Shown here piece after piece: positions 1 through 64,000 of a DNA stretch of 64,000 nucleotides (its first letter is position 1; each line of letters starts with the position of its first letter). The DNA comes from Malacoraja senta. Its lineage: Eukaryota. The notes beneath the pieces were generated by a model. The model saw only the letters and a list, made by a program, of their open reading frames with translations, was not told where the DNA came from and did not search any database. Location of the stretch: positions 25,608,001 to 25,672,000 of the forward strand of contig CM075988.1 of assembly GCA_038087875.1 (NCBI GenBank), in the 5' to 3' direction. Position numbers and translations under genes: made by a program.

Positions 1-397
1 TACAAGTCTTAATTTAAGAAATAAAAGTCAGACATTACGGAATCTCTAACCTGCTGTACCATTCAGTAAGATCATGGCTAATTTTTACCCTCGATTCCAA
101 TTTGCTTCATGATGTCCACAGCTCACACTTCCCACAAAGGTTTTGGGTAACACAACGAACAGAAAATCCGTGGCCAATCCACAGCAACTTGCTGGTATTG
201 ATCGGGTTCCATGCTGCACGAGGGGTCACGATGCTGAACACATTGTGTGGCTCCTGTTACCCCACATTGTGGACGGACAAGTCGAATGGATCGGTCAAGC
301 CCAGAAGGTTTGCTGACAGGAGGAGATGAAGAAAGCGAATGAAGGAACCATTGCTGGCTGCCGGCTTTTATGCGCTCTGACAACACTCTGGAGTTTG

Positions 398-490
398 AGT
401 CTGAAGAAGGGTCTCGACCCGAAATGTCACCCACTCCTTCTCTCCAGAGGTGCTGCCTGTCCCGCTGAGTTACTCCAGCATTTTGTGTCT
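398..490 (+). mobile_element. Penelope-like pLTR fragment (family B) with minimal hammerhead core
   Basis: agtCTGAAGAagggtctcgacccGAAAtGTCaccc...gctgagttactccagcattttgtgtcta; the same unit recurs throughout the window. Confidence 0.75.
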
Positions 491-714
491 ATTTCTGGAG
501 TCGAGGCCAGACTCCAGAGATCCACACACGGCGTTCAGACCTGTGCTTGAAATCCTGTATTGGTGAGCGGTGAAGTACTGAGGGACCAGTGTCCAGAGCA
601 TGCTACACTGGGTGACGCCAGCTGAGGGAGTATTGCACTGTGGAAGATCAAGGTCTAATGTACAGTCCAGGGAATGCGGCATGCATGTGGAGTTGGTATT
701 CAGAGAGTGTTAAA

Positions 715-946
715 GAAGGAACTGCAGATGCTGGAAAATCGAAGGTACACAAAAATGCTGGAGAAACTCAGCGGGTGCAGCAGCATCTATGGAGCGAAGG
801 AAATAGGTAACGTTTCGGGCCGAAACCCTTCTTCAGACTCAAACTCCAGAGTGTTGAAGAAGGGTTTCGGCCCGAAACGTTACCTATTTCCTTCGCTCCA
901 TAGATGCTGCTGCACCCGCTGAGTTTCTCCAGCATTTTTGTGTACC
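715..946. mobile_element. Palindromic Penelope-derived pLTR pair (family A) with 16-bp TSD
   Basis: Inverted arms about 744-838 and 854-946; TSD ttcagagagtgttaaa at 699-714 and 947-962. Confidence 0.85.
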
Positions 947-1015
947 TTCAGAGAGTGTTAAACTGTTGGAACAGCAATGCAGGGAGGAATCTGCATTCTT
1001 ACAGGAGCAGTGAGA

Positions 1016-1220
1016 AGTGTAGGAAGGAACTGCAGATGCTGGTCTACACTGAAGATAGACACAGAATGCTGGAGAAACTCAGCGCGGCAGGCAGCTTTGA
1101 GGAAGGGTCTTGACACCGAAAACGTCACCTCTCGTAACTCAGTGGGACAGGCAGCGGCATCTCTGGAGAGAAGGAATGGGTGACGTTTCGGGTCGAGACC
1201 CTTCTTCAGAACTGTGTCTA
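1016..1220. mobile_element. Rearranged Penelope-like pLTR fragments (family B)
   Basis: gtgtaggaaggaactgcagatgctgg... plus an intact minus-strand core gtgacgtttcgggtcgagacccttcttcag at about 1180-1209. Confidence 0.7.
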
Positions 1221-1522
1221 CTACTGTCAGCAGGACTGATGGAGTACAGCACAGAAGTTTGATGGGTGACATGCCGATTCCACGCAGACCTCTGCGGAAG
1301 GGGATGTGATGATGAGCTTTCATTGTGATTGCATCAACGTGCTGGGCCCACCAGGGATCATCAGTGAAGTGTACACAGAGGAACAACGCCGTTTAACTCT
1401 CTAGGACTGAGGCAACATGAGGAACTGAGGCCATGGTTACATCAGTCCTGGTCTTGAATAATGGAGCAGTCGAGGTGCAGAATGACTTGCCTCTGCCTCT
1501 GTTTTTAAATTTCTATCTTCAG

Positions 1523-1605
1523 CTTAGCTTAGAGTTACAGTGAGGAAACAGGCCCTTCGGCCCATCGAGTCGACACCGTCCAGCGATCCCCGCATATTAC
1601 CACTA

Positions 1606-1685
<80 letters not shown>

Positions 1686-1920
1686 GGGACAATTTACAAT
1701 TTTACTGAAGCCAATTAAGCTACAACCCTGCACGTCTTTGGAGTGAGGGAGGAAACCGGAGATCTCGGAGAAAACCCATGCGGGCCACGATGAGAACGTA
1801 CAAACTCTTTGTTTGTACGTGCTCATCGAGTTTGTACGTTCTCATTCCTCCCGCAGTCAGGATCGAACCTGGGTCTCCGGCGCTGTAAGGCAGCAACTCT
1901 ACCGCTGCACCACCGTGCTG
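1523..1920 (-). mobile_element. HE1-type tRNA-derived V-SINE with internal (CA)n expansion
   Basis: Reverse complement starts cagcacggtggtgcagcggtagagttgctgcc...ggttcgatcc (A/B boxes) and ends gggccgaagggcctgtttcc; (CA)n at about 1607-1684. Confidence 0.85.
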
Positions 1921-2350
1921 TGTTTATATGTAAAGCTGATGAATCCATCATACGAGCTTTTTGCTTTGATATTTTCGACACTCAAAGACAATAAAATAAT
2001 TTTATTAACTCACTTAAAAATATGTAATTGCTGCTTCGAGCACCGTATCCACATAATGAGACAGGCAGCTTCTTACACACTGATTCTTCATGTTACACAA
2101 ATGTAAGCTGAGAAGATTTCAGTCAATTATTATGTCCTACAACTCTGTTGATATGAAACTGTTATTCTCAGTGGAAAAGAAGGTTTCATTTTGAAAGTTT
2201 GGGCCTGTGATATTTGCCTAATGAGGGAGACCTGCTTCCTCTGTTTCACCCCATAACCGTTCTAGTGTTGACTCAAGCTATGTTGAATAAAACGAAAAAA
2301 ATTATAAAACCAACAGGCAAATGAATTCAGCTTCTTTGGAACCAGGGTGA

Positions 2351-2388
<38 letters not shown>

Positions 2389-2519
2389 CTGTGTGTGACA
2401 TTCACTGGGTTGGTGGTAGTTAATGCCGAAGGTTTCACATTCTGGCATTTTAAACTGTGGACTTTTTTTTCCTCTTCAGATGAACAAGTGCAGTGTTATT
2501 GAGCCCTTTCCAGAGGAAT

Positions 2520-2634
2520 AAAGGCAGCCTTGTTGTCAGTCAGGGGTGGGGGAGTAGGGTCACATTGCCTTCGGCAGCACTAGTTTGACAGACACCGCTC
2601 AGTCTGGGAGCTCTCACCCTTGCCAACTCCTCTC

Positions 2635-2674
<40 letters not shown>

Positions 2675-2885
2675 TGCACACTCTCTCTGCGCTCTCCCTC
2701 TCTCTCTTGTGCTGTCTGCCCGCATGTGTGCTGATTTGTGAGAAGGCTACAGGCAGCTTAGACGGACTAAAAAAGGACTGCTAGGAAGGAAGGTTATCCC
2801 TGGCACAGGTGTGGAGATGTATTCAGGAGAGTAACACCCTCACATTGCTGGACTAATTCATGAACGAGGCTCTGGGCACTGAAAG
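2520..2885 (+). other. Tentative promoter / alternative first exon (ATG 2860, MNEALGTE, donor AG|GTACAA after 2885)
   Basis: TE-free island with GGGGTGGGG box and (GA)n/(CT)n tracts; in-frame TAA two codons before ATG; plausible but not strong donor; no homology recognised. Confidence 0.3.
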
Positions 2886-3098
2886 GTACAATTTATTTTT
2901 CCACAGTCCCAATGATTAGTGTGCTTTGCGGAATGCATGGGCGAGCTGCATCTCTTCATCAGCCATTGTTAATTGTGATTGCGTTGAATTGAATTATAAC
3001 GTTATAGCATTATTTCAAATTGTGCTGGAGGCCGTTTGGATGGATCAGAAGCTGTTTGTTGATGCTGGGAGTTAGATTTACTGAACTTATTGATTCGT

Positions 3099-3310
3099 GT
3101 TAGACACAACTCAGTGGGACAGGCAGCATCTCTGGAGAGAAGGTCTAGGTGAGGTTTCGGGTCGAGACCCTTCTTCAGTCTGAAGAAGTCTTGAATCTGA
3201 AGAAGCGTCTTGACCTGAAACGTCACCTATTCCTTTCCTTGACCCGCTGAGTCACGTCAGGTTTTTGTGTCCATCCGGTTTAAAAACCCGGCATCAGTAG
3301 TTCCTACACA
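3099..3310. mobile_element. Degenerate palindromic Penelope-like pLTR pair (family B)
   Basis: aactcagtgggacaggcagcatctctggag...cttcagtctgaagaag...cctgaaacgtcacc. Confidence 0.7.
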
Positions 3311-3454
3311 TTATTGACTCAAACGTCAGTTTGCTTCCTTTTTTCAATTCCTTTTCTATTTTTAAAGTTCCACTATTTTTATTATGTCTGGTGAATTATT
3401 CTGTGGTCTACCATGTCCATCCAGATTCAAGAATAGCTTTGTTCCGACAGCATC

Positions 3455-4515
3455 ACCAGGTTAGTTCCCGGATGGCGCGACTGACATATGATGAAAGAAT
3501 GGGTCGACTGGGCTAGTATTCACTGGAATTTAGGATGAGAGAGGATCTTCAAAGGGTTTAAAGGGTATTTTATTGTCAGGTGCACTAACTAAGGTACAGT
3601 GAAACTCGATTTACCATACAGCCGTACTAAAAAAAGCAGCAAACACACACAACTACATAAAAGTTAACATAAACATCCACCACAGCGGATTCCCTACCTT
3701 CCCCACTGTGATGGAAGTCTAATCTTCGTCCTCTTTATTCTCCCGCGGTCGAGGCAGTTGAACCACCTGCAGTCGGGGCGGTCGAAGCTCCCGCAGCTTG
3801 GAGCTCCCGAAGCCTGTCCCTAACTAAGGGACCGTGGGCTCCACAATGTTAAGTCCGCAGGCTCCCGCGAATGGAGCTCCAAGGTCGATCCCCGACAGGA
3901 CCCAGCCAACTCCACGATGTTAGGCCGAAGCACGGGCGGAGATACGATACGGAAAAAAATCGCATCTCCGTCAAGGTAAGAGATTTTAAAATGTTTCACC
4001 CAACTCCCCCCCCCACATAAAACAAGGGTAAAGATACACTAAAACACACATTTAACACATACTAAAAAATCACAAAGAAGACAAGGATGAGACAGACTGT
4101 TGGCGAGGCAGCTCTGCGGCGCCACCCGGTGGTTCGAAACATATAAAATTCTTAAGGGATTGGACAGGCTAGAGGCAGGAAACATGTTCCCCCATGTTGG
4201 GGGAGTCCAGAACCAGGGGTCACACAGTTTAAGAAGGGGTAGGCCATTTAGGACTGAGATGAGGAAAAACGTTTCCACCCAGAGAGTTGTGAATCTGTGG
4301 AATTCTCTGCCACAGAAGGCAGTGGAGCCGATTCACTGGATGTTTTCAAGAGAGAGTTAGATTTAGCTTTTTAAGGCTGACAGAATCATGGGATATGGGG
4401 AGAAAGCAGGAACGGGGTACTGATTTTGGATGATCAGCCATGATCATAATGAATGGCGGTGTTGGCTTGAAGGGCTGAATGGCCTACTCCTGCACCTATT
4501 GTCGATGTTTCTGTG
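3455..4515 (+). mobile_element. CR1/HER1-type LINE 3' fragment interrupted at 3551-4132
   Basis: Peptides MARLTYDERMGRLG and ETYKILKGLDRLEAGNMFP...QRVVNLWNSLPQKAVE; 3' stem-loop ggctgaatggcctactcctg. Confidence 0.9.
3551..4132 (-). mobile_element. CpG-rich non-coding retroposon with Rex1-type tail, nested in CR1
   Basis: Splits the CR1 sequence ggatctt|cgaaac; minus strand has a T-rich leader, GC-rich body, ccatcacagtg hairpin and tgacaataaa tail. Confidence 0.7.
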
Positions 4516-5231
4516 CTTCTGGAACAGCACACAACACTAACCAATGAACTGAGGGCTGCCTGTGGTTGCATTGAGGACTTGGGGCTTTTTTTTTGCTCTT
4601 GTAATTGGAGTTGTTCATTTATTGAACTTTGTATATCACAAATGTATTGAATTTTTGTTGATCTATATGTATGTATGTAAGAATGTCATTGTTCCATTGT
4701 CAGTAAATATGGCAACGATGACATTCTTGGAGACTGCAGGTTGGAACGGTAGTCTGGGGATGATCAGTCATGATCACATTGAATGACGGTGCTGGCTCGA
4801 AGGGCCGAATGACGTACTCCTGCACCTATTGTCCATTATCTATTGTCTATAGTCTGTAAATACCCATGTTGGTCTGCGTGTGATGTGTGGGTGGTGGGCG
4901 TGTGAATGTGTTTAGTGTAGTGGTGAAATTGTGGATTGAGGTGTGGGTGTGTGAATGCTTGTGGTGGTGTGTGTGAGCGTAAGGAAAGTGGGTGTGAAAG
5001 TTGGTAGGCTGATGGGCGATAGACACTGTGTTGGAAGGACTGTGGATAGGTATGTGTGTGCATGTCTTGGGTTTAGTTTTGTTTGGAGTTACACGGCGGA
5101 AACAGGACCTTTGGCCCAGCGATCCCGCACCAACCAGCGATCCCCGCACATTAACACAAGCCTGCACGCACTAGGGACAATTTACACTTATACCAAGTAT
5201 ACAAACCCAAGCCAATTAACCCTACAAACCT

Positions 5232-6604
5232 GAACATGGCTCTTTGTGGACTACAGCTCTGCTTTTAACACCATCCTTCCCCACAAACTGGTGGACAAAC
5301 TGGGGGACCTGGGATTTCCACACTCCACCTGCATGTGGATAAAGAGCTTCCTGTCGGGTCGCAGTCAGAGAGTCAGAGTGGGCCATCACACATCCACGGC
5401 CCTCAGCCTCAGTACCGGCTCTCCACAGGGCTGCGTGCTGAGCCCCCTGCTTTACACCATCTACACATATGACTGCACCCCCGCCCACCACAGTAACACC
5501 ATTGTCAAATTCGCGGATGACACCACGGTGGTGGGGCTCATCTCTGGGGGGGATGAGTACGCCTACAGGGATGAGGTGGAGCAGCTGACAGGGTGGTGTG
5601 GAGAGAATAACCTGCTCCTCAACACCTCAAAGACCAAGGAGCTCATAATAGATTACAGGAAGAAGAAAACGGACATTACACCACTAATCATCAGAGGGGA
5701 CTGTGGAGAGGGTGGCGGATTTCCGCTTCCTGGGAATCCACATTGAGGAGGACCTGACATGGAGCGTGAACACCTCTGCGCTGCTGAAAAAGGTCCAGCA
5801 GAGACTGTACTTCCTGAGGGTGCTCAGGAAGAACAACATAGATAGATATAGATAGATAGATATGCCTTTATTGTCGTTCAGACCGAAGTCTGGACGAAAT
5901 TGCAGCAGTCATACATATAATGCAATAAAACAACAATAAACACATATTAACATCCACCACAGTGAGTCCACCCAGCATCTCCTCACTGTGATGGAGGCAA
6001 AAGTCTTAGGTCTGCAGTCTCTTCCAGACATCACCCAGAGACTGCTGCTGTCCTTTTATCGGTGCACCATAGAGAGCATCTTAACGTACTGTGTATGCGT
6101 GTGGTACACCAGCTGCACAGCGGCTAAGAGGAAAGCGCTCCAGAGGGCTATTGACAATGCCCAGAAGATTATCGGCTGCCCTCTCCTCCCTTGGAGGACC
6201 TACACAGTTCCCACTGTCTCAAGAAATCCCAGAACATTATAAAGGACATTTTCCACCCCGGACACTCCCCGTTTGTACTGTTGCCGTCAGGCAGACTGTA
6301 CAGATCAATGAGGACAAGGACAAACAGACTCAAAAACAGTTTTTATCCCACAGCAATAACTACACTTAATATATCCACCAAATGAGCACAGGTGTGCTAC
6401 ACACCAAAGGGACTGTGAGATCGACAGAAGAATGTTTTGTTGTGTGTTTATGCTTGTTTTTTTCATGTTATTTATTTTCGTTGTTTATTTTAGACTTTTG
6501 CTTTTAGATAATGTGTGACTGGTCACTGACTGGTTGGCATTTCTAATTCCGTTGTACATGTTTACATGTTATAATGACAATAAAGTATTCATTCATTCAT
6601 TCAT
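5232..6604 (+). mobile_element. Rex1/Babar-clade LINE, 5'-truncated, reverse transcriptase pseudogene
   Basis: DYSSAFNTI...GSPQGCVLSPLLY...VKFADDT...NTSKTKELIIDYR; frameshifts near 5703 and 6190; tail aatgacaataaagt(attc)n. Confidence 0.92.
5840..6025 (-). mobile_element. 3' end of the hairpin retroposon family nested in Rex1
   Basis: ccaccacagtgag...ctcactgtgatgg hairpin; minus-strand tail gacaataaaggc(atct)n. Confidence 0.7.
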
Positions 6605-6899
6605 CTTTGTAGTGTGGGAGGAAACTGTAGATCACAGAAAAAAAAACCACGCAGGTCACAGGGAGAACGTACAAACTCCGTACAGACAGCACCCGTAGTC
6701 AGGATCGAACCCCGGGTCACCGGCGCTGCAAGAGCTGTAAGGCAGCAACTCTACCGCTGTGCCACCGTACCGCCCTGTGTGTGTGTGAAGGTTTGGGACT
6801 AGACCATGAATGAACACTGCCACTAGTTAGTGCTGACTGGCCAGGCAAAGTGGTTGAATTGTCATGAGTCCATAACTCCCTGTCACAAGTAGGACCAAG

Positions 6900-7320
6900 T
6901 AGTGAAGGAGGCATCTGAAATACTTGTTGTCATTGGTCGAGGCACTGAGTATAGAAGTCAGGAATTCACGATGCAGCTTAGCAGGACTTTGGTTAGGCTA
7001 AATTTGGAATCTTGCGTGCAGTTCTGGTCGCCCCCATTACAGGAAGGATGTAGGGGCTTTGGGAAAGGTACACAGGAGGTTTATCAGAATGATGTCAGGA
7101 TCATGGGGGTATTAGTTACCGGGAAAGGTTGGACAGACTTGAATAGATTTCTCTGGAATGCTGGAGCTTGCTGGGAGACCTGAATGACGAGAGGCATAAA
7201 TAGGGTACACAGTCACAACCTTTATCCCAGAATGAAAAAAAATCAGATACGAGAGGGTGAGGGGCATAAATTTTAAAGGAGATTTTTTGGGGGCATTATT
7301 TTTACAGAGGGTCCCTTCAC
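6900..7320 (+). mobile_element. Old, degenerate CR1 LINE fragment
   Basis: EYRSQEFTMQLSRTLVRLNLESCVQFWSP. Confidence 0.75.
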
Positions 7321-7599
7321 TGAATTGGTCATCAAGAAAGTACATCAGCATATTTGCCATCCTAAGTGTCTGAGAAGATTCAGCAAGTCGGTGAGGATCC
7401 ACTCAAACTTTAATAGTTGCACATTCACAGTTGTCGGTGCCCTGGATGTGGTGACTGTTTGCATACTTTTGTTATGCAAAACAAAGAATTTTACCGTGAC
7501 TTGTCACATGATGTGACAATAAATCATTCATAATGAATTCATTCATTAGGGAACAAGTTCTGAAGGTGTGCCTCTCGGCCTGGTGTGGCAACTGTTCCA

Positions 7600-8222
7600 G
7601 AAACATAGAAGAAACATAGAAAACAGGTGCAGGAGGAGGCCATTCGGCCCTTCGAGCCAGCACCGCCATTCATTGTGATCATGGCTGATCGTCCCCAATC
7701 AATAACCCGTGCCTGCCTTCTCCCCATATCCCTTGATTCCACTAGCCCCTAGAGCTCTATCTAACTCTCTCTTAAATCCATCCAGTGACTTGGCCTCCAC
7801 TGCCCTCTGTGGCAGGAAATTCCACAAATTCACAACTCTCTGGGTGAAAATGTTTTTTCTCACCTCAGTCTTAAATGACCTCCCCTTTATTCTAAGACTG
7901 TGGCCCCTGGTTCTGGACTCGCCCAACGTTTGGAACATTTTTCCTGCATCTAGCTTGTCCAGTCCTTTTATAATTTTATATGTTTCTATAAGATTTCCCC
8001 TCATCCTTCTAAATTCCAGTGAATACAAGCCCAGTCTTTCCTCATATGACAGTCCCGCCATCCCAGGGATCAATCTCGTGAACCTACGCTGCACTGCCTA
8101 AAAATCAAGGATGTCCTTCCTCAAATTCGGAGATCAAATCTGGACACAGTACTCCAGATGTGGTCTTACCAGAGCCCTATACAACTGCAGAAGGACCTCT
8201 TTACTCCTGTACTGAAATCCTG
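7600..8222 (-). mobile_element. CR1 LINE 3' end
   Basis: ORF 7699-8094 QRRFTRLIPGMAGLSYEE...WNFLPQRAVEAKSLDGFKRELD; LYRALVRPHLEYCVQ upstream; (tgtttcta)n tail. Confidence 0.92.
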
Positions 8223-8471
8223 TTCTGCTCCAGACCACCTGAACCGACAGAGAGCCCAGTCCATCACGGGGTGTCGCTTCCTCCATCACATCCATCTTCA
8301 GGGTGTGTGGTATCAGGAAGGCTGGAGGTACCATCAAGGCTGCCTGTCACCCTGGCCAGTCCCCTTTCTCTCTCCCACCTTCTGGGAGAAGCTTGAAAGC
8401 TCAGACATCCAGATTTAAGAACAGTTTTTTCCCCCACTGCTATGTGCTCCAGAACCAAGCCCCTCTTTCAC

Positions 8472-8562
8472 AGTCTGAAGAAGGGTCTCAACCCGAAACG
8501 TCACCCATTCCTTCTCTCCAGAGATGCTGCCTGACCCGCCGAGTTACTCCAGCTTTTTGTGC
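8472..8562 (+). mobile_element. Penelope-like pLTR fragment (family B) with hammerhead core
   Basis: agtCTGAAGAagggtctcaacccGAAACGTCaccc. Confidence 0.75.
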
Positions 8563-8905
8563 CCACCCTCGTTCACATTCCTCTTCCCAGATGTGCTGCC
8601 ATTTACACCCACTCTTCACTCTACCCAACAGCTTATTGTCACGTGTAGCGAGGTACAGTGAAAAGCTTTTGTTGCATGCTAACCGGTCAACAGAAAGACT
8701 ACATATGATTACCATCGAGCCATCCACAGTGTACACATGCATCAACTGGGAAGCAACTATCACGATTCCAGTCTTCACCTTCAGTGGAGTGACTTGTAAA
8801 GACTCAATGTGGCCATATTTACCAGTAATATTGAGTAATACCAAAAAGGAGCAGAATTAGTCATCATAAGAGCCATCAGTTATTCGGCAGGGTTCTGAGT
8901 GGGTC

Positions 8906-9500
8906 ATAGAAACATAGAAACATAGAAACATAGAAACATAGAAACATAGAAACATAGAAACATAGAAACATAGAAACATAGGTGTAGGAGGAGGCCATTT
9001 GGCCCTTTGAGCCTGCATTGCCACTCATTGATATCATGGCTGATCATCCACAATCAGTAACCCGTGCCTGCCCTCCCCATATCCCCTGATTTCACTAGCC
9101 CCTAGAGCTCTATCTAACTCTCTTTTAAATTCATCCAGTGAATTGGCCTCCACTGCCCTCTGTGGCAGAGAATTCCACAAATTCACAACTCTCTGGGTGA
9201 AAAAGTGTTTTCTCATCTCAATTTTAAATGCCCCCCCCCCCCCTTTATTTAGACTGTGGCCCCTGGTTCTGGACCCCATCATTTTTCCTGCATCTAGCTT
9301 GTCCAGTCCTTTTATAATTTTATACGTTTCTATAAGATTCCCTCTCATGCTTCTAAATTACAGTGAATACAAGCCTAGTCTTTCCAATCTTTCCTCATTT
9401 GACAGTCCCGCCATCTCGGGGATTAACCTCGTGAACCTACGCTGCACTGCCTCAATAGCAAGGATGTCCTTCCTCAAATGAAGAGACCAAAACTGCACAT
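8906..9500 (-). mobile_element. CR1 LINE 3' end with expanded (tgtttcta)n tail
   Basis: ORF 9034-9348; about 9 copies of tagaaaca at 8906-8980; runs into the gap. Confidence 0.9.
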
Positions 9501-9503
9501 AAT

Positions 9504-9703
9504 NNNNNNNNNNNNNNNNNNNNNNNNNNNNNNNNNNNNNNNNNNNNNNNNNNNNNNNNNNNNNNNNNNNNNNNNNNNNNNNNNNNNNNNNNNNNNNNNN
9601 NNNNNNNNNNNNNNNNNNNNNNNNNNNNNNNNNNNNNNNNNNNNNNNNNNNNNNNNNNNNNNNNNNNNNNNNNNNNNNNNNNNNNNNNNNNNNNNNNNNN
9701 NNN
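9504..9703. other. Assembly gap (200 N)
   Basis: Run of N. Confidence 0.99.
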
Positions 9704-9977
9704 TGGATTTTAGCTAATTAGTTGGACAAGCAACAAAGGAGGCAACAATATAACAGGAGCGTACCATATCAAAGCAGTTTAGAGATAGCAGGCAGAGAAA
9801 CGCAGGTCCCATTAATTGTTTCAGGATTTGGAGATGTTGATTTTATGTTTTAGGCAAGAGATGCAGAGGTTCCGTGAGGATCATTTTTTTATGCAGCTGA
9901 TGCTGTCAGGAAATTCACTGCTCATGAGAGAGATCGGAGTGGAATGGTCATTGTCTTCTGAAGGATATTGGACAGGC

Positions 9978-10682
9978 ACATAGAAACATAGAAACATAGA
10001 AAATAGGTGCAGGAGTAGGCCATTCGGCCCTTCGAGCCTGCACCGCCATTCGATATGATCATGGCTGATCATCCAACTCCGTATCCCATCCCTGCCTTCT
10101 CTCCATACCTCCTGATCCCTTTAGCCACAAGGGCCACATCTAACTCCCTCTTAAATATAGTCAATGAACTGGCCTCAACTACCTTCTGTGGCTGAGAATT
10201 CCACAGATTCACCACTCTCTGTGTAAAAAATGATTTTCTCATCTTGGTCCTAAAAGACTTCCCTCTTATCCTTAAACTGTGACCCCTAGTTCTGGACTTC
10301 CCCAACATCGGGAACAATCTTCCTGCATCTAGCCTGTCCAACCCCTTAAGAATTTTGTAAGTTTCTATAAGATCCCCCCTCAATCTTCTAAATTCTAGCG
10401 TGTACAAGCCGAGTCTATCCAGTCTTTCTTCATATGAAAGTCCTGCCATCCCAGGAATCAGTCTGGTGAACCTTCTCTGTAATCCCTCTATGGCAAGAAT
10501 GTCTTTCCTCAGATTAGGAGACCAAAACTGTACGCAATACTCCAGGTGTGGTCTCACCAAGACCCTGTACAACTGCAGTAGAACCTCCCTGCTCTTATAC
10601 TCAAATCCTTTTGCTATGAATGCTAACATACCATTTGCTTTCTTCACTGCCTTCACTGCCTGCTGCACCTGCCCCTGCACAT
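9978..10682 (-). mobile_element. Young CR1 LINE 3' end (ORF2 C-terminus, open for about 200 codons)
   Basis: ORF 10069-10680 KKANGMLAFI...LYRVLVRPHLEYCVQFWSP...WNSQPQKVVEA. Confidence 0.93.
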
Positions 10683-11107
10683 GAGGGCTTGGAGCACAGA
10701 GTGATAGTGATTGAAATCTGAAGAAGGGTCTCGAGCCGAAACATCACCCACTCCTCTCCAGAGATTCTGCCTGTCCCGCTGAGTTACTCCAGCATTTTGC
10801 GTCTGTCTTCGGTTTAAAACGGCATCTGCGGTTCCTTTCGACATAATTCACATCAAAGTGAGCATCAACCGGGCTCGATGGCAACACCTGTATCACTGAC
10901 CCGGAAGGCTGAGTTAAAGAACGAGCAGACTGGGCAGTCACTTCCCACATCATCGTGGAGCAACAAATTCAAATGAATTATTTGGCATGAGATGACAAAG
11001 AAAAGCTGAATCTGGTTGGAATTAAAAGATCCAATGACACCACAAGGTCTACTCTACCTGATGTCCAGGACAGCCAACGTTGGTTGGTGCTGCAGGTTCA
11101 CTTTTCT

Positions 11108-11405
11108 TCAGTTTAAGAATAAGGGGTAGGGCCATTTAGGACTGAGATGAGGAAATACTTTTTCACGCAGAGAGTTGCGAATCTGCGGAATTTTCTGCCA
11201 CAGAAGGCAGTGGAGGCCAATTCACTGAATGTATTCAAGAGAGAGTTAAATAGAGCTCGTCGGGCTAACGGAATCAAGGGATATGGGGAGAAAGCAGGAA
11301 CGGGGTACTGATTTTGGATGATCAGGCGTGATCACATTGAATGGCGGTGCTGGCTCGAAGGGCCGAATGGCCTACTCCTGCACCTATTGTCTATGTTTCC
11401 ATGTT
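11108..11405 (+). mobile_element. CR1 LINE 3' end
   Basis: agtttaagaataagggg...ggccgaatggcctactcctgcacctattgtcta. Confidence 0.85.
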
Positions 11406-11496
11406 TTCATTCATTCATTGCCGTTTATAGGAACTTGCTGTGCTCAACTGCAGCCACGTTTCTATGCAGTGAGGCAAACACAAAAGCAATTTGAGG

Positions 11497-11805
11497 CCGG
11501 CACGGTGGCACAGGAGGTAGAGCTGCTTCCTCACAGTGCAAGAGACCAGGGTTCGATCCTGACCTCGGGTGCTGTCTATGTAGAGTTTGCACGTTCTCCC
11601 TGTAACAGCACAGTTTTCCTCCGGGTGCTCCGGTTTTCTCCCACATCACAAAGACGAATTGTCTCTCTGTAAATTGACCCTAGTATCTAGGAGGTTGATG
11701 CGGACGCGGGATAACATAGAACTGGTGTGAATGGGTGATCGATGGTCTGCATGGACACACTGGGCCGAAGGGCCTGTTTGCATGCTGTATCTCTAAACTA
11801 AAAAC
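11497..11805 (+). mobile_element. HE1-type SINE
   Basis: ggcacggtggcacaggaggtagagctgct...ggttcgatcc...gggccgaagggcctgtt. Confidence 0.8.
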
Positions 11806-12149
11806 CCAAAAGTGGTGGAATAGTGCCCATGGATCATGAAGTATCTGCAACTGATCACATTCTGATGTGACTGAACAGACTGAATGTAGGAAAGATGTCC
11901 TCAGTGGTGGGAAGAACATGAAACTAGTGTGAATGGGTGATCGGTGGTCGGCATGGACCCGTGGGCCAAAAGCCCTGTTTCCATGCCATAGTTTAGAGAT
12001 TTAGTTTAGAATTTTTAAACAATTCATTGGATGTGAAGTACCTGGAAGTACCTTAGGTTGTGGAAAATGTTGCATAAAATCCAAGAGATTTTTCTTCCCC
12101 ATCGATGCTCTTTGCTGTCTGTGCCCAGATGGAGTGACACCATCACCAA

Positions 12150-12470
12150 ACATGGGATGTGGAGAGGATGTTCCCACCAGTTGGGGAGTCTAGGACCAGA
12201 GGTCACAGCCTCAAAGGAAGGAGATGAGGAGGAATTTCTTTAGTCAGAAGTTGGTGAATCTGTGGAATTCTTTGCCACCGACAGCTGTGGAGGCCAAGTC
12301 AGTGGATATTTTTAAGGCAGAGATAGATAGATTTTTGATTAGTACGGGTATCAGGGGTTACGGGGAGAAGGCAGGAGAATGGGGTTAGGAGGGAGAGATG
12401 GATCAGCCATGATTGAATAGTGGAGTAGACGATGGGCCGAATGGCCTAATTCTACTCCTATCACTTGATC
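12150..12470 (+). mobile_element. CR1 LINE 3' end (second subfamily)
   Basis: tctaggaccagaggtcacagcctca...gtgaatctgtggaattc...gggccgaatggcctaattct. Confidence 0.8.
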
Positions 12471-12949
12471 ATATATGCTGGAGTAACTCAAGTGGGTCAG
12501 GCATCATCTCTGGTGAACATGGGTAGGTGACGTTTCATGGGACTTCATGGGAGTAGACTTCATGGGACCAATGACCTAATGTCACTTATGTGACCTTATG
12601 ACCTTATGGACACCAAAGGTTGTCGTGCTTTGGCAGAAAGTTCACATTTAGCAGAATTTCCCAGTGGCTTTGGTGAAAGTCCGTCACCACATTGTGTTAG
12701 TGAGTAGCTACAAATGAATGGAGGGTATCTCCCCAATGAAAATTCCCACAACAATTCCACGCCTGAGTTCAAGGCTTGTGATGATGCAATTAAGCAGTGA
12801 AACATAGTGAAGATTTATATTGACGAGTCCAAGCTTTCTGAGTCATTTTCCATTGGTGATGTCACATTTTATTCCTCTCCATTTAGTCTCCAAGGCAGCA
12901 AAGAACATTCTCCTCCCTCTCCCCACAGACTGTTAAAATATTGATATCA

Positions 12950-13240
12950 TAAAACATAGCAGCAGAATTTGGCCATTCAGCCCATCATGTCTGCTCCGCC
13001 ATTCGATCGTGGCTGATCTACATTCCCCTCTCAGCTTCCTTCTCTTGCCTCTTCCTTGTAACCCCTGACTCCCTTAATAATCACGAACGTATAATTCATC
13101 GCTTTAAAATTTCCCAATGGATTCCACAGACTCACCGCCCTCTGGCTAAAGAAATTCCTCCTCATCCCCATTCTAATGGTACATCCTTTTATTCTGAGGC
13201 TGAGTCCTCTGGTCCTAGACCCTCCCACTACTGAAAATGC
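12950..13240 (-). mobile_element. CR1 LINE 3' end
   Basis: SRTRGLSLRIKG...RNFFSQRAVSLWN in ORF 13031-13303. Confidence 0.8.
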
Positions 13241-13404
13241 CCTGATGGTTATGAAATGAAATGATGGATTAGAATTGGTAGGCCAATCAGACCAGAACTC
13301 CATGAGGTGAGATTGTTAGGTTTGTATTCACTGGAATAAGTTCACGAGGTGATTTCGTTGAAGTTTTTAAGAAATAAAGGGAACTGATATGGTCAATAAA
13401 GAGA

Positions 13405-13631
13405 TTTGTTTAAGAAGGAACTGCAGATGCTGGAAAATCGAAGGTAGACAAAAATGCTGGAGAAACTCAGCGGGTGCAGCAGCATCTATGGAGTGAAGGA
13501 AATAGGCAACGTTTCGGGCTGAAACCCTACATCAGTCTGAAGAAGGGTTTCGGTTCGAAACGTAACCTATTTCCTTCGCTCCATAGATGCTGCTGCACCC
13601 GCTGAGTTTCTCCAGCATTTTTGTCTACCTC
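13405..13631. mobile_element. Palindromic Penelope-derived pLTR pair (family A) with 15-bp TSD
   Basis: TSD tggtcaataaagaga at 13390-13404 and 13632-13646. Confidence 0.85.
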
Positions 13632-14682
13632 TGGTCAATAAAGAGAGATTGGTCTGAAGGGCAGAATCTTAAAGCAGGGGTGGGGAACCTTCTAGGCCAT
13701 TAAGTGCGGCATTTTGAATGAATCTACATTTTGTGGAACAAATCCTTTTATTTTTATTAATATGTTTTTGTTCGTATTTTATTATTTTTATACTAATCTT
13801 AAAATGAACGTATTTAAAATACCAAAGAGTAAAAGAAGATTCAATGAAATAATCCTCCCCACACGAAAAATGCTTTCTTGCTTTTCAACCACTTATTGCT
13901 GCGAATCTACATTCTCCTAACTAACCCAAATCAAGGTCACAAATGACGGATCCCCATCTGGACGATCAGCTGAAACTGCGTACCTCCATGTTGCAACCAA
14001 ATATTCAAATGCTTTCCCACAAAAAGCAGTCACGACAAAGTCATTAAACGTTTAGTTAACTTTAGAATGAACAATTTTTTTTCATTTTCTTGAAGTTAGA
14101 TTTTTACAAAATAATGTACATTTTGAAGTATGTCTAATTGAAGATTCTTGGATGCGGCCTTATTAGATTACAGCTAACTTAATGCGGCATTCCAACGTGA
14201 AAAGGTTCCCCACCCCCAGGGCTGCCAACTCTCACGCTTTCAGCGTGAAAATCACGCCTTGGAGCAAATTCTCACGCCCTCACGCTCATGACCGAGTTCT
14301 CACGCTGAGTTCGCCGCCGGGTGTCAGCAGCTCTCTGTGCCGGCTGTGAGCGCTGCGCTGCCGGCCGCCGCTGCAGCCTCGCTCCCTCCCTCCCTCCCTC
14401 CCTCCTGCCCTTCAACTCACACGGCAGCGCCAGCGCCAGCGCCGCCAATCCACGCTGCACCGTGCCCGCCAGACTCCCCATTGGGCGGCCGGGGAGAGAG
14501 AGGGAGGGGGGAAAGAGAGAGAGAGAGAGAAAGAAAAAAAGGATGGAGGCAAAGCGAGACAAGGGGAGGGAATGTAGAAAGGGGATGAAGGAAGGAAAGG
14601 AGAAAGTGGAGAAAGAGGGAGGGGGAGGAAAGAGGGAAGGATGGGGGCAGGAAGCAGTGGATGGAGGGAGGGGAAAGAAAAG

Positions 14683-14891
14683 GTGTGTGTGTGCTTGTGT
14701 GTCTGTCTCCCTGTGTGTGTATGTGTGCCTCCCTGTGTGTGTGTGTCTCCTTGTGTGTGTGTGTCTCCCTGTGTGTGTGTGTGTGTCTTCCTGTGTTTGT
14801 GTGTCTCCCTGTGTGTGTGTGTCTCCCTGTGTGTGTGTGTGTGTCTCTGTGTGTGTGTGTGTGTCTCCCAGTGTGTGTGTTTGTCTGTCTC

Positions 14892-14967
<76 letters not shown>

Positions 14968-14987
14968 TTCCTTTGTGTATGTGTCTC

Positions 14988-15033
<46 letters not shown>

Positions 15034-15115
15034 TTCCTTTGTGTATGTGTCTCCCTGTGTGTGTGTGTGTGTGTGTGTGTGTCTTCCTTTGTGTGTGTGT
15101 CTCCCTGTGTGTCTG
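14683..15115. repeat. Compound (TG)n / gtctccct minisatellite
   Basis: TG runs punctuated by tctccc / tcttcc. Confidence 0.95.
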
Positions 15116-16690
15116 TTGTCACATCCTAGCCTTAGACAGGGCTCCCAACTCTCACACTTTGAGCGTGAGAGTCACGCATTTCAGCCAATGCTCACGCTGA
15201 TGACAGAATTCTCACGCTGTCTTCAGTCCCTGCACAGTTTGTCTCTTTTGCGCCACATCACAGCGATCTGTGCAGTCTGGGGAAGCGCGTCAGTTGGCGG
15301 CTGTGAGTGACATCGCATATCTTCTCTTCTCTTCTGTCTTGGTTGGATGTGCAGCTGCCGACAACATGAAGCAGCCGGAGATAGAACTAACCAGGTGAAT
15401 TGGTTGTAAAACATGGGGGGGGGGGGGGGGGACCACAATGAGGCCAAACATCTAGGACAGGGTTCGGCAACCTACGGCACACGGGCCGAATCCGGCCCGT
15501 AACCCGACAAAACGCGTTTTGTTTTTCAATTTATTTTCACGGGGTCGGGGCAGGCAAGCCGACCTGAGAACTGCAGCCAGTCCCTGGGACACGAGCTGAT
15601 CTGGGAACGGCAGCCAGTCCCTGGGCACGCAGAATGCCAACTTGATCATTATGGGCAAATTGGGCCAGCCATGTACATGTTGTATAACTCTGACTCTATG
15701 CAGATCTGAATGGGCTTAGAATGACCTTTTAAGCAAAATTGCCCTCACTTTCCCCATTTTGATTCTTGAGATTAATATCCCTTTGCTCTGTTAACAGCGT
15801 TAAAGTACTTATGAGGTAGAGTCAGGAAAGGGAACGTGTTATTTTCTTTTAGTTTGCTTTAATTTGTTAGTTGATTTTTTGTTGACTGCCATAATTTCTG
15901 AAATGGTCTTAATATAACTTAACTGTTATAAAGCAGTAATAAGTGATTTTTGTCCAAACAATTGGAACTTGCATAAAATGTTTGCATTATTAGCAGGGCT
16001 GCCAACTCTCACGCATTGAGCATGAGACTCACGCATTTCACAAAACTCTCATGCTCTCACGCTGATCACAAAATTATATAATGACAATAGGACCTGTTTT
16101 GCTTAACAAATAGTGTAGGAAGGAATTGCAGATGCTGGTTTAAACTGAAGATAGACACTAAAAACTAGAGAAATTCAGCAGGACAGGCAGCATCTCTGGA
16201 GAGAAAGAATGGGTGATGTTTCGAGTCGAGACCTTCAGCCCGAAGAGGTTGAAAACCAGCCATAAAACACAATGACTGGACATGTGTGTTATCCAACTAA
16301 GGGCAGAAATCAGAATCATGTGTTCATCTTTATTCACGTGACACCATAATAAGTATATTACAGAAACAATAATGTAATGGGGTGGCACGGTGGCGCAGTG
16401 GATGAGTTGCTGCCTTACTACCACATGGGTTTTCTCTGGATATTCCGGTTTCTCCCATATCCGAAAGAAGTGCAGGTTTGTAGGTTAATTGGCTTCTGTA
16501 TATTGTCCCTGGCGTGATGGATGGAATTGGTGAATGATAGATTGCTGGTCGGTGTGGGCTTTGTGGGCGGAAGGGTCTGTTTCCATATATATTTTTACAT
16601 ATATATCTTAATTTCATTGAACCATATATGATTGAATATGTGGCATTATTTTCGTCTTGTTTCTATATTCAAAGGGTAAGGTTGAAACCG

Positions 16691-16820
16691 TCAGAAGAAG
16701 GGTTTCGGCCCGAAACGTTGCCTATTTCCTTCGCTCCATAGATGCTGCTGCACCCGCTGAGTTTCTCCAGCAATTTTGTCTACCTTCGATTCTCCAGCAT
16801 CTGTAGTTCCTTCTTGAACA
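16691..16820 (+). mobile_element. Penelope-like pLTR (family A) with 3' tail
   Basis: gaagaagggtttcggcccgaaacgttgcc...gtctaccttcgattctccagcatctgtagttccttctt. Confidence 0.8.
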
Positions 16821-17404
16821 AGGTTGATTGATTTATTTGTGCAGAACAGTGATGGAAGTCCGACTTTTGCTTTTTTTCTGCGTTTTTCTCTATATATATA
16901 CATAACAGCATGAATATAATCTGATTTCCATATATGAATACAGTCATTCATGTGCTGCACCTGTTGATCAGAGCCTGGCTCTATTGTGGAATGTAATTAG
17001 GAATGAAATTTAGCCTAACCTTATTCATACGTAATCCAATTTAAAGCATAAATGTTGCATTCAAATGCAAGTTAAAAGATTCGCTACAGTATGCACCAGA
17101 TTGCACAATTTCAAGCTGAAAAATGCAAAAGCTCCCTACCGTGGGAGGGGGAACACTCCCCTCCCACCCCCTCCCCCCTCCCCACCCCCACCCCCGGTCG
17201 CTACGCTCCCTCGTAATTTCTCACACTCAACTCTCACCCAATGTTGGCAGCCCTGCCCACCCCTGTCTTAAAGTAAGATTGCCTTTCAGGAGTTCTTAGA
17301 TTCCGGCTGGTGTAGAAATGTGGAGTTCTCGAAACCGCAATTGATGTCTTGTTAATTTAATGGGGTATTTGGTAGATTTTGATGGAATTGATTGAAAGTA
17401 TTTA

Positions 17405-17710
17405 TAGTTTCGAGGCACAGCATGGAAACAGGCCTTTGTCCCAAGAAGACTTTGTCGACTATCGATCACACACCCACACTCGTTCTGTCACACCATTTTC
17501 TCATCCACTCCCTACACTTTAGGGGCAATTTTCAGAGGGTCAATTAACCTCCAAGCCCTCACATCTGTGGAATGTGGGAGGAAACCGGAGCACCCGGAGG
17601 AAACCCAATCGGTCACAGGGAGAACGTGCAAACTCCACAACGGCAACACCCGCGGTCAGGATCTCTGGCGCTGTGAGGAAGCAACCTCTACCAGCTGTGC
17701 CACGGTGCTG
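17405..17710 (-). mobile_element. HE1-related SINE (older)
   Basis: Reverse complement cagcaccgtggcacagctggtagaggttgct... Confidence 0.75.
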
Positions 17711-18094
17711 CAACCAAAGATATTACGGGCTGTGGGGAAAGGTGGGTGCGTGGAATCAGGGTGCAGACGAAACTCAATCTAACTGAGTGGCACATCAGGC
17801 TGATAGGGCTACATGACACTACTTCTGTTTCTACATTCCTATGAAACTTTACCACGCGTGGAAAAGACTGACTCTTCCATGCCTCTCGAAGAGCAGGTGA
17901 CCTCGCTTGAAATTCTTCCCATGCAGTTTTCTTCCTGCGATGAGCTACTCCGGATCGAGGTCGACAGACGTCGGCCCAAATCCCAGTCAGTCACTTTGAG
18001 GAATAAGGAACATCTCTGCCTGTCAGTATCCATCCATTACTCCTTCTCGATCTGTTTTCCAGTTTTCTAATCTTTCCGATGGTAGCTTGGTTTA

Positions 18095-18602
18095 TTTTAG
18101 TTTGGAGATACAGAGTGGAAACAGGCGCTTCGGCCCACCAAGTCCGCACCAACCAGCGATCCCCACACATCAACACTATCCTACACACACTCCAGACAAT
18201 TTGCAATTTTACCAAGCCAACTAGTCTAACTAGCCAACTAGTCTGAAGAAGGGTTTCGGCCCGAAACGTTGCCTATTTCCTTCGCTCCATAGATGCTGCT
18301 GCACCCGCTGAGTTTCTCCAGCAATTTTGTCTACCTTCGATTTTCCAGCATCTGCAGTTCCTTGTTGAACATAGCCTATAAACCTGTACGTCTTTGGAGT
18401 GTGGGAGGCGGTGCTGGCTCGAAGGGCCGAATAGCCTACTCCTGCACCTATTGTCTATTGACACCGGAGCATCCGGAGAAAACCCACGCGGTCACAGGGA
18501 GAACATACAAACTCCGTTCAGACAGCGCCCGTAGTTAGGATAAAGCCCGGCTCCCTGACACTGAAAGGCAGCAACTCTACCGCTGCGCCACCATGCTGCC
18601 CT
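18095..18602 (-). mobile_element. HE1-type SINE with nested pLTR (18240-18370) and CR1 tail (18407-18460)
   Basis: SINE segments are collinear around the two inserts. Confidence 0.8.
18240..18274 (+). ncRNA. Minimal type-I hammerhead ribozyme core (family A, intact)
   Basis: CUGAAGA-A-GGGU(UUCG)GCCC-GAAAC-GUU; activity not shown. Confidence 0.65.
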
Positions 18603-19057
18603 GCCCGCACACACAGTTGCTCTTCCTCATGGGGATGGCTCTGTCCACGCTGCCCTGGACTGAAGATTGACCCTGTTCGCAGCCGGAGAATGCAGTTCAA
18701 TTGTTGCAACCCTGTTCCCCTTTTGTGACGGGATCTTGGCCAAGAGCAACGTGATACAGATGTTGGAGGAGGCAGCTGAGACTCGCTAACTGGGCCAACA
18801 CTGCAAGAATGGGGAGTTGTACTTTGTTACCAGGGCAGCAAGTGGCACAGCTAGTAGAACCACTGCCCCAAAACACCAGAGACCCCGGTTCAATCCTGAC
18901 CGTGGGTGCTGTCTGTGGGAATATTGCACGTTCTACCTGTGACCATACAGGGTTTCTCTGGGTGCTCTAAGTTTCTCCCGCATCTCAATGGCTGCAGGTT
19001 GGTGGGTTAATAGACCAATATAAATTGTCCAGAGTGTGTGGGTGAATGGTAGAATCT

Positions 19058-19497
19058 GGGTGGAGCTGGGCTTGTACACTCTGGAGTTTAGAAGGATGAG
19101 AGGGGATCTTATTGAAACATATAAAATTATTAAGGGTTTGGACAGGCTAAAGGAAGGAAACATGTTCCCGATGTTGGGGGAGTCCAGAACCAGGGGCCAC
19201 AGTTTAAGAATAAGGAGTAAGCCATTTAGAACGGAGATGAGGAAACACTTTTTCTCACAGAGAGTTGTGAGTCTGTGGAATTCTCTGCCTCAGAGGGCGG
19301 TGGAGGCCGGTTCTCTGGATGCTTTCAAGAGAGAGCTAGATAGGGCTCTGGAAGATAGCGGAGTTAAGGGATATGGGGAGAAGGCAGGAACGGGGTACTA
19401 ATTGGGAATGATCAGCCATGATCACAATGATTGGCGGTGCTGGCTCGAAGGGCTGAATGGCCTACTCCTGCACCTATTGTCTATTGTCTATTGTCTA
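19058..19497 (+). mobile_element. Young CR1 LINE 3' end inserted in an older HE1-like SINE (18832-19605)
   Basis: ORF ELGLYTLEFRRMRGDLIETYKI...KAGTGY; (ctattgt)n tail. Confidence 0.9.
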
Positions 19498-20199
19498 AAG
19501 TGGGGGGAGCTAAATATGGGATAAGAGTCGAGTTATTGTAAAAGGGGCGAATGATTGGTGGACTCGATGGGCCGAAGGGACTGTTTCCGTGCTGTATCTC
19601 TCTGTGACTGTCTGGCTGCAGGAAGTATTGGAACTACTTTGGGGGTGTTTGAGTACTTGGGAAGGCATCCATCCCAGCTGTTGAGTTAAGACTTGGCTCA
19701 GTCCAAATAGTGGAAGTTGCTGTGGTATTCGGTCTCCAAGAGTCCATTATGTGTGAATGGTCACTTTCCAGGAGGAAGCTGTGTCTGTTTAACTGTTTAT
19801 GTAAAATTTCATGTATTTTAATGGAGCAGTTCATTAAAATTCATTAAAAACCCAAATCTTCTTGAGTTTTACATTGAGTATTGAACAGCACAACACAGGA
19901 ATAGGCCACAGCCTCAGAATTAAAGGACGTTCTTTTAGGAAGGAGATGAGGAGAAATGAGGAGAAATAGTTTAGAGCGTGGTGAATGTGTGGAGTTTGTT
20001 GCCACAGAAGGCAGTGGAAGCCAAGTCAGTGGATATTTTTAAGGCAGAGATAGATAGATACTTGATTAGTACAGGTGTCGGAGGTCAGAAGGCAGGAGAA
20101 TGGGGTTAGGAGGGAGAGATAGATCAGCCATGATTGGACAGTGGAGTAGGTTTGTTGGGCCGAATGGCCTAATTCTGCTCCTATTCCTTATTCCTTATT

Positions 20200-20925
20200 T
20201 GGCCCAAGATGCCAATCCAAATAATCCCATCTGCCTGTGTGTGGTCTATATGCCTGCATTATCTGCCTACTCATGTGTATCTAAATGCCTCTTCAATGTT
20301 GCTGTAGTATCTGTTTCTACCACCTCCCTTGGTGGTGTTTTCCTGGCACCTGTCAAGCTCTGTGTAAAATAAAAAAAAAACCTCAAAAATCCCCTCGAAG
20401 CATCCCCTTCTCACTGTATATCTATGCCCTCAAGTATTTAACATTTCCACATTGGTAAACGATTCTGACTGTCTACTCCAGCTAATCCTCTCATTATATG
20501 ATATACTTCAGCCAGGTTGCCCCTCAGCCTCTGATGCTTCAGAAGGATTCCTCTCCATCTAGCTCATACTCTCTAGTCCAGGCAACATCCCTGTGAACAT
20601 CTGCACCCTCTTCAAAGCCTCCAAATCCATCCTGTAATGGAGCGACCAGAACTACACACAATACTCCAAACGTGACCTCTCCAAAGTTTTATACACCTGC
20701 AACATGGTTTTCCAATTTCTAAACTCATTATCCCCAACTAATAAAGGCAAGTCTACCGTATTCCTTCTCTGCCACTTTATCAACGTGTGTTTCCACGTTT
20801 GGGGAGCTGTGGACTTGCACCCCAAGATCCCTTTGTCCATCCATGCCCCAAAGGGTCCTGCCTGCCACATTTGACCTCCCAAAGTGCAACACCTCACACT
20901 ATCCTGGATTAACCTCCATCTTAAC
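20200..20925 (-). mobile_element. Old CR1 LINE fragment
   Basis: MLQVYKTLERSRLEYCV; degenerate. Confidence 0.7.
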
Positions 20926-21169
20926 ATGGAAGAGATCTTTCATTTCCGTTTCCAGCAGGGCAAACAATTTCCGTCCTCCTTGCTCATGCCCTATTATGAC
21001 ATTGAACATCTGATCAGGCTGGGCAGGAAGTCCAGAACAAAGGTACAAAAGAACTGCAGGTACTGCTTAATACATAAAAGGACACAAAATGCTGGAGTAA
21101 CTCAACGGGTCATGCAGCATCTGTGGAGAACATGGATAGGTGATGTTTTGGGTCAAAACCCTTCAGACC

Positions 21170-21684
21170 ATCGCAGTTATTAACAACTGCGAAAAAAATC
21201 ATACTCAAATTTTGGAAAAAGACAACAGTTCCCACAGCGAAGATGTGGATTACTGACATGTCCGAGACACTACATTTAGAAAACAATAGGCTTGTTTTGG
21301 CTGAAAAAGCAGATAATTTTCTCAAAACATGGTCTCCTTTCACTGAAGTTCTGCAACAACAGAATGGTTGAACACAAATTTGAAACCGATAACCGATGCT
21401 AGGGACGGGTGAGCAGGGGGTGGGGGGGGGGGGTATATCTCCATCTTTCCTTTTTCTTATATCTCTTCTTTCCTCTCACACTTCTTTGGTAGTTTAGGGG
21501 TCTTTTCTTTCCTTTCTTTTATTTTACTTCTTTTTCTTCATTCTCTCCTTTTTTCTCTTTTTATTAAAATTCAGGTTTCAATGTTATAAATGAAGCTGTA
21601 CGAAAATTGTATAACTTTCATGTCGATTGCCTTATTCTTGTACAATTGCTTCTAATAAAATAAATTCCAAAAAATGAAAAAAAT
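21170..21684 (+). mobile_element. L1-clade LINE 3' end inserted in a pLTR
   Basis: LTTAKKIILKFWKKTTVPTAKMWITDMSETLHLE...FLKTWSPF...* (stop 21369-21371) resembles the fish/amphibian L1 ORF2 C-terminus; AATAAA and A-rich tail; TSD accctt(c/g)agacc at 21158-21169 and 21685-21696. Confidence 0.8.
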
Positions 21685-21909
21685 ACCCTTGAGACCGATT
21701 GTTGGTGGGGGGGGGGGGGGGGGAGGAGAGAAGAAAGTTGGAAAAGGGGAGAGGCAGGACAAAGCTTGACATGTAATAGGTCAACATAGGCGAGGGGGGG
21801 GGGGTTTCATAATCAGAATCATACTTTATTAGCCAAGTATGTTTTGCAACATACGAAGAATTTCATTTGCCGTACAGTCATACCAATAAAAAGCAACAGC
21901 ACACACAAA

Positions 21910-22536
21910 GTTTCGGATGTTTGGAGTTTCGGAAGCTCTGGCTGCGGGCCCAGTGGACAGGAACATCGGGAGCTCCAGGTCCCTGGTGGGAGACGGCTTT
22001 TCGGAGCTCCCGCAACGGCAACTTCTCCCGCTGGAATCGCGAGGTTTGGAGGACACGGAGCGAGGCCTAACATCGCCCGGCGTCGGTTAGCGGCCACGGG
22101 ACTTACCATCGTCTGCCGGGGGCTTTAACATCGGAGCCCCAGTTCGCCTACACGCTGCAGTTGGACTGCGGGTTGGACTGCTTGAACCGCGGGGTTTGAA
22201 GGACACGGAGCCGGGGCCTGGCATCGCCCGGCGTGGCTAAATGGCCACAGGACTTACCATCGCCCGCCGGGGGCTTTAACACCGGAGCCCCAGTTCGCCT
22301 AGACGCTGCAGTTGGACTGCTGGACCGTGGGAGAAGAACAAAGGGAAGAGATAAGACTTTGCCCTCCATCACAGTGAGGAGGTGTTGGAGACTCACTGTG
22401 ATGGATGTTTATGTAAACTGTGTTAAGTGTGGGTCTTGGGTTTTTTTGTTATGTAAATAAACTGTAGTAAATGATATTTCGTTCAAGCCTAGGTTTGAAT
22501 GACAATAAATAGCATTCTAAATTCTAAATTCTAAAA
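21910..22536 (+). mobile_element. CpG-rich hairpin retroposon (Rex1-type tail) with internal tandem repeat
   Basis: Shares motifs with 38813-39544; 13-bp stem 22366-22404; tail aatgacaataaa...(ttctaaa)n. Confidence 0.75.
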
Positions 22537-22681
22537 TACAATTTAACATAAACATCCACCACAGTGGAATATAGAGCTTATTTCTCATTGAAGTAATAAA
22601 CAATTTTTCATACACAAACTGGAACGGCAGAGTTGTTTTTGACGGAAACTGTAGTATCACAGAACAATAGATTTCAGTAAA

Positions 22682-22790
22682 ATGTGTAGGAAGGAAGGGT
22701 CCGAAGCAGGGTCTTGACCCGAAACGTCACCTATTCCTTTTCTCAAGAGATGATACCCGACCCGCTGAGTTACTCCAGCATTTTGTGTCT
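22682..22790 (+). mobile_element. pLTR fragment (family B) with 18-bp TSD
   Basis: acaatagattt(c/g)agtaaa at 22664-22681 and 22791-22808. Confidence 0.75.
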
Positions 22791-23551
22791 ACAATAGATT
22801 TGAGTAAATCAATTTGAAGGATTCGAACAAAGACAGGCAAGTGTTGTTAAGGTGCCATAACACCTTTATGCAACTAAAGGGCAGTAAGGCTGATGGGCTG
22901 AATGGCCTTGTACTGTCCCTATTGCTTTCCATTGGACATTGCCGGTAAATGGAGGCATTTTTTTATCACTTAGGAAAACATGTAAATAACTTCTGACGTT
23001 GGAAATCTGAAGGTCCACAGGTCCTATCCTGAAACATTAACCGTTTCTCTTTCCGCAGATGCTGTCTGACATGCTGTGTTTTCCCAGCATCTTCTGAATT
23101 TTTTTAAATTTTGCATTAATGCAATGCGAGTGCGTTAAAGAAACAATTAATTTAATTGGATGTTAGTCAGAAATGATACAAGACTTGTTGAACCATTCTC
23201 TGTACATGGTGGCCAGAGCGATGGCTTTGCCCAGTCACGATCCAGTCAGAAACGCACGGCTTCCTCTTGGATGCAGTGCCCCAGAGGTGAACTGCAAGAT
23301 CGGATTAGTATCTGCCCATCATTCACTGACAGATGTCCAACATGATCACATGTGAAGTCAAAAGAATTCTCAACTGATTTTACAAATGAATAACTCACTG
23401 ACCACAGAGCTCTGATGTGGAATTGACTGATGCCTCATCACAGAGGATGTCAAAGAACACTGCTTGGTTTCATAAAATGGCTTCTACTAATAAGCTCGTG
23501 ATTGGGTCAGCGAAGATAGGTTCAAATGTAAAATCAACAAGATTGACAATG

Positions 23552-23677
23552 GAGAAACTGCAGATGCTGGTTTACAAAAAAAAAAAAAATGCTGGAGTAA
23601 CTCAGTGGGTCAGGCCAAGAAGTATCTCTGGAGAACATGGATAGGTGACGTTTCGAGTTGGAACCCTTCTTCAGACT
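23552..23677 (-). mobile_element. pLTR fragment with 11-bp TSD
   Basis: gattgacaatg at 23541-23551 and 23678-23688. Confidence 0.75.
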
Positions 23678-23852
23678 GATTGACAATGTGCTTTGTGTTC
23701 CCTTCCTCCATTCGGTGGGCTGAAGGGCCTGTTTCCACGCTGCATCTTTAAATTAAACTAAAAACACTAAAACCAGAGGAAATCTAAAGAAGGGTCTCTA
23801 CCTGAAACGTCACCGAATTTCTTCTATCCAGAGATGCTGGCTGCTCCATGGA

Positions 23853-24246
23853 GTTCCCCCGCACAATTAAAGCATGGAATAGTCTTCACCCTACCATAGG
23901 TACCCAACCAGACGCAACTAAATTTAAGGTGGCTCTTTTTTCCCCAAGAACCCTTTTTTGCTTAAGTCCAAGTCAAGAGTCAAGAGAGTTTTATTGTCAT
24001 GTGTCCCAGATAGGGCAATGAAATTCTTGCTTGCTGCAGCACAACAGAATATGTAAACATAATACAGAACAGGCGATAAAAGTTCAGTGTGTCTATATAC
24101 CATAGACCATATATATACACAATAAATAAACAGATAAAGTGCAATAGACTATTATTTTTCAGAGTTTGGAGTTTGGTGGTGGAGGGTCCACCAGTTTAAA
24201 TTTCATTTGGAATATTTTTGGAGGACCTGGAAACCAAGAAGCAAGA
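23853..24246 (+). mobile_element. Divergent CR1/L2-group LINE 3' end, itself interrupted (about 23970-24165)
   Basis: FPRTIKAWNSLHPTIGTQPDATKFKVAL; ccaagaagcaaga tail; sits inside a pLTR. Confidence 0.6.
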
Positions 24247-24273
24247 GTTACTCCATAGAGTTACTCCAGCTCC

Positions 24274-24706
24274 AGGGAGTGATTCTGCATTGGTTTTCAA
24301 CGGTTGCGGCGAGGCGGTGACCGGACAGCAATGGCGGCCAGATCTCCCACAATGCAAAGGGAGGGAGAAAGTGCCCGGCGCCGACCAGTTGCTGTGGCAG
24401 TGCGCATGTGCAGGGGGGGGGGATGTGCAGGCCGTGGCAGTGCGCATGTGCAAGGTGGCCAGCCGTGCCGGCGGATGAGGAGTGGCCAGAGAGCGGAGAG
24501 TGGAGAACCGGCGGCCCGGACACGGATACGGATGGCGGGTGGAGACGGAGAGTGACAGAGAGAGTGATAGAGAGAGGAACCCGCTCACAGTTGAACGATA
24601 GGTGTCCCGGGTGCTTGCCAAGCCGGGCAAAATGGCATGGCTTTTATGTTGCCCGGCGGGACTGTCGGTGGCCATTGGCACCCGGGCAACCGTAATTTTG
24701 AGCCCT
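24274..24706. mobile_element. GC-rich hAT-type MITE fragment (one end)
   Basis: Ends cccgggcaaccgtaattttgagccctg; similar terminus at about 49029. Confidence 0.5.
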
Positions 24707-24859
24707 GATGTGGTCCCATCTAAATAATATATCAAATTGCCTATGAACTTTAACTGGAAGAAGAGTTGTGTCCAAATATGTACCGAGGTTGAATAATAAG
24801 TTTCAGTGTATTTTGGATGGAGCAAGTTTTTTTATGGCAAGGTGCTTACCCTGACACAC

Positions 24860-25655
24860 GCTCAGTACCCATGGTGGGCTGGGATGTCCTCACCATTTCT
24901 TGTAATCCTCTTCGTCCCTGGGCGTTCAAGTTGACGAACCAGGTCGTGCACCTGTAGAAGTTCAAGAGAGTTTTCATCATCATGCCGTATCTCCTCAATC
25001 TTTGCAGGAAGTAGAGGCGTCGGTGAGCTCTTTATGATTGCATCAATTTCTCCCCACCACCCCCCCCCCTCCCCCAATCTTTGCACATCCCCCTATCTTT
25101 TCCACTCGTCACTTTAATTTCATGATTCATGTATTTTGTGTATTTTATGACTGTTGGCAGATCAATTTCCCTCCTGGGATCAAAGTTGTATCGTATCGTA
25201 TTGCATTGTATTGCATGTGCTTGGTCCGTTAATTGCATCAATGCGCTGGGACAAGGACAGATCTTTGGAGATGTGCGCGCCCAGGAACTTGAAGTTTTTG
25301 ACTCACTCCACCACTGTCCTGTCGGTGAAGACAGGTTTGTGGATCCTCAGCCTTCCTCTTCTAAAGTCTACACTCAGTTCCTTGGTTTTACTGATGCGGA
25401 GAGCCAGGTTGTTGTGCCATTCGGCACCGTTCGGTCAGTCGCTGTATCTCCCACCTACACCCTGGCTCACCGTCACCCGTAATTGGTTCACCACGGTGGT
25501 GGTGTCGGCAAATGTGAAGATGGAGTTGGAAGTGTATCGGGCTGAATCATCATGACCACAGAGTGGATGGAGCAAGGGGCTGAGCACAGCCTTGGGGTGC
25601 TCCTGTTATCATGGTTAGATCAGGAAGTGTTGCTGCCTATTTCTACCGATTGGGT
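24860..25655 (-). mobile_element. Old Rex1-type RT fragment with a nested 3'-tail insertion
   Basis: TGAPQG...FTFADTTTVV...ISKTKELSVDFRRG; nested 25048-25231 with TSD attgcatcaat. Confidence 0.75.
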
Positions 25656-26451
25656 CTGTTTTATTCTTTCCTGTTCTATCAGCAGCTCCAAGGAGTAACA
25701 GTACTGAGTTTATGAACTCGGACAACACAATAAATAGTGGAGATGAACGATGATGGAGGCTGAGCAAGGTCGTGGCTGGGTGGGCACATGGTCGGCTGGT
25801 GTGTGGGATAAAGTATACATTTGGTTTGGACTGACTGACTGGCTAGGGGAGAGGAATTTGACTCAGAATGGACTGGAAGGAGTTAAGAGAATATTTTCCA
25901 GCCCAGTCGAAGTTCTTTCCAACTCTTATCTCCACCCACAATGTCCTGTTCCTGCCTCCTTCCCCCTGACAATTTTGTTTAACACGGCAGAAGGTGGAGA
26001 GAGGGAGAGGGAGGAAGGGAGGAAGGGAAAGGAAAACCGGGAATGCTGCGCTCCTGGGCTTCAGTGGAGATTACATTTTAAAATGGTCTTTGTGATGTCA
26101 AGGTTGAACCAAACTTCCCCAGCTGGGAGCCAGTGTTGGGATTGAGAGATGCCACAAACAGACTGCAAATGCTACAGGAACGGACAGGGAATTGAAGTTG
26201 TCACAGTATCCCAGGCTTCAGGATACACTGTTTGGTTCCCCTGGCGCTTATGTTCGGACAAAGTTAGCTGCCTCAGCACAGCTGCGGGTTCACCTTGTGT
26301 ATCGACCTTCTACTTTCACAAGGCTGCTGAGGTATGAGATTCGCTCCTGGTTTCGGTTGCCTTGGCATCATTGAGTGGAAAGGAATTTTTTGAGTGGACA
26401 AAGCCTGCCAGGTATCTGCCTGGCCCCGTGTGTGTGCAGTGCAAACATACG

Positions 26452-26541
26452 ATGGACAATAGAAAGCTGGCACGAGTGAACTTCCCTCTCAAACTAACCA
26501 CTGCCATTCTACCCAATACAAGTGTGCAAGTGATCACCAAG
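26452..26541 (+). CDS. Candidate coding part of a first exon (MDNRKLARVNFPLKLTTAILPNTSVQVITK), host gene unidentified
   Basis: Strong Kozak ACGATGG, 30 codons, near-consensus donor AAG|GTGAGT; lies in a TE-free island of about 900 bp with a purine-rich upstream tract. Confidence 0.5.
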
Positions 26542-26555
26542 GTGAGTGAACACTA

Positions 26556-26940
26556 GGGGGGTTGAATGTATCCTGGACAAGGATTGTAATATAGATAAAA
26601 GTGCTGGAGAAACTCAGCGGGTGAGGCAGCATCTATGGAGCGAAGGAAATAGGCAACGTTTCAGGTCGAAACCTTCAGACAAGGGTCTCGACCCGAAACG
26701 TTGCCTATTTCCTTCGCTCCATAGATGCTGCCTCACCCACTGAGTTTCTCCAGCACTTTTGTCTACCTACGATTTTTCCAGCATCTGCGGTTCCTTCTTA
26801 AACAAGGATTGTAATATAGTTATTTAGTAGTTATTACTTGGTATATTTGTTTTGTCGTACTATGTGGTGAGTTCTGTTTTGTTTTATCGTGTGGTAAATA
26901 CTATTTTAATGCTTGAATAAATATTTTTGGTTTAAAAAAA
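26556..26940 (+). mobile_element. Poly(A)-tailed (L1-type) 3' fragment with 17-bp TSD
   Basis: AATAAA 26916-26921 then A run; TSD aaggtgagt(g/t)aacacta at 26539-26555 and 26941-26957. Confidence 0.75.
26595..26801. mobile_element. Palindromic pLTR pair with 18-bp TSD, nested in the poly(A) element
   Basis: TSD acaaggattgtaatatag at 26577-26594 and 26802-26819. Confidence 0.85.
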
Positions 26941-27139
26941 AAGGTGAGTTAACACTATTCAGAATTTGAATTTATGAAAACGTGGCATATATAAGTACTT
27001 TGAAGAATTATTTAGAGCAACAAATTCTCAGTTGCTGTTGTACGATGTTGAGAAATAGGTGGCGATTCAAGGGCGAAACATAAACAGCAATAAGACAGAG
27101 CATGCAGATGGGTTCATTGAATAACTATCAAATATGAAT

Positions 27140-27405
27140 GCAGATGAGCAGGAATTTCTTTAGCCTGAGGGAGGTGAATCTGTGGAATTCATTGCCACTG
27201 CCGGCTGTGGAGGCCAAGTCATTGGGCATTTTTAAAGCGGAGATTGGCACGTTCTAGATTAGGAAGGACGTCAAAGGTTATTTGGAGAAGGCAGGAGAAT
27301 AGGGTTGAGAGGGAAAAGTAGATCAGTCGTGATTGAATGGTGGAGTAGACTCGATGGGCCGAATGGCCTAATTCTGCCCCTATGTCTTATGGTGTTATGG
27401 TCTTA
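27140..27405 (+). mobile_element. CR1 LINE 3' end
   Basis: gtgaatctgtggaattc...gggccgaatggcctaattctg. Confidence 0.8.
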
Positions 27406-28872
27406 GTAGCTGGCACTGGAGTAATTGAATGTTTATCCTCTTGTGTTTGTTATTCCCTAAATTAGGATAGTTGTGTATTCACAAACACATTTTCAAATGA
27501 CACTGTTGTGTATTGGAGAGTTACTAACACGTGGCCAAATTGGGAAATTGGAAAAATTACAAACAGCATTGGATGAAGGTGTTTAACTTGCCCACAAAGA
27601 CTTCCTGAAGACGCTGGGGTTCCCCAACTTGTGTGAGCTCCAAACCTGGCGATCCAGTGTTCAGTCAGTCTGTGTCTCTCCTTCCGCCCTTCATTAAACC
27701 TTCTCCAGTTGTAGCTCTGATGAGCACATCGTGACACTCACTGTCCTGTCCCCTCGTGTGCCTGCCTTTACACTGGGACATTTTACTACGTCCAGGCACC
27801 ATTTGTTGCTATTATTTACCAAGTGACTGCACAAGTTGTGTTGCTGCCATGTTGGAAATGGATTCCAAATGACTGGCCACGCCTCAGTAATCCACATGGG
27901 TGGCCCCGAAATGCAAATTAATTGTAGACAAACATTTCAAGATTTCCCTTAGTAAGTAATTGCATTAGCAGAAGTTCTTCATTGAGTTATTTGTCTGTAA
28001 AGAGCAACAAAAACCCTTACATTTATGAAATACCATTCGTGACTGAGGATCGCCAAGTACTTTACAGGCAAAAAATGTGTTTCAATTGCCATTAATATTG
28101 CAGTGTCAGAAACATCACAGTCCTGATACGGGATCTCGAACCAAAACATTGACTATCCCTTTGGCTCCACAGATGCTGCCTGACCTTCTGAGTTCTTTCA
28201 GCAGTTTGTTTTTTTAGTGCCAGATTACAGCATGCTCTAGTTCATAAATTCATGTGATAGAAGCAGAATTAGGCCATTCGGCCCATCAGGTCTACTCCGC
28301 CTTTCAATCATGGCTGATCTATCTTTCCCATTCTCCTGCCATCTCCCCATCACTCCCTGGCTGCGAGTGTCAGCATGGTAGTCACGTTGTGCAGAATATG
28401 TTTCTACAAACAGAGACATAAGTACTTTTAAAATGTTCTTCTGACTTGGGCAGCTGCTCAGCCCATTGGGTCCCTGCCAGCTTTCAGAACAAGCAATTCA
28501 TTCCATTCACCCACTCGTTTCTCACAATGACCTTCACCTCCCCCATCATTCTCCTGCCACCCACCTACACCAGAGACCAGTGGTTGCGGCCAGTTGACCT
28601 CTCGACCCGCTGCTGTGATGTGGGAGTAAATCAGTGCATCTGGTGGACACCCACGCGGTCATCGGGAGAAGGCAACAAGTCTGTACGGTTAGCACCAGAG
28701 GCCAGGGTTGAACCTGGGTCATGATAACTGGCGGACAACAGCAATAACACCGCAAGCCAAATGGACATATCATCTGGTTTAGTCATCCTCATGAGGAATC
28801 AGGGACAGTTTCTTCCCAGCTGTTATCAGGCAACTGAACCGTCCTATCATAACCAGAGAGCAGTGCTTAACT

Positions 28873-28999
28873 GTTCAAGAAGGAACTGCAGATGCTGGAG
28901 AATTGAAGGTAGACAAAAATGCTGGAGAAACTCAGCGGGTGAGGCAGCATCTATGGAGCGAAGGAAATAGGCAACGTTTCGGGCCGAAACCCTTCTTCA
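28873..28999 (-). mobile_element. Single pLTR (family A) with TSD
   Basis: gcagtg(c/t)ttaact at 28860-28872 and 29000-29012; intact minus-strand hammerhead core. Confidence 0.8.
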
Positions 29000-29489
29000 G
29001 CAGTGTTTAACTACCATCTACCTCATCGGGGACCATCACACAATCTTTGATTGGACTTAACCTTGCACTAAACGTTATTCTCTGATCATGTATATGTACA
29101 CTGTGGATGGCTCAATTGTAATCATGTATTGTCTTGCTGCATTTTTCACTGTACCTCGGTACACGTGACAATAAACTAAACTGAACTGAGCTGATTAATA
29201 TCATCCAGACCACAGTTCTCCCCTTCCCTTCCTTTGCATCAGTACTAGGTGATCATTTACATCCACCTTTAATATCCCACACAGATCTTTCTTTGTTTTC
29301 CACTGGAAACCCACTCTGGAAACATATGTGTAATATCCTGGCTGATATTGCAGATGTTTTTTTTCCGGAGAGGGATTTGAACTCTCTGCCTCTGAAGCAA
29401 GACAATGCTACTCACTCAGTGTAATGCTGCCTGGAGAACAAACTTCCTTTTCTTCCCCTCAAACCAAAAGAATCATTTTGTGAAATCAG

Positions 29490-29796
29490 TTTCACACAAA
29501 GGGTGTATGGAACGAGCTGCCAGAGGAGGTAGTTGAGGCCGGGACTATCCCAACGTTTAAGAAACAGTTAGACAGGTACATGGATAGGACAGGTTTGGAG
29601 GGATATGGACCAAGCGCAGGGAGGGGGGACTGGTGTGGCTGGGACATGTTGGCTGGTGTGGGCAAGTTGGGCCGAAGGGCCTGTTTCCACATTGTATCAC
29701 TCTATGACTAGTGTAGCTGGGTCATGTTGGCCGGTGTGGGCAAGATGGGCCGAAGGGCCTGTTTCCACACTGTATCACTCTATGACTCATGACTCT
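29490..29796 (+). mobile_element. CR1 (HER1-like) 3' end with duplicated terminal unit of about 75 bp
   Basis: The terminus gggccgaagggcctgtttccac is shared with the HE1 SINE tail and is present twice. Confidence 0.8.
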
Positions 29797-30550
29797 AAGC
29801 TTCTTGAACAGGACCTCTCCGTTGACCTGCCTGATGAACAAAGACCAGCCACGTGCCGTTTGTTGGCCGGGGTGATAGACTCAGATATGCCGCACTAGTC
29901 CATCAAGCTCCCAACATCACCTGGCCTTCTAGTCCTCAACGACGTCCCATCCTCCGCAGAATTTAAAAGCCACAATGACAAAACACAAATATCACAAACT
30001 CTAAATATTCCTCTCCCTCCTCAACCTACACAGAGAACTCAAAGCCCTGGCTCTGTAATCTATCCATGCAATAATGATTTCACCAGCCACTTCCATCTGC
30101 AGTGTTTCTGCTCCAAGCTGGCACTATTATTGAGGAGCTGCTGATTTTGTAACGATGTTTGTGTAGCGCTGGAACTCGAGTCTGTTTAGCAGAAATATTT
30201 GTGCAATGTGCCAGGAAAGTACGGGGTACTTGAAAGGATTGGAAGCCAGAGCTGCAGATGCAGTCGACATGCCTTGAATTCCACTAATGCGGAGAAATCA
30301 AATGAGTTTTGAACGGTGGGAGCCTATGAATGGCCCTCAGTCTGTGGTTGCCATTGCAATAAAAGTCATGTATCAGCAACACTTTGGGCTGTTTCTGTGA
30401 AAAGGGGATTGTGCGAAAGGGCATTAGAACATTCCTCAAAGCAGCCTCTGTGTGTGTGTTTGTGCAAAATCCCTCTGTACAGTAATATTCCTGCCCCAGC
30501 ACCTCGTCCTAATCCTCTCTGTTTTGTCATTTGATCTGTTCTCCTTCAAC

Positions 30551-30820
30551 GGGCGGCATGGTGGTGCAGCGGTAGAGTTGCTGCTTTACAGCGCCAGAGA
30601 CCCGTGTTCGATCCTGACCTCGGGTGCGTGGGTTTTCTCCGGGAGCTCCGGTTTTCTTTCCACTCTCCGAAGACGTACAGGTTTGTAGGCTCATCGGCTT
30701 GGTGTAATTGTAAATTGTCCCTAGTGTGTGTAGGATAGTGTTAGTGTGTGGGGATCGCTGGTCGGCACGGACCAAGTGGGCCGAAGGGCCTGTTTCAGCG
30801 CTGTATCTCTAAACTAAACA
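30551..30820 (+). mobile_element. HE1-type SINE
   Basis: gggcggcatggtggtgcagcggtagag...ctgtatctctaaactaaa. Confidence 0.85.
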
Positions 30821-30887
30821 GGTTTATGTCTCATCTCCTTCACCACCTGCAATAACTCCAAAAGGAGATCATCCAGACATAATCACA

Positions 30888-31217
30888 TTTAGTTTAGAGA
30901 TACAGAATGTAAACAGGCCCTTCGGCCCACCGAGTCCACACTGACCATCGACCACCTTTGTTAGTTATGCCCCTATGGGAAGGGTTGGGGAAACACACAT
31001 ACTATCCCACTTTCTCATCCACTCCCCACACGCTAGGGGCAATTTACAGAGGGCCAATTAACCTACAAACCCGCACGTCTTTGGTCCGTGGGAGGAAACT
31101 GGAGCACCCGGTGCAAACCCCCATGGTCACAGGGAGAACGTGCAAACTCCACACAGCCAGCAACCGAGGTCAGAATGGAACATTGGTCTCTGGCGCTGTG
31201 AGGCAGCAGCTCTACCC
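30888..31217 (-). mobile_element. HE1-type SINE with a foreign 42-bp patch
   Basis: SINE head and tail on the minus strand; patch at 30959-31000. Confidence 0.8.
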
Positions 31218-31409
31218 GCTGTGTCGCTGTGCTGCCCTTTAAAACAGGGTGGTCCACCGCCTGGGTCTAACCTAGACACAACCAACCCAATGCCTCGCAG
31301 GTGATGATTCACTTCCTGTCTGCTAAGAATTTCTTGTTTAGTTTAGTTTGGAACTAATGTTGCAGCTATGGTCCAAGGATAAGTAGGAGGAGGTGGCTGA
31401 GAGTTGAAG

Positions 31410-31822
31410 AAGTAAGTTTATTGGCCAAGTATTCACATACAAGGAATTTGCCTTGGTGCTCCACCCACAAGTAACAACAGGACATACAGTGACAGTTACG
31501 AATGACTCAGAAAACACTAAACATTAATAATAATAAAACATTAATGATAAAACACCATTGATCAAGCATGTGAACCAACAAAATACAAGATCAAAGGGAG
31601 GCTACAGATTTTTGGCTGTTGAGTAGAGCAACTACTCGTGGATAAAAACTGTTTTTATGTCTGGATGTGGCAGCTTTGACAATCCGGAGTCGCCTTCCAG
31701 AGGGAAGTGATTCAAAGAGTTTGTGGCCAGGGTGAGAGGGGTCAGAGATGATCTTGCCCGCTCGCTTCCTGGCCCTTGCAGTGTATAGTTCGTCAATGGA
31801 GGGAAGGTTACAGCCAATATTC
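31410..31822 (-). mobile_element. Rex1-type LINE 3' end (young subfamily)
   Basis: IGCNLPSIDELYTARARKRAGKIISDPSHPGHKLFESLPSGRRLR; tail aataaacttactt. Confidence 0.88.
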
Positions 31823-32264
31823 TTCAAGGGGTCTCGACCGGAAACACCGCCCATTCTTTCTCTCCAGAGACCCTGCCTGTCCCGCTGAGTTACTCCAGCT
31901 TTTTGTATCTATCTTTAGTTTTGACATCACACCAGGTGCTGGTTAGTGTATAAGGTTAGTGTGTGGGGATCACCGGTCGGCGTTGACTCGGTGGGCCGAA
32001 GGGCCTGTTTCCGCGCTGTATCTCCAAACTAATCTAAATGAATAGCTAGCACTAACATCGCTAAGAACAGCGTACCAAAAGGTCCTCATTCACAGAGCCA
32101 GTGTGTGTACTCTGCCGCAGGGCCGCAGGCATGTGCCTTACTCGAGACTGTTAATACATTGCATATGTGGAGAGAATTAACAATCAGATAATCACACCTC
32201 AGTGAGTGAAATTTGTCACCAGTTGTGACAATCAATTAGCACAGATGGAGGTCACAATCCTCTG

Positions 32265-32470
32265 GTACACAAAAATGCTGGAGAAACTCAGCGGGTGCAG
32301 CAGCATCTATGGAGCGAAGGAAATAGGTAACGTTTCGGGCCGAAACCCTTCTTCAGACTGATAGGGGGTGGGGAGAAGAAAGGAAAAAAGGAAAAGGCGG
32401 AGGAGGAGCCCGAGGGCTGGGGGAGGGGAGGAGACAACCAGATGGCTGATGAAGGGGAGGGGACGTGATC
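32265..32470 (-). mobile_element. Penelope-like 3' end (pLTR plus pyrimidine-rich UTR) with 14-bp TSD
   Basis: TSD gtcacaatcctctg at 32251-32264 and 32471-32484; same UTR as 53155-53494. Confidence 0.85.
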
Positions 32471-33430
32471 GTCACAATCCTCTGCTTGGTTTCTGTTAGC
32501 AGGTTATTAAATAATCAAAAGCGCTGCTCTCAGCTGATGTTCAAGAAGCAACTGCAGATGCTGGAAAAATCTAAGGTAGACAAAAATGCTGGAGAAACTC
32601 AGCGGGTGAGGCAGCATCTATGGAGGTGATGTTTCGGGTTGAGACCCTGAGGGTCTCATCCGCTGAGTTTCTCCAGCATTTTTGTCTACCTCCGACCTGC
32701 TGTGGTCATTTGTTTAGTTTAACAGCTGGAATACTGGGGCAGGTTAGTGGTCTTTTCAATGGATGGGTGTAAGCTGAAGAATGACATCCTGTTTGACCCA
32801 CACTCCAAAGACGTACAGGTTCGTAGGTTAATTGGCTTGGTGTAAGTGTAAAACAGTCCCGAGTGTGTGTAGGGTAGTGGGAATGTGTGGGGATCGCTGG
32901 TCGTTGCAGACTCGGTGGGTCGAATGGCCTGTTTTCACACTGTATCTCTAAACCAAACTAAGCTAAAAACTATCTAAAAGCCTCTTAAACACGACTATCG
33001 TATCTGTGTAAAAAAATAATTACACCTCACATCACCTTTGAACTTTGTCAATCTCAATTTAAAGTTGAGCCCTCTAGTGATTGATGTCTCTATCGGGTAG
33101 TTCTTTTCTCCTTTCTAGAGTACACAGCCTCAGACAATTCAGATGTTCCTAACTTCTGATAAAATAGCAACTATTTTTACTGTTCCTCTAATTTATAGGC
33201 TTCAACATCAGTGGAAGTTTACCTGCCATATCATCCTGTTTCCTCCCCACCTTACCCTGCCCTGGGCCATCAGTGGGCCTTGAGGCTTTGCTGATGTTAG
33301 TTATGTCCCTATGGGAAGGGTTGGGGAAACACACATCCTGGCCTCTCTATTTTAAACTTCCTGTGAGGCTCCGATGTATAAAAATATCCATTCTTCCCCT
33401 ACTGGCTGCATCGACTAACGAAGAAGCGTA

Positions 33431-33675
33431 GGGCGGCACGGTGGTGCAGCAGGTAGAGCTGCTGCCTGACAACGCCAGAGACCCGAGTTTGATCCTGACT
33501 ACGGACGCAGTTTGTTCGTTCTCCCCGTGCGTGCGTTTTCTCCGGGAGCTCCGGTTTCCTCCCACGCTCCAAAGAGACGTGTGGGTTTGTAGGTTAATTG
33601 GCTTTGGTATAATTGTAAATTGTCCCTAGTGTGTGTAAGATAATGCTAGGGTATGGGATCGCTGGTTGGAGCACA
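33431..33675 (+). mobile_element. HE1-type SINE (3'-truncated)
   Basis: gggcggcacggtggtgcagcaggtagagctgctgcc. Confidence 0.8.
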
Positions 33676-34256
33676 ATTCTCTACCCGGTCTAAATGCTCT
33701 CCCTGGATCCCCTGCGATGCAGCGCCTGCCGTGCAGAGTCTTGTCGAATGCCTTGGTGTAGGGTGTTCACTGTTACAACACACTAACATTAGCAGCCAGT
33801 CTGGGACATAGCCAGCTCCTGCTGCATGAATAACTAACCAGCCAAAGATGTTTTTGTCATGTTGATCAGTGGAACATTGGTGTGGATGGACACAAATCAC
33901 TGATGGCTAACATGCCAGACAAGCAAGGGGTCAGGTGTGCCACTGCTCACAGGAGAGGAAGTGAAGGGAGTTTAACTGCAGTTATAATGGATGGTGCCGT
34001 CTCTAACGGCTGGGTGGACGACTACTGGACTTTCACAAGCCTTTCCATTTGCTATTTCTATAACACCCAGGATTATAGCCGTCCTCTTCTTCAAAGTAGA
34101 TAGAGCCATGAAATCTGCTGCACCATCCAGGGATGCATGGTGGCTCTTTGTCGCTTAGAACGGCTTTGGAATTCCTCCTACCTACCCTTGGACCACGAGC
34201 CCACAGGTCAGCAGCAGGCCATCATTTTGCAGACTCTCTCCGATTATATCACTTCC

Positions 34257-34666
34257 AGTTTAGAAGGATGAGAGGGAATCTCATTGAAACATATAAGATT
34301 GTTATGGGTTTGGACACGCTAGAGGCAGGAAACATGTTCCCGATGTTGGGGGAGTCCAGAACCAGGGGCCGCAGTTTAAGAACAAGGAGTAAGCCATTTA
34401 GAACAGAGACGAGGAAACACTTTTTCTCACAGAGAGTGGTGAGTCTGTGGAATTCTCTGCCTCAGAGGGCGGTGGAGGCAGGTTCTCTGGATGCTTTCAA
34501 GAGAGAGCTAGATAGGGCTCTTAAAAATAGCGGAGTCAGGGGATATGGGGAGAAGGCAGGAATGGGGTACTGATTGGGGATGATCAGCCATGATCGCATT
34601 GAATGGCGGTGCTGGCTCGAAGGGCCGAATGGCCTACTCCTGCACCTATTGTCTATTGCCTATTGT
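34257..34666 (+). mobile_element. Young CR1 LINE 3' end
   Basis: FRRMRGNLIETYKIV...WNSLPQRAVEAG... Confidence 0.9.
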
Positions 34667-35974
34667 CCGGCTGTCTGCCCTCCACAGCCTCCAACCCTAT
34701 CAGCCCCCAGCCCCGCACGGCCCGCTTTTACCTTCTCCCCCCCAAAAAACGCCCTGATTCTCACTGAAGAAGGGTCTCGAGGCAAAGTGTCCAGCATTCC
34801 CAGATATGCTGCACATCCTGCTGAGTTACCCCTGCATTTAGTGTCTACTGTTGGAATGTTGCGATACAAAATAGGGTAAACGCTCGAGCATCTGATTGAG
34901 AGAGAAGTACGCGGCCAACTCAGCCACAGCTGACAGACGGAGTGGCGCGGGCGGGCGGCACAGTGTGATGATGCCATTGTACTGTCCATGTTGGGCCATT
35001 CTTACCATAAAGACACTAAACCCTTTGCACTTACTCCAGCCTATATACAGCTCCTGAAGCCAAGGCAGCACAGTGCAGACAATGAGTTTCAGCTGTTCCG
35101 TTACTGACATTTTATTTCCAGAGCCACGTTTTATCCCGGGTGCCCAGTAATGGAGTCCAACGTGGCAGCTAGATTCTACCCACCCCAAGTACATCCATTC
35201 CTTATCTATCTTGCTGCGAGTGCAGAAAGGATGTGTCGTGACTAATCTGCCAAAGGCTGCCACAGTGGACGGCACCTGCAGTCCTGTGGGTTTTTTTTGT
35301 GTGTGTAGTCCAGCACCCGGGCCAACTCATCATTCACCCAGCCACGGCCGAGTCGGTCAACGGATTGCCGTCGGGAATTAGTCCCGTGTTTTGACCTTTT
35401 GTCCCTTATTTGGGAGTGAGAAAGTTGGCAACTCTAATTCCAACATCTGCAAGCCTAGACATTGTGGACGGAAGGGTCTATTCCTGTGCTGGGCTGTTGT
35501 AGGTCCTGTGTATGCACAGGTTGATTGGGGTCAACAGAAGGTCCAGAGAAGGTTTACAATAATGATCCCGAGGGAGAAAAAAAAGGTTCCGTGTGTGCAT
35601 ATATACACATACTCACAAATACACATATCCTGTATATAGTTCCTGAACCTGGATGTTGCAGTTCTCAGGCTCCTGTACCTTCTTCCTGATGGCAGGCATG
35701 AAATGAGAGCGTGGCCAGGGTGGTGATGATGCTGGCTGCCTTATAGAATGAGGACATCTCGTTGAATGTTGTGGTCAATGCACCACTTAAGACCTTGGAA
35801 TGACTTGCAGCCAATTGAAATGTTTTGAAGTGTTTAGCAATGAGCGAGAAATGTGTTCAGGTGATTGTATTAGAGAATCCAGTGAGAGGGTGGGATGGAG
35901 GTTCCAGGGCACAGCTTTCCCTGTATCAAGCTACACCCACCATTGCGTTTTCACCGTTAAACCTAGAGCTCAAT

Positions 35975-36721
35975 ACTCTCAAGATGGTAGACTTTAGGAG
36001 AGCTCCCCCTCCCCTCACCCCACTCACCATCAACAACACCACAGTCACATCTGTGGAGTCTTTTAAGTTCCTGGGAACCATCATCTCCAAGGACCTTAAA
36101 TGGGGGGCTACCATCGACTCCACAGTCAAAAAGGCACAACAGAGGATGTACTTCCTACGGCAGCTGAGGAAGCACAATCTGCCACAGGCAATGATGGTCC
36201 ATTTCTACACGGCCATCGTAGAGTCTGTTCTCACCTTCTCCATCATGGTCTGGTTTGGCTCAGCCACCAAGCACGACATCCGGAGGCTGCAACGAATCGT
36301 CCGATCAGCTGGGAAGGTTATTGGCTGCATCCTTCCCTCCATTGACGAACTGTACACTGCAAGGGCCAGGAAGCGAGCGGGCAAGATCATCTCTGACCCC
36401 TCTCACCCTGGCCACAAACTCTTTGAATCACTTCCCTCCGGATTGTCAAAGCTGCCACAGCCAGACATAAAAACAGTTTTTATCCACGAGTAGTTGCTCA
36501 ACAGCCAAAAATCTGTAGCCTCCCTTTGATCTGGTTGGTTCACATGCTTGATCAATGGTGTTTTATCATTAATGTTTTATTATTATTAATGTTTAGTGTT
36601 TTCTGAGTCATTCATAACTGTCACTGTATGTCAGGTTGTTACTTGTGGGCGGAGCACCAAGGCAAATTCCTTGTATGTGAATACTTGGCCAATAAACTTA
36701 CTTATTTACTTACTTACTTAA
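35975..36721 (+). mobile_element. Rex1-type LINE 3' end
   Basis: MVDFRR...VESFKFLGTIISKDLKW...KKAQQRMYFLRQLRK...DPSHPGH; (ttac)n tail. Confidence 0.92.
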
Positions 36722-37359
36722 TTTATCCCTGCGCTGGTGTGGAGGTCAGTACCCGTGATGGACTGGGCGTTCGAGTTGCTGACGCAGGCTGTGATGCAAC
36801 CCAGTCAATACACTCTCTACTGTACACCTGTGGAAGTCCACTAAGACAATAATAATTTGCATTTACGGAGCGCTCCGAATGCAGTGAGCATTCCTGTGCT
36901 GCTCTTAGTTCATGGAACCAGTAATCAAACTCAATCTGACATTGATCGCTTTATCGGTTGGTCTGAGTGGAACAGGAAAGCTGTGAGTGGAGCTGGAAAG
37001 AGAAAGGCAAGGATACTTTACAGCAACTCTTCAACTACTAGATTTTCAGTCTAATGCTGAGTGTGAAACCATGCCAGTAAATATTCCCGTCCCCTTTTCT
37101 AAAAATTTGACAACCGCGCCGTGGTTAGTGCGGCTGGACGTGATAATGTGATGGAGAGCGAACAGGTTAGACAGGTTGACATGTCCCCTGCTCGTGTACC
37201 CTGTGCCTCAGTGTGTGGGTGCAGACACATGGCTTGGCCTCTGCTGGGGGTAAACTATGAATAGGAATGATTGCGTTAACATATGATCAGTGTTTGACGG
37301 CACTGGGCCTGTACTGGCTGGAATTTAGAAGGATTGGGGGGGGGGGACATCGTTGAAAC

Positions 37360-37800
37360 TTACATAGATACATAGATACATAGATACATAGATACATAGA
37401 AAATAGGTGCAGGAGTAGACCATTCGGCCCTTCGAGCCTGCACCGCCATTCAATATGATCATGGCTGATCATCCAACTCAGTATCCCGTACCTGCCTTCT
37501 CTCCATATCCCCTGATCCCCTTAGCCACAAGGGCCACATCTAACTCCCTCTTAAATATAGCCAATGAACTGGCCTCAACTACCCTCTGTGGCAGAGAGTT
37601 CCAGAGATTCACCACTCTCTGTGTGAAAACGTTTTTCCTCATCTCGGTCTTAAAGGATTTCCCCCTTATCCTTAAGCTGTGACCCCTTGTCCTGGACTTC
37701 CCCAACATCGGGAACAATCTTCCTGCATCTAGCCTGTCCAACCCCATAAGAATTTTGTACGTTTCTATAAGATCCCCTCTCAATCTCCTAAATTCTAGCG
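37360..37800 (-). mobile_element. Young CR1 LINE 3' end
   Basis: ORF 37478-37816; (tgtatcta)n tail. Confidence 0.9.
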
Positions 37801-38812
37801 AATTCACACTCAGCACTTACGTTATAGTAAGTTACGTTATAAAAAACCTGATGATGAGAACACCCTGAGAGCTGGTATGGGATTCGATAGGCTGAGTGGC
37901 CTTCTTCTGCAATGTTATAAAAAACACTAGAACAGGGGCGTGATTTAATTGGAGATGTACAGAGGAGGTTTACGTTGGGTCACAAGGTGGAGGCTGAGGG
38001 AGAACTTGGGAGACGTCCACAGAATGATGGAGATAGATAGAGTTACTTCTCCTCTCATCAGAGGTGTCTAAAACCAGAGGATCTAGGCTGAGGGTGAGGG
38101 AGTAAGGGGTATAGAGATGATCTGAGGAAGAGTTGGTTCACGGAGTGGACGTTTGACATTGGCATGCGTTACCCGGGTGGGCAGAGGAGGCAGTGGCTGC
38201 CTCAACACTGAAGAGGTATCTGGACAAGCCCTTCAATCACCAGGGCATCGAAAGCCATGGACCAAGTGATGAGTAGAGATGAATGCTTGATGGTTGCATG
38301 GACACAGCGTGCCAAAGGCCTTGTTTCTTAGCTGCATCTCTATGGAGCCCAGCTCCCAACATGATGTCTAGGCTGACTTCCTTAGGGGACAAGAGTCCCC
38401 ACTAGACTGGGAATGAAGTAAGTTTGAGGCCTTAAAGGACACAGCGTACTGGAGTAACTCAGCGGGTCAGGCAGCATCTGTGGAGAACATGGATAGGTGA
38501 CGTTTCAGGTCGCGACCCTTCTTCAGACTGAGTTTGAGGCTTTACTGGCTGACGAGACTGGTAAACCATGGTCATTTTCTTCTGCCACCTGGTTTTAACT
38601 TTTGCATATTTAAAACCTAATTCAAATTCTTTAAAAAATGCTCGTGGAATTTGAACTCGTATTCTCTGGAGATAGACACAAAATGCAGGAGTAACTCAGT
38701 GGGACGGGCAGCATGTCTGGATGGAAGGAATTGGTGACGTTTCGGGTTGAGACCTTTCTTCAGACTGAGAGTCAGGGAAGAGGGAGACACAGAGAGATGG
38801 AAGGGTAAGGTG

Positions 38813-39544
38813 CGGGATTACTGCAGCGGCCCCTACAGCCTGTCTGTCTTTTTTATTTTTGTCTAGTTAAATGTAGTTGTTTGTGATTTTTTCTACTGTT
38901 TTTAGCTGTGTATATGTGGGGGGAGGGGGTAACTTTTAAAATCTCTTCCCTGCACGGGAGACCCGACCTTTCCCCGTCGGGTCTCCGTTGTCGTTGGGGC
39001 CTAGCTCCGTGGAGTGGCCTCCAACCGGAACGACCTGGGGGCTCCAGGCGCGGAGCCTGCGGACTCACCATCGTGGGGCTGGCCGGCCTCGGAGCGCGGG
39101 GAGCGGTGGTGGCGCGCAGCTGCTCACTCCGGAGCTCGGAGGCTCCAGCTGCAGACCTGTGGACTGGGACATCGGGAGCTCGCGGGTCCGGGTGAGAGAC
39201 CGCTTTCCGGAGCTCCCGCAACGCAACTTCTCCAGCCCGTGTCGCGGGGTTGGAACGACCCGGAGCGGGGCCGTACATCGCCCGGCGCGGCCTAAAATGA
39301 CCGTGGGACTTATCATCGCCCGCCTGGGGCTTCAACATCGGGAGAGAAATGGTGCAGGGGAGAGAAAAGACTTTGCCTTCCATCACAGTGAGGTGGAGAT
39401 TCACTGTGATGGATGTTTTTCTGTAAATTGAATTGTTTGTGTGTCGTGTAGGAATGGTTTTGTTGTATGGCTGTGGAAACGGAGTTTCGTTTGAGCCTCT
39501 CTGAGGTTGAAATGACGTAATAAAATCTAATCAAATCTAATCTA
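38813..39544 (+). mobile_element. CpG-rich hairpin retroposon inserted in a Penelope-like 3' fragment (38670-39650)
   Basis: TSD aaggtg (38807-38812, 39545-39550); stem 39380-39412; tail aatgacgtaataaa(atcta)n. Confidence 0.8.
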
Positions 39545-39775
39545 AAGGTGTGAAAACGAGAGATCAGAGGGGACGAAGTTCAAGGAAAATGTAGAATAGA
39601 TCATTGTTAACTCGGGGAAGATGACAATGAAGTATACAAAGACAACATTCTCTGTCAAACAGGGTTATTCCACTGTGGGTAGCCCACACCTATTTGATAG
39701 ATAGATAGATAAATACTGTATTAATCCCCTCAGGGAAATTCAGATGTCCAGTAGCCAACACAGTCAGAATGTAAT

Positions 39776-40066
39776 AGCCCTGTCCCATGGTGCGAGTTCA
39801 TTCCAAGAGCTCTCCCGAGTTTAAAAAACATCAAACTCGTGGTAAGCACGGAGAATGAACGTAGCGGGTACGTCGGAGCTCGGGGACGTCTCTTAGCGCT
39901 AACGGCAGGTAAGCACGGGAAGACTCGTGAAGATTTTTCAACATGATGAAAAATGTCCACGAGAGCCCCGAGTACCGACGAGCGGCCATTACCGTAAATC
40001 TCCGAGTTCGAATCAGGGCAAACTCGGGAGAGCTCTTGGAATGAACTCGTACCGTGGGACAGGGGT
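39776..40066. mobile_element. MITE with TIRs of about 50 bp (PIF/Harbinger-like)
   Basis: ccctgtcccatggtgcgagttcattccaagagctctcccgagttt / aaactcgggagagctcttggaatgaactcgtaccgtgggacaggg. Confidence 0.8.
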
Positions 40067-40813
40067 TTAAAGCAGACAATACATAAAATACAGACAATAC
40101 ATATGACTATATATTTATGACTGAAACAAGAAATTATTATTCACCAGTAATGACTGGTCAGCATAAAATTAAAAAAAAACGATTAACAAAAGATTCTCTC
40201 AGTCAACATGCTCAATGCACACAGAGAAATGAAAGGAACTTTATTACAAATTCTAGCAAATGGCATAAGTAGCAGTGGAAAATATCAGATAAAGAGAGGC
40301 TTGTGTGAGCAGAAACCAGGGTCTGTACAGAGTTGGAAAATATAACAACCTCATCAGCCGTCTCCCTCTCTCTCCCTCTCTCTCCCTCTCTCTCTGTCTC
40401 TGGGGATAAAGCTATTTTAATATGAAAGGAGTTACACCCTTTAACATTTAGAATGAGGACATCTCGTTGAATGTTGTGGTCAATGCTGATGTAACGCCAG
40501 ATATTTTTCAAGAAAGCCGTGCTTTTACGTAGCGCCACTTAAGACCTTGGAATGACTTGCGGACAATTGAAATATTTTGAAGTGTTTAGCAATGAACGAG
40601 AAATGTGTTCAGGTGATTGTATTAGAGAACCCAGTAAGAGGGTGGGATGGACGCTCCAGGGCACCGCTTTCCCTGTATCAAGCTACACCCACCGTAGGGT
40701 CGTGTATTGGCCAGCACTTTGTCCATTGTGACCTTGGAGTTCGGGCCTGGAAGGGATAAGCACACAACACAAGCCGCACTCCCCCACTTACTGGAGAACG
40801 TGCCTCTGCAAAT

Positions 40814-41132
40814 GGGCGGCACGGTGGCGCAGCGGTAGAGTTGCTGCCTCACAGCGCCAGAGGCCCGGGTTCGATCCTGACTACGGGTGCTGTCTGTATG
40901 GAGTTTGTACCTTCTCCCCGTGACCTGCGTGGGTTTTCTCCGGGTGCTCCGGTTTCCTTCCACATTCCAAAGACGTGCAGGTTTGTAGGCTTCGGTATAA
41001 TTGGCTTCGGTATAATTGTAAATTGTTCCCAGTGAGCGTTGGGTAAGTGTTAGTGTGCGGGGATTGCAGGTCGGCGCGGACTCGGTGGCCGGAAGGGCCT
41101 GTTTCTGCGCTGTATCTCTCAAGTAAACTGAA
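40814..41132 (+). mobile_element. Full-length HE1-type SINE
   Basis: A box tggcgcagcgg, B box ggttcgatcc, V-domain ctccggtttcc, CR1-type tail. Confidence 0.88.
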
Positions 41133-42304
41133 CTATACTTAATGTAGATGCTGGAATGATGGCAGAGGGGTGGGGAAGGACTACTCAGACAGACCCAGAC
41201 AAACAGAGGTGGAACAGTATGTAGAGAAGGCATTTTCCTTGTGAAAATGGTGACTGCAGAAATCTTCCGTGGTTGCACCGGGTGCTCGGAGCTGCCAGTC
41301 AGACCAGTGTAAGAGATGACCGACCAAACACACGTGCAATGTAGCAAGGCAGGAAATGCCTGACGCCACTCTGCACGGCCCTGTACAACGTTCTCCCGCC
41401 TTACCCATCAATGTGCTGAGTCTACCTCTCGCCAACATATTACGGGCAAGCTGCGGTGATTTTTGTGTCTACCTACAAGTGTCCAATCTCTGGGACATGT
41501 GTAGCAACACACGGTTTGAGGGAAATCAGTGAGGTGACGGGAAGGCTCTTAGAGGCGGCATGAGCTCGATGGGCTGAATGGCCTCCTTCACTGCCGTAGA
41601 AAAGTAAGGAAAATGTTGAAAGAGAATATTCAGATGAAACTCCTCTGGAAGTCAGCTTGCTGTTCAGAAAACGTCGACAATGCAGGGAAGGTTCATTTGT
41701 GAGTGTAAAGGATGGTTACCAATGAAACTGTAAGTGGTGTAGGGGGCATTCTGGTCAAGTTTGCAGTGTGAATGTTGGCCTATTTAGGAGAAGCAGAGCA
41801 GGGGAACAAGACCTGCTGTTTTCCATCCCGTCAGGCTGAGTTTGGCGCTGAGTATTAGCATGGCTGCAGATGTGATTTCTGGGAGTCCTGCTGACATACA
41901 TGCTGCCAGGTAGTCATGGATCGGGTTCCACCTCTATCCCCGCCGGCCCTGAGACCCAGAAATAGGCACGGCGTTTCTCCAGGCCGGATGAGGTCTATTT
42001 TTATTTGCACTGCACAGTTTCTTTCAGCCGTTGAGAAGGAATTTCCATGCCGCAGTTTGGGCAGAGTCTAAACTGAACTCAACAATGGAGACTTTGTTCA
42101 CACAAATGCACACATCCAACTTTTCATGTTTCTATATTTCTCCCAAACTGTCCGTTCTTTAAGGGGTTTGAAAATGTGAAGTAGACATGTGGCATGTGTT
42201 CAGGAGACTGAGTGTCCATTGATCAGATCCTGAAGTTTACAGAGATGCAGCGTGGATATTTAGACCGCTGAGTCCACGCCGACCATCGATCGCCCGTTGT
42301 ATAT

Positions 42305-42525
42305 TAGATACATAGATACATAGAAAATAGGTGCAGGAGTAGGCCATTCGGCCCTTCGAGCCTGCACCGCCATTCAATGTGATCATGGCTGATCATCCAA
42401 CTCAGTATCCCGTACCTGCCTTCTCTCCATACCCCCTGATCCCTTTAGCCACAAGGGCCACATCTAACTCCCTCTTAAATATAGCCAATGAACTGGCCTC
42501 AACTACCCTCTGTGGCAGAGAGTTC
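42305..42525 (-). mobile_element. CR1 3' end nested in a minus-strand HE1-like SINE (42235-42750)
   Basis: Near-identical to the end of 37360-37800. Confidence 0.8.
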
Positions 42526-42855
42526 GATAGCGCACTTTCTCACCCACTCCCGACACGTTAGAGGCAATTTTACACAAAGTCCAATTTACCTACAAAACTG
42601 CAGGTCTTTGGGACTTGTGAGGAAATCGGAGCACCCGGAGGAAACTCGCGCTATCACAGGGAGTAGGTGCAAACTCCACACAGACAGCAGCCGAGGTTAG
42701 GATGGACCCCGGGGTCTCTGGCACTGTGAGGCAACACCTCCATCAACTGTGTTTATTGTCCTATTTATTGAAGATTGAAAACTGTCCCCAATACTGGTGC
42801 AAACTTGATAAAGCTGATTAAAAACAGAAAATGCTGGAGAGATTTATGCGAAAAA

Positions 42856-43146
42856 TCCCACTTAGGCGATGTTTTAGGCAACTACAGGTGGCTAGTTAGT
42901 CTCCACAGGTTCGCTGGTGGTCGCCGGGAGTAGTCTCCTCAGTCGCGCAAAAAGTCTGGTCGCCGCTAAATTTTCAACGTTGAAAATGTTTCGGCGACAG
43001 TGGGTTTGACGCCAATGAGCGTAGCTTGACTTCTCCTGACGTAGGTGCTGTCGTAGGTTGTTGCCGGTTTTTCGGCGACCTGCTACGACTATGACAGTCA
43101 CCGGCAGTTGCCTAAAAAAAAATCGGCAAGTGGGACAGGCCCATTA
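42856..43146. mobile_element. MITE (Harbinger-like), left TIR truncated
   Basis: tcccacttaggcgat...aggcaact / agttgccta...gcaagtgggacaggccc. Confidence 0.65.
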
Positions 43147-43404
43147 GCAGGTCAGGCTGGAAAGAGAAACAAGAGTTCATGTTTTGGATTGAAGACATCT
43201 TGTCAGAACGAGCAGTTGACAACATTCTCTTTTTATTTCAGATTTCCCGCATCTGCAGTTCAAAAAATTATCATGAGATGTAACGCGATCTAGGTACTGG
43301 ATATGGCATCAATGCTTCATACTCCCGTAACAAAATGGATTTTCTTTGGCAACATTGACGGGGAAGCCACAAGAGCAGTAACTTGCCCTTGTGCAGTTCA
43401 CTGT

Positions 43405-43936
43405 ACATTTGAGGAAGGACGTTCTTGCTATTGAGGGAGTGCAGCGTAGGTTTACAAGGTTAATTCCCGGGATGCCGGGACTGTCATATGCTGAGAGAAT
43501 GGAGCAGCTGGGCTTGTACACTCTGGAGTTCAGAAGGATGAGAGGGTATCTCATTGAAACATATAAGATTGTTAAGGGCTTGGACACGCTAGAGACAGGA
43601 AACATGTTCCCGATGTTGGGGGAGTCCAGAACCAGGGGCCACAGTTTAAGAATAAGGAGTAAGCCATTTAGAACGGAGACGAGGAAACACTTTTTCGCAC
43701 AGAGAGTGGTGAGTCTGTGGAATTCTCTGCCTCAGAGGGCGGTGGACGCAGGTTCCCTGGATGCTTTCAAGAGAGAGTTGGATAGGGTTCTTAAAGATAG
43801 CGGCGTCAGGGGATATGGGGAGAAGGCAGGAACGGGGTACTGATTGGGGATGATCAGCCATGATCACATTGAATGGCGGTGCTAGCTGGAAGGGCCAAAT
43901 GGCCTACTCCTGCACCTATTGTCTATTGTCTATTGT
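43405..43936 (+). mobile_element. Young CR1 LINE 3' end
   Basis: ORF 43391-43843 LRKDVLAIEGVQRRFTRLIPG...KAGTGY. Confidence 0.92.
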
Positions 43937-44436
43937 ACACAACTGACACGTCCTCTCTAGTGGGCGGCCACTGAGTACGCTGGAAGCAAGGATAGGAAGT
44001 TAGAGATGAATCTCTGCCAGTGGAGTTTACTGTTGGAAAGATAATGCACACTCCTGGACATACTTTTCACTTTTCTTGAACTGTGTCCCAGACGAAAATT
44101 GTTATTCTAGATCTGAGATAAGATTGCTTTTTTGGCAGCTCTGTAATGTGGAGGCCACATGGTGCTTGGATACAGATCAGACCTGAGGGGCAGACCTGAG
44201 GGGCAGAATACTCTTGTTAATCCCATCTGATTAGTATAGTGTCAGGGGTTATGGGGAGCAGGCAGGAGAATGGGGTTGAGAGGGAAAGGTGGAGCGGCCA
44301 TGATTGAATGGCGAAGTAGACTTGATGGGCAGAATGGCCTAATTCTTCTCCTAGGACTTATGAATGTTGGGAGATTCAGAGGGAGGTTGATCGGTGCGTG
44401 TAAGGGAATCGATAACGGAGAAACTAATTCAGAAAG

Positions 44437-44690
44437 AGAAGATAGACACAAAATGCTGGAGTAACTCAGCGGGACAGGCAGAATCTCTGGAGAAAAGGAA
44501 TGGGTGACATTTCGGGTCGAGACCTTTCTTCAGACTGATGTCAGGGGAGAGGGAGATAGATAAGGAAAGGTAAGGTGTGAAACCAGGACAAAGGGGATGG
44601 AGATCAAGGAATATGTAGGATAGATCATCGTTAGCTGGGAGAAGGTGACAACAAAGCAAACCGTGATAAAATGTACTCGGAGACAAATGT
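44437..44690 (-). mobile_element. Penelope-like 3' UTR plus pLTR (family B)
   Basis: Same UTR as the host of the 38813 insert; hammerhead core at about 44505-44540 (-). Confidence 0.7.
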
Positions 44691-45479
44691 ACTGTGGAGG
44701 CAAAGTCATTGGGTATTTTTAAGGCAGAGATTGACAGATTGTTGATTATGGGTTTCAAAGGTTACGGGGGAGGGCAGGAGAATGAGGTTGAGAGAGGACA
44801 AATAGATCAACAATGATTGAATGATGGAATGGACTTGATGGGCCAAATGGCTTCATTCTGCTCCTATGAACCAATTAATTTATTGCGGTCTTGGGCATGG
44901 CTGCTGTCAAACCAAGCTATGAAGCATTGGGATAGGATGCCATGATGTGGATTGGGTGTGTGTACATCTTTGCAGTGTAGGTTCATCCATCTGCGGGAGA
45001 GATGAGCAGCTTTACAGTGCAGCCTTGGTATTAAAGTGATGTGTACCTAGTTGGCACACTGCCCACCTCTGGGGATTGATTGGACTGATGGGGAATAATT
45101 GGATTAATTAGTTGTGAAACACTGCCCATCCGACTGTAATGATTTGACATAAAATCACAGTGATTAGGGCTGATGTTTCCTGTCTGCTGCTTGGTGGAGG
45201 ATCAGTGAATTGGTCCAATGTAATAGAAAGGAGGCTTTTGTACACATATCCTGAATATCCTTAAGTGCTTTGAAGCCAATTACGTATTTTTTTTGGTGTG
45301 GTTGTGCAGATAATAGTTTGGTGCAGCATGTAAGCAGGCTCTTCGGCCCAACTAGTCCATGCCGACCAAGTGCCCCATCTGCTCTAGTCCCACCCAACCA
45401 GCGTTTGGCCCATGTTGGAAACACGGCTGCTACACCTGTACATAGCAGGCTCCCGTGAAGTCATCTACCTTTCAGTGAC

Positions 45480-45920
45480 GTGTAGGATGGAACTGCAGAT
45501 GCTGGTTTACACAAAAATGCTGGAGTAACCCAGGCAGGGTCAGGCAGCATCTCTGGAGAGAAGGAATGGGCGACGTTTCTGGTCGAGACCCTTCCTTAGA
45601 CTGAGAGTCAGGGGAGCAGGAAGCTAGAGGTTTCCTTTCATATCTCGAGTTTTCCTCAATCCTGACTCTCAATCAGAAGAAGGGGCTCGACCTGAAACGC
45701 CACCTATTCCTGTTCTCCAGAGATGCTGCCTGACCCGCTAAGTTACTCCAGCTTTTTAATAATAATAATAATAATAATATTAATATCTATTATTGTCATT
45801 ACACAGAGGTGCAACGAGATTTGGTATGCAGCTTCCATCCGATGTCATCACTTAATCAACTAAAAATCTAGATACCCAGAGAAACATGATTTATAAAATG
45901 ATTTTTGTGTCTATCTTCTA
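45480..45920. mobile_element. Palindromic pLTR pair (family B) with a nested tail insertion
   Basis: Inverted arms 45515-45620 and 45655-45755. Confidence 0.7.
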
Positions 45921-46189
45921 TTTTTCAGTGACAGTGGGTGGGGATATGGGTGGGCATGGAGACAATAGTGGTCAGATCACTGGGATGACATTTCCTGGTC
46001 AAGGAGGCACAGCTAGATGTCTTAATGTTTGCTCAGGAGTGTAAACACATGGCCTTGCCTCACAGGCTCATGCAGGAAATGGCATCTCTCTCAGTGACCT
46101 TCTTTAACTTTGGTGTGAAGCCTTTACCTGCCCTCTTAAGTAGATGTCAATTATCACACAGCATAGTTAGAAGAACAAGGCAGTCTCTA

Positions 46190-46498
46190 TGTTTAGTTTA
46201 ATTTAGATAAACACACATACAGTGGGGAAACCAGCCCTTTGTCCACCGTGTCCGCTCCGACCTAAGATCCCTGGACACCAGCACTATCCCACCCACACTA
46301 GGGACAATTTACAATTTTACCGAAGTCAATTAACCTGCAAACCTGCACGCCTTTGGAGTGTGGGAGGAAACCGGAGCACCCGGAGAAAACCCACGCAGTC
46401 ACGGGGAGAACGTACAAACTCCGTACAGACAGCACCCGTAGTCAGGATTGAACCCGGGTCTCTGGCGCTGTGAGGCAGCAACTCTACCGCTGTGCCAC
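46190..46498 (-). mobile_element. HE1-type SINE
   Basis: Reverse complement of head and tail. Confidence 0.82.
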
Positions 46499-47264
46499 CT
46501 ATGCTCGATGGTCAATATTACACCCTCAGCAGACTTGGAAACATCTGTTCATTATCACTTCAGCTGTTCATTGGAGCTTTCTGTGTGCTATTTGGTTGTT
46601 GCAATATGTGTATTAACGGTCTTTATAGGTGCAGCATGGTGGTAAAATGACTCAAAATGACAAACAGAGTGTATTAGCATCTTTGCACTTGAATCTTCCT
46701 GTTGATGCAGTTGTGCACATTCCAGTAACTGTTCACGGGGAATTTGCAGCAGGCATCACCAAGTCACGCCACAGGTTCCATTGCTTCAGTGTTGATGTGT
46801 GTGTGATGACATCACCAACTCACACCACACTCAATTGCCCATGAGCTATGGAAACTGACGCTGCAATGTGCAAGCAATGTTTCCACTAGTGGGAGAGTCT
46901 AGGACCAGAGAGCACTGCCTCAGAATAAAGGGTCGTGCCTTTAGAAAGGAGATGAGGAGGAAATTCTTTAGTGGCGAATCTGTGGAATTCACCGCGACAG
47001 ACTGCGGTGGAGGCCAAGTCAATGGGTATTTATAAGTGGAGAACGACAGGTTCTTGATTAGTAAGGGCGTCACAAGAGGAGAAACTTAAACCTATTTCCT
47101 CTGGTCCTTGATTCCCCTACTCTGGGCAAGAGACTCTGTGTGTCTACCCGATCTATTCTTCTCTCTTTTTTCAAAAGAGCTATTCCTAAAGAAATTCCAG
47201 AAAGCAGAAATTTACATTCCTGAGCTTCCCGAGCCAATTCAGGCGAAGCCTACTTCAGGATTAA

Positions 47265-47968
47265 GGTCATTAGGTTTAAGGTGAGGGGGGGGAAGATTTA
47301 ATTCCAACCTGAGAGGTCACCTTTTCACATGAGGGTGGTGGGTGTATGGAACGAGCTGCCGGAGGAGGTGGTTGAGGCTGGGACTATCGCAACAATGGAC
47401 AATCGACAATAGGTGCAGGAGTAGGCCATTTGGCCCTTCGAGCCAGCACCGCCATTCAATGTGATCATGGCTGATCATCCCCAATCAGTACCCCGTTCCT
47501 GCCTTCTCCCCATATCTCCTGACTCTGCTATCTTTAAGAGCCCTATCTAGCTCTCTCTTGGAAGTATCCAGAGAGCCGGCCTCCACCGCCCTCTGAGGCA
47601 GAGAATTCCACAGACTCACCACTCTCTGTGAGAAAAATAAATGTTTAAGAAACATTTAGACAGATACTGTATACGGATAGGACAGACGCAAAATGCTGGA
47701 GTAACTCAGTGGGACAGGCAGCATCTCTGGAGAGAAGGAATAGGTGAAGTTTCTTTCCTTCTCTCCAGAGATGCTGCCTGTCCCGCTGAGTTACTCCAGC
47801 ATTTTGTGTCTATCTTCGATTTAAACCAGCATCTGCACTTCTTTCCTACACATGGATAGGACGGGTTTGGAGGGATATGGGCCAAACACAGACAGGTGGG
47901 ATTAGTGTAGCTGGGACATGTAGGCCGGTGTGGGCATGTTCCACCACAGGGCCTGTTTCCACACTGTG
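47265..47968. mobile_element. Nested CR1 fragments plus palindromic pLTR pair (47681-47850)
   Basis: Plus-strand CR1 interrupted by a minus-strand CR1 end (47395-47636) and a pLTR palindrome. Confidence 0.75.
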
Positions 47969-47969
47969 A

Positions 47970-48169
47970 NNNNNNNNNNNNNNNNNNNNNNNNNNNNNNN
48001 NNNNNNNNNNNNNNNNNNNNNNNNNNNNNNNNNNNNNNNNNNNNNNNNNNNNNNNNNNNNNNNNNNNNNNNNNNNNNNNNNNNNNNNNNNNNNNNNNNNN
48101 NNNNNNNNNNNNNNNNNNNNNNNNNNNNNNNNNNNNNNNNNNNNNNNNNNNNNNNNNNNNNNNNNNNNN
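47970..48169. other. Assembly gap (200 N)
   Basis: Run of N. Confidence 0.99.
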
Positions 48170-49029
48170 GACATCCCCGGTGCTCTCCCCTCACAATTTT
48201 ACCTACTCCAACCAACACATATTAATTCACCTGCCTCAATCCATCCATTCTGCACCGACTGCCTTCTAACCCCCCCCCCAACCCCCACCCCCGCCATCTA
48301 TCCACCCCGCACTGATTCACACACACACCCCTCCCTGACCCTATTGTGCTGGAAATGTCTTCAGAGCGAACATTGACTATGTTTGATAATGGAATGCAAT
48401 CAAATGTGTTTTAATTCCCAATGTTATTATTTGGTTTTAATCCATAAAGATGGATTAATTAAATTGTGAACACGTGAAATATTAAAACCGCAGTGTTCGA
48501 TTGTCACTGCTGCCGTTGACACGTTATTACAGAATTCATTGTAACGGCAAATCAATGCTCTTAATATGGAGTATCAGTACTGTAGTTATTTAATGAGCAA
48601 CATTCACAACTATACGTACGCATATATGTTACCATGGTCCAGGATTTATTGACACAGGTTGATCATACGCTGAATAATCCAACCACATTGTTGTTTGGAA
48701 GTGGAAAGAACTAATAGAAATTGCATTAAATGCAATGTGTAAAAAGAGTTGAGATACTGTCTTATAATTTTGCTGCATGTCATTGTGGGATATATCATGT
48801 CTTGATTGGTGAATATGTTTAGTTTGTGACTTTACTTGAAGCAGAAATAATATGTGAATGCTTCATTGAGTATAATTCCGACTGGTAACTACGCACTTCG
48901 TCCGAGCACATTATCGCACGCATCATGCAAGCCGTCTTATATGACCACCTAAACTGTCCTTTGGCAACCTAAAAAGTTGCCAAGGTTGCCCGGCTGGCAA
49001 CAGGGAAAAAAAGTTAAGCGAGAGCCCTG
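48170..49029. mobile_element. hAT-type non-autonomous element, one end
   Basis: Ends gttgcccggctggcaacaggg...gagagccctg; AT-rich body. Confidence 0.5.
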
Positions 49030-49512
49030 CAGGGGATATGGGGAGAAGGCAGGAACGGGGTACTGATTGGGGATGATCAGCCATGATCACATGGAATGGC
49101 GGTGCTGGCTCGAAGGGCCGAATGGCCTACTCCTGCACCTGTCTATTGTCTATTGTCTATTGATTCCGTTAGCCCTAAGAGCTATATCTAACTCAGTATG
49201 GAACAAATGAATGAAAGATGTGCAAAAGGTAACAGTGATATCCCCAATTGTCCCTGTAGATGGCATGAGCTAAACACAGCTCTCCACAATAATGGATAAA
49301 GATAAAGGAAAGAAATGGAACTGTGGAATTAGTGTACGAGCAAACGACTAGTCACGCCTGAGTGATGGTTTCTAACCTTACAGCCGCATGCTGAAGGATT
49401 ACTGTTGGCCAGTGTGATCATGCAGCACGGCTACGTATAGATATTCACTTGCTGCCGGCTGTATCCGGAAAGGTCAGTTTGACCGGGTTATAACATAAAG
49501 AGTCAGTAACTA

Positions 49513-49894
49513 TGTAGAGACAAAGAATTGCAGACACTGGTTAATATACAAAAGGACACAGAGTGCTGGAGGAACTCAGCGGGTCAGGCAGCATCTGTGG
49601 AGAACATGGATAGGTGACGTTTCACAGAGTGCTGGAGTAACCCAGCGGGTCAGGCAGCATCTGTGGAGCGAAGGAAATGGGCAACCTTTCGGGCCGAAAC
49701 CCTGAAGGAAATAGGCAACGTTTCGGGCCGAAACCCGGAAGGGTTTCGGGCCGAAACGTTGCCTATTTCCTTCGCTCCATAGATGCTGCCGGAACATGGA
49801 TAGGTGACGTTTCACAGAGTGCTGGAGGAACTCAGCGGGTCAGGCAGCATCTGTGGAGAACATGGATAGGTGACGTTTCTGGTCGTCTCAACTT
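49513..49894 (-). mobile_element. Tandem pLTR-derived array with 13-bp TSD
   Basis: Three units of about 65 nt; TSD gagtcagtaacta at 49500-49512 and 49895-49907. Confidence 0.8.
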
Positions 49895-50125
49895 GAGTCA
49901 GTAACTAATCTTTTGCACGTTTTTCCAATACTGATCCCTCAGACTGTCCAAACCCGACCTCCTGTTGCGGAGGGAATGGTCCTTCAGCTGCCAGGGCCCG
50001 CAGTCCGAGATTCCTTGCGAGCCTTCAGAATGATCAAACCAACTTTGACCAAGCTTGTCTTGTTGCACTATCTAATGGAAACCATGGTGGATTAGAGGTC
50101 AGATGTTGTCACAATGTTGTTGACC

Positions 50126-50153
50126 CTGAAGAAGGGTCTCGACCCGAAACGTC
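50126..50153 (+). ncRNA. Minimal type-I hammerhead ribozyme core (family B, intact)
   Basis: CUGAAGA-A-GGGU(CUCG)ACCC-GAAAC-GUC; activity not shown. Confidence 0.65.
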
Positions 50154-50535
50154 ACCCATTCCTTCTGTCCAGAGATGCTGCCTGTCCCGCTGAGTTTCTC
50201 CAGCATTTTGCGTCTATCTCCGATTTTGACACATCTACTCTCCCGTGTACTGGGGTGAGAGACCAGACACATTCCATTTCTGTCCCCTCAGCTTTATGCA
50301 TGAGAACAGCCATGTCCATAGATCTACGCAGCCACGAAACAGGTCCTTTGGCCCAACATGTCCATGCCAAACAAGATGCCTATCTCAGCTCATTCCATTT
50401 GCTTGCATTCATTTTGATAAGGTCATTTATACTCACCTGAAAATAAAGGATTTTATTTACTTGAATGGAATTAATATCACTTCCATTTTTAAATGTGGCT
50501 TTTGGTGTATGCTGGCACAGACTGGATGAATTCCG

Positions 50536-50972
50536 CCTGTGGAATTCTCTGCCTCAGAGGGTGGTGGAGGCAGGTTCTCTGGATACTTTCAAGAGAGAGC
50601 TAGATAGGGCTCTTAAAAATAGCGGAGTCGGGGTACATGGGGAGAAGGCAGGAACGGGGTACTGATTGGGGATGATCAGCCATGATCACATTGAATGGCG
50701 GTGCTGGCTCGAAGGGCTGAATGGCCTACTCCTGCACCTATTGTCTATTGTCTATTGTCTATGGACAATTTACAATTTAGTTTGGCAGAAGCCAATTAAC
50801 CTACAAACCTGCACCCATCATTGGAGTGTGGGAGGAAACCTGGAGAAAACTAAGGTTCACTGGGGTCACGGGGAGAACGTACAAACTCCGTACAGACAGC
50901 ACCCTTAGTCAGGATTTAACCAGGGTCTCTGGCGCTGTAAGGCAGCAACTCTACCGCTGCGCCACTGTGCTG
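50536..50972. mobile_element. CR1 3' end (+) abutting HE1 SINE 5' half (-)
   Basis: LWNSLPQRVVEAG...; SINE head ending about 50972. Confidence 0.8.
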
Positions 50973-51124
50973 ATCTTTCTATGATCATTCTGTGCTCATT
51001 CTAATGCCTGTTCTTGGTAGAGCAGTGAAGATTAACTTATGATGGAGTCACCTTGTATGGGCAACCCCATCAAGTATGACATGCTTCTCTCTCTGCTGCT
51101 TCTAATTGACCCCCTCAGTCATTT

Positions 51125-51252
51125 GGTAGACAAAAATGCTGGAGAAACTCAGCGGGTGAGGCAGCATCTATGAAGCGAAGGAATAGGTGACGTTTCTCCA
51201 GCATTTATGTCTACCTTCGATTTTTCCAGCATCTGCAGTTCTTTCTTAAACT
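51125..51252. mobile_element. Internally deleted pLTR palindrome with 11-bp TSD
   Basis: ctcagtcattt at 51114-51124 and 51253-51263. Confidence 0.75.
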
Positions 51253-51766
51253 CTCAGTCATTTTATTGTTTTCTGGGCTATTGTTTTCAGGTTTTCTGCA
51301 GTTGCAGAGTTTTGCTCTAGAGTGCCCTGTATAATGTTGTCATTATTATATACTGGGTTTCACTGAAGTCATTTCTTTTCTGGTTGAATTTCGCATGACA
51401 AAGAATCCTAAAACTACTGAACAATAGTTTTGACATCAGCAAAGCCAACACTTGTGTGCGTTCCCAGAAAAGCAACTCCTGAGAGTGGTCTCCACTGAAT
51501 GCAGCAGGTCCAAGATCAGTTCTTCCACCGTGCAATCCAATCCAGCTGTTGATCACTTGTGCCAGATGTGGCCTTCCTGACTTGGAATAATTCTCTTGTT
51601 TTGCTCCTCTGTCGTTTTGGAAAACATGGTTTTTAAAGTTAAAGTCAATTTTATTCGTCACATACACCCGAAGGTGCAGTGAAATGAATTTGCCAGCAGC
51701 GACACACTTAAAAACAACACACAATACACAGTAAACTTTAACACAAACATCCACCACAGCATTCTT

Positions 51767-52728
51767 GGAGGAGGAGCCATCTTGGAGGAACGGCTGCTAA
51801 TCAGCAGCCGTCCGTTAAAATCACTTTTTTTTTTTTAGTTTTTAGCTTTTTTATTTCTTTGTTTGTTTGGGGAATTTTGACTTTTAATGTGGGGGGGTAA
51901 GGGGGAAACTATTTCTAGGTCCCTACCTGGTCGGTGAGGCAGCTTTTTCTCCGGGCTGCCCCGTCGACCCGTCCTCGTGGTCTACCAGCGGGCATGGAGC
52001 GCCGTTTCCTGACGGGGGCCGCCCAGCACCTTCAGCTTCGGTGGCGGCACAGCGCTGGAGCGCTATCGGAGAACGTAGCGGGCGATGCCTTGCCTGGGTC
52101 GCCGCGCTGGATCGATGCGCTGGAGCTCCGGTATGCGGTGACCGCCGAGATCAACACCTCCGGGCTGCGGGACTGCGGAGCGACCAGCCGCGGGCGGCAG
52201 CCCCGACTTTAACATCGGGAGCCTCGTGGCTCCAAATCGGTGCGGCCCTGTCGGCTTCAGGTGCCATCGACTCCGCTGGGAAACCGGCCGTTCCAGCCAC
52301 TGCGAGGACTCTCCCGACGGCCAGGAACATTGGGCCTCCGTAGAGGCAACTGTGGTGGCCTCGATGGGCCTGACTCTGGGTAGAACTGGGTTGGGGACTG
52401 GACATTGTGCCTTCCCCCACAGTGGTGGTCATTGTGGGGGGATGATTTTTGTGTGCTGTGTCTGTTGGTCTTTGTTCAAGATGGCGGTCGTAGGGGAGAG
52501 TGGACGCTGGCGCGGTTTGGCTGCCGCTGCTCTCTCCTCAAATTGTGTTTCTTATTTTCTTTTTGTGCTTTTGTAATTGAATTCTGTCCTTGATTTGTGT
52601 ACTGTGGTGTTTTTATATTTAATTTACTCCGATTATGTTTTTTGTATTTTTGTGATTTTTTGCCTTGTAAGGTGTCCTTGGGTGTTAGAAAGGCGGCAGC
52701 AAATAAAATGAATTATTATTATTATTAT
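51767..52728 (+). mobile_element. Apparently full-length non-coding CpG-rich retroposon with L2-type tail
   Basis: Starts ggaggaggagccatcttg; ends tgtaaggtgtccttgggtgttagaaaggcg...aataaa...(att)n; second copy at 58442; inserted in a relative (51636-52780, -). Confidence 0.8.
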
Positions 52729-53154
52729 TCTTCACTGTGGTGGAAGGCAACAAAGTTCAGCCAGTCCCCCTCCTTTTGGTTCAGAATTGACTTGCTACTG
52801 TTTCAAGTATCTGATAGCCTTGTATTTACAGACCCAAGTGCCTGAGATAATGCAGCATAGTTATATAATCACCAGGTAATGGAGGTGAGCTGGATTGAGT
52901 GTGAGCCTGAGACAACAAGGTTTCAAGTTGCCCTCCACGGTAAACTGTTGCCAAATGTACAAGCTATTGAGAAGAATGAAACTGGATGAACTAGAAGTTA
53001 GACTTATCCTCGAGAACTGAGGGACTGCTGTGTGCTCTGTTTCACAGAGACATGGCTCACTCAGAGAGTCATAGAGTCCTACAGATTCCTTCAGCCCAAC
53101 TTGTCCAAGCTGACCGACATGACCCAGTGTGTGAGCAGTTGACATCATTGCTAG

Positions 53155-53494
53155 GCGGACAAAAGTGCTGGAGAAACTCAGCGGGTGCAGCAGCATCTAT
53201 GGAGCGAAGGAAATAGGCAACGTTTCGGGCCAAAACCCTTCTTCAGACTGATGTGGGGTGTGGGGGGTGTGGGGGGGGGGAGAAGAAAGGAGAAAGGAAG
53301 AGGAGGAGCCCGAGGGCTGAGGGAGAGCTGAGAAGGGGAGGGGACAGCAAGGGATTGGAGATACCAGAAATTGGAGAAGTCAATGTTTATGCCGCTAGGG
53401 TGCAGACTCCCCAAGCGGAATATGAGGTGCTGCTCCTCCAATTTTCCGGTGGTGCTCACTCTGGCCATGGAGGAGGCCCAGGACAGAGAGGTCT
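53155..53494 (-). mobile_element. Penelope-like element 3' end: GIY-YIG C-terminal remnant, UTR and pLTR with hammerhead
   Basis: DLSVLGLLHGQSEHHRK/LEEQHLIFRLGSLHPSGINIDFSNF (one frameshift) matches the E..(W/L)I..L..L.P.G.N motif of PLE endonucleases; 16-bp TSD ttgacatcattgctag (53139-53154, 53495-53510). Confidence 0.88.
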
Positions 53495-53974
53495 TTGACA
53501 TCATTGCTAGTTGCTGAACATCCCCACTGGGGCAGTGAAGGGCAGCTACTGGTGACATTGGGTGGAGAAGTAGTGACAACCAGGAAGGGGGGTGGACTCA
53601 CATTTTCCATGGATTGGCACTTTGTGATTTTGAACAGTTTCCTGATCAGCGATTCCCACGGTGCGATGCCCATCCCTCGGACCGAGATACATGTTCTGGT
53701 GCTGGGCAGTGTCAAGAGCATTGTCCAGTCTGTTGATTCAGCTACTTAAACAAGAGACCTCATGGACATTTCCGTCAAAAACAGCAATCTGGGCTCATTA
53801 AATAATGCTCTCCTCCCCCGGCACAAACAAACAGAGCCACATGGAGGTGAAACAATATTATTCATCATTATTATCCTTTCTAATAGTGTGTGCAGCTGCT
53901 GCAAGTATTTTGTAGAGAATACTCTGCAGGGCAAAACGTTGCACTGAAATCAGGCGATTCCAATTTAGCCGGCG

Positions 53975-54260
53975 CTTCAAGGACGTACCTTTAGGAAGGA
54001 GATGAGGAGGGATTACTTTTGTCAGAGGGTGGTGAATCTGTGGAATTCATCGCCACAGAAGGCTGTGGAGGCCACGCCAATGGAATATTTTTAAGGCGGA
54101 GATTGACAGATTCTGGATTAGTACGGGTGTCAGGGGTTACGGGGAGAAGGCAGGAGAATGAGGTTGAGAGGGAGAGATAGATCAACTATGATTAAATGGT
54201 GGAGCAGACTTGATGGGCCGAACGGCCTAATTCTGCTCCTAGAACGTATGAGCTGTGAAC
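53975..54260 (+). mobile_element. CR1 3' end
   Basis: Same subfamily as 12150-12470. Confidence 0.8.
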
Positions 54261-54645
54261 TTCATTATAGTTGACCAGGAGTCCTGCGATGTCAGAGATG
54301 CCGTCTTTTGGACAAGACCCTATACTGAAGATGGGGATGCCCTTTCAGATAGATGTAAGATGTACCCATGGCTATTCAGATAATAGCAAGCTTGTTCAAT
54401 CTCGTATACTGGCCAATACTTTGCCCTCAGCCACCATTGGTGAATTATATTCTTGCGTCAATCATGCATGGATGTCTGTGGGACGTGGCTGTGGGGACAT
54501 TAGCTGCTCCATCTCCAACTCTACACCAGAGGGGATGGTCTAGCAAGTCTGGAGGCTACGCAAAATGATAGATCAATGAAAGTCTTTCTTCCATCTTGTG
54601 CAACTGATCTTTTCCAAGGATGAGAAGAAATGTATTTTGCCAGAG

Positions 54646-54967
54646 AGCGGCACGGTGGCACAGCGGTAGAGTTGCTGTATCAAAGCGCTTGCAGCACCAG
54701 AGACCCGGGTTCGATCCCAACGACGGGCGCTGTCTGTACGGAGTTTGCACGTTCTCCCCGTGACCTGCATGGATTTTCTCCGATATCTTCAGTTTCCACC
54801 CACACTCCAAAGACGTACAGGTTTGTAGGTTAATCGGCTTGGTACATGTAGAAATTGTCCCTGGTGTGTGTAGGATAGTGTTAATGTGCGGGGATTGCTG
54901 GTCGGTGCGGACCCGGTTGGCCGAAGGGCCTGTTTCCGCGCTGTATCTCTAAAATTAAACTAAACTG
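54646..54967 (+). mobile_element. Full-length HE1-type SINE
   Basis: gcggcacggtggcacagcggtagag...ggttcgatcc...ctgtatctctaaaattaaactaa. Confidence 0.88.
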
Positions 54968-55237
54968 AGAGGGTGGGGCGAATCTTTGGAATTAATTGCC
55001 ACTGACGGCCGTAGCTCTAGGCCAAGTCATTGTGTATTTTTAAAGCAGAGATTGATCAGTTCTTGATTAGCAAGAGCATCAACGGATACGGGGAGATGGC
55101 CGGAGAATGGGGTTGAGAGGGAAAAATAGATCAGCCATGATCAAATGGTGGAGCAGGCACAATGGGCCGAATGGCCTTATTCTGTTCCTGTGTCTCATGA
55201 TCTTATTCTCACCAGGAGACGACCCACAGATGTCAGA

Positions 55238-55405
55238 GGTAGACAAAAGAGCTGAGAAACTCAGCGGGTGCAGCAGCATCTATGGAGCGAAGGAAATAGG
55301 CAACGTTTCAGGTTGAAGAAGGGTTTCAACCCGAAACGTTGCCCATTTCCTTCGCTCCATAGATGCTGCCTCACCCGCTGAGTTTCTCCAGCATTTTTGT
55401 CTACC
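55238..55405. mobile_element. Palindromic pLTR pair (family A)
   Basis: ggtagacaaaa...ttttgtctacc. Confidence 0.85.
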
Positions 55406-55683
55406 CTATATATATCTATTACTTTCTTTGCTTCATTTTATTTGACATGGAAGATTTTGCAACCTTCCCCCTCTGATATTGGCCAATTTACTGTCAAATA
55501 CTGGAAGAAGAGGTCAAGTCAAAGTCAAGGGTGTGTATTAGTCATATCCATGGACCAGACCAATGGAATTCTTACTGGCTGCAGCTTCACAGACGCATTA
55601 GATGCAAACAACAATAAACGTGCCATAAATGATCAATTATTCTAAGTACGCTAGACCATGTTGGCGCAAAAACCAAAGAGCGT

Positions 55684-55923
55684 AAAGGGCCTGTCCCACT
55701 TACATGTCCTTGGCATGCAAATTACGCTACCTCGTGGTCGCGTTGAGCCGCGACGGTCCCGCGATGGTCACGCGCGATTACATGCGTACGCACAGCCGTC
55801 TGGAGCACGTGACGTCATTTGTGGGACCGGCCCCGCGCGGCCACACGATGCCCGTGCGTCTCAACGCGACCACGAGGTCGTGTACTTTGCGTGCCAAGGA
55901 CACGTAAGTGGGGCAGGCCCTTT
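55684..55923. mobile_element. Near-fully palindromic MITE (Harbinger-like)
   Basis: aaagggcctgtcccacttacatgtccttggca / tgccaaggacacgtaagtggggcaggcccttt. Confidence 0.8.
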
Positions 55924-56447
55924 AAAAACCAAAGTCCATGGTGGTTTGATGTGAAGGTTGGGTTGTGGGGTGGGTTGTACGGGATGGTTCAGGAACCTGA
56001 TGCTGATGGGAAGAAGCTATTCTTGAACTTGGGAATAGTTGTTCTCAGGCTCCTGCACCTTCTTCTCAAAGGTAGTAATGAGAAAAGAGTGGAGCCAGCG
56101 TGGTCTGGTATTTGATGATATTGACCACCTTCTTCATGTTCATGAGTGAGTGGAGCAGAATTAGGCCATTCGTCCCATCAAGTCTACATTCAATCATGGC
56201 TGATCATACATGATACTCGGCAGGTCAAGAAGAATATACAGAGAGAGAAACAGTTAAGATGTTTTTTTCCATCAGGACCAGGAAAACCTAAAACCATAAA
56301 CGTGGATTAGAGATGGGAGAACAAAGGATATGTCTGTGTAAAAGACCATGATGGAAATAGTGGTAACGTCAGTGAAAGATGGTCAATGTTTGTTAACTGC
56401 AAATGATCCACCTGGAGGAGATGAAACTAGGAGGAGAAAAATGGCAG

Positions 56448-56678
56448 GTAGACAAAAGTGCTGGAGAAACTCAGCGGGTGCAGCAGCATCTATGGAGCGA
56501 AGGAAATAGGCAACGTTTCGGGCCGAAACCCATCTTCAGGCATCAGTCAGACTGAAGAAGGGTTTCGGCCCGAAACGTTGCCTATTTCCTTCGCTCCATA
56601 GATGCTGCTGCACCCGCTGACTTTCTCCAGCACTTTTGTCTACCTTCGATTTTTCCAGCATCTGCAGTTCCTTCTTAA
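56448..56678. mobile_element. Palindromic pLTR pair (family A) with tail
   Basis: Intact + core at 56552-56579; ends gttccttcttaa. Confidence 0.85.
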
Positions 56679-57261
56679 CCACAGATGTCAGAACCTGGTT
56701 CAACTTGTGCAAGGGGAGTGAGCAGCCTATTTATTCTCTTCTCATATTTCATATTTGGCAGCACCTTCTCCTCAGGCGAGGATGTGGAAAGGCAAATCCA
56801 TCGTTGTCCAAATGTGTGGGTTTCTCAACCCCGTTGATGCATGAGTGCCCCCACACCATCCGACCCAGGATGATATCCGGAGCAAAGGCTATAAACGACC
56901 CTTTAAAAAAATTGTCGGAGTTTTAAAGGATGTTGTTTTCAAGAGGAAGGAGGTGGGAATGGAGGGTTGGAGAGGGGAGAAACACATGATGAATGGGAGT
57001 AGTCTGTGTCAGGGCTAAATGTAGTCACTCCACTAATTCATGGGTTGAGCAAACCAGTGCAGTCTGGCTGTGGTGAGCGGCTCCAGTTTGCAACGAGCAA
57101 TATTCTACACAGACACATGGCTCCAGGCCCAGGCAAGTCGTAGGTTCTGCCACATCAAGAGGCAAGAGCATTTCATTGTTATACGTCGCAGACAGAACAA
57201 TGAGATTCTTACATGCACCAGCACATCAGAAGATGTAAACAGTACTCTATAAAGAATATCA

Positions 57262-58427
<1,166 letters not shown>

Positions 58428-58441
58428 AGTGCCCTCCATAA

Positions 58442-59367
58442 GGAGGAGGAGCCATCTTGTGGAACTGCTGCTAACCTGCAGCCGTCCGTTTAAATTACTT
58501 TTTTAATGGTTTTAGTGAGTCTCCGTTTTGCTTGTAGGAGACATTCTACTTTTTAATGTCTGGTGAAGGGGGCAACGAAATTTCTAGGTCCCTACCTGGT
58601 CGGTCCCTTTCCTGGCGGGAACCGCCCTGCACCTCGGTTTGGTGGCGGCAGAGCGTTGCCGCGGAGCGTAGCGGGCGATGCCTTGCCTGGATCGCCGCGC
58701 TGGATCGTCGCGTCGGAGCTCCGGTAGGCTGTGACCGCCGAGGTCAACACCTCCGGGCCGCGGGACTGCGGAGAGGATCGGGCGGCGCCGACCTTAACAT
58801 CGGGAGCCTTGGAGCTCCAAACCGGCGCGGCCTTGTCAGCTTCGGTAGCTGCGGCCTCCGGTGAGGAATGCGGCCGTTCCAGGTGGCCCAGCCGCTGCGA
58901 GGACTCTCCCGACGCCGGGCCAGCATCACCCGGTGAAAACGGCCAGGAACATCGGGCCTCCGTAGAGGCAATAGCGGAGGCCTCAATAGGCCTGACTTTG
59001 GGTGAACTGGGGTTGGGGACTGGACATTGTGCCTTCCCCCACAGTGGTAATTCATTGTGGGGGGATGATTTTTGTGTGTTGTGTCTTTGTTAGTCTGTGT
59101 TCAAGATGGCGGTCGGAGGGGAGAGTGGACGCTGGCGCGGTTTAGCTGCCGCTGCTCTCTCCTCAAATTGTGTTTCTGATTTTCTTTTTTGTGCCTTTGA
59201 AATGAATTCTGTCCTTAAGTTGTGTATTGTGATGTTGTTGATGTCCTTACTATATTTTTTATTTTTTTATTCTGCTTATATGTTTTGTAATCTGCTTATC
59301 TGCAAGGCGTCCTTGAGAGTCTTTGAAAGGCGCCCATAAGTGTAATGATAAATAACAAATAAAAATA
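58442..59367 (+). mobile_element. Second copy of the L2-tailed CpG-rich retroposon
   Basis: Collinear with 51767-52728 from the identical 5' start to the aaggcgtccttgagagtctttgaaaggcgc tail. Confidence 0.8.
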
Positions 59368-59699
59368 ATGTTTGGGACAAAGACCCATCATTTATTTATT
59401 TGCCTCTGTACTCCACAATAGAAAAAAATCACATGTGGTTAAAGTGCACGTTGTCAGATTTTATTAAAGGCCATTTTTATACATTTTGGTTTCACCATGT
59501 AGAAATTACAGCTGTGTTTATACACAGTTCCCCCATTTCAGGGCACCATAATGTTTGGGACACATGGCTTCACAGGTGTTTGTAATTGCTCAGGTGTGTT
59601 TAATTGCCTCCTTAATGCAGGTATAAGAGAGCTCTCAGCACCCAGTATTTTCTCCAATCTTTTCATCACCTTTGGAAACTTTTATTGCTGTTTATCAAC

Positions 59700-59900
59700 A
59701 TGAGGACCAAAGTTGTGCCAAAGAAAGTCAAAGAAGCCATTATGAGACTGAGAAAGAAGAATAAAACTGTTAGAGACATCAGCCAAACCTTAGGCTTACC
59801 AAAATCAACTGTTTGGAACATCATTAAGAAAAAAGAGAGCACTGGTGAGCCTACTAATCGCAAAGAGACTGGCAGGCCAAGGAAGACCTCCACGGCTGAT
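59700..59900 (+). pseudogene. Tc1 transposase N-terminal DNA-binding domain (truncated)
   Basis: MRTKVVPKKVKEAIMRL...VRDISQTLGLPKSTVWNIIKK...TGRPRKTS (paired-like HTH plus GRPR motif). Confidence 0.88.
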
Positions 59901-59939
59901 GCACAATCAACTACACCCTTATTCAAAAGGCTAGCTCGG

Positions 59940-60255
59940 GGCAGGACCAGAGGACAGAGCCTCAGAATTAAAGGGTGTTCCTTTAGAAAGGAGAAGAGGA
60001 GGAATTTCTTTAGTCAGAGGGTGGTGAATCTGTGGAATTCGTTGCCACAGAAGGCTGTGGAGGCCAGGTCAATGGATATTTTTAAGGCAGAGATAGATAG
60101 ATTCTAGATTAGTACAGGTGTCAGAGGTTTTGGGGAGAAGGCTGGAGAATGGGGTTAAGAGGGAATGGTAGATCAGCCATGATTGAATGGCAGAGGTATT
60201 ATTGATGGGCCGAATGACCTAATTCTGCTCTTATCACATGGACATGAACTTATGA
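59940..60255 (+). mobile_element. CR1 3' end
   Basis: RTRGQSLRIKG...WNSLPQKAVEARSMDIFKAEIDRF. Confidence 0.85.
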
Positions 60256-62146
60256 ACATAATGTAATGCAAATTGGGAAGTAAATCAATGATTGTCTCAG
60301 AGAAAGAAAGAAATCTGCCACAGTCAGAGCAGAACAAAACATGCATTATATCTAAGAGTTGACGGCTAGTAACTGTGATAAATAATGTTGGTGCTTAGAG
60401 ATAACAGCCCAATCCCAATGGCAGTAATGTCCAGAATACATTTGTTGATCTTCAGCCTGATCTCAGTGGAATACTTCCAATAGCTCACCACTGTCCAAGG
60501 TATTCACCGAAGGACATGATGTACCAGGTGTTGTCTGGCCAGCTCGGGGTCTTTCATTACATCTAATGAATGGTTGCTTGTTCCCAGTCACGTCACTGCT
60601 GGGAGCTGAGGTGATGCTTAAACTAAGGCTGGTTGTGGAGAAAATCGCCACAAACTCTGCTCGGGCTCCGCACTGAGGTGAACAATCCACCTAACACCAG
60701 TCTACACTCACACCACCCCATCTGGCATGATGTGCTAAAACTCCTCCAAGACAAGTTGTGTATTAATGCACCCCCTCGTGCTTCAGTGGGTTGTGCAGTT
60801 GGTATTTGATGAGGATTTAGAATCGAATGGTTTTCATTTGGAGGCCGAGTCCAGACCAGAGGGCAGGTTTGATGCATGATTGGGTGATGATAAGATCAGG
60901 TTTGGCTGTAATTGGCGGTTGGCTTGATGAATGGCCTCCATTGTCCCAGTCCACATGTGACCAGTGGATTGAGTGCCTATGGTGCGGCCGACAGCTACAG
61001 AGCAGCGGTCCAAGCATTGGAGAGGAGAGGTCAAGAAACCTCTTTACAAAAAGATCTGCTGGCAGTACGGCTGGAATTCTCTGCATTTCATTGTGCTGTG
61101 GCTGGGGCGGAGAAACCATTGTTCATTGTGAACAGGAAAGGAAGCATTATAATTCCAATTTGACTTTGTAACGCACTGTGTAGATTGGCTGCCCCTTGAT
61201 TATCGTCACGCTGGGTAATTGGAAATGGAAGAACAGAATAATGATGTTCACTATATGTGAAATGCCCCACTTTAAATATGAAGCCTGTAAATTGCTTCGT
61301 GTCTCTGTACAGTGGGAAGAAATTAAATGTGGCACCAATGAATTAACCAGGTGATGTATCCGGAGTGAAGCTACGCTACTTGCGTCCGTGCTGTCGGTGA
61401 ATAAACAGAGATCATTGCCCTACCATGCTGACTCCCACAGACAAACCACGGAGGAATCTCAGTTTATATTTCAGATTTCCAACAAGCACAGTATTCGGAC
61501 GTGCTTATTCTTGATTTGTACGGGTGTCAGGGGTTATGGGGAGAAGGCAGGAGAATGGGGTTAGGAGGGAGAGATAGATCAGCCATGATTGAATGGTGGA
61601 GTAGACGTGATGGGCCGAATGGCCTAATTCTGCTCCTAGCATGCCAACATGTCCCAAAGAGGGTTGGGTGTGGGGGGGGTGGTGTGGGTGGGGGTGGTAT
61701 GGGGGGGGGGTGTGGGGTGGTGTGGGGGGGGGGGTTGGTGTGCGGTGTGGGGGTGTGGGGGGGCAGGTGGTGTGGGGTGTGGGGGCGGTGGTGTTGGTGG
61801 GGGGGTGTGTTGGGGGGAGCACCCAAAGGAAACCCACATGATCTCGGGGAGAACATGCAAATTCCACACCTGCGATGAGGATTGAATGAACGACCACTGC
61901 TGGAGTTGTACAACTTTGTGTTGTGTTACACGATGGCTCTTGAGCCAGCTTCCATGGAATGTGGAGAGAAAAAAACATTTCCTTTAAAGAATCCTTTAAT
62001 GAGGAGCCAAGTGATAATTAGACATGTCTGAAGTTTTGCTGCAAGTTCTGCCAAGCTGTTGCTGCGTCGGTTACTGAGGGTGGGTCCTGACTGGACACGA
62101 TAGTGTAAAGTAAGTGAACAGTAGTGGGCAGCCAGTGTGTATATAC

Positions 62147-62385
62147 GTGTAGGAAGGAACTGCAGATGCTGGCTGCAACTGAAGATAGACACTGGAGTAA
62201 CTCAGTGGGTCAGGCAGCTTCTCTGGGAAAAGAAATAGGTGACATTTCAGGTCAGTCTGAAGAAAGGTCTTGGCCCCAAACGTCACCTATTCCTTTTCTC
62301 CAGAGATGCTGTCTGACCCGCTGAGTTACTCCTGTAGTTTGTGTCTGTCTTCGGTTTAAACCAGCATCTGCTGTTGCCTTCCTAC
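62147..62385. mobile_element. Palindromic pLTR pair (family B), tails on both arms
   Basis: gtaggaaggaactgcagatgctgg / ccagcatctgctgttgccttcctac. Confidence 0.78.
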
Positions 62386-62844
62386 TCAAAATTCATGTCG
62401 CCTGCTTGACCATTGTCCAAGTTCGAAATTCCAGCCAACTTATCTAAAACTATAGCTGGAGGAATTAATATTAGTTTCTTGAGGAATTAACCTTGTTACA
62501 TTCTTCAGAAACTCGAAGTGCTTTCTTCAGCTTTATGTGGTGGAATTTACTTGATCCTGGAAATTTAAAGTAGCAGAATCGAATATTTAATTTGTGGCTG
62601 TGTTTTCTTACTGAAGTACTGATGGAAAAGCTCATTGTAACACGTTTCTCTACTCTTCACGCTGTGCGACCTTTACCTTGCTTTTAGTCATTTATTCATG
62701 ACACACGGACGTCACAGAATCTTACAGTGATGGAAGAGGAAGTCATTTAGCTTCTGTTGTCTGAGCTGTGTTGTTGAAGAAGTTACTCAATTGTGGGTTC
62801 AAGGTCTCATCGAGACTTAATCTTGCAGTGTTAAGCGTGCTGAG

Positions 62845-63165
62845 ACCACCCTTCATTCTCCTGTGCTCCAAGGAATAAAGTTGTAGACTACCCAACCTCT
62901 CCCTATAGCTCAATCCATTGAGTCCTGGGAACTTCTTTATAAATCTTCTCCATGCTCTTTGTAGTTTAATGGTATTATTCCTCTGACAAGGTGACCAACG
63001 CTGAATACAATACTCCAAGTATGGCTTCATCAACATCTTGTACAACTGCTACATAATGTCCCAACTACCTTACTCAAACCCATGCCTGATGAAGGCCAGC
63101 GTGCCACAAGCTACTTGCCTGTAACACCACTTTCAAGTAGCGGCCTGTCTGTACTTCTAGATCCT
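62845..63165 (-). mobile_element. Old CR1 fragment
   Basis: YKMLMKPYLEYCIQRWSP...GLSYRERL. Confidence 0.75.
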
Positions 63166-63167
63166 TT

Positions 63168-63345
63168 GTGTAGGAAGTTACTGCAGATGCTGGTTTACAC
63201 CGAAGATAGACATAAAAAGCTGGGGTAACTCAGCGCGACAGGCAGCATCTCTGGGGAGAAGGAATGGGTGACTCTTCTTCAGACTGAATGGTCTCGACCC
63301 GAATTGTCACCCATTCACTGAGTTACTCCAGCATTTTGTGTCTCT
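63168..63345. mobile_element. Degenerate pLTR palindrome
   Basis: Family B arms. Confidence 0.7.
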
Positions 63346-63837
63346 GGTAGATCCCCCTGCTCCACCACACACCCAAGTTTGACTTCTCAAGTCAAGTCAA
63401 GTCAAGTCACTTTTATTTCTATAGCACATTTAAAAAACAACTCTCGTTGACCAAAGTTGGTGGACTTGGTCTGAATATGGTCGCTTTCAGATTACTGTTG
63501 TGGGACCTTGCTGTGTGGAAATTGGTCGCTGTTTTGCCTACTTCACCACAGAAAATGCATTGAAAGTATTTCAATGAGTGGAAGGTACTTGCGAGAGATG
63601 TGTAAGATGACATATAAATGCGGATCAAGGGACTGAGCGAGAGAGGAGGAGGAGGCGAGCAGGCAGGAGAGGAGAGTAACAGAGGAAGGTAACAAGGCAG
63701 GGAGTTGTCAGGGCTGCAGGAGGCACCAAATATCACACTGCAAGTGAGAGTAACTCAATGACAGGAAGGAAGAGATCACACACGAAGAAGCTGTCAGATG
63801 GGACAGAAACAGCGAATCAAAGAATGATCAAAACAAA

Positions 63838-64000
63838 TGCAGATGCTGGTTTAAACCGAAGACAGACACAGAAAGCTGGAGTAACTCAGCGGGACAGGCA
63901 GCATCTCTGGAGAGAAGGAATGGGTGACGTTTCGGGTCTGAAGAAAGATCTTGACCCGAATCGTCAGCCATTCCTTCTCTCCAGAGATGCTGCCTGTCCC
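63838..64000. mobile_element. pLTR palindrome (family B), runs off the window
   Basis: gggacaggcagcatctctggagagaagg / ccttctctccagagatgctgcctgtccc. Confidence 0.75.

What the first reader, a model, noticed from the sequence alone, without database searches (positions are those of the whole stretch)
53155..53494. Penelope-like 3' end links a GIY-YIG remnant to a minimal hammerhead ribozyme and identifies the most abundant short repeat in the window
Seen: on the minus strand, a peptide ending LEEQHLIFRLGSLHPSGINIDFSNF is followed by a pyrimidine-rich UTR and then cagtCTGAAGAagggttttggcccGAAACGTTgcc, all within a 16-bp TSD. Established: this resembles the GIY-YIG endonuclease C-terminus of Penelope-like elements (PLEs), and PLE pseudo-LTRs carry minimal type-I hammerheads with a palindromic, loop-less helix III (Cervera and De la Pena 2014). 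Inference: the roughly 100-nt unit scattered across the window is the ribozyme-bearing pLTR of this PLE.
Basis: partly seen in the sequence, partly recalled or inferred. Interest (0 to 1): 0.7.

Follow-up and report, generated by a model that had tools for sequence, protein, structure and literature searches.

The report
Penelope retrotransposon stump with hammerhead motif
This is a broken end-piece of a known kind of jumping gene (a Penelope-like element) in a skate-like genome, and it shows that the commonest short repeat around it is that element's ribozyme-bearing end, an expected arrangement rather than a new system.

Summary
Observation confirmed; interpretation supported; the system is known. 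53155-53494 (-) is a 5'-truncated Penelope-like element (PLE) inside a flush 16-bp duplication: the last ~42 codons of the GIY-YIG endonuclease (frameshifted; 79% identical to a skate gene model, 48-57% to three shark RT-zinc-finger-GIY-YIG proteins, so probably Neptune-type), a pyrimidine-rich UTR and a minimal type-I hammerhead motif (14 descriptor hits in the window, 0.08 per shuffle). It is the window's only PLE coding remnant and ties the commonest dispersed repeat (~50 arms) to the element. Additions: the unit has two 3' ends (~95, ~130 nt: the PLE 'tail'); 10 of 11 head-to-head insertions join one long and one short arm; 0 of 51 arms start at the cut site, while 23 of 30 start within 6 nt upstream of the core. 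Ribozyme activity is unproven: helix I has 2 bp, covariation does not exceed shuffles, and the predicted fold hides the core. Inverted pLTRs, tails and minimal hammerheads are published PLE features, and this scan noted the same architecture earlier in two shark-like genomes. One 1.44-kb insertion appears to have captured 1 kb of host DNA.

The parts
53495..53510 (.). Target-site duplication, 5' side (16 bp)
53446..53493 (-). GIY-YIG endonuclease C-terminal remnant, first frame (16 codons)
53442..53445 (-). Frameshift: one extra base in an A-run, absent from many related copies
   Evidence: table 4, place 53442
53367..53441 (-). GIY-YIG endonuclease C-terminal remnant, second frame (25 codons); no stop follows
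53252..53366 (-). Pyrimidine-rich 3' UTR / upstream part of the pLTR; about 75 nt shared with the copy at 32264-32470
53245..53251 (-). TCAGTCT: where most short copies begin; matches the initiator consensus YYANWYY (weak: 8 matches in the 340 nt) and also reads as a CAG acceptor after a pyrimidine tract
   Evidence: consensus recalled
53217..53248 (-). Minimal type-I hammerhead motif: helix I 2 bp (53248-47 with 53218-17), core CUGAAGA 53246-40, extra A 53239, helix II 4 bp (53238-35 with 53230-27, loop UUUG where most subfamily-A copies have UUCG), GAAA 53226-23, loop-less palindromic helix III ACGU 53223-20, predicted cut after 53219
53155..53216 (-). 3' part of the pLTR unit, ending a few bases before the usual 'short' end; no tail in this copy
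53139..53154 (.). Target-site duplication, 3' side (16 bp)
18241..18372 (+). Example solo 'long' unit (with ~35-45-nt tail); similar at 16690-16820 (+) and 28872-29000 (-)
32264..32470 (-). Second UTR-bearing subfamily-A copy, short end, 14-bp TSD
708..950 (.). Head-to-head pair long(-)/short(+) in a 16-bp TSD; 17-nt filler at the junction matches the flank of the older copy at 399
13407..13631 (.). Head-to-head pair long(-)/short(+), 15-bp TSD
26592..26804 (.). Head-to-head pair short(-)/long(+), 18-bp TSD
51125..51252 (.). Head-to-head pair short(-)/long(+), 11-bp TSD, 5-bp overlap at the junction
55238..56678 (.). Compound insertion in a 14-bp TSD (55224-55237, 56679-56692): pair, 1.04 kb of non-PLE DNA, pair; outer ends short and long

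Best explanation
A dead, 5'-truncated copy of an endonuclease-positive Penelope-like retrotransposon, probably Neptune-type, in a skate-like genome. How it arose: the element's RT/GIY-YIG protein cut the target with a stagger of about 16 nt, primed cDNA at an internal start site about 90 nt downstream of the hammerhead core, copied 340 nt and was joined to the other target end (identity shown by homology and TSD; mechanism taken from the in vitro work on the anole PLE, PMC11167929). The ~95/~130-nt repeat is the same pLTR end copied from either of two RT start sites (two ends shown; equation with start sites inferred from that paper). Head-to-head pairs are most likely single events in which both cut strands prime, one from each start site, and the two cDNA ends are joined by short homology or filler (inferred, about 0.55). 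Most short arms stop 0-6 nt upstream of the core, most simply because the template RNA starts there, at TCAGTCT, which would also explain why helix I can be only 2-3 bp (inferred, about 0.45). The hammerhead is most likely a conditional, dimer- and protein-dependent cutter that is off in the RNA that gets copied (inferred); this genomic copy has no likely function.
For: Protein: 79% over 42 aa to a Leucoraja gene model (E 1.6e-10) whose last 100 aa are a GIY-YIG/CCHH domain; that domain retrieves shark and invertebrate proteins with RT + CxxxxCxxC + GIY-YIG, to whose C-termini the peptide aligns (57, 55, 48, 38% for P0004-P0007; unjoined 25-mer 64%). A profile of 80 unnamed full-length relatives scores it 16.1 bits at positions 705-742, best of 500 shuffles -0.4, and finds no other convincing PLE coding piece in six frames of the window (next E 0.17). 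A zebra-shark gene model that runs past the stop ends SLMKGLRPKR against SLKKGFGPKR here, compatible with the same motif at the same place with N7 changed. RNA: 14 descriptor hits vs 0.08; helix II paired in 93% and helix III in 91% of cells in 29 arms. Ends: two 3' end classes; loose ends pile at 55405 and 56678 in contigs of three relatives. Pairs: 10 of 11 assessable insertions are long+short, 6 of 11 have a TSD of 9-18 bp round the whole pair. 5' ends: 23 of 30 core-retaining arms share at most 6 nt with the UTR upstream of C3; 0 of 51 start at the cut site +/-2.
Against: No Pfam or Rfam family recognises the piece itself. No full-length element, RT or linker lies in the window, so the Neptune label rests on relatives. 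Helix I reaches 3 bp in 0 of 14 descriptor hits. No covariation beyond shuffles in the hammerhead (398 of 500 shuffles as high) or in the 3' stem (396 of 500). The minimum-energy fold pairs the core and helix II 5' strand with downstream bases (-11.2 vs -4.5 kcal/mol; hammerhead pairs at probability 0.0). The initiator match is weak (1% of positions). 5 of 11 pairs show no TSD of 9 bp or more and one is long/long. The anole work saw no strand difference in start-site use, which does not predict long+short asymmetry. No empty site was seen.
Confidence: 0.85

Rival explanations
1. Same identity, but the inverted pairs arise by self-priming (fold-back) on one template, as proposed for rotifer PLEs, not by priming on both target strands.
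For: PMC3846280 Discussion argues this from palindromes at junctions; near-palindromes TTCAG(A/T)CTGAA occur at several junctions here (3170-3190, 13524-13548, 63270-63280).
Against: Arms of one pair differ in sequence and in 3' end, junction positions vary widely (reference positions 1-72), some junctions hold filler copied from elsewhere (708-950, 32626-32656); the anole protein cuts and extends both strands in vitro (PMC11167929).
Confidence: 0.25
2. The 5' clustering is not the RNA start but a stop: RT stalls or switches template at the structured, protein-bound hammerhead region, or at an intron end (CAG after a pyrimidine tract, as the Drosophila virilis intron ends at helix I).
For: 21 of 51 arms start further downstream at scattered positions; 7 of 30 run on into the UTR; the filler at 839-855 shows switching at this very sequence; PMC4209133 reports the intron-helix I coincidence.
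Against: No shared exon-1-like sequence precedes the 23 arms that begin at the core, apart from the neighbouring 399/838 case; the strongest predicted helix lies downstream of the stop point.
Confidence: 0.4
3. The short unit is an independent non-autonomous element (non-LTR retrozyme, SINE or MITE) that replicates as its own unit, possibly through a ribozyme-made circle.
For: High copy number, fixed ends, hairpin-shaped pairs with TSDs; a 2026 preprint derives animal retrozymes from PLE pLTRs.
Against: No head-to-tail array of intact hammerheads (closest same-strand descriptor hits 373 bp apart, then over 3 kb); 0 of 51 arms start at the cut site; pairs have unequal arms, variable centres and 9-18-bp TSDs; the unit is continuous with the endonuclease gene at 53155-53494.
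Confidence: 0.08
4. The motif is a hammerhead by descent but catalytically dead in this lineage, kept as promoter or RT-binding sequence.
For: 2-bp helix I, no covariation, inactive predicted ground state; hammerhead mutants did not impair insertion in vitro (PMC11167929).
Against: Core and ACGU palindrome are kept across subfamilies about 80% identical and apparently in a shark; 2-bp helix I occurs in published PLE hammerheads (Culex, three Drosophila species, Oikopleura); the anole motif cleaves only with protein.
Confidence: 0.3

Closest known systems
Endonuclease-positive Penelope-like elements, Neptune clade (PMC8557442; passages seen)
   Same: C-terminal GIY-YIG with CCHH and CX2-5CxxC linker in the nearest relatives; 5' truncation; pLTR with hammerhead; inverted 5'-truncated copy; tail at one end only.
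   Different: Only the last 42 codons survive here; clade not tested by RT phylogeny; most insertions are 95-250-bp stumps with no coding sequence.
Minimal hammerheads of metazoan PLEs (Cervera and De la Pena 2014, PMC4209133)
   Same: CUGANGA, extra base before G10.1-C11.1, GAAA, loop-less palindromic helix III, UH cut site.
   Different: Helix I 2 bp and helix II 4 bp, at the short end of the published range; no cartilaginous fish among the rows of Fig. S3 that I saw.
Poseidon element of Anolis (PAc; Frangieh et al. 2024, PMC11167929)
   Same: Two internal RT start sites defining a tail; uncut RNA is the template; copies do not end at the hammerhead cut site.
   Different: Other clade; PAc ORF starts in stem II, whereas no conserved ATG frame was found here; PAc prefers AT-rich ATT targets, which I did not test.
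Adineta vaga Penelope elements (Arkhipova et al. 2013, PMC3846280)
   Same: Inverted pLTR plus tail within one TSD; capture of unrelated host DNA between pLTRs.
   Different: Low copy number and 8-10-bp TSDs there; about 50 arms in 64 kb and 8-18-bp TSDs here.
Non-LTR retrozymes (bioRxiv 10.64898/2026.07.22.740005)
   Same: Type-I hammerhead in a short pLTR-derived unit.
   Different: Defined by head-to-tail tandem units with complete hammerheads; the units here are solo or head-to-head.

Membership tests
EN+ Penelope-like element | C-terminal GIY-YIG endonuclease of PLE type | tested here: met
   C-terminal 42 codons align to the ends of RT-GIY-YIG proteins; the catalytic motif itself is truncated away
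EN+ Penelope-like element | PLE-type RT in the same ORF | tested here: inconclusive
   Absent from the window; present in relatives P0004-P0007, P0009
EN+ Penelope-like element | pLTR with hammerhead motif downstream of the ORF | tested here: met
EN+ Penelope-like element | Optional 30-40-nt tail, often at one end; adjacent inverted truncated copy | tested here: met
   Met by the family, not by this copy: two end classes, 10 of 11 pairs long+short
EN+ Penelope-like element | Target-site duplication | tested here: met
   16 bp flush; empty site not seen
Neptune clade | CX2-5CxxC linker before the endonuclease | tested here: inconclusive
   Not in the window; in P0004, P0006, P0007, P0009 by eye and in 93 of 124 long relatives by pattern; shared with Nematis and Naiad
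Neptune clade | RT phylogeny with named references | not tested
   No named reference PLE sequences were at hand
Minimal type-I hammerhead | Core CUGANGA-N, G10.1-C11.1 helix II, GAAA, palindromic loop-less helix III, UH | tested here: met
Minimal type-I hammerhead | Helix I of 3 bp or more (published consensus) | tested here: not met
   2 bp in 10 of 14 hits, 3 bp in 0 of 14; 2-bp cases are in the published alignment
Minimal type-I hammerhead | Covariation supporting the helices | tested here: inconclusive
   Only one-sided changes (U-A/U-G); score not above shuffles; copies are decaying, not independently selected
Minimal type-I hammerhead | Site-specific self-cleavage as dimer or with protein | not testable with these tools
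   Needs in vitro assay
Non-LTR retrozyme | Two or more consecutive head-to-tail units with complete hammerheads | tested here: not met
   the tandem cluster at 49522-49885 lacks the 5' half of the core
MITE | Fixed terminal inverted repeats, uniform length, short fixed TSD | tested here: not met
   Unequal arms, variable centres, TSD 9-18 bp; definition recalled

The most novel reading that the evidence does not exclude
The short units are complete copies of a ~130-nt leader of the PLE transcript that starts three bases before the hammerhead core; a PLE protein dimer primes both strands of one staggered cut, one subunit committed to the short start site and the other to the long one, and the free cDNA ends then search for homology, switching onto neighbouring chromosomal copies. 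That one process would give solo stumps, long+short hairpin pairs, templated fillers (839-855) and kilobase captures of host DNA (55238-56678), making PLE stumps a frequent agent of host-DNA duplication in skates and sharks and a large natural data set to decide the open question of how PLE inverted ends form.
Probability: 0.3. Interest if true: 0.55.

Novelty: new member of a known kind. Interest (0 to 1): 0.3.

Why it matters
For annotation: it identifies a very dense skate repeat that looks like a SINE or MITE as the end of a Penelope-like element, and warns that gene models absorb it (the top hits are chimeric skate models, one named neuromedin-U receptor 1). For mechanism: PLE integration is still poorly understood; young, abundant stumps with clean TSDs, two fixed 3' ends and varied junctions allow a genome-wide test of two-strand priming against self-priming. 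The hammerhead-PLE link itself has been in print since 2014, so the finding as written adds a lineage, not a principle.

Tried and rejected
Whole-genome search: no genome is held, so copy number and full-length elements could not be examined. Pfam on the peptide: 0 families for 2 of 2 single-frame pieces and for the read-through. Rfam: 0 hits at gathering in 64 kb; 5 weak unrelated hits and no hammerhead at E<=10 on the locus. Search with P0003 for longer relatives: 0 of 219 candidates. Searches used mis-indexed helix columns and are discarded; one search is the valid count. Long-range helix I using downstream GCUGA or GAUG: rejected by inspection, it cannot start at the cut site. A 9-bp stem closing only the long unit is predicted and 91-100% paired in 19 long arms but has no two-sided change: kept as a lead only. 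Hammerhead cleavage as source of the 5' ends: 0 of 51. Common spliced exon 1: not seen. Conserved ATG frame after the motif: open in subfamily A, closed in B by inspection. Empty site: no such joint among those shown (5493 not shown); the three contig runs come from relatives (one flank contig has 26 differences in 341 nt) and the raw run laid 6 reads. A possible host exon at 53605-53742 (-) gave no PDB hit and only unrecognised atlas hits. Depths were not used as copy numbers.

Full report
Observation. A 16-bp exact repeat lies flush on both sides (53495-53510, 53139-53154). In a control, 5 of 295 random position pairs reached that score with 14 nt of slack on each side (not inspected). The quoted peptide occupies 53441-53367. 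Sixteen further homologous codons lie upstream in another frame (53493-53446), with one extra base in an A-run between; contigs of three related organisms lack a base at 53442 (84, 75, 63 contigs), so the break belongs to this copy or its near kin. No stop follows NF. The copy is dead as a gene.

Protein identity. Pfam does not recognise the piece. Read through with X at the break, it found 2 proteins among 11 candidates: a Leucoraja gene model at 79% (E 1.6e-10) and an unnamed one at 69%. The last 100 residues of the first are a GIY-YIG domain with the CCHH pattern, fused in the model to an unrelated RT piece (GIY-YIG E 0.008, below the cut-off). That region found 6 proteins among 139 candidates, including whale shark, zebra shark, bamboo shark and sea urchin models; I fetched 5 of the 6, and they show RT, a cysteine linker and GIY-YIG. 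The peptide aligns with their extreme C-termini; the unjoined 25-mer alone is 64% identical to the whale-shark protein. A profile from 80 of 124 long relatives among the 150 returned scores the peptide at 16.1 bits against -0.4 for the best of 500 shuffles; in six frames of the window the best hit is this locus (E 0.044), the next 0.17. The CX2-5CxxC linker marks Neptune and Nematis (PMC8557442) and is in 93 of 124 relatives, so Neptune-type is likely but not tested by phylogeny. The host is inferred to be a skate or ray from these labels only.

The RNA motif. A loop-less type-I descriptor gives 14 hits in the window, all in this repeat, against 0.08 per shuffle (100 shuffles). The motif fits the consensus of Cervera and De la Pena. 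Against activity: helix I is 2 bp in 10 of 14 and never 3; in 29 aligned arms (chosen as those keeping most of the core, of about 51) helix II is 93% and helix III 91% paired but covariation is not above shuffles; the minimum-energy fold buries the core in a competing helix (-11.2 vs -4.5 kcal/mol), and the dimer with helices II and III scores -13.3 against -32.7 for the best co-fold. Rfam has no hammerhead hit. Published minimal hammerheads are inactive as monomers and weak as dimers, and the anole one cleaves only with its protein, so these results neither surprise nor prove function. A zebra-shark gene model that reads past the stop ends in a peptide compatible with the same motif (1 of 159 stored proteins).

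The repeat family. It is the commonest dispersed repeat by loci (47 vs 25); 51 arms are found with one reference, 56 pieces with three, in a young subfamily (about 90-98% identical) and older ones (about 72-88%). 3' ends fall in two classes, about 95 and about 130 nt from the core. In contigs of three relatives loose ends pile at the same two places, 55405 (617, 681, 606) and 56678 (329, 364, 345), with heterogeneous continuation; part of those at 55405 are simply long copies. This is the PLE tail, which PMC11167929 maps to two RT start sites. Head-to-head pairs: of 11 assessable insertions (708, 3108, 13407, 26592, 32537, 45482, 47681, 51125, 62149, 63170 and the compound 55238-56678 by its outer ends) 10 are long+short and one long/long (3108 and 63170 classed by eye; 12/2048 = 0.006 by hand at even odds; 10 of 12 if the compound is counted as two pairs). 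Left out: 63839 (window end), the tangled clusters at 1019-1210 and 49522-49885, and 23556/23783 (the first arm has its own TSD). Six of the 11 have a TSD of 9-18 bp round the whole unit. 5' ends: 30 of 51 arms keep the start of the core; 23 of those share at most 6 nt with the UTR, 7 run further; none of 51 starts at the cut site.

How it most likely works. Shown: identity, TSD, two ends, pairing, 5' clustering. Taken from the anole work: staggered cut, extension of both strands, internal starts, uncut RNA as template. Inferred: pairs are two cDNAs primed at the two target ends and joined by 0-5 nt of overlap or by filler; stumps are copies of a short leader because the RNA starts at TCAGTCT (a weak initiator match; Drosophila Penelope has an internal initiator-type promoter, PMC2377424), while the copy under study was primed in a downstream pLTR and so ran on into the endonuclease gene. 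Two loci suggest that nascent cDNA can switch onto other DNA: the filler at 839-855 repeats 17 nt of the flank of the older copy at 399, and 55238-56678 holds 1.04 kb of non-PLE DNA within one 14-bp TSD, like the captures reported in a rotifer. The donor and empty site were not seen; ectopic repair between existing pairs explains the latter as well.

Comparison and novelty. Hammerheads in pLTRs, inverted truncated copies, the one-sided tail and host-DNA capture are all published. I found no paper describing this family in skates: searches (2 papers; 1; 0; 3; 3) were seen as listings only and none appears to be about it; Dfam and Repbase could not be searched, and genome-paper supplements may name it. 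The 2026 retrozyme preprint includes one cartilaginous fish; its supplements are closed. Two earlier notes of this scan report the same architecture in shark-like genomes; they are unchecked and are not counted as support. I had seen the pairs, tail and 5' clustering before that look-up (note); the second note's wording on the RNA start agrees with, and sharpened, my reading.

What I saw of each paper. PMC4209133: parts 1-2 of 4 of the text, parts 1-2 of 3 of supplementary file 2, not file 1. PMC11167929: parts 1-2 of 4. PMC3846280: passages and the Discussion. PMC8557442, PMC2377424, PMC6765202: passages. bioRxiv 10.64898/2026.07.22.740005: part 1 of 5 and three passages. Lunse et al. (PMC5785218): not held, known only as cited in PMC6765202. 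The initiator consensus, the MITE definition and the labels CR1-type and SINE for other repeats are recalled.

Verdict. Real, correctly read, new member of a known kind; interest 0.3.

Noticed in passing
window 55224-56692: 14-bp direct repeat encloses two inverted pLTR pairs and 1.04 kb of unrelated DNA: candidate PLE-mediated capture of host DNA. A contig of a relative matches 56097-56440 and then diverges, so the inner segment may lack the PLE arm there (record 7).
   Followed up: partly
window 839-855 and 380-398: Junction filler of the young pair at 708-950 is identical over 17 nt to the flank of the older copy at 399, in inverted orientation: template switch onto a neighbour about 450 bp away.
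   Followed up: yes
window 49500-49907: Six arm pieces of two subfamilies, mostly head-to-tail and lacking the 5' core, inside a 13-bp direct repeat: repeated template jumps in one event, or nested insertion.
   Followed up: partly
window 32626-32656: 31-nt filler in a subfamily-A pair resembles a subfamily-B arm; the pair has no TSD nearby.
   Followed up: no
window 55683-55924: A 242-bp element with about 16-bp terminal inverted repeats, self-complementary at 73% and abundant in relatives: MITE-like, inside the captured segment.
   Followed up: no
window 53605-53742 (-): Open 46-codon stretch ending at a GTGAGT donor-like site 95 nt upstream of the insertion; no PDB or credible atlas match. 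May be chance.
   Followed up: partly
long arms, e.g. window 18241-18372: AGAUGCUG pairs with CAGCAUCU of the tail, a 9-bp stem present only in the long form; the short end lies in its loop. Conserved but without two-sided change.
   Followed up: partly
P0002, P0008: Skate gene models, one named neuromedin-U receptor 1, contain the PLE endonuclease end: probably annotation chimeras.
   Followed up: no
window 59616-60104 (+): ORF piece starting MRTKVVPKKVKEAIMRLRKK looks like a helix-turn-helix transposase start (recalled resemblance) joined to a CR1-type 3' end.
   Followed up: no
window 57215-58490 and 14700-15200; 9504-9703 and 47970-48169: Long (GT)n-type tracts; two assembly gaps of 200 N.
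   Followed up: no

What the first reader, a model, noticed from the sequence alone, without database searches (positions are those of the whole stretch)
55224..56692. Candidate composite insertion: two pLTR palindromes bracket about 1 kb of cargo inside one 14-bp TSD
Seen: ccacagatgtcaga lies immediately left of palindrome 1 (55224-55237) and immediately right of palindrome 2 (56679-56692). I found no TSD at the inner flank of either palindrome. The outer ends (ggtagac... and ...cttcttaa) match the two ends of ordinary single insertions. The cargo (55406-56447) holds a MITE, old repeat fragments and unique-looking DNA. Inference: one PLE-mediated event inserted or transduced the whole 1.44 kb, like a compound transposon, or a pLTR-containing circle integrated by recombination.
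Basis: partly seen in the sequence, partly recalled or inferred. Interest (0 to 1): 0.75.

Follow-up and report, generated by a model that had tools for sequence, protein, structure and literature searches.

The report
Penelope repeats carrying host DNA
A 1-kb piece of ordinary non-coding host DNA sits between two fold-back ends of a Penelope-like retrotransposon inside one target-site duplication, so it was most likely moved here by or into this element, a kind of event already known from a rotifer.

Summary
CCACAGATGTCAGA abuts both outer ends (55224-55237, 56679-56692). Of 197 end pairs tested it is the only long-range match, and the inner flanks have no partner among 45 ends. The palindromes are head-to-head 3' ends (pLTR arms) of a Penelope-like element (PLE). 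A neighbouring copy carries the ORF end, whose relatives show RT and GIY-YIG motifs. The layout is TSD, inverted arm, arm, 1,041-bp non-coding cargo, inverted arm, arm, 34-nt tail, TSD. This is the architecture published for Adineta vaga, where pLTRs moved a host gene, plus one extra inverted arm. Palindrome 1 is a tail-less hybrid; palindrome 2 is internally uniform. Most likely (0.40) one PLE insertion copied a read-through RNA. Rivals: later recombination into an existing palindrome (0.27), DNA-templated capture during insertion (0.22), mis-assembly (0.05). Contigs of two other organisms carry the tail-TSD-flank junction at about 7% divergence, so that end is old. No empty allele and no donor copy were seen, and no contig spans the unit. 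'Compound transposon' is the wrong analogy. It is a modest variant of a known process with no gene in the cargo.

The parts
55224..55237 (+). Left copy of the 14-nt target-site duplication
55238..55317 (-). Palindrome 1 left arm: inverted, tail-less pLTR 3' end. Matches the palindrome 2 arms at two distal diagnostic sites and its own partner at the proximal site
   Evidence: (I4)
55314..55405 (+). Palindrome 1 right arm: sense, tail-less pLTR 3' end of a different sub-type. Overlaps the left arm by 4 nt. First base of the hammerhead core is missing
55406..56446 (.). Cargo: 1,041 bp host DNA, 46% GC, longest stop-free stretch 100 codons, no second copy in the window outside its internal repeats
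   Evidence: Pieces are present in contigs of organisms E and B
55683..55924 (.). MITE inside the cargo: 69-nt terminal inverted repeats, TA on both sides, high copy
   Evidence: (I3), table 2
56133..56205 (-). Old LINE 3'-end fragment inside the cargo (CR1-like, name recalled), 71-87% like 14 other places in the window
   Evidence: (I6, I7)
56436..56446 (-). Last 11 nt of the cargo, 9 of 11 like the start of the tail: partial tail or imperfect priming site
   Evidence: (I1)
56447..56539 (-). Palindrome 2 left arm: inverted pLTR 3' end, 2 differences in 93 nt from the right arm
56540..56546 (.). Centre filler of palindrome 2, partly like the native sequence just upstream of the arm in copy e10
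56547..56644 (+). Palindrome 2 right arm: sense pLTR 3' end with a minimal hammerhead core at 56552-56579
   Evidence: Motif features from PMC4209133
56645..56678 (+). 34-nt PLE tail
   Evidence: An optional 30-40-nt tail is described in PMC11167929 and PMC8557442
56679..56692 (+). Right copy of the 14-nt target-site duplication
   Evidence: Tail plus this flank lie in one contig each of organisms B and F
53154..53494 (-). Context, not part of the unit: 5'-truncated copy e10 with the ORF's C-terminus, UTR and a tail-less arm inside its own 16-nt TSD. It identifies the family

Best explanation
One Penelope-like (PLE) insertion event delivered the whole 1,441 bp, with the host DNA copied from a read-through RNA. 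At a donor locus a tail-less sense pLTR arm (now 55314-55405) lay about 1 kb upstream of an ordinary fold-back copy with a tail (now 56447-56678). A transcript ran from the first arm through the host DNA to the tail. An autonomous PLE protein acting in trans made a 14-nt staggered cut here. It primed the bottom strand at the tail-end start site and copied the RNA back to its 5' end. It primed the top strand at the tail-less start site, which gave the inverted arm 55238-55317. The two cDNA ends joined over a 4-nt overlap, and fill-in made the TSD. Shown: the anatomy, the single TSD, the family identity, and that both kinds of end act as 3' insertion ends in this family. Inferred: the donor, the transcript, trans-action and the order of steps. 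The cargo has no evident function.
For: (1) A single TSD of family-typical length. 6 of 10 other young copies have exact TSDs of 11-18 nt, and one more has 14 nt with one mismatch. (2) Tail-less arm ends are genuine 3' ends: e7 and e10 end there inside 14- and 16-nt TSDs. This fits the two RT start sites and the cutting and extension of both strands shown in vitro for an anole PLE (PMC11167929). (3) The order inverted pLTR, pLTR, body, pLTR, tail, TSD is the standard PLE layout and that of the Adineta NRPS capture (PMC3846280). (4) Partner arms agree at every scoreable diagnostic site in e1, e2, e5 (3 of 3 each), e8 (2 of 2), e9 (1 of 1) and palindrome 2 (3 of 3). Palindrome 1 agrees at only 1 of 3. 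Its left arm shares sites 2 and 3 with both palindrome 2 arms, a combination found in 1 of the 10 other copies. That is expected if the left arm was copied from the same source as palindrome 2. (5) Donors are plentiful: about one young copy per 5.3 kb, and a 0.20 chance of another within 1.2 kb.
Against: (1) A copying route leaves a donor. At the cargo positions listed (55471 and 56297 in X19; 55471, 56099 and 56297 in X2) all depth comes from one contig, and the X19 contig over 55386-55635 has 0 differences. This is weak, because contigs show presence and not absence and 88% of X19 was read, but it goes against my reading. (2) At the proximal diagnostic site the left arm matches its partner, not palindrome 2, as recombination or strand invasion would predict. 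(3) The three sites give 7 haplotypes with all four site1/site3 combinations, so recurrent mutation or conversion weakens any haplotype argument. (4) RT would have to pass a 93-bp near-perfect RNA hairpin (-188 kcal/mol for palindrome 2). (5) No empty allele was seen, and no contig spans the unit or meets the 31-letter bridging rule at any junction. (6) No transcript was tested.
Confidence: 0.4

Rival explanations
1. Secondary entry. An ordinary single fold-back copy with its 14-nt TSD was here first. Later, ectopic recombination, repair of a hairpin break or integration of an excised arm-cargo circle put the cargo and two foreign arms into it. The outer arms, tail and TSD are the original insertion.
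For: Predicts the same outer ends and TSD and a hybrid palindrome 1. The left arm switches from palindrome-2 type (sites 2, 3) to partner type (site 1), like a crossover within the arm. Homologous arms are dense. TSD-less copies e4 and e8 show that such rearrangements occur. The tail-TSD-flank junction is shared with organisms B and F.
Against: Needs the incoming arm at 56447-56539 to be of the same sub-type as the resident one (2 differences in 93 nt; that type is in 1 of 10 other copies) unless it was converted later. No donor scar among 45 ends in the window.
Confidence: 0.27
2. DNA-templated capture during insertion. The top-strand cDNA arm invaded a homologous arm at another locus and was extended through it and about 1 kb of flank. 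It then let go, and its 3' end annealed imperfectly (9 of 11) to the tail of PLE RNA and was re-primed by RT. That gave the second inverted arm, which joined the bottom-strand cDNA.
For: Accounts for all the small features together: three arms of one sub-type, the switch inside the left arm, the foreign right arm, no inner TSD, and the 9-of-11 tail match (0.0023 over 9 ends). The other 8 tail-less ends are also slightly tail-like (33 of 88 against 25.7%, p 0.01). L1 gives a precedent for templated insertions and homology-driven recombination of cDNA intermediates.
Against: More steps. The L1 templated insertions cited are typically under 250 bp and local. I found no PLE precedent in my searches. 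It also predicts a surviving donor, and none was seen (weak).
Confidence: 0.22
3. Mis-assembly. The assembler detoured through the two palindromes and spliced a single-copy stretch from another locus into an ordinary single insertion.
For: No contig spans the unit, and the cargo looks single-copy in X19 and X2. Both switches would fall inside high-copy palindromes. The window has two 200-N gaps.
Against: Needs two mis-joins and a chance match of arm sub-types. The same contig carries a 1.15-kb imperfect TG array, which suggests long reads (inference). Same-organism contigs run from the cargo 20-23 nt into both inner arms and are nearly identical, although that does not test linkage.
Confidence: 0.05
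4. The cargo is native here. The two palindromes inserted independently without TSDs, and the 14-mer is chance or a local templated copy.
For: 2 of 10 other young copies have no TSD and one has only 8 nt. Templated fillers occur at family junctions (e1 centre, e4 5' end).
Against: An exact, zero-offset match at both outer ends (4e-9 by chance) and no such match in the other 191 of 197 pairs. Palindrome 1 is a tail-less hybrid unlike any single copy.
Confidence: 0.02

Closest known systems
pLTR-framed host DNA mobilised in trans by Penelope elements in Adineta vaga (Pen3a_Av/NRPS; PMC3846280, parts 1-4 of 5 read; restated in PMC6431247, passages)
   Same: [quoted passage not shown] The paper also mentions a few non-coding cases between solo pLTRs.
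   Different: Here there is a second inverted arm on the 3' side of the cargo. The cargo is 1 kb and non-coding rather than a 4-kb gene. The TSD is 14 rather than 8 nt. The host is a vertebrate with very many such arms. The empty allele was shown there and is not shown here.
Canonical EN+ PLE insertions with inverted 5' pLTR and optional 30-40-nt tail (PMC8557442 passages; PMC11167929 parts 1-2 of 4)
   Same: Head-to-head arms, an optional 34-nt tail, two 3' end positions, a minimal hammerhead motif, a C-terminal GIY-YIG-like ORF end in the neighbouring copy.
   Different: The body is host DNA plus an inverted arm instead of the ORF. The clade was not tested (Neptune-like is recalled only).
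L1 twin priming, templated insertions and recombination between insertion intermediates (10.1101/2024.08.27.596794 and PMC11702581, passages; PMC13526784, abstract)
   Same: Both target ends primed, inverted 5' piece, foreign genomic DNA inside one TSD.
   Different: A different enzyme, with poly(A) priming. The templated pieces cited are usually under 250 bp and near the site. Described in human cells and tumours.
Retrozymes (10.64898/2026.07.22.740005, part 1 of 5 read)
   Same: Non-autonomous, PLE-related, hammerhead-bearing repeats flanking non-coding DNA.
   Different: Animal retrozymes are head-to-tail tandems with a ribozyme in each unit. Here the arms are head-to-head, only palindrome 2 has a complete core, and it is locked in a hairpin.
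Bacterial compound transposons (recalled)
   Same: Two repeats bracket cargo inside one TSD.
   Different: No transposase, no complete element on the left, and the ends are reverse-transcription start sites.

Membership tests
EN+ Penelope-like element (repeat family of the arms) | pLTR follows an ORF ending in a GIY-YIG endonuclease joined to a PLE-type RT | tested here: met
   Copy e10 has an ORF end directly upstream of the arm. The same C-terminal motif is in 9 of 16 phmmer hits (6 seen, 6 aligned). P0017-P0019, found with one of those hits, carry it downstream of YIG-like, DKG and YIDD motifs. Pfam GIY-YIG is weak: E 0.05, below cutoff, in 2 of 3. The link is two-step, and the RT motif reading is partly recalled.
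EN+ Penelope-like element (repeat family of the arms) | Optional 30-40-nt tail and inverted 5' pLTR | tested here: met
   34-nt tail at 56645-56678. Both tailed and tail-less 3' ends carry TSDs.
EN+ Penelope-like element (repeat family of the arms) | Minimal type I hammerhead motif in the pLTR | tested here: inconclusive
   Core boxes, extra base before helix II, G10.1-C11.1 pair and palindromic ACGT are at 56552-56579 (against PMC4209133). Helix I is absent or 2 bp. No Rfam hammerhead among 16 matches. The predicted fold is not a hammerhead. Activity was not tested.
EN+ Penelope-like element (repeat family of the arms) | Clade by RT phylogeny (Penelope/Poseidon, Neptune, Nematis) | not tested
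   No RT-bearing copy in the window. No tree built.
pLTR-mediated trans-mobilisation of host DNA (Adineta type) | Non-element DNA between direct pLTRs with an inverted 5' pLTR, inside one TSD | tested here: met
   one extra inverted arm
pLTR-mediated trans-mobilisation of host DNA (Adineta type) | Empty allele with the TSD sequence present once | tested here: inconclusive
   No such joint among the 15 joints shown; 4,212 were not shown. Organisms B and F carry the tail at this site.
pLTR-mediated trans-mobilisation of host DNA (Adineta type) | Cargo has a donor or paralogue elsewhere | tested here: inconclusive
   None in the window. One contig per listed site in X19 and X2. No genome held.
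pLTR-mediated trans-mobilisation of host DNA (Adineta type) | Whole unit inserted in one RT-dependent event | not testable with these tools
   Needs orthologous alleles and the donor.
Animal non-LTR retrozyme | Head-to-tail tandem units, each with a complete hammerhead | tested here: not met
   No tandem repeat in 55224-56692 among 34 rows. Arms are head-to-head. No complete core in palindrome 1.
Compound (composite) DNA transposon | Two complete transposase-type elements flanking the cargo | tested here: not met
   No ORF of 120 codons or more within the unit. The arms are retroelement 3' ends, and palindrome 1 is incomplete.

The most novel reading that the evidence does not exclude
During insertion a PLE cDNA arm invaded a homologous arm elsewhere, copied about 1 kb of host DNA by DNA synthesis and was then re-primed by the PLE RT on the RNA tail through an imperfect 11-nt match. 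If this recurs among the very many young fold-back copies in this genome, PLEs would be shuffling kilobase pieces of host DNA in a vertebrate without needing those pieces to be transcribed. That would also offer a way to explain how PLEs move intron-containing DNA.
Probability: 0.2. Interest if true: 0.6.

Novelty: new variant of a known kind. Interest (0 to 1): 0.35.

Why it matters
Capture of host DNA between Penelope pLTRs is documented from a rotifer with few copies. I found no vertebrate case in five literature searches (open-licence papers and bioRxiv only). This window has about one young copy per 5 kb, most with clean TSDs and scoreable arm variants. A genome-wide count of such composites and their donors could therefore separate RNA read-through from DNA-level capture, which bears on the open question of how PLEs make inverted pLTRs and keep introns. 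The single case here carries no gene and has no evident function.

Tried and rejected
No genome is held for this window, so no donor search or genome scan was possible. A 27-nt arm pattern gave 0 matches in metagenome contigs and 0 in viral contigs. Laying four runs at 85% likeness swamped the joint and loose-end tables with repeats: 15 of 4,227 joints were shown, so the empty-allele joint was neither seen nor excluded. X21 (organism F) has zero depth at the listed cargo positions 55471, 56099, 56104, 56110, 56297 and 56299 while it covers both flanks. X19 also has zero depth at 56099 and 56104. These are holes, no joining contig was shown, and I do not use them. Rfam gave only below-threshold microRNA-like and other hairpin hits, 16 matches, rejected as an effect of the palindromes. 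The ORF-end peptide found nothing in Pfam, the Atlas or the word-indexed search. 7 of the 16 phmmer hits (P0001-P0006, P0013) score through several weak stretches and were rejected as unrelated. The idea that the 34 nt left of palindrome 2 are a decayed full tail was rejected: beyond the first 11 nt the match is no better than random (2,070 of 4,965 random windows score as well, run with the tail offset by one base). The per-end counts had that same one-base error and were redone; the site-1 column was off by one and was redone. An inferred empty site had no homologue spanning the join in the window. An inversion between two neighbouring copies was rejected on logic, as it would put the tail and an inverted TSD inside. 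Cargo divergence E to B (21 of 444) does not differ from flank divergence (40 of 589; p 0.18). Three look-ups of earlier findings returned nothing.

Full report
Observation. The 14-mer CCACAGATGTCAGA lies at 55224-55237 and 56679-56692. It touches the first base of palindrome 1 and the last base of palindrome 2. These are its only exact copies in the window. I paired every left-facing family end with every right-facing end downstream: 6 of 197 pairs share a word of 9 nt or more, five within single palindromes 124-235 bp long and the sixth this 1,440-bp pair. The chance value is 9e-7 per pair allowing 225 offsets. Neither palindrome alone, nor the cargo, has a flanking repeat of 6 nt or more. 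The inner flanks have no partner among 45 ends in either orientation. The insert is 55238-56678 and the cargo 55406-56446.

What the palindromes are. An arm-plus-tail query hits the window 52 times. Ten other young copies (e1-e10) were examined. Six have exact TSDs of 11-18 nt, e6 has 14 nt with one mismatch, e3 has 8 nt, and e4 and e8 have none. Copy e10 (53154-53494, minus) has an ORF end, a UTR and one arm inside a 16-nt TSD. Its C-terminal peptide matched 16 library proteins, of which 9 share the motif and 7 are unrelated. One hit led to P0017-P0019, which carry YIG-like, DKG and YIDD motifs upstream of the same ending; Pfam GIY-YIG is weak, E 0.05 in 2 of 3. With the optional 34-nt tail and a minimal hammerhead core at 56552-56579 (features from passages of PMC4209133), the family is an endonuclease-bearing Penelope-like element. 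The clade was not tested.

How single palindromes form. PMC11167929 (parts 1-2 of 4 read) shows that a PLE protein cuts and extends both target strands and starts reverse transcription at two sites that bound the tail. In this window both positions act as 3' ends: e7 and e10 end without a tail inside 14- and 16-nt TSDs. I infer that an ordinary palindrome is two short cDNAs, one per strand, joined head to head. The composite has four such ends: two on the target and two on the cargo.

Anatomy of the unit. In order: TSD; inverted arm 55238-55317; sense arm 55314-55405 with no tail; cargo; inverted arm 56447-56539; 7-nt filler; sense arm 56547-56644; tail 56645-56678; TSD. The cargo is 46% GC with no stop-free stretch over 100 codons. 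It holds a MITE (55683-55924) and an old LINE fragment (56133-56205). The palindrome 2 arms differ at 2 of 93 positions and the palindrome 1 arms at 7 of 81. At three diagnostic sites, partner arms agree in e1, e2, e5 and palindrome 2 (3 of 3), e8 (2 of 2) and e9 (1 of 1), but at only 1 of 3 in palindrome 1. Its left arm shares the two distal sites with palindrome 2, a combination found in 1 of 10 other copies, and the proximal site with its own partner. Palindrome 1 is thus a hybrid. The sites give 7 haplotypes with signs of recurrence or conversion, so this evidence is modest. The last 11 nt of the cargo match the tail's start at 9 of 11, against 1-6 of 11 at the other 8 tail-less ends (0.0023 over 9 ends). 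Those 8 ends are also slightly tail-like (33 of 88, p 0.01), which suggests priming helped by imperfect pairing.

Evidence from other genomes. Of 24 runs listed I laid four, all short contigs. X19 (organism E) matches 54480-54672, 55386-55635 and 56676-57207 with 0 differences and 56158-56469 with 2; X20 gives 56158-56467 with 2. These run 20-23 nt into the inner arms. X2 (organism B) and X21 (organism F) each have one contig that starts 24-25 nt inside the tail and runs through the right flank at about 7% divergence (40 of 589, 39 of 533), so the tailed end at this site is older than the split of three organisms. X2 also has three cargo pieces (21 differences in 444), one of which includes the last 14 nt of palindrome 1's right arm. 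None of these meets the tool's 31-letter rule for bridging a junction, and none spans the unit. Against a copying mechanism: at the cargo positions listed, all depth in X19 and X2 comes from one contig, so no donor copy was seen; contigs cannot show absence. Two X2 contigs continue with letters that were not displayed, 104 to the left of 55392 and 21 to the right of 56413. These would probably decide the case. The empty-allele joint was not among the 15 joints shown of 4,227.

Mechanism. I put about 0.9 on a real TSD-bounded unit with foreign host DNA. Within that, the most likely route (0.40) is one PLE insertion that copied a read-through RNA running from a tail-less arm through host DNA to a tailed palindrome, with the outer inverted arm primed from the second target strand. 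This gives the standard PLE layout and explains three arms of one sub-type. It does not explain the proximal site of the left arm or the unseen donor, and it needs RT to pass a 93-bp hairpin. Later recombination into an existing palindrome (0.27) explains the switch within the left arm but needs a matching incoming arm. DNA-templated capture during insertion with re-priming on the tail (0.22) explains all the small features but needs more steps. Mis-assembly (0.05) and independent insertions (0.02) are unlikely.

Comparison with what is known. [quoted passage not shown] PMC6431247 (passages) restates this. PMC8557442 (passages) describes the inverted copy and optional tail as general. For L1, twin priming, templated insertions and recombination of cDNA intermediates are described (10.1101/2024.08.27.596794 and PMC11702581, passages; PMC13526784, abstract). 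It is not a retrozyme (10.64898/2026.07.22.740005, part 1 of 5): there are no head-to-tail units. It is not a compound transposon. It works like the Adineta capture; membership is not proven, because the empty allele, the donor and the one-step origin are untested or inconclusive. Five searches found no vertebrate case or four-arm layout, within a library that lacks most subscription papers.

Verdict. A real and well-bounded structure, a variant of a published PLE behaviour, one case, no gene in the cargo, route unresolved. Interest 0.35.

Noticed in passing
window 53154-53494 (-) and 32264-32470 (-): Two 5'-truncated PLE copies with tail-less 3' ends and 16- and 14-nt TSDs. The first keeps the frameshifted end of the ORF and shares all three arm variants with palindrome 2, 1.7 kb from the unit.
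   Followed up: yes
window 16694-16817 and 18240-18368: Two same-strand tailed arms 1.5 kb apart share a variant seen in no other copy. The second has no TSD and a 13-nt templated duplication at its 5' junction. Possible local clustering of sub-types.
   Followed up: partly
window 32541-32690: Fold-back copy with no TSD and a 12-nt deletion in one arm. Tested as the donor scar: its flanks do not match the cargo ends.
   Followed up: partly
window 55668-55935: The MITE in the cargo has TA on both sides and also an 11-nt direct repeat around it, offset by a few bases on the left.
   Followed up: no
window 49540-49900: Nested and partly duplicated mix of old and young arms, with a 34-nt internal tandem.
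   Followed up: no
window 840-855: The centre filler of copy e1 resembles its own TSD, suggesting a templated patch at the join of the two arms.
   Followed up: no
window, 5' ends of many arms (for example 398, 16694, 18240, 29000, 50126): 5' truncation and fold-back points cluster within a few bases of a 9-nt mini-palindrome at the start of the hammerhead core. It resembles an initiator motif (recalled) and may mark the RNA's 5' end.
   Followed up: no
window 56655-56726: Contigs of organisms B and F appear to have 5 and 4 more letters here than the window (from the end-distance column). If they lie at the tail junction, the TSD was originally longer. Position not shown.
   Followed up: no
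window 57207 onward: The X19 contig that matches 56676-57207 exactly continues with 419 letters not aligned here, just before the TG array at 57273-58425: a polymorphism or an assembly difference.
   Followed up: no
proteins P0010, P0011, P0014, P0015: Predicted proteins (a GPCR, a VKOR-like, an ATP synthase c-like and another) include this PLE ORF end as a spurious or exonised piece.
   Followed up: no
window 9504-9703 and 47970-48169: Two assembly gaps of exactly 200 N.
   Followed up: no
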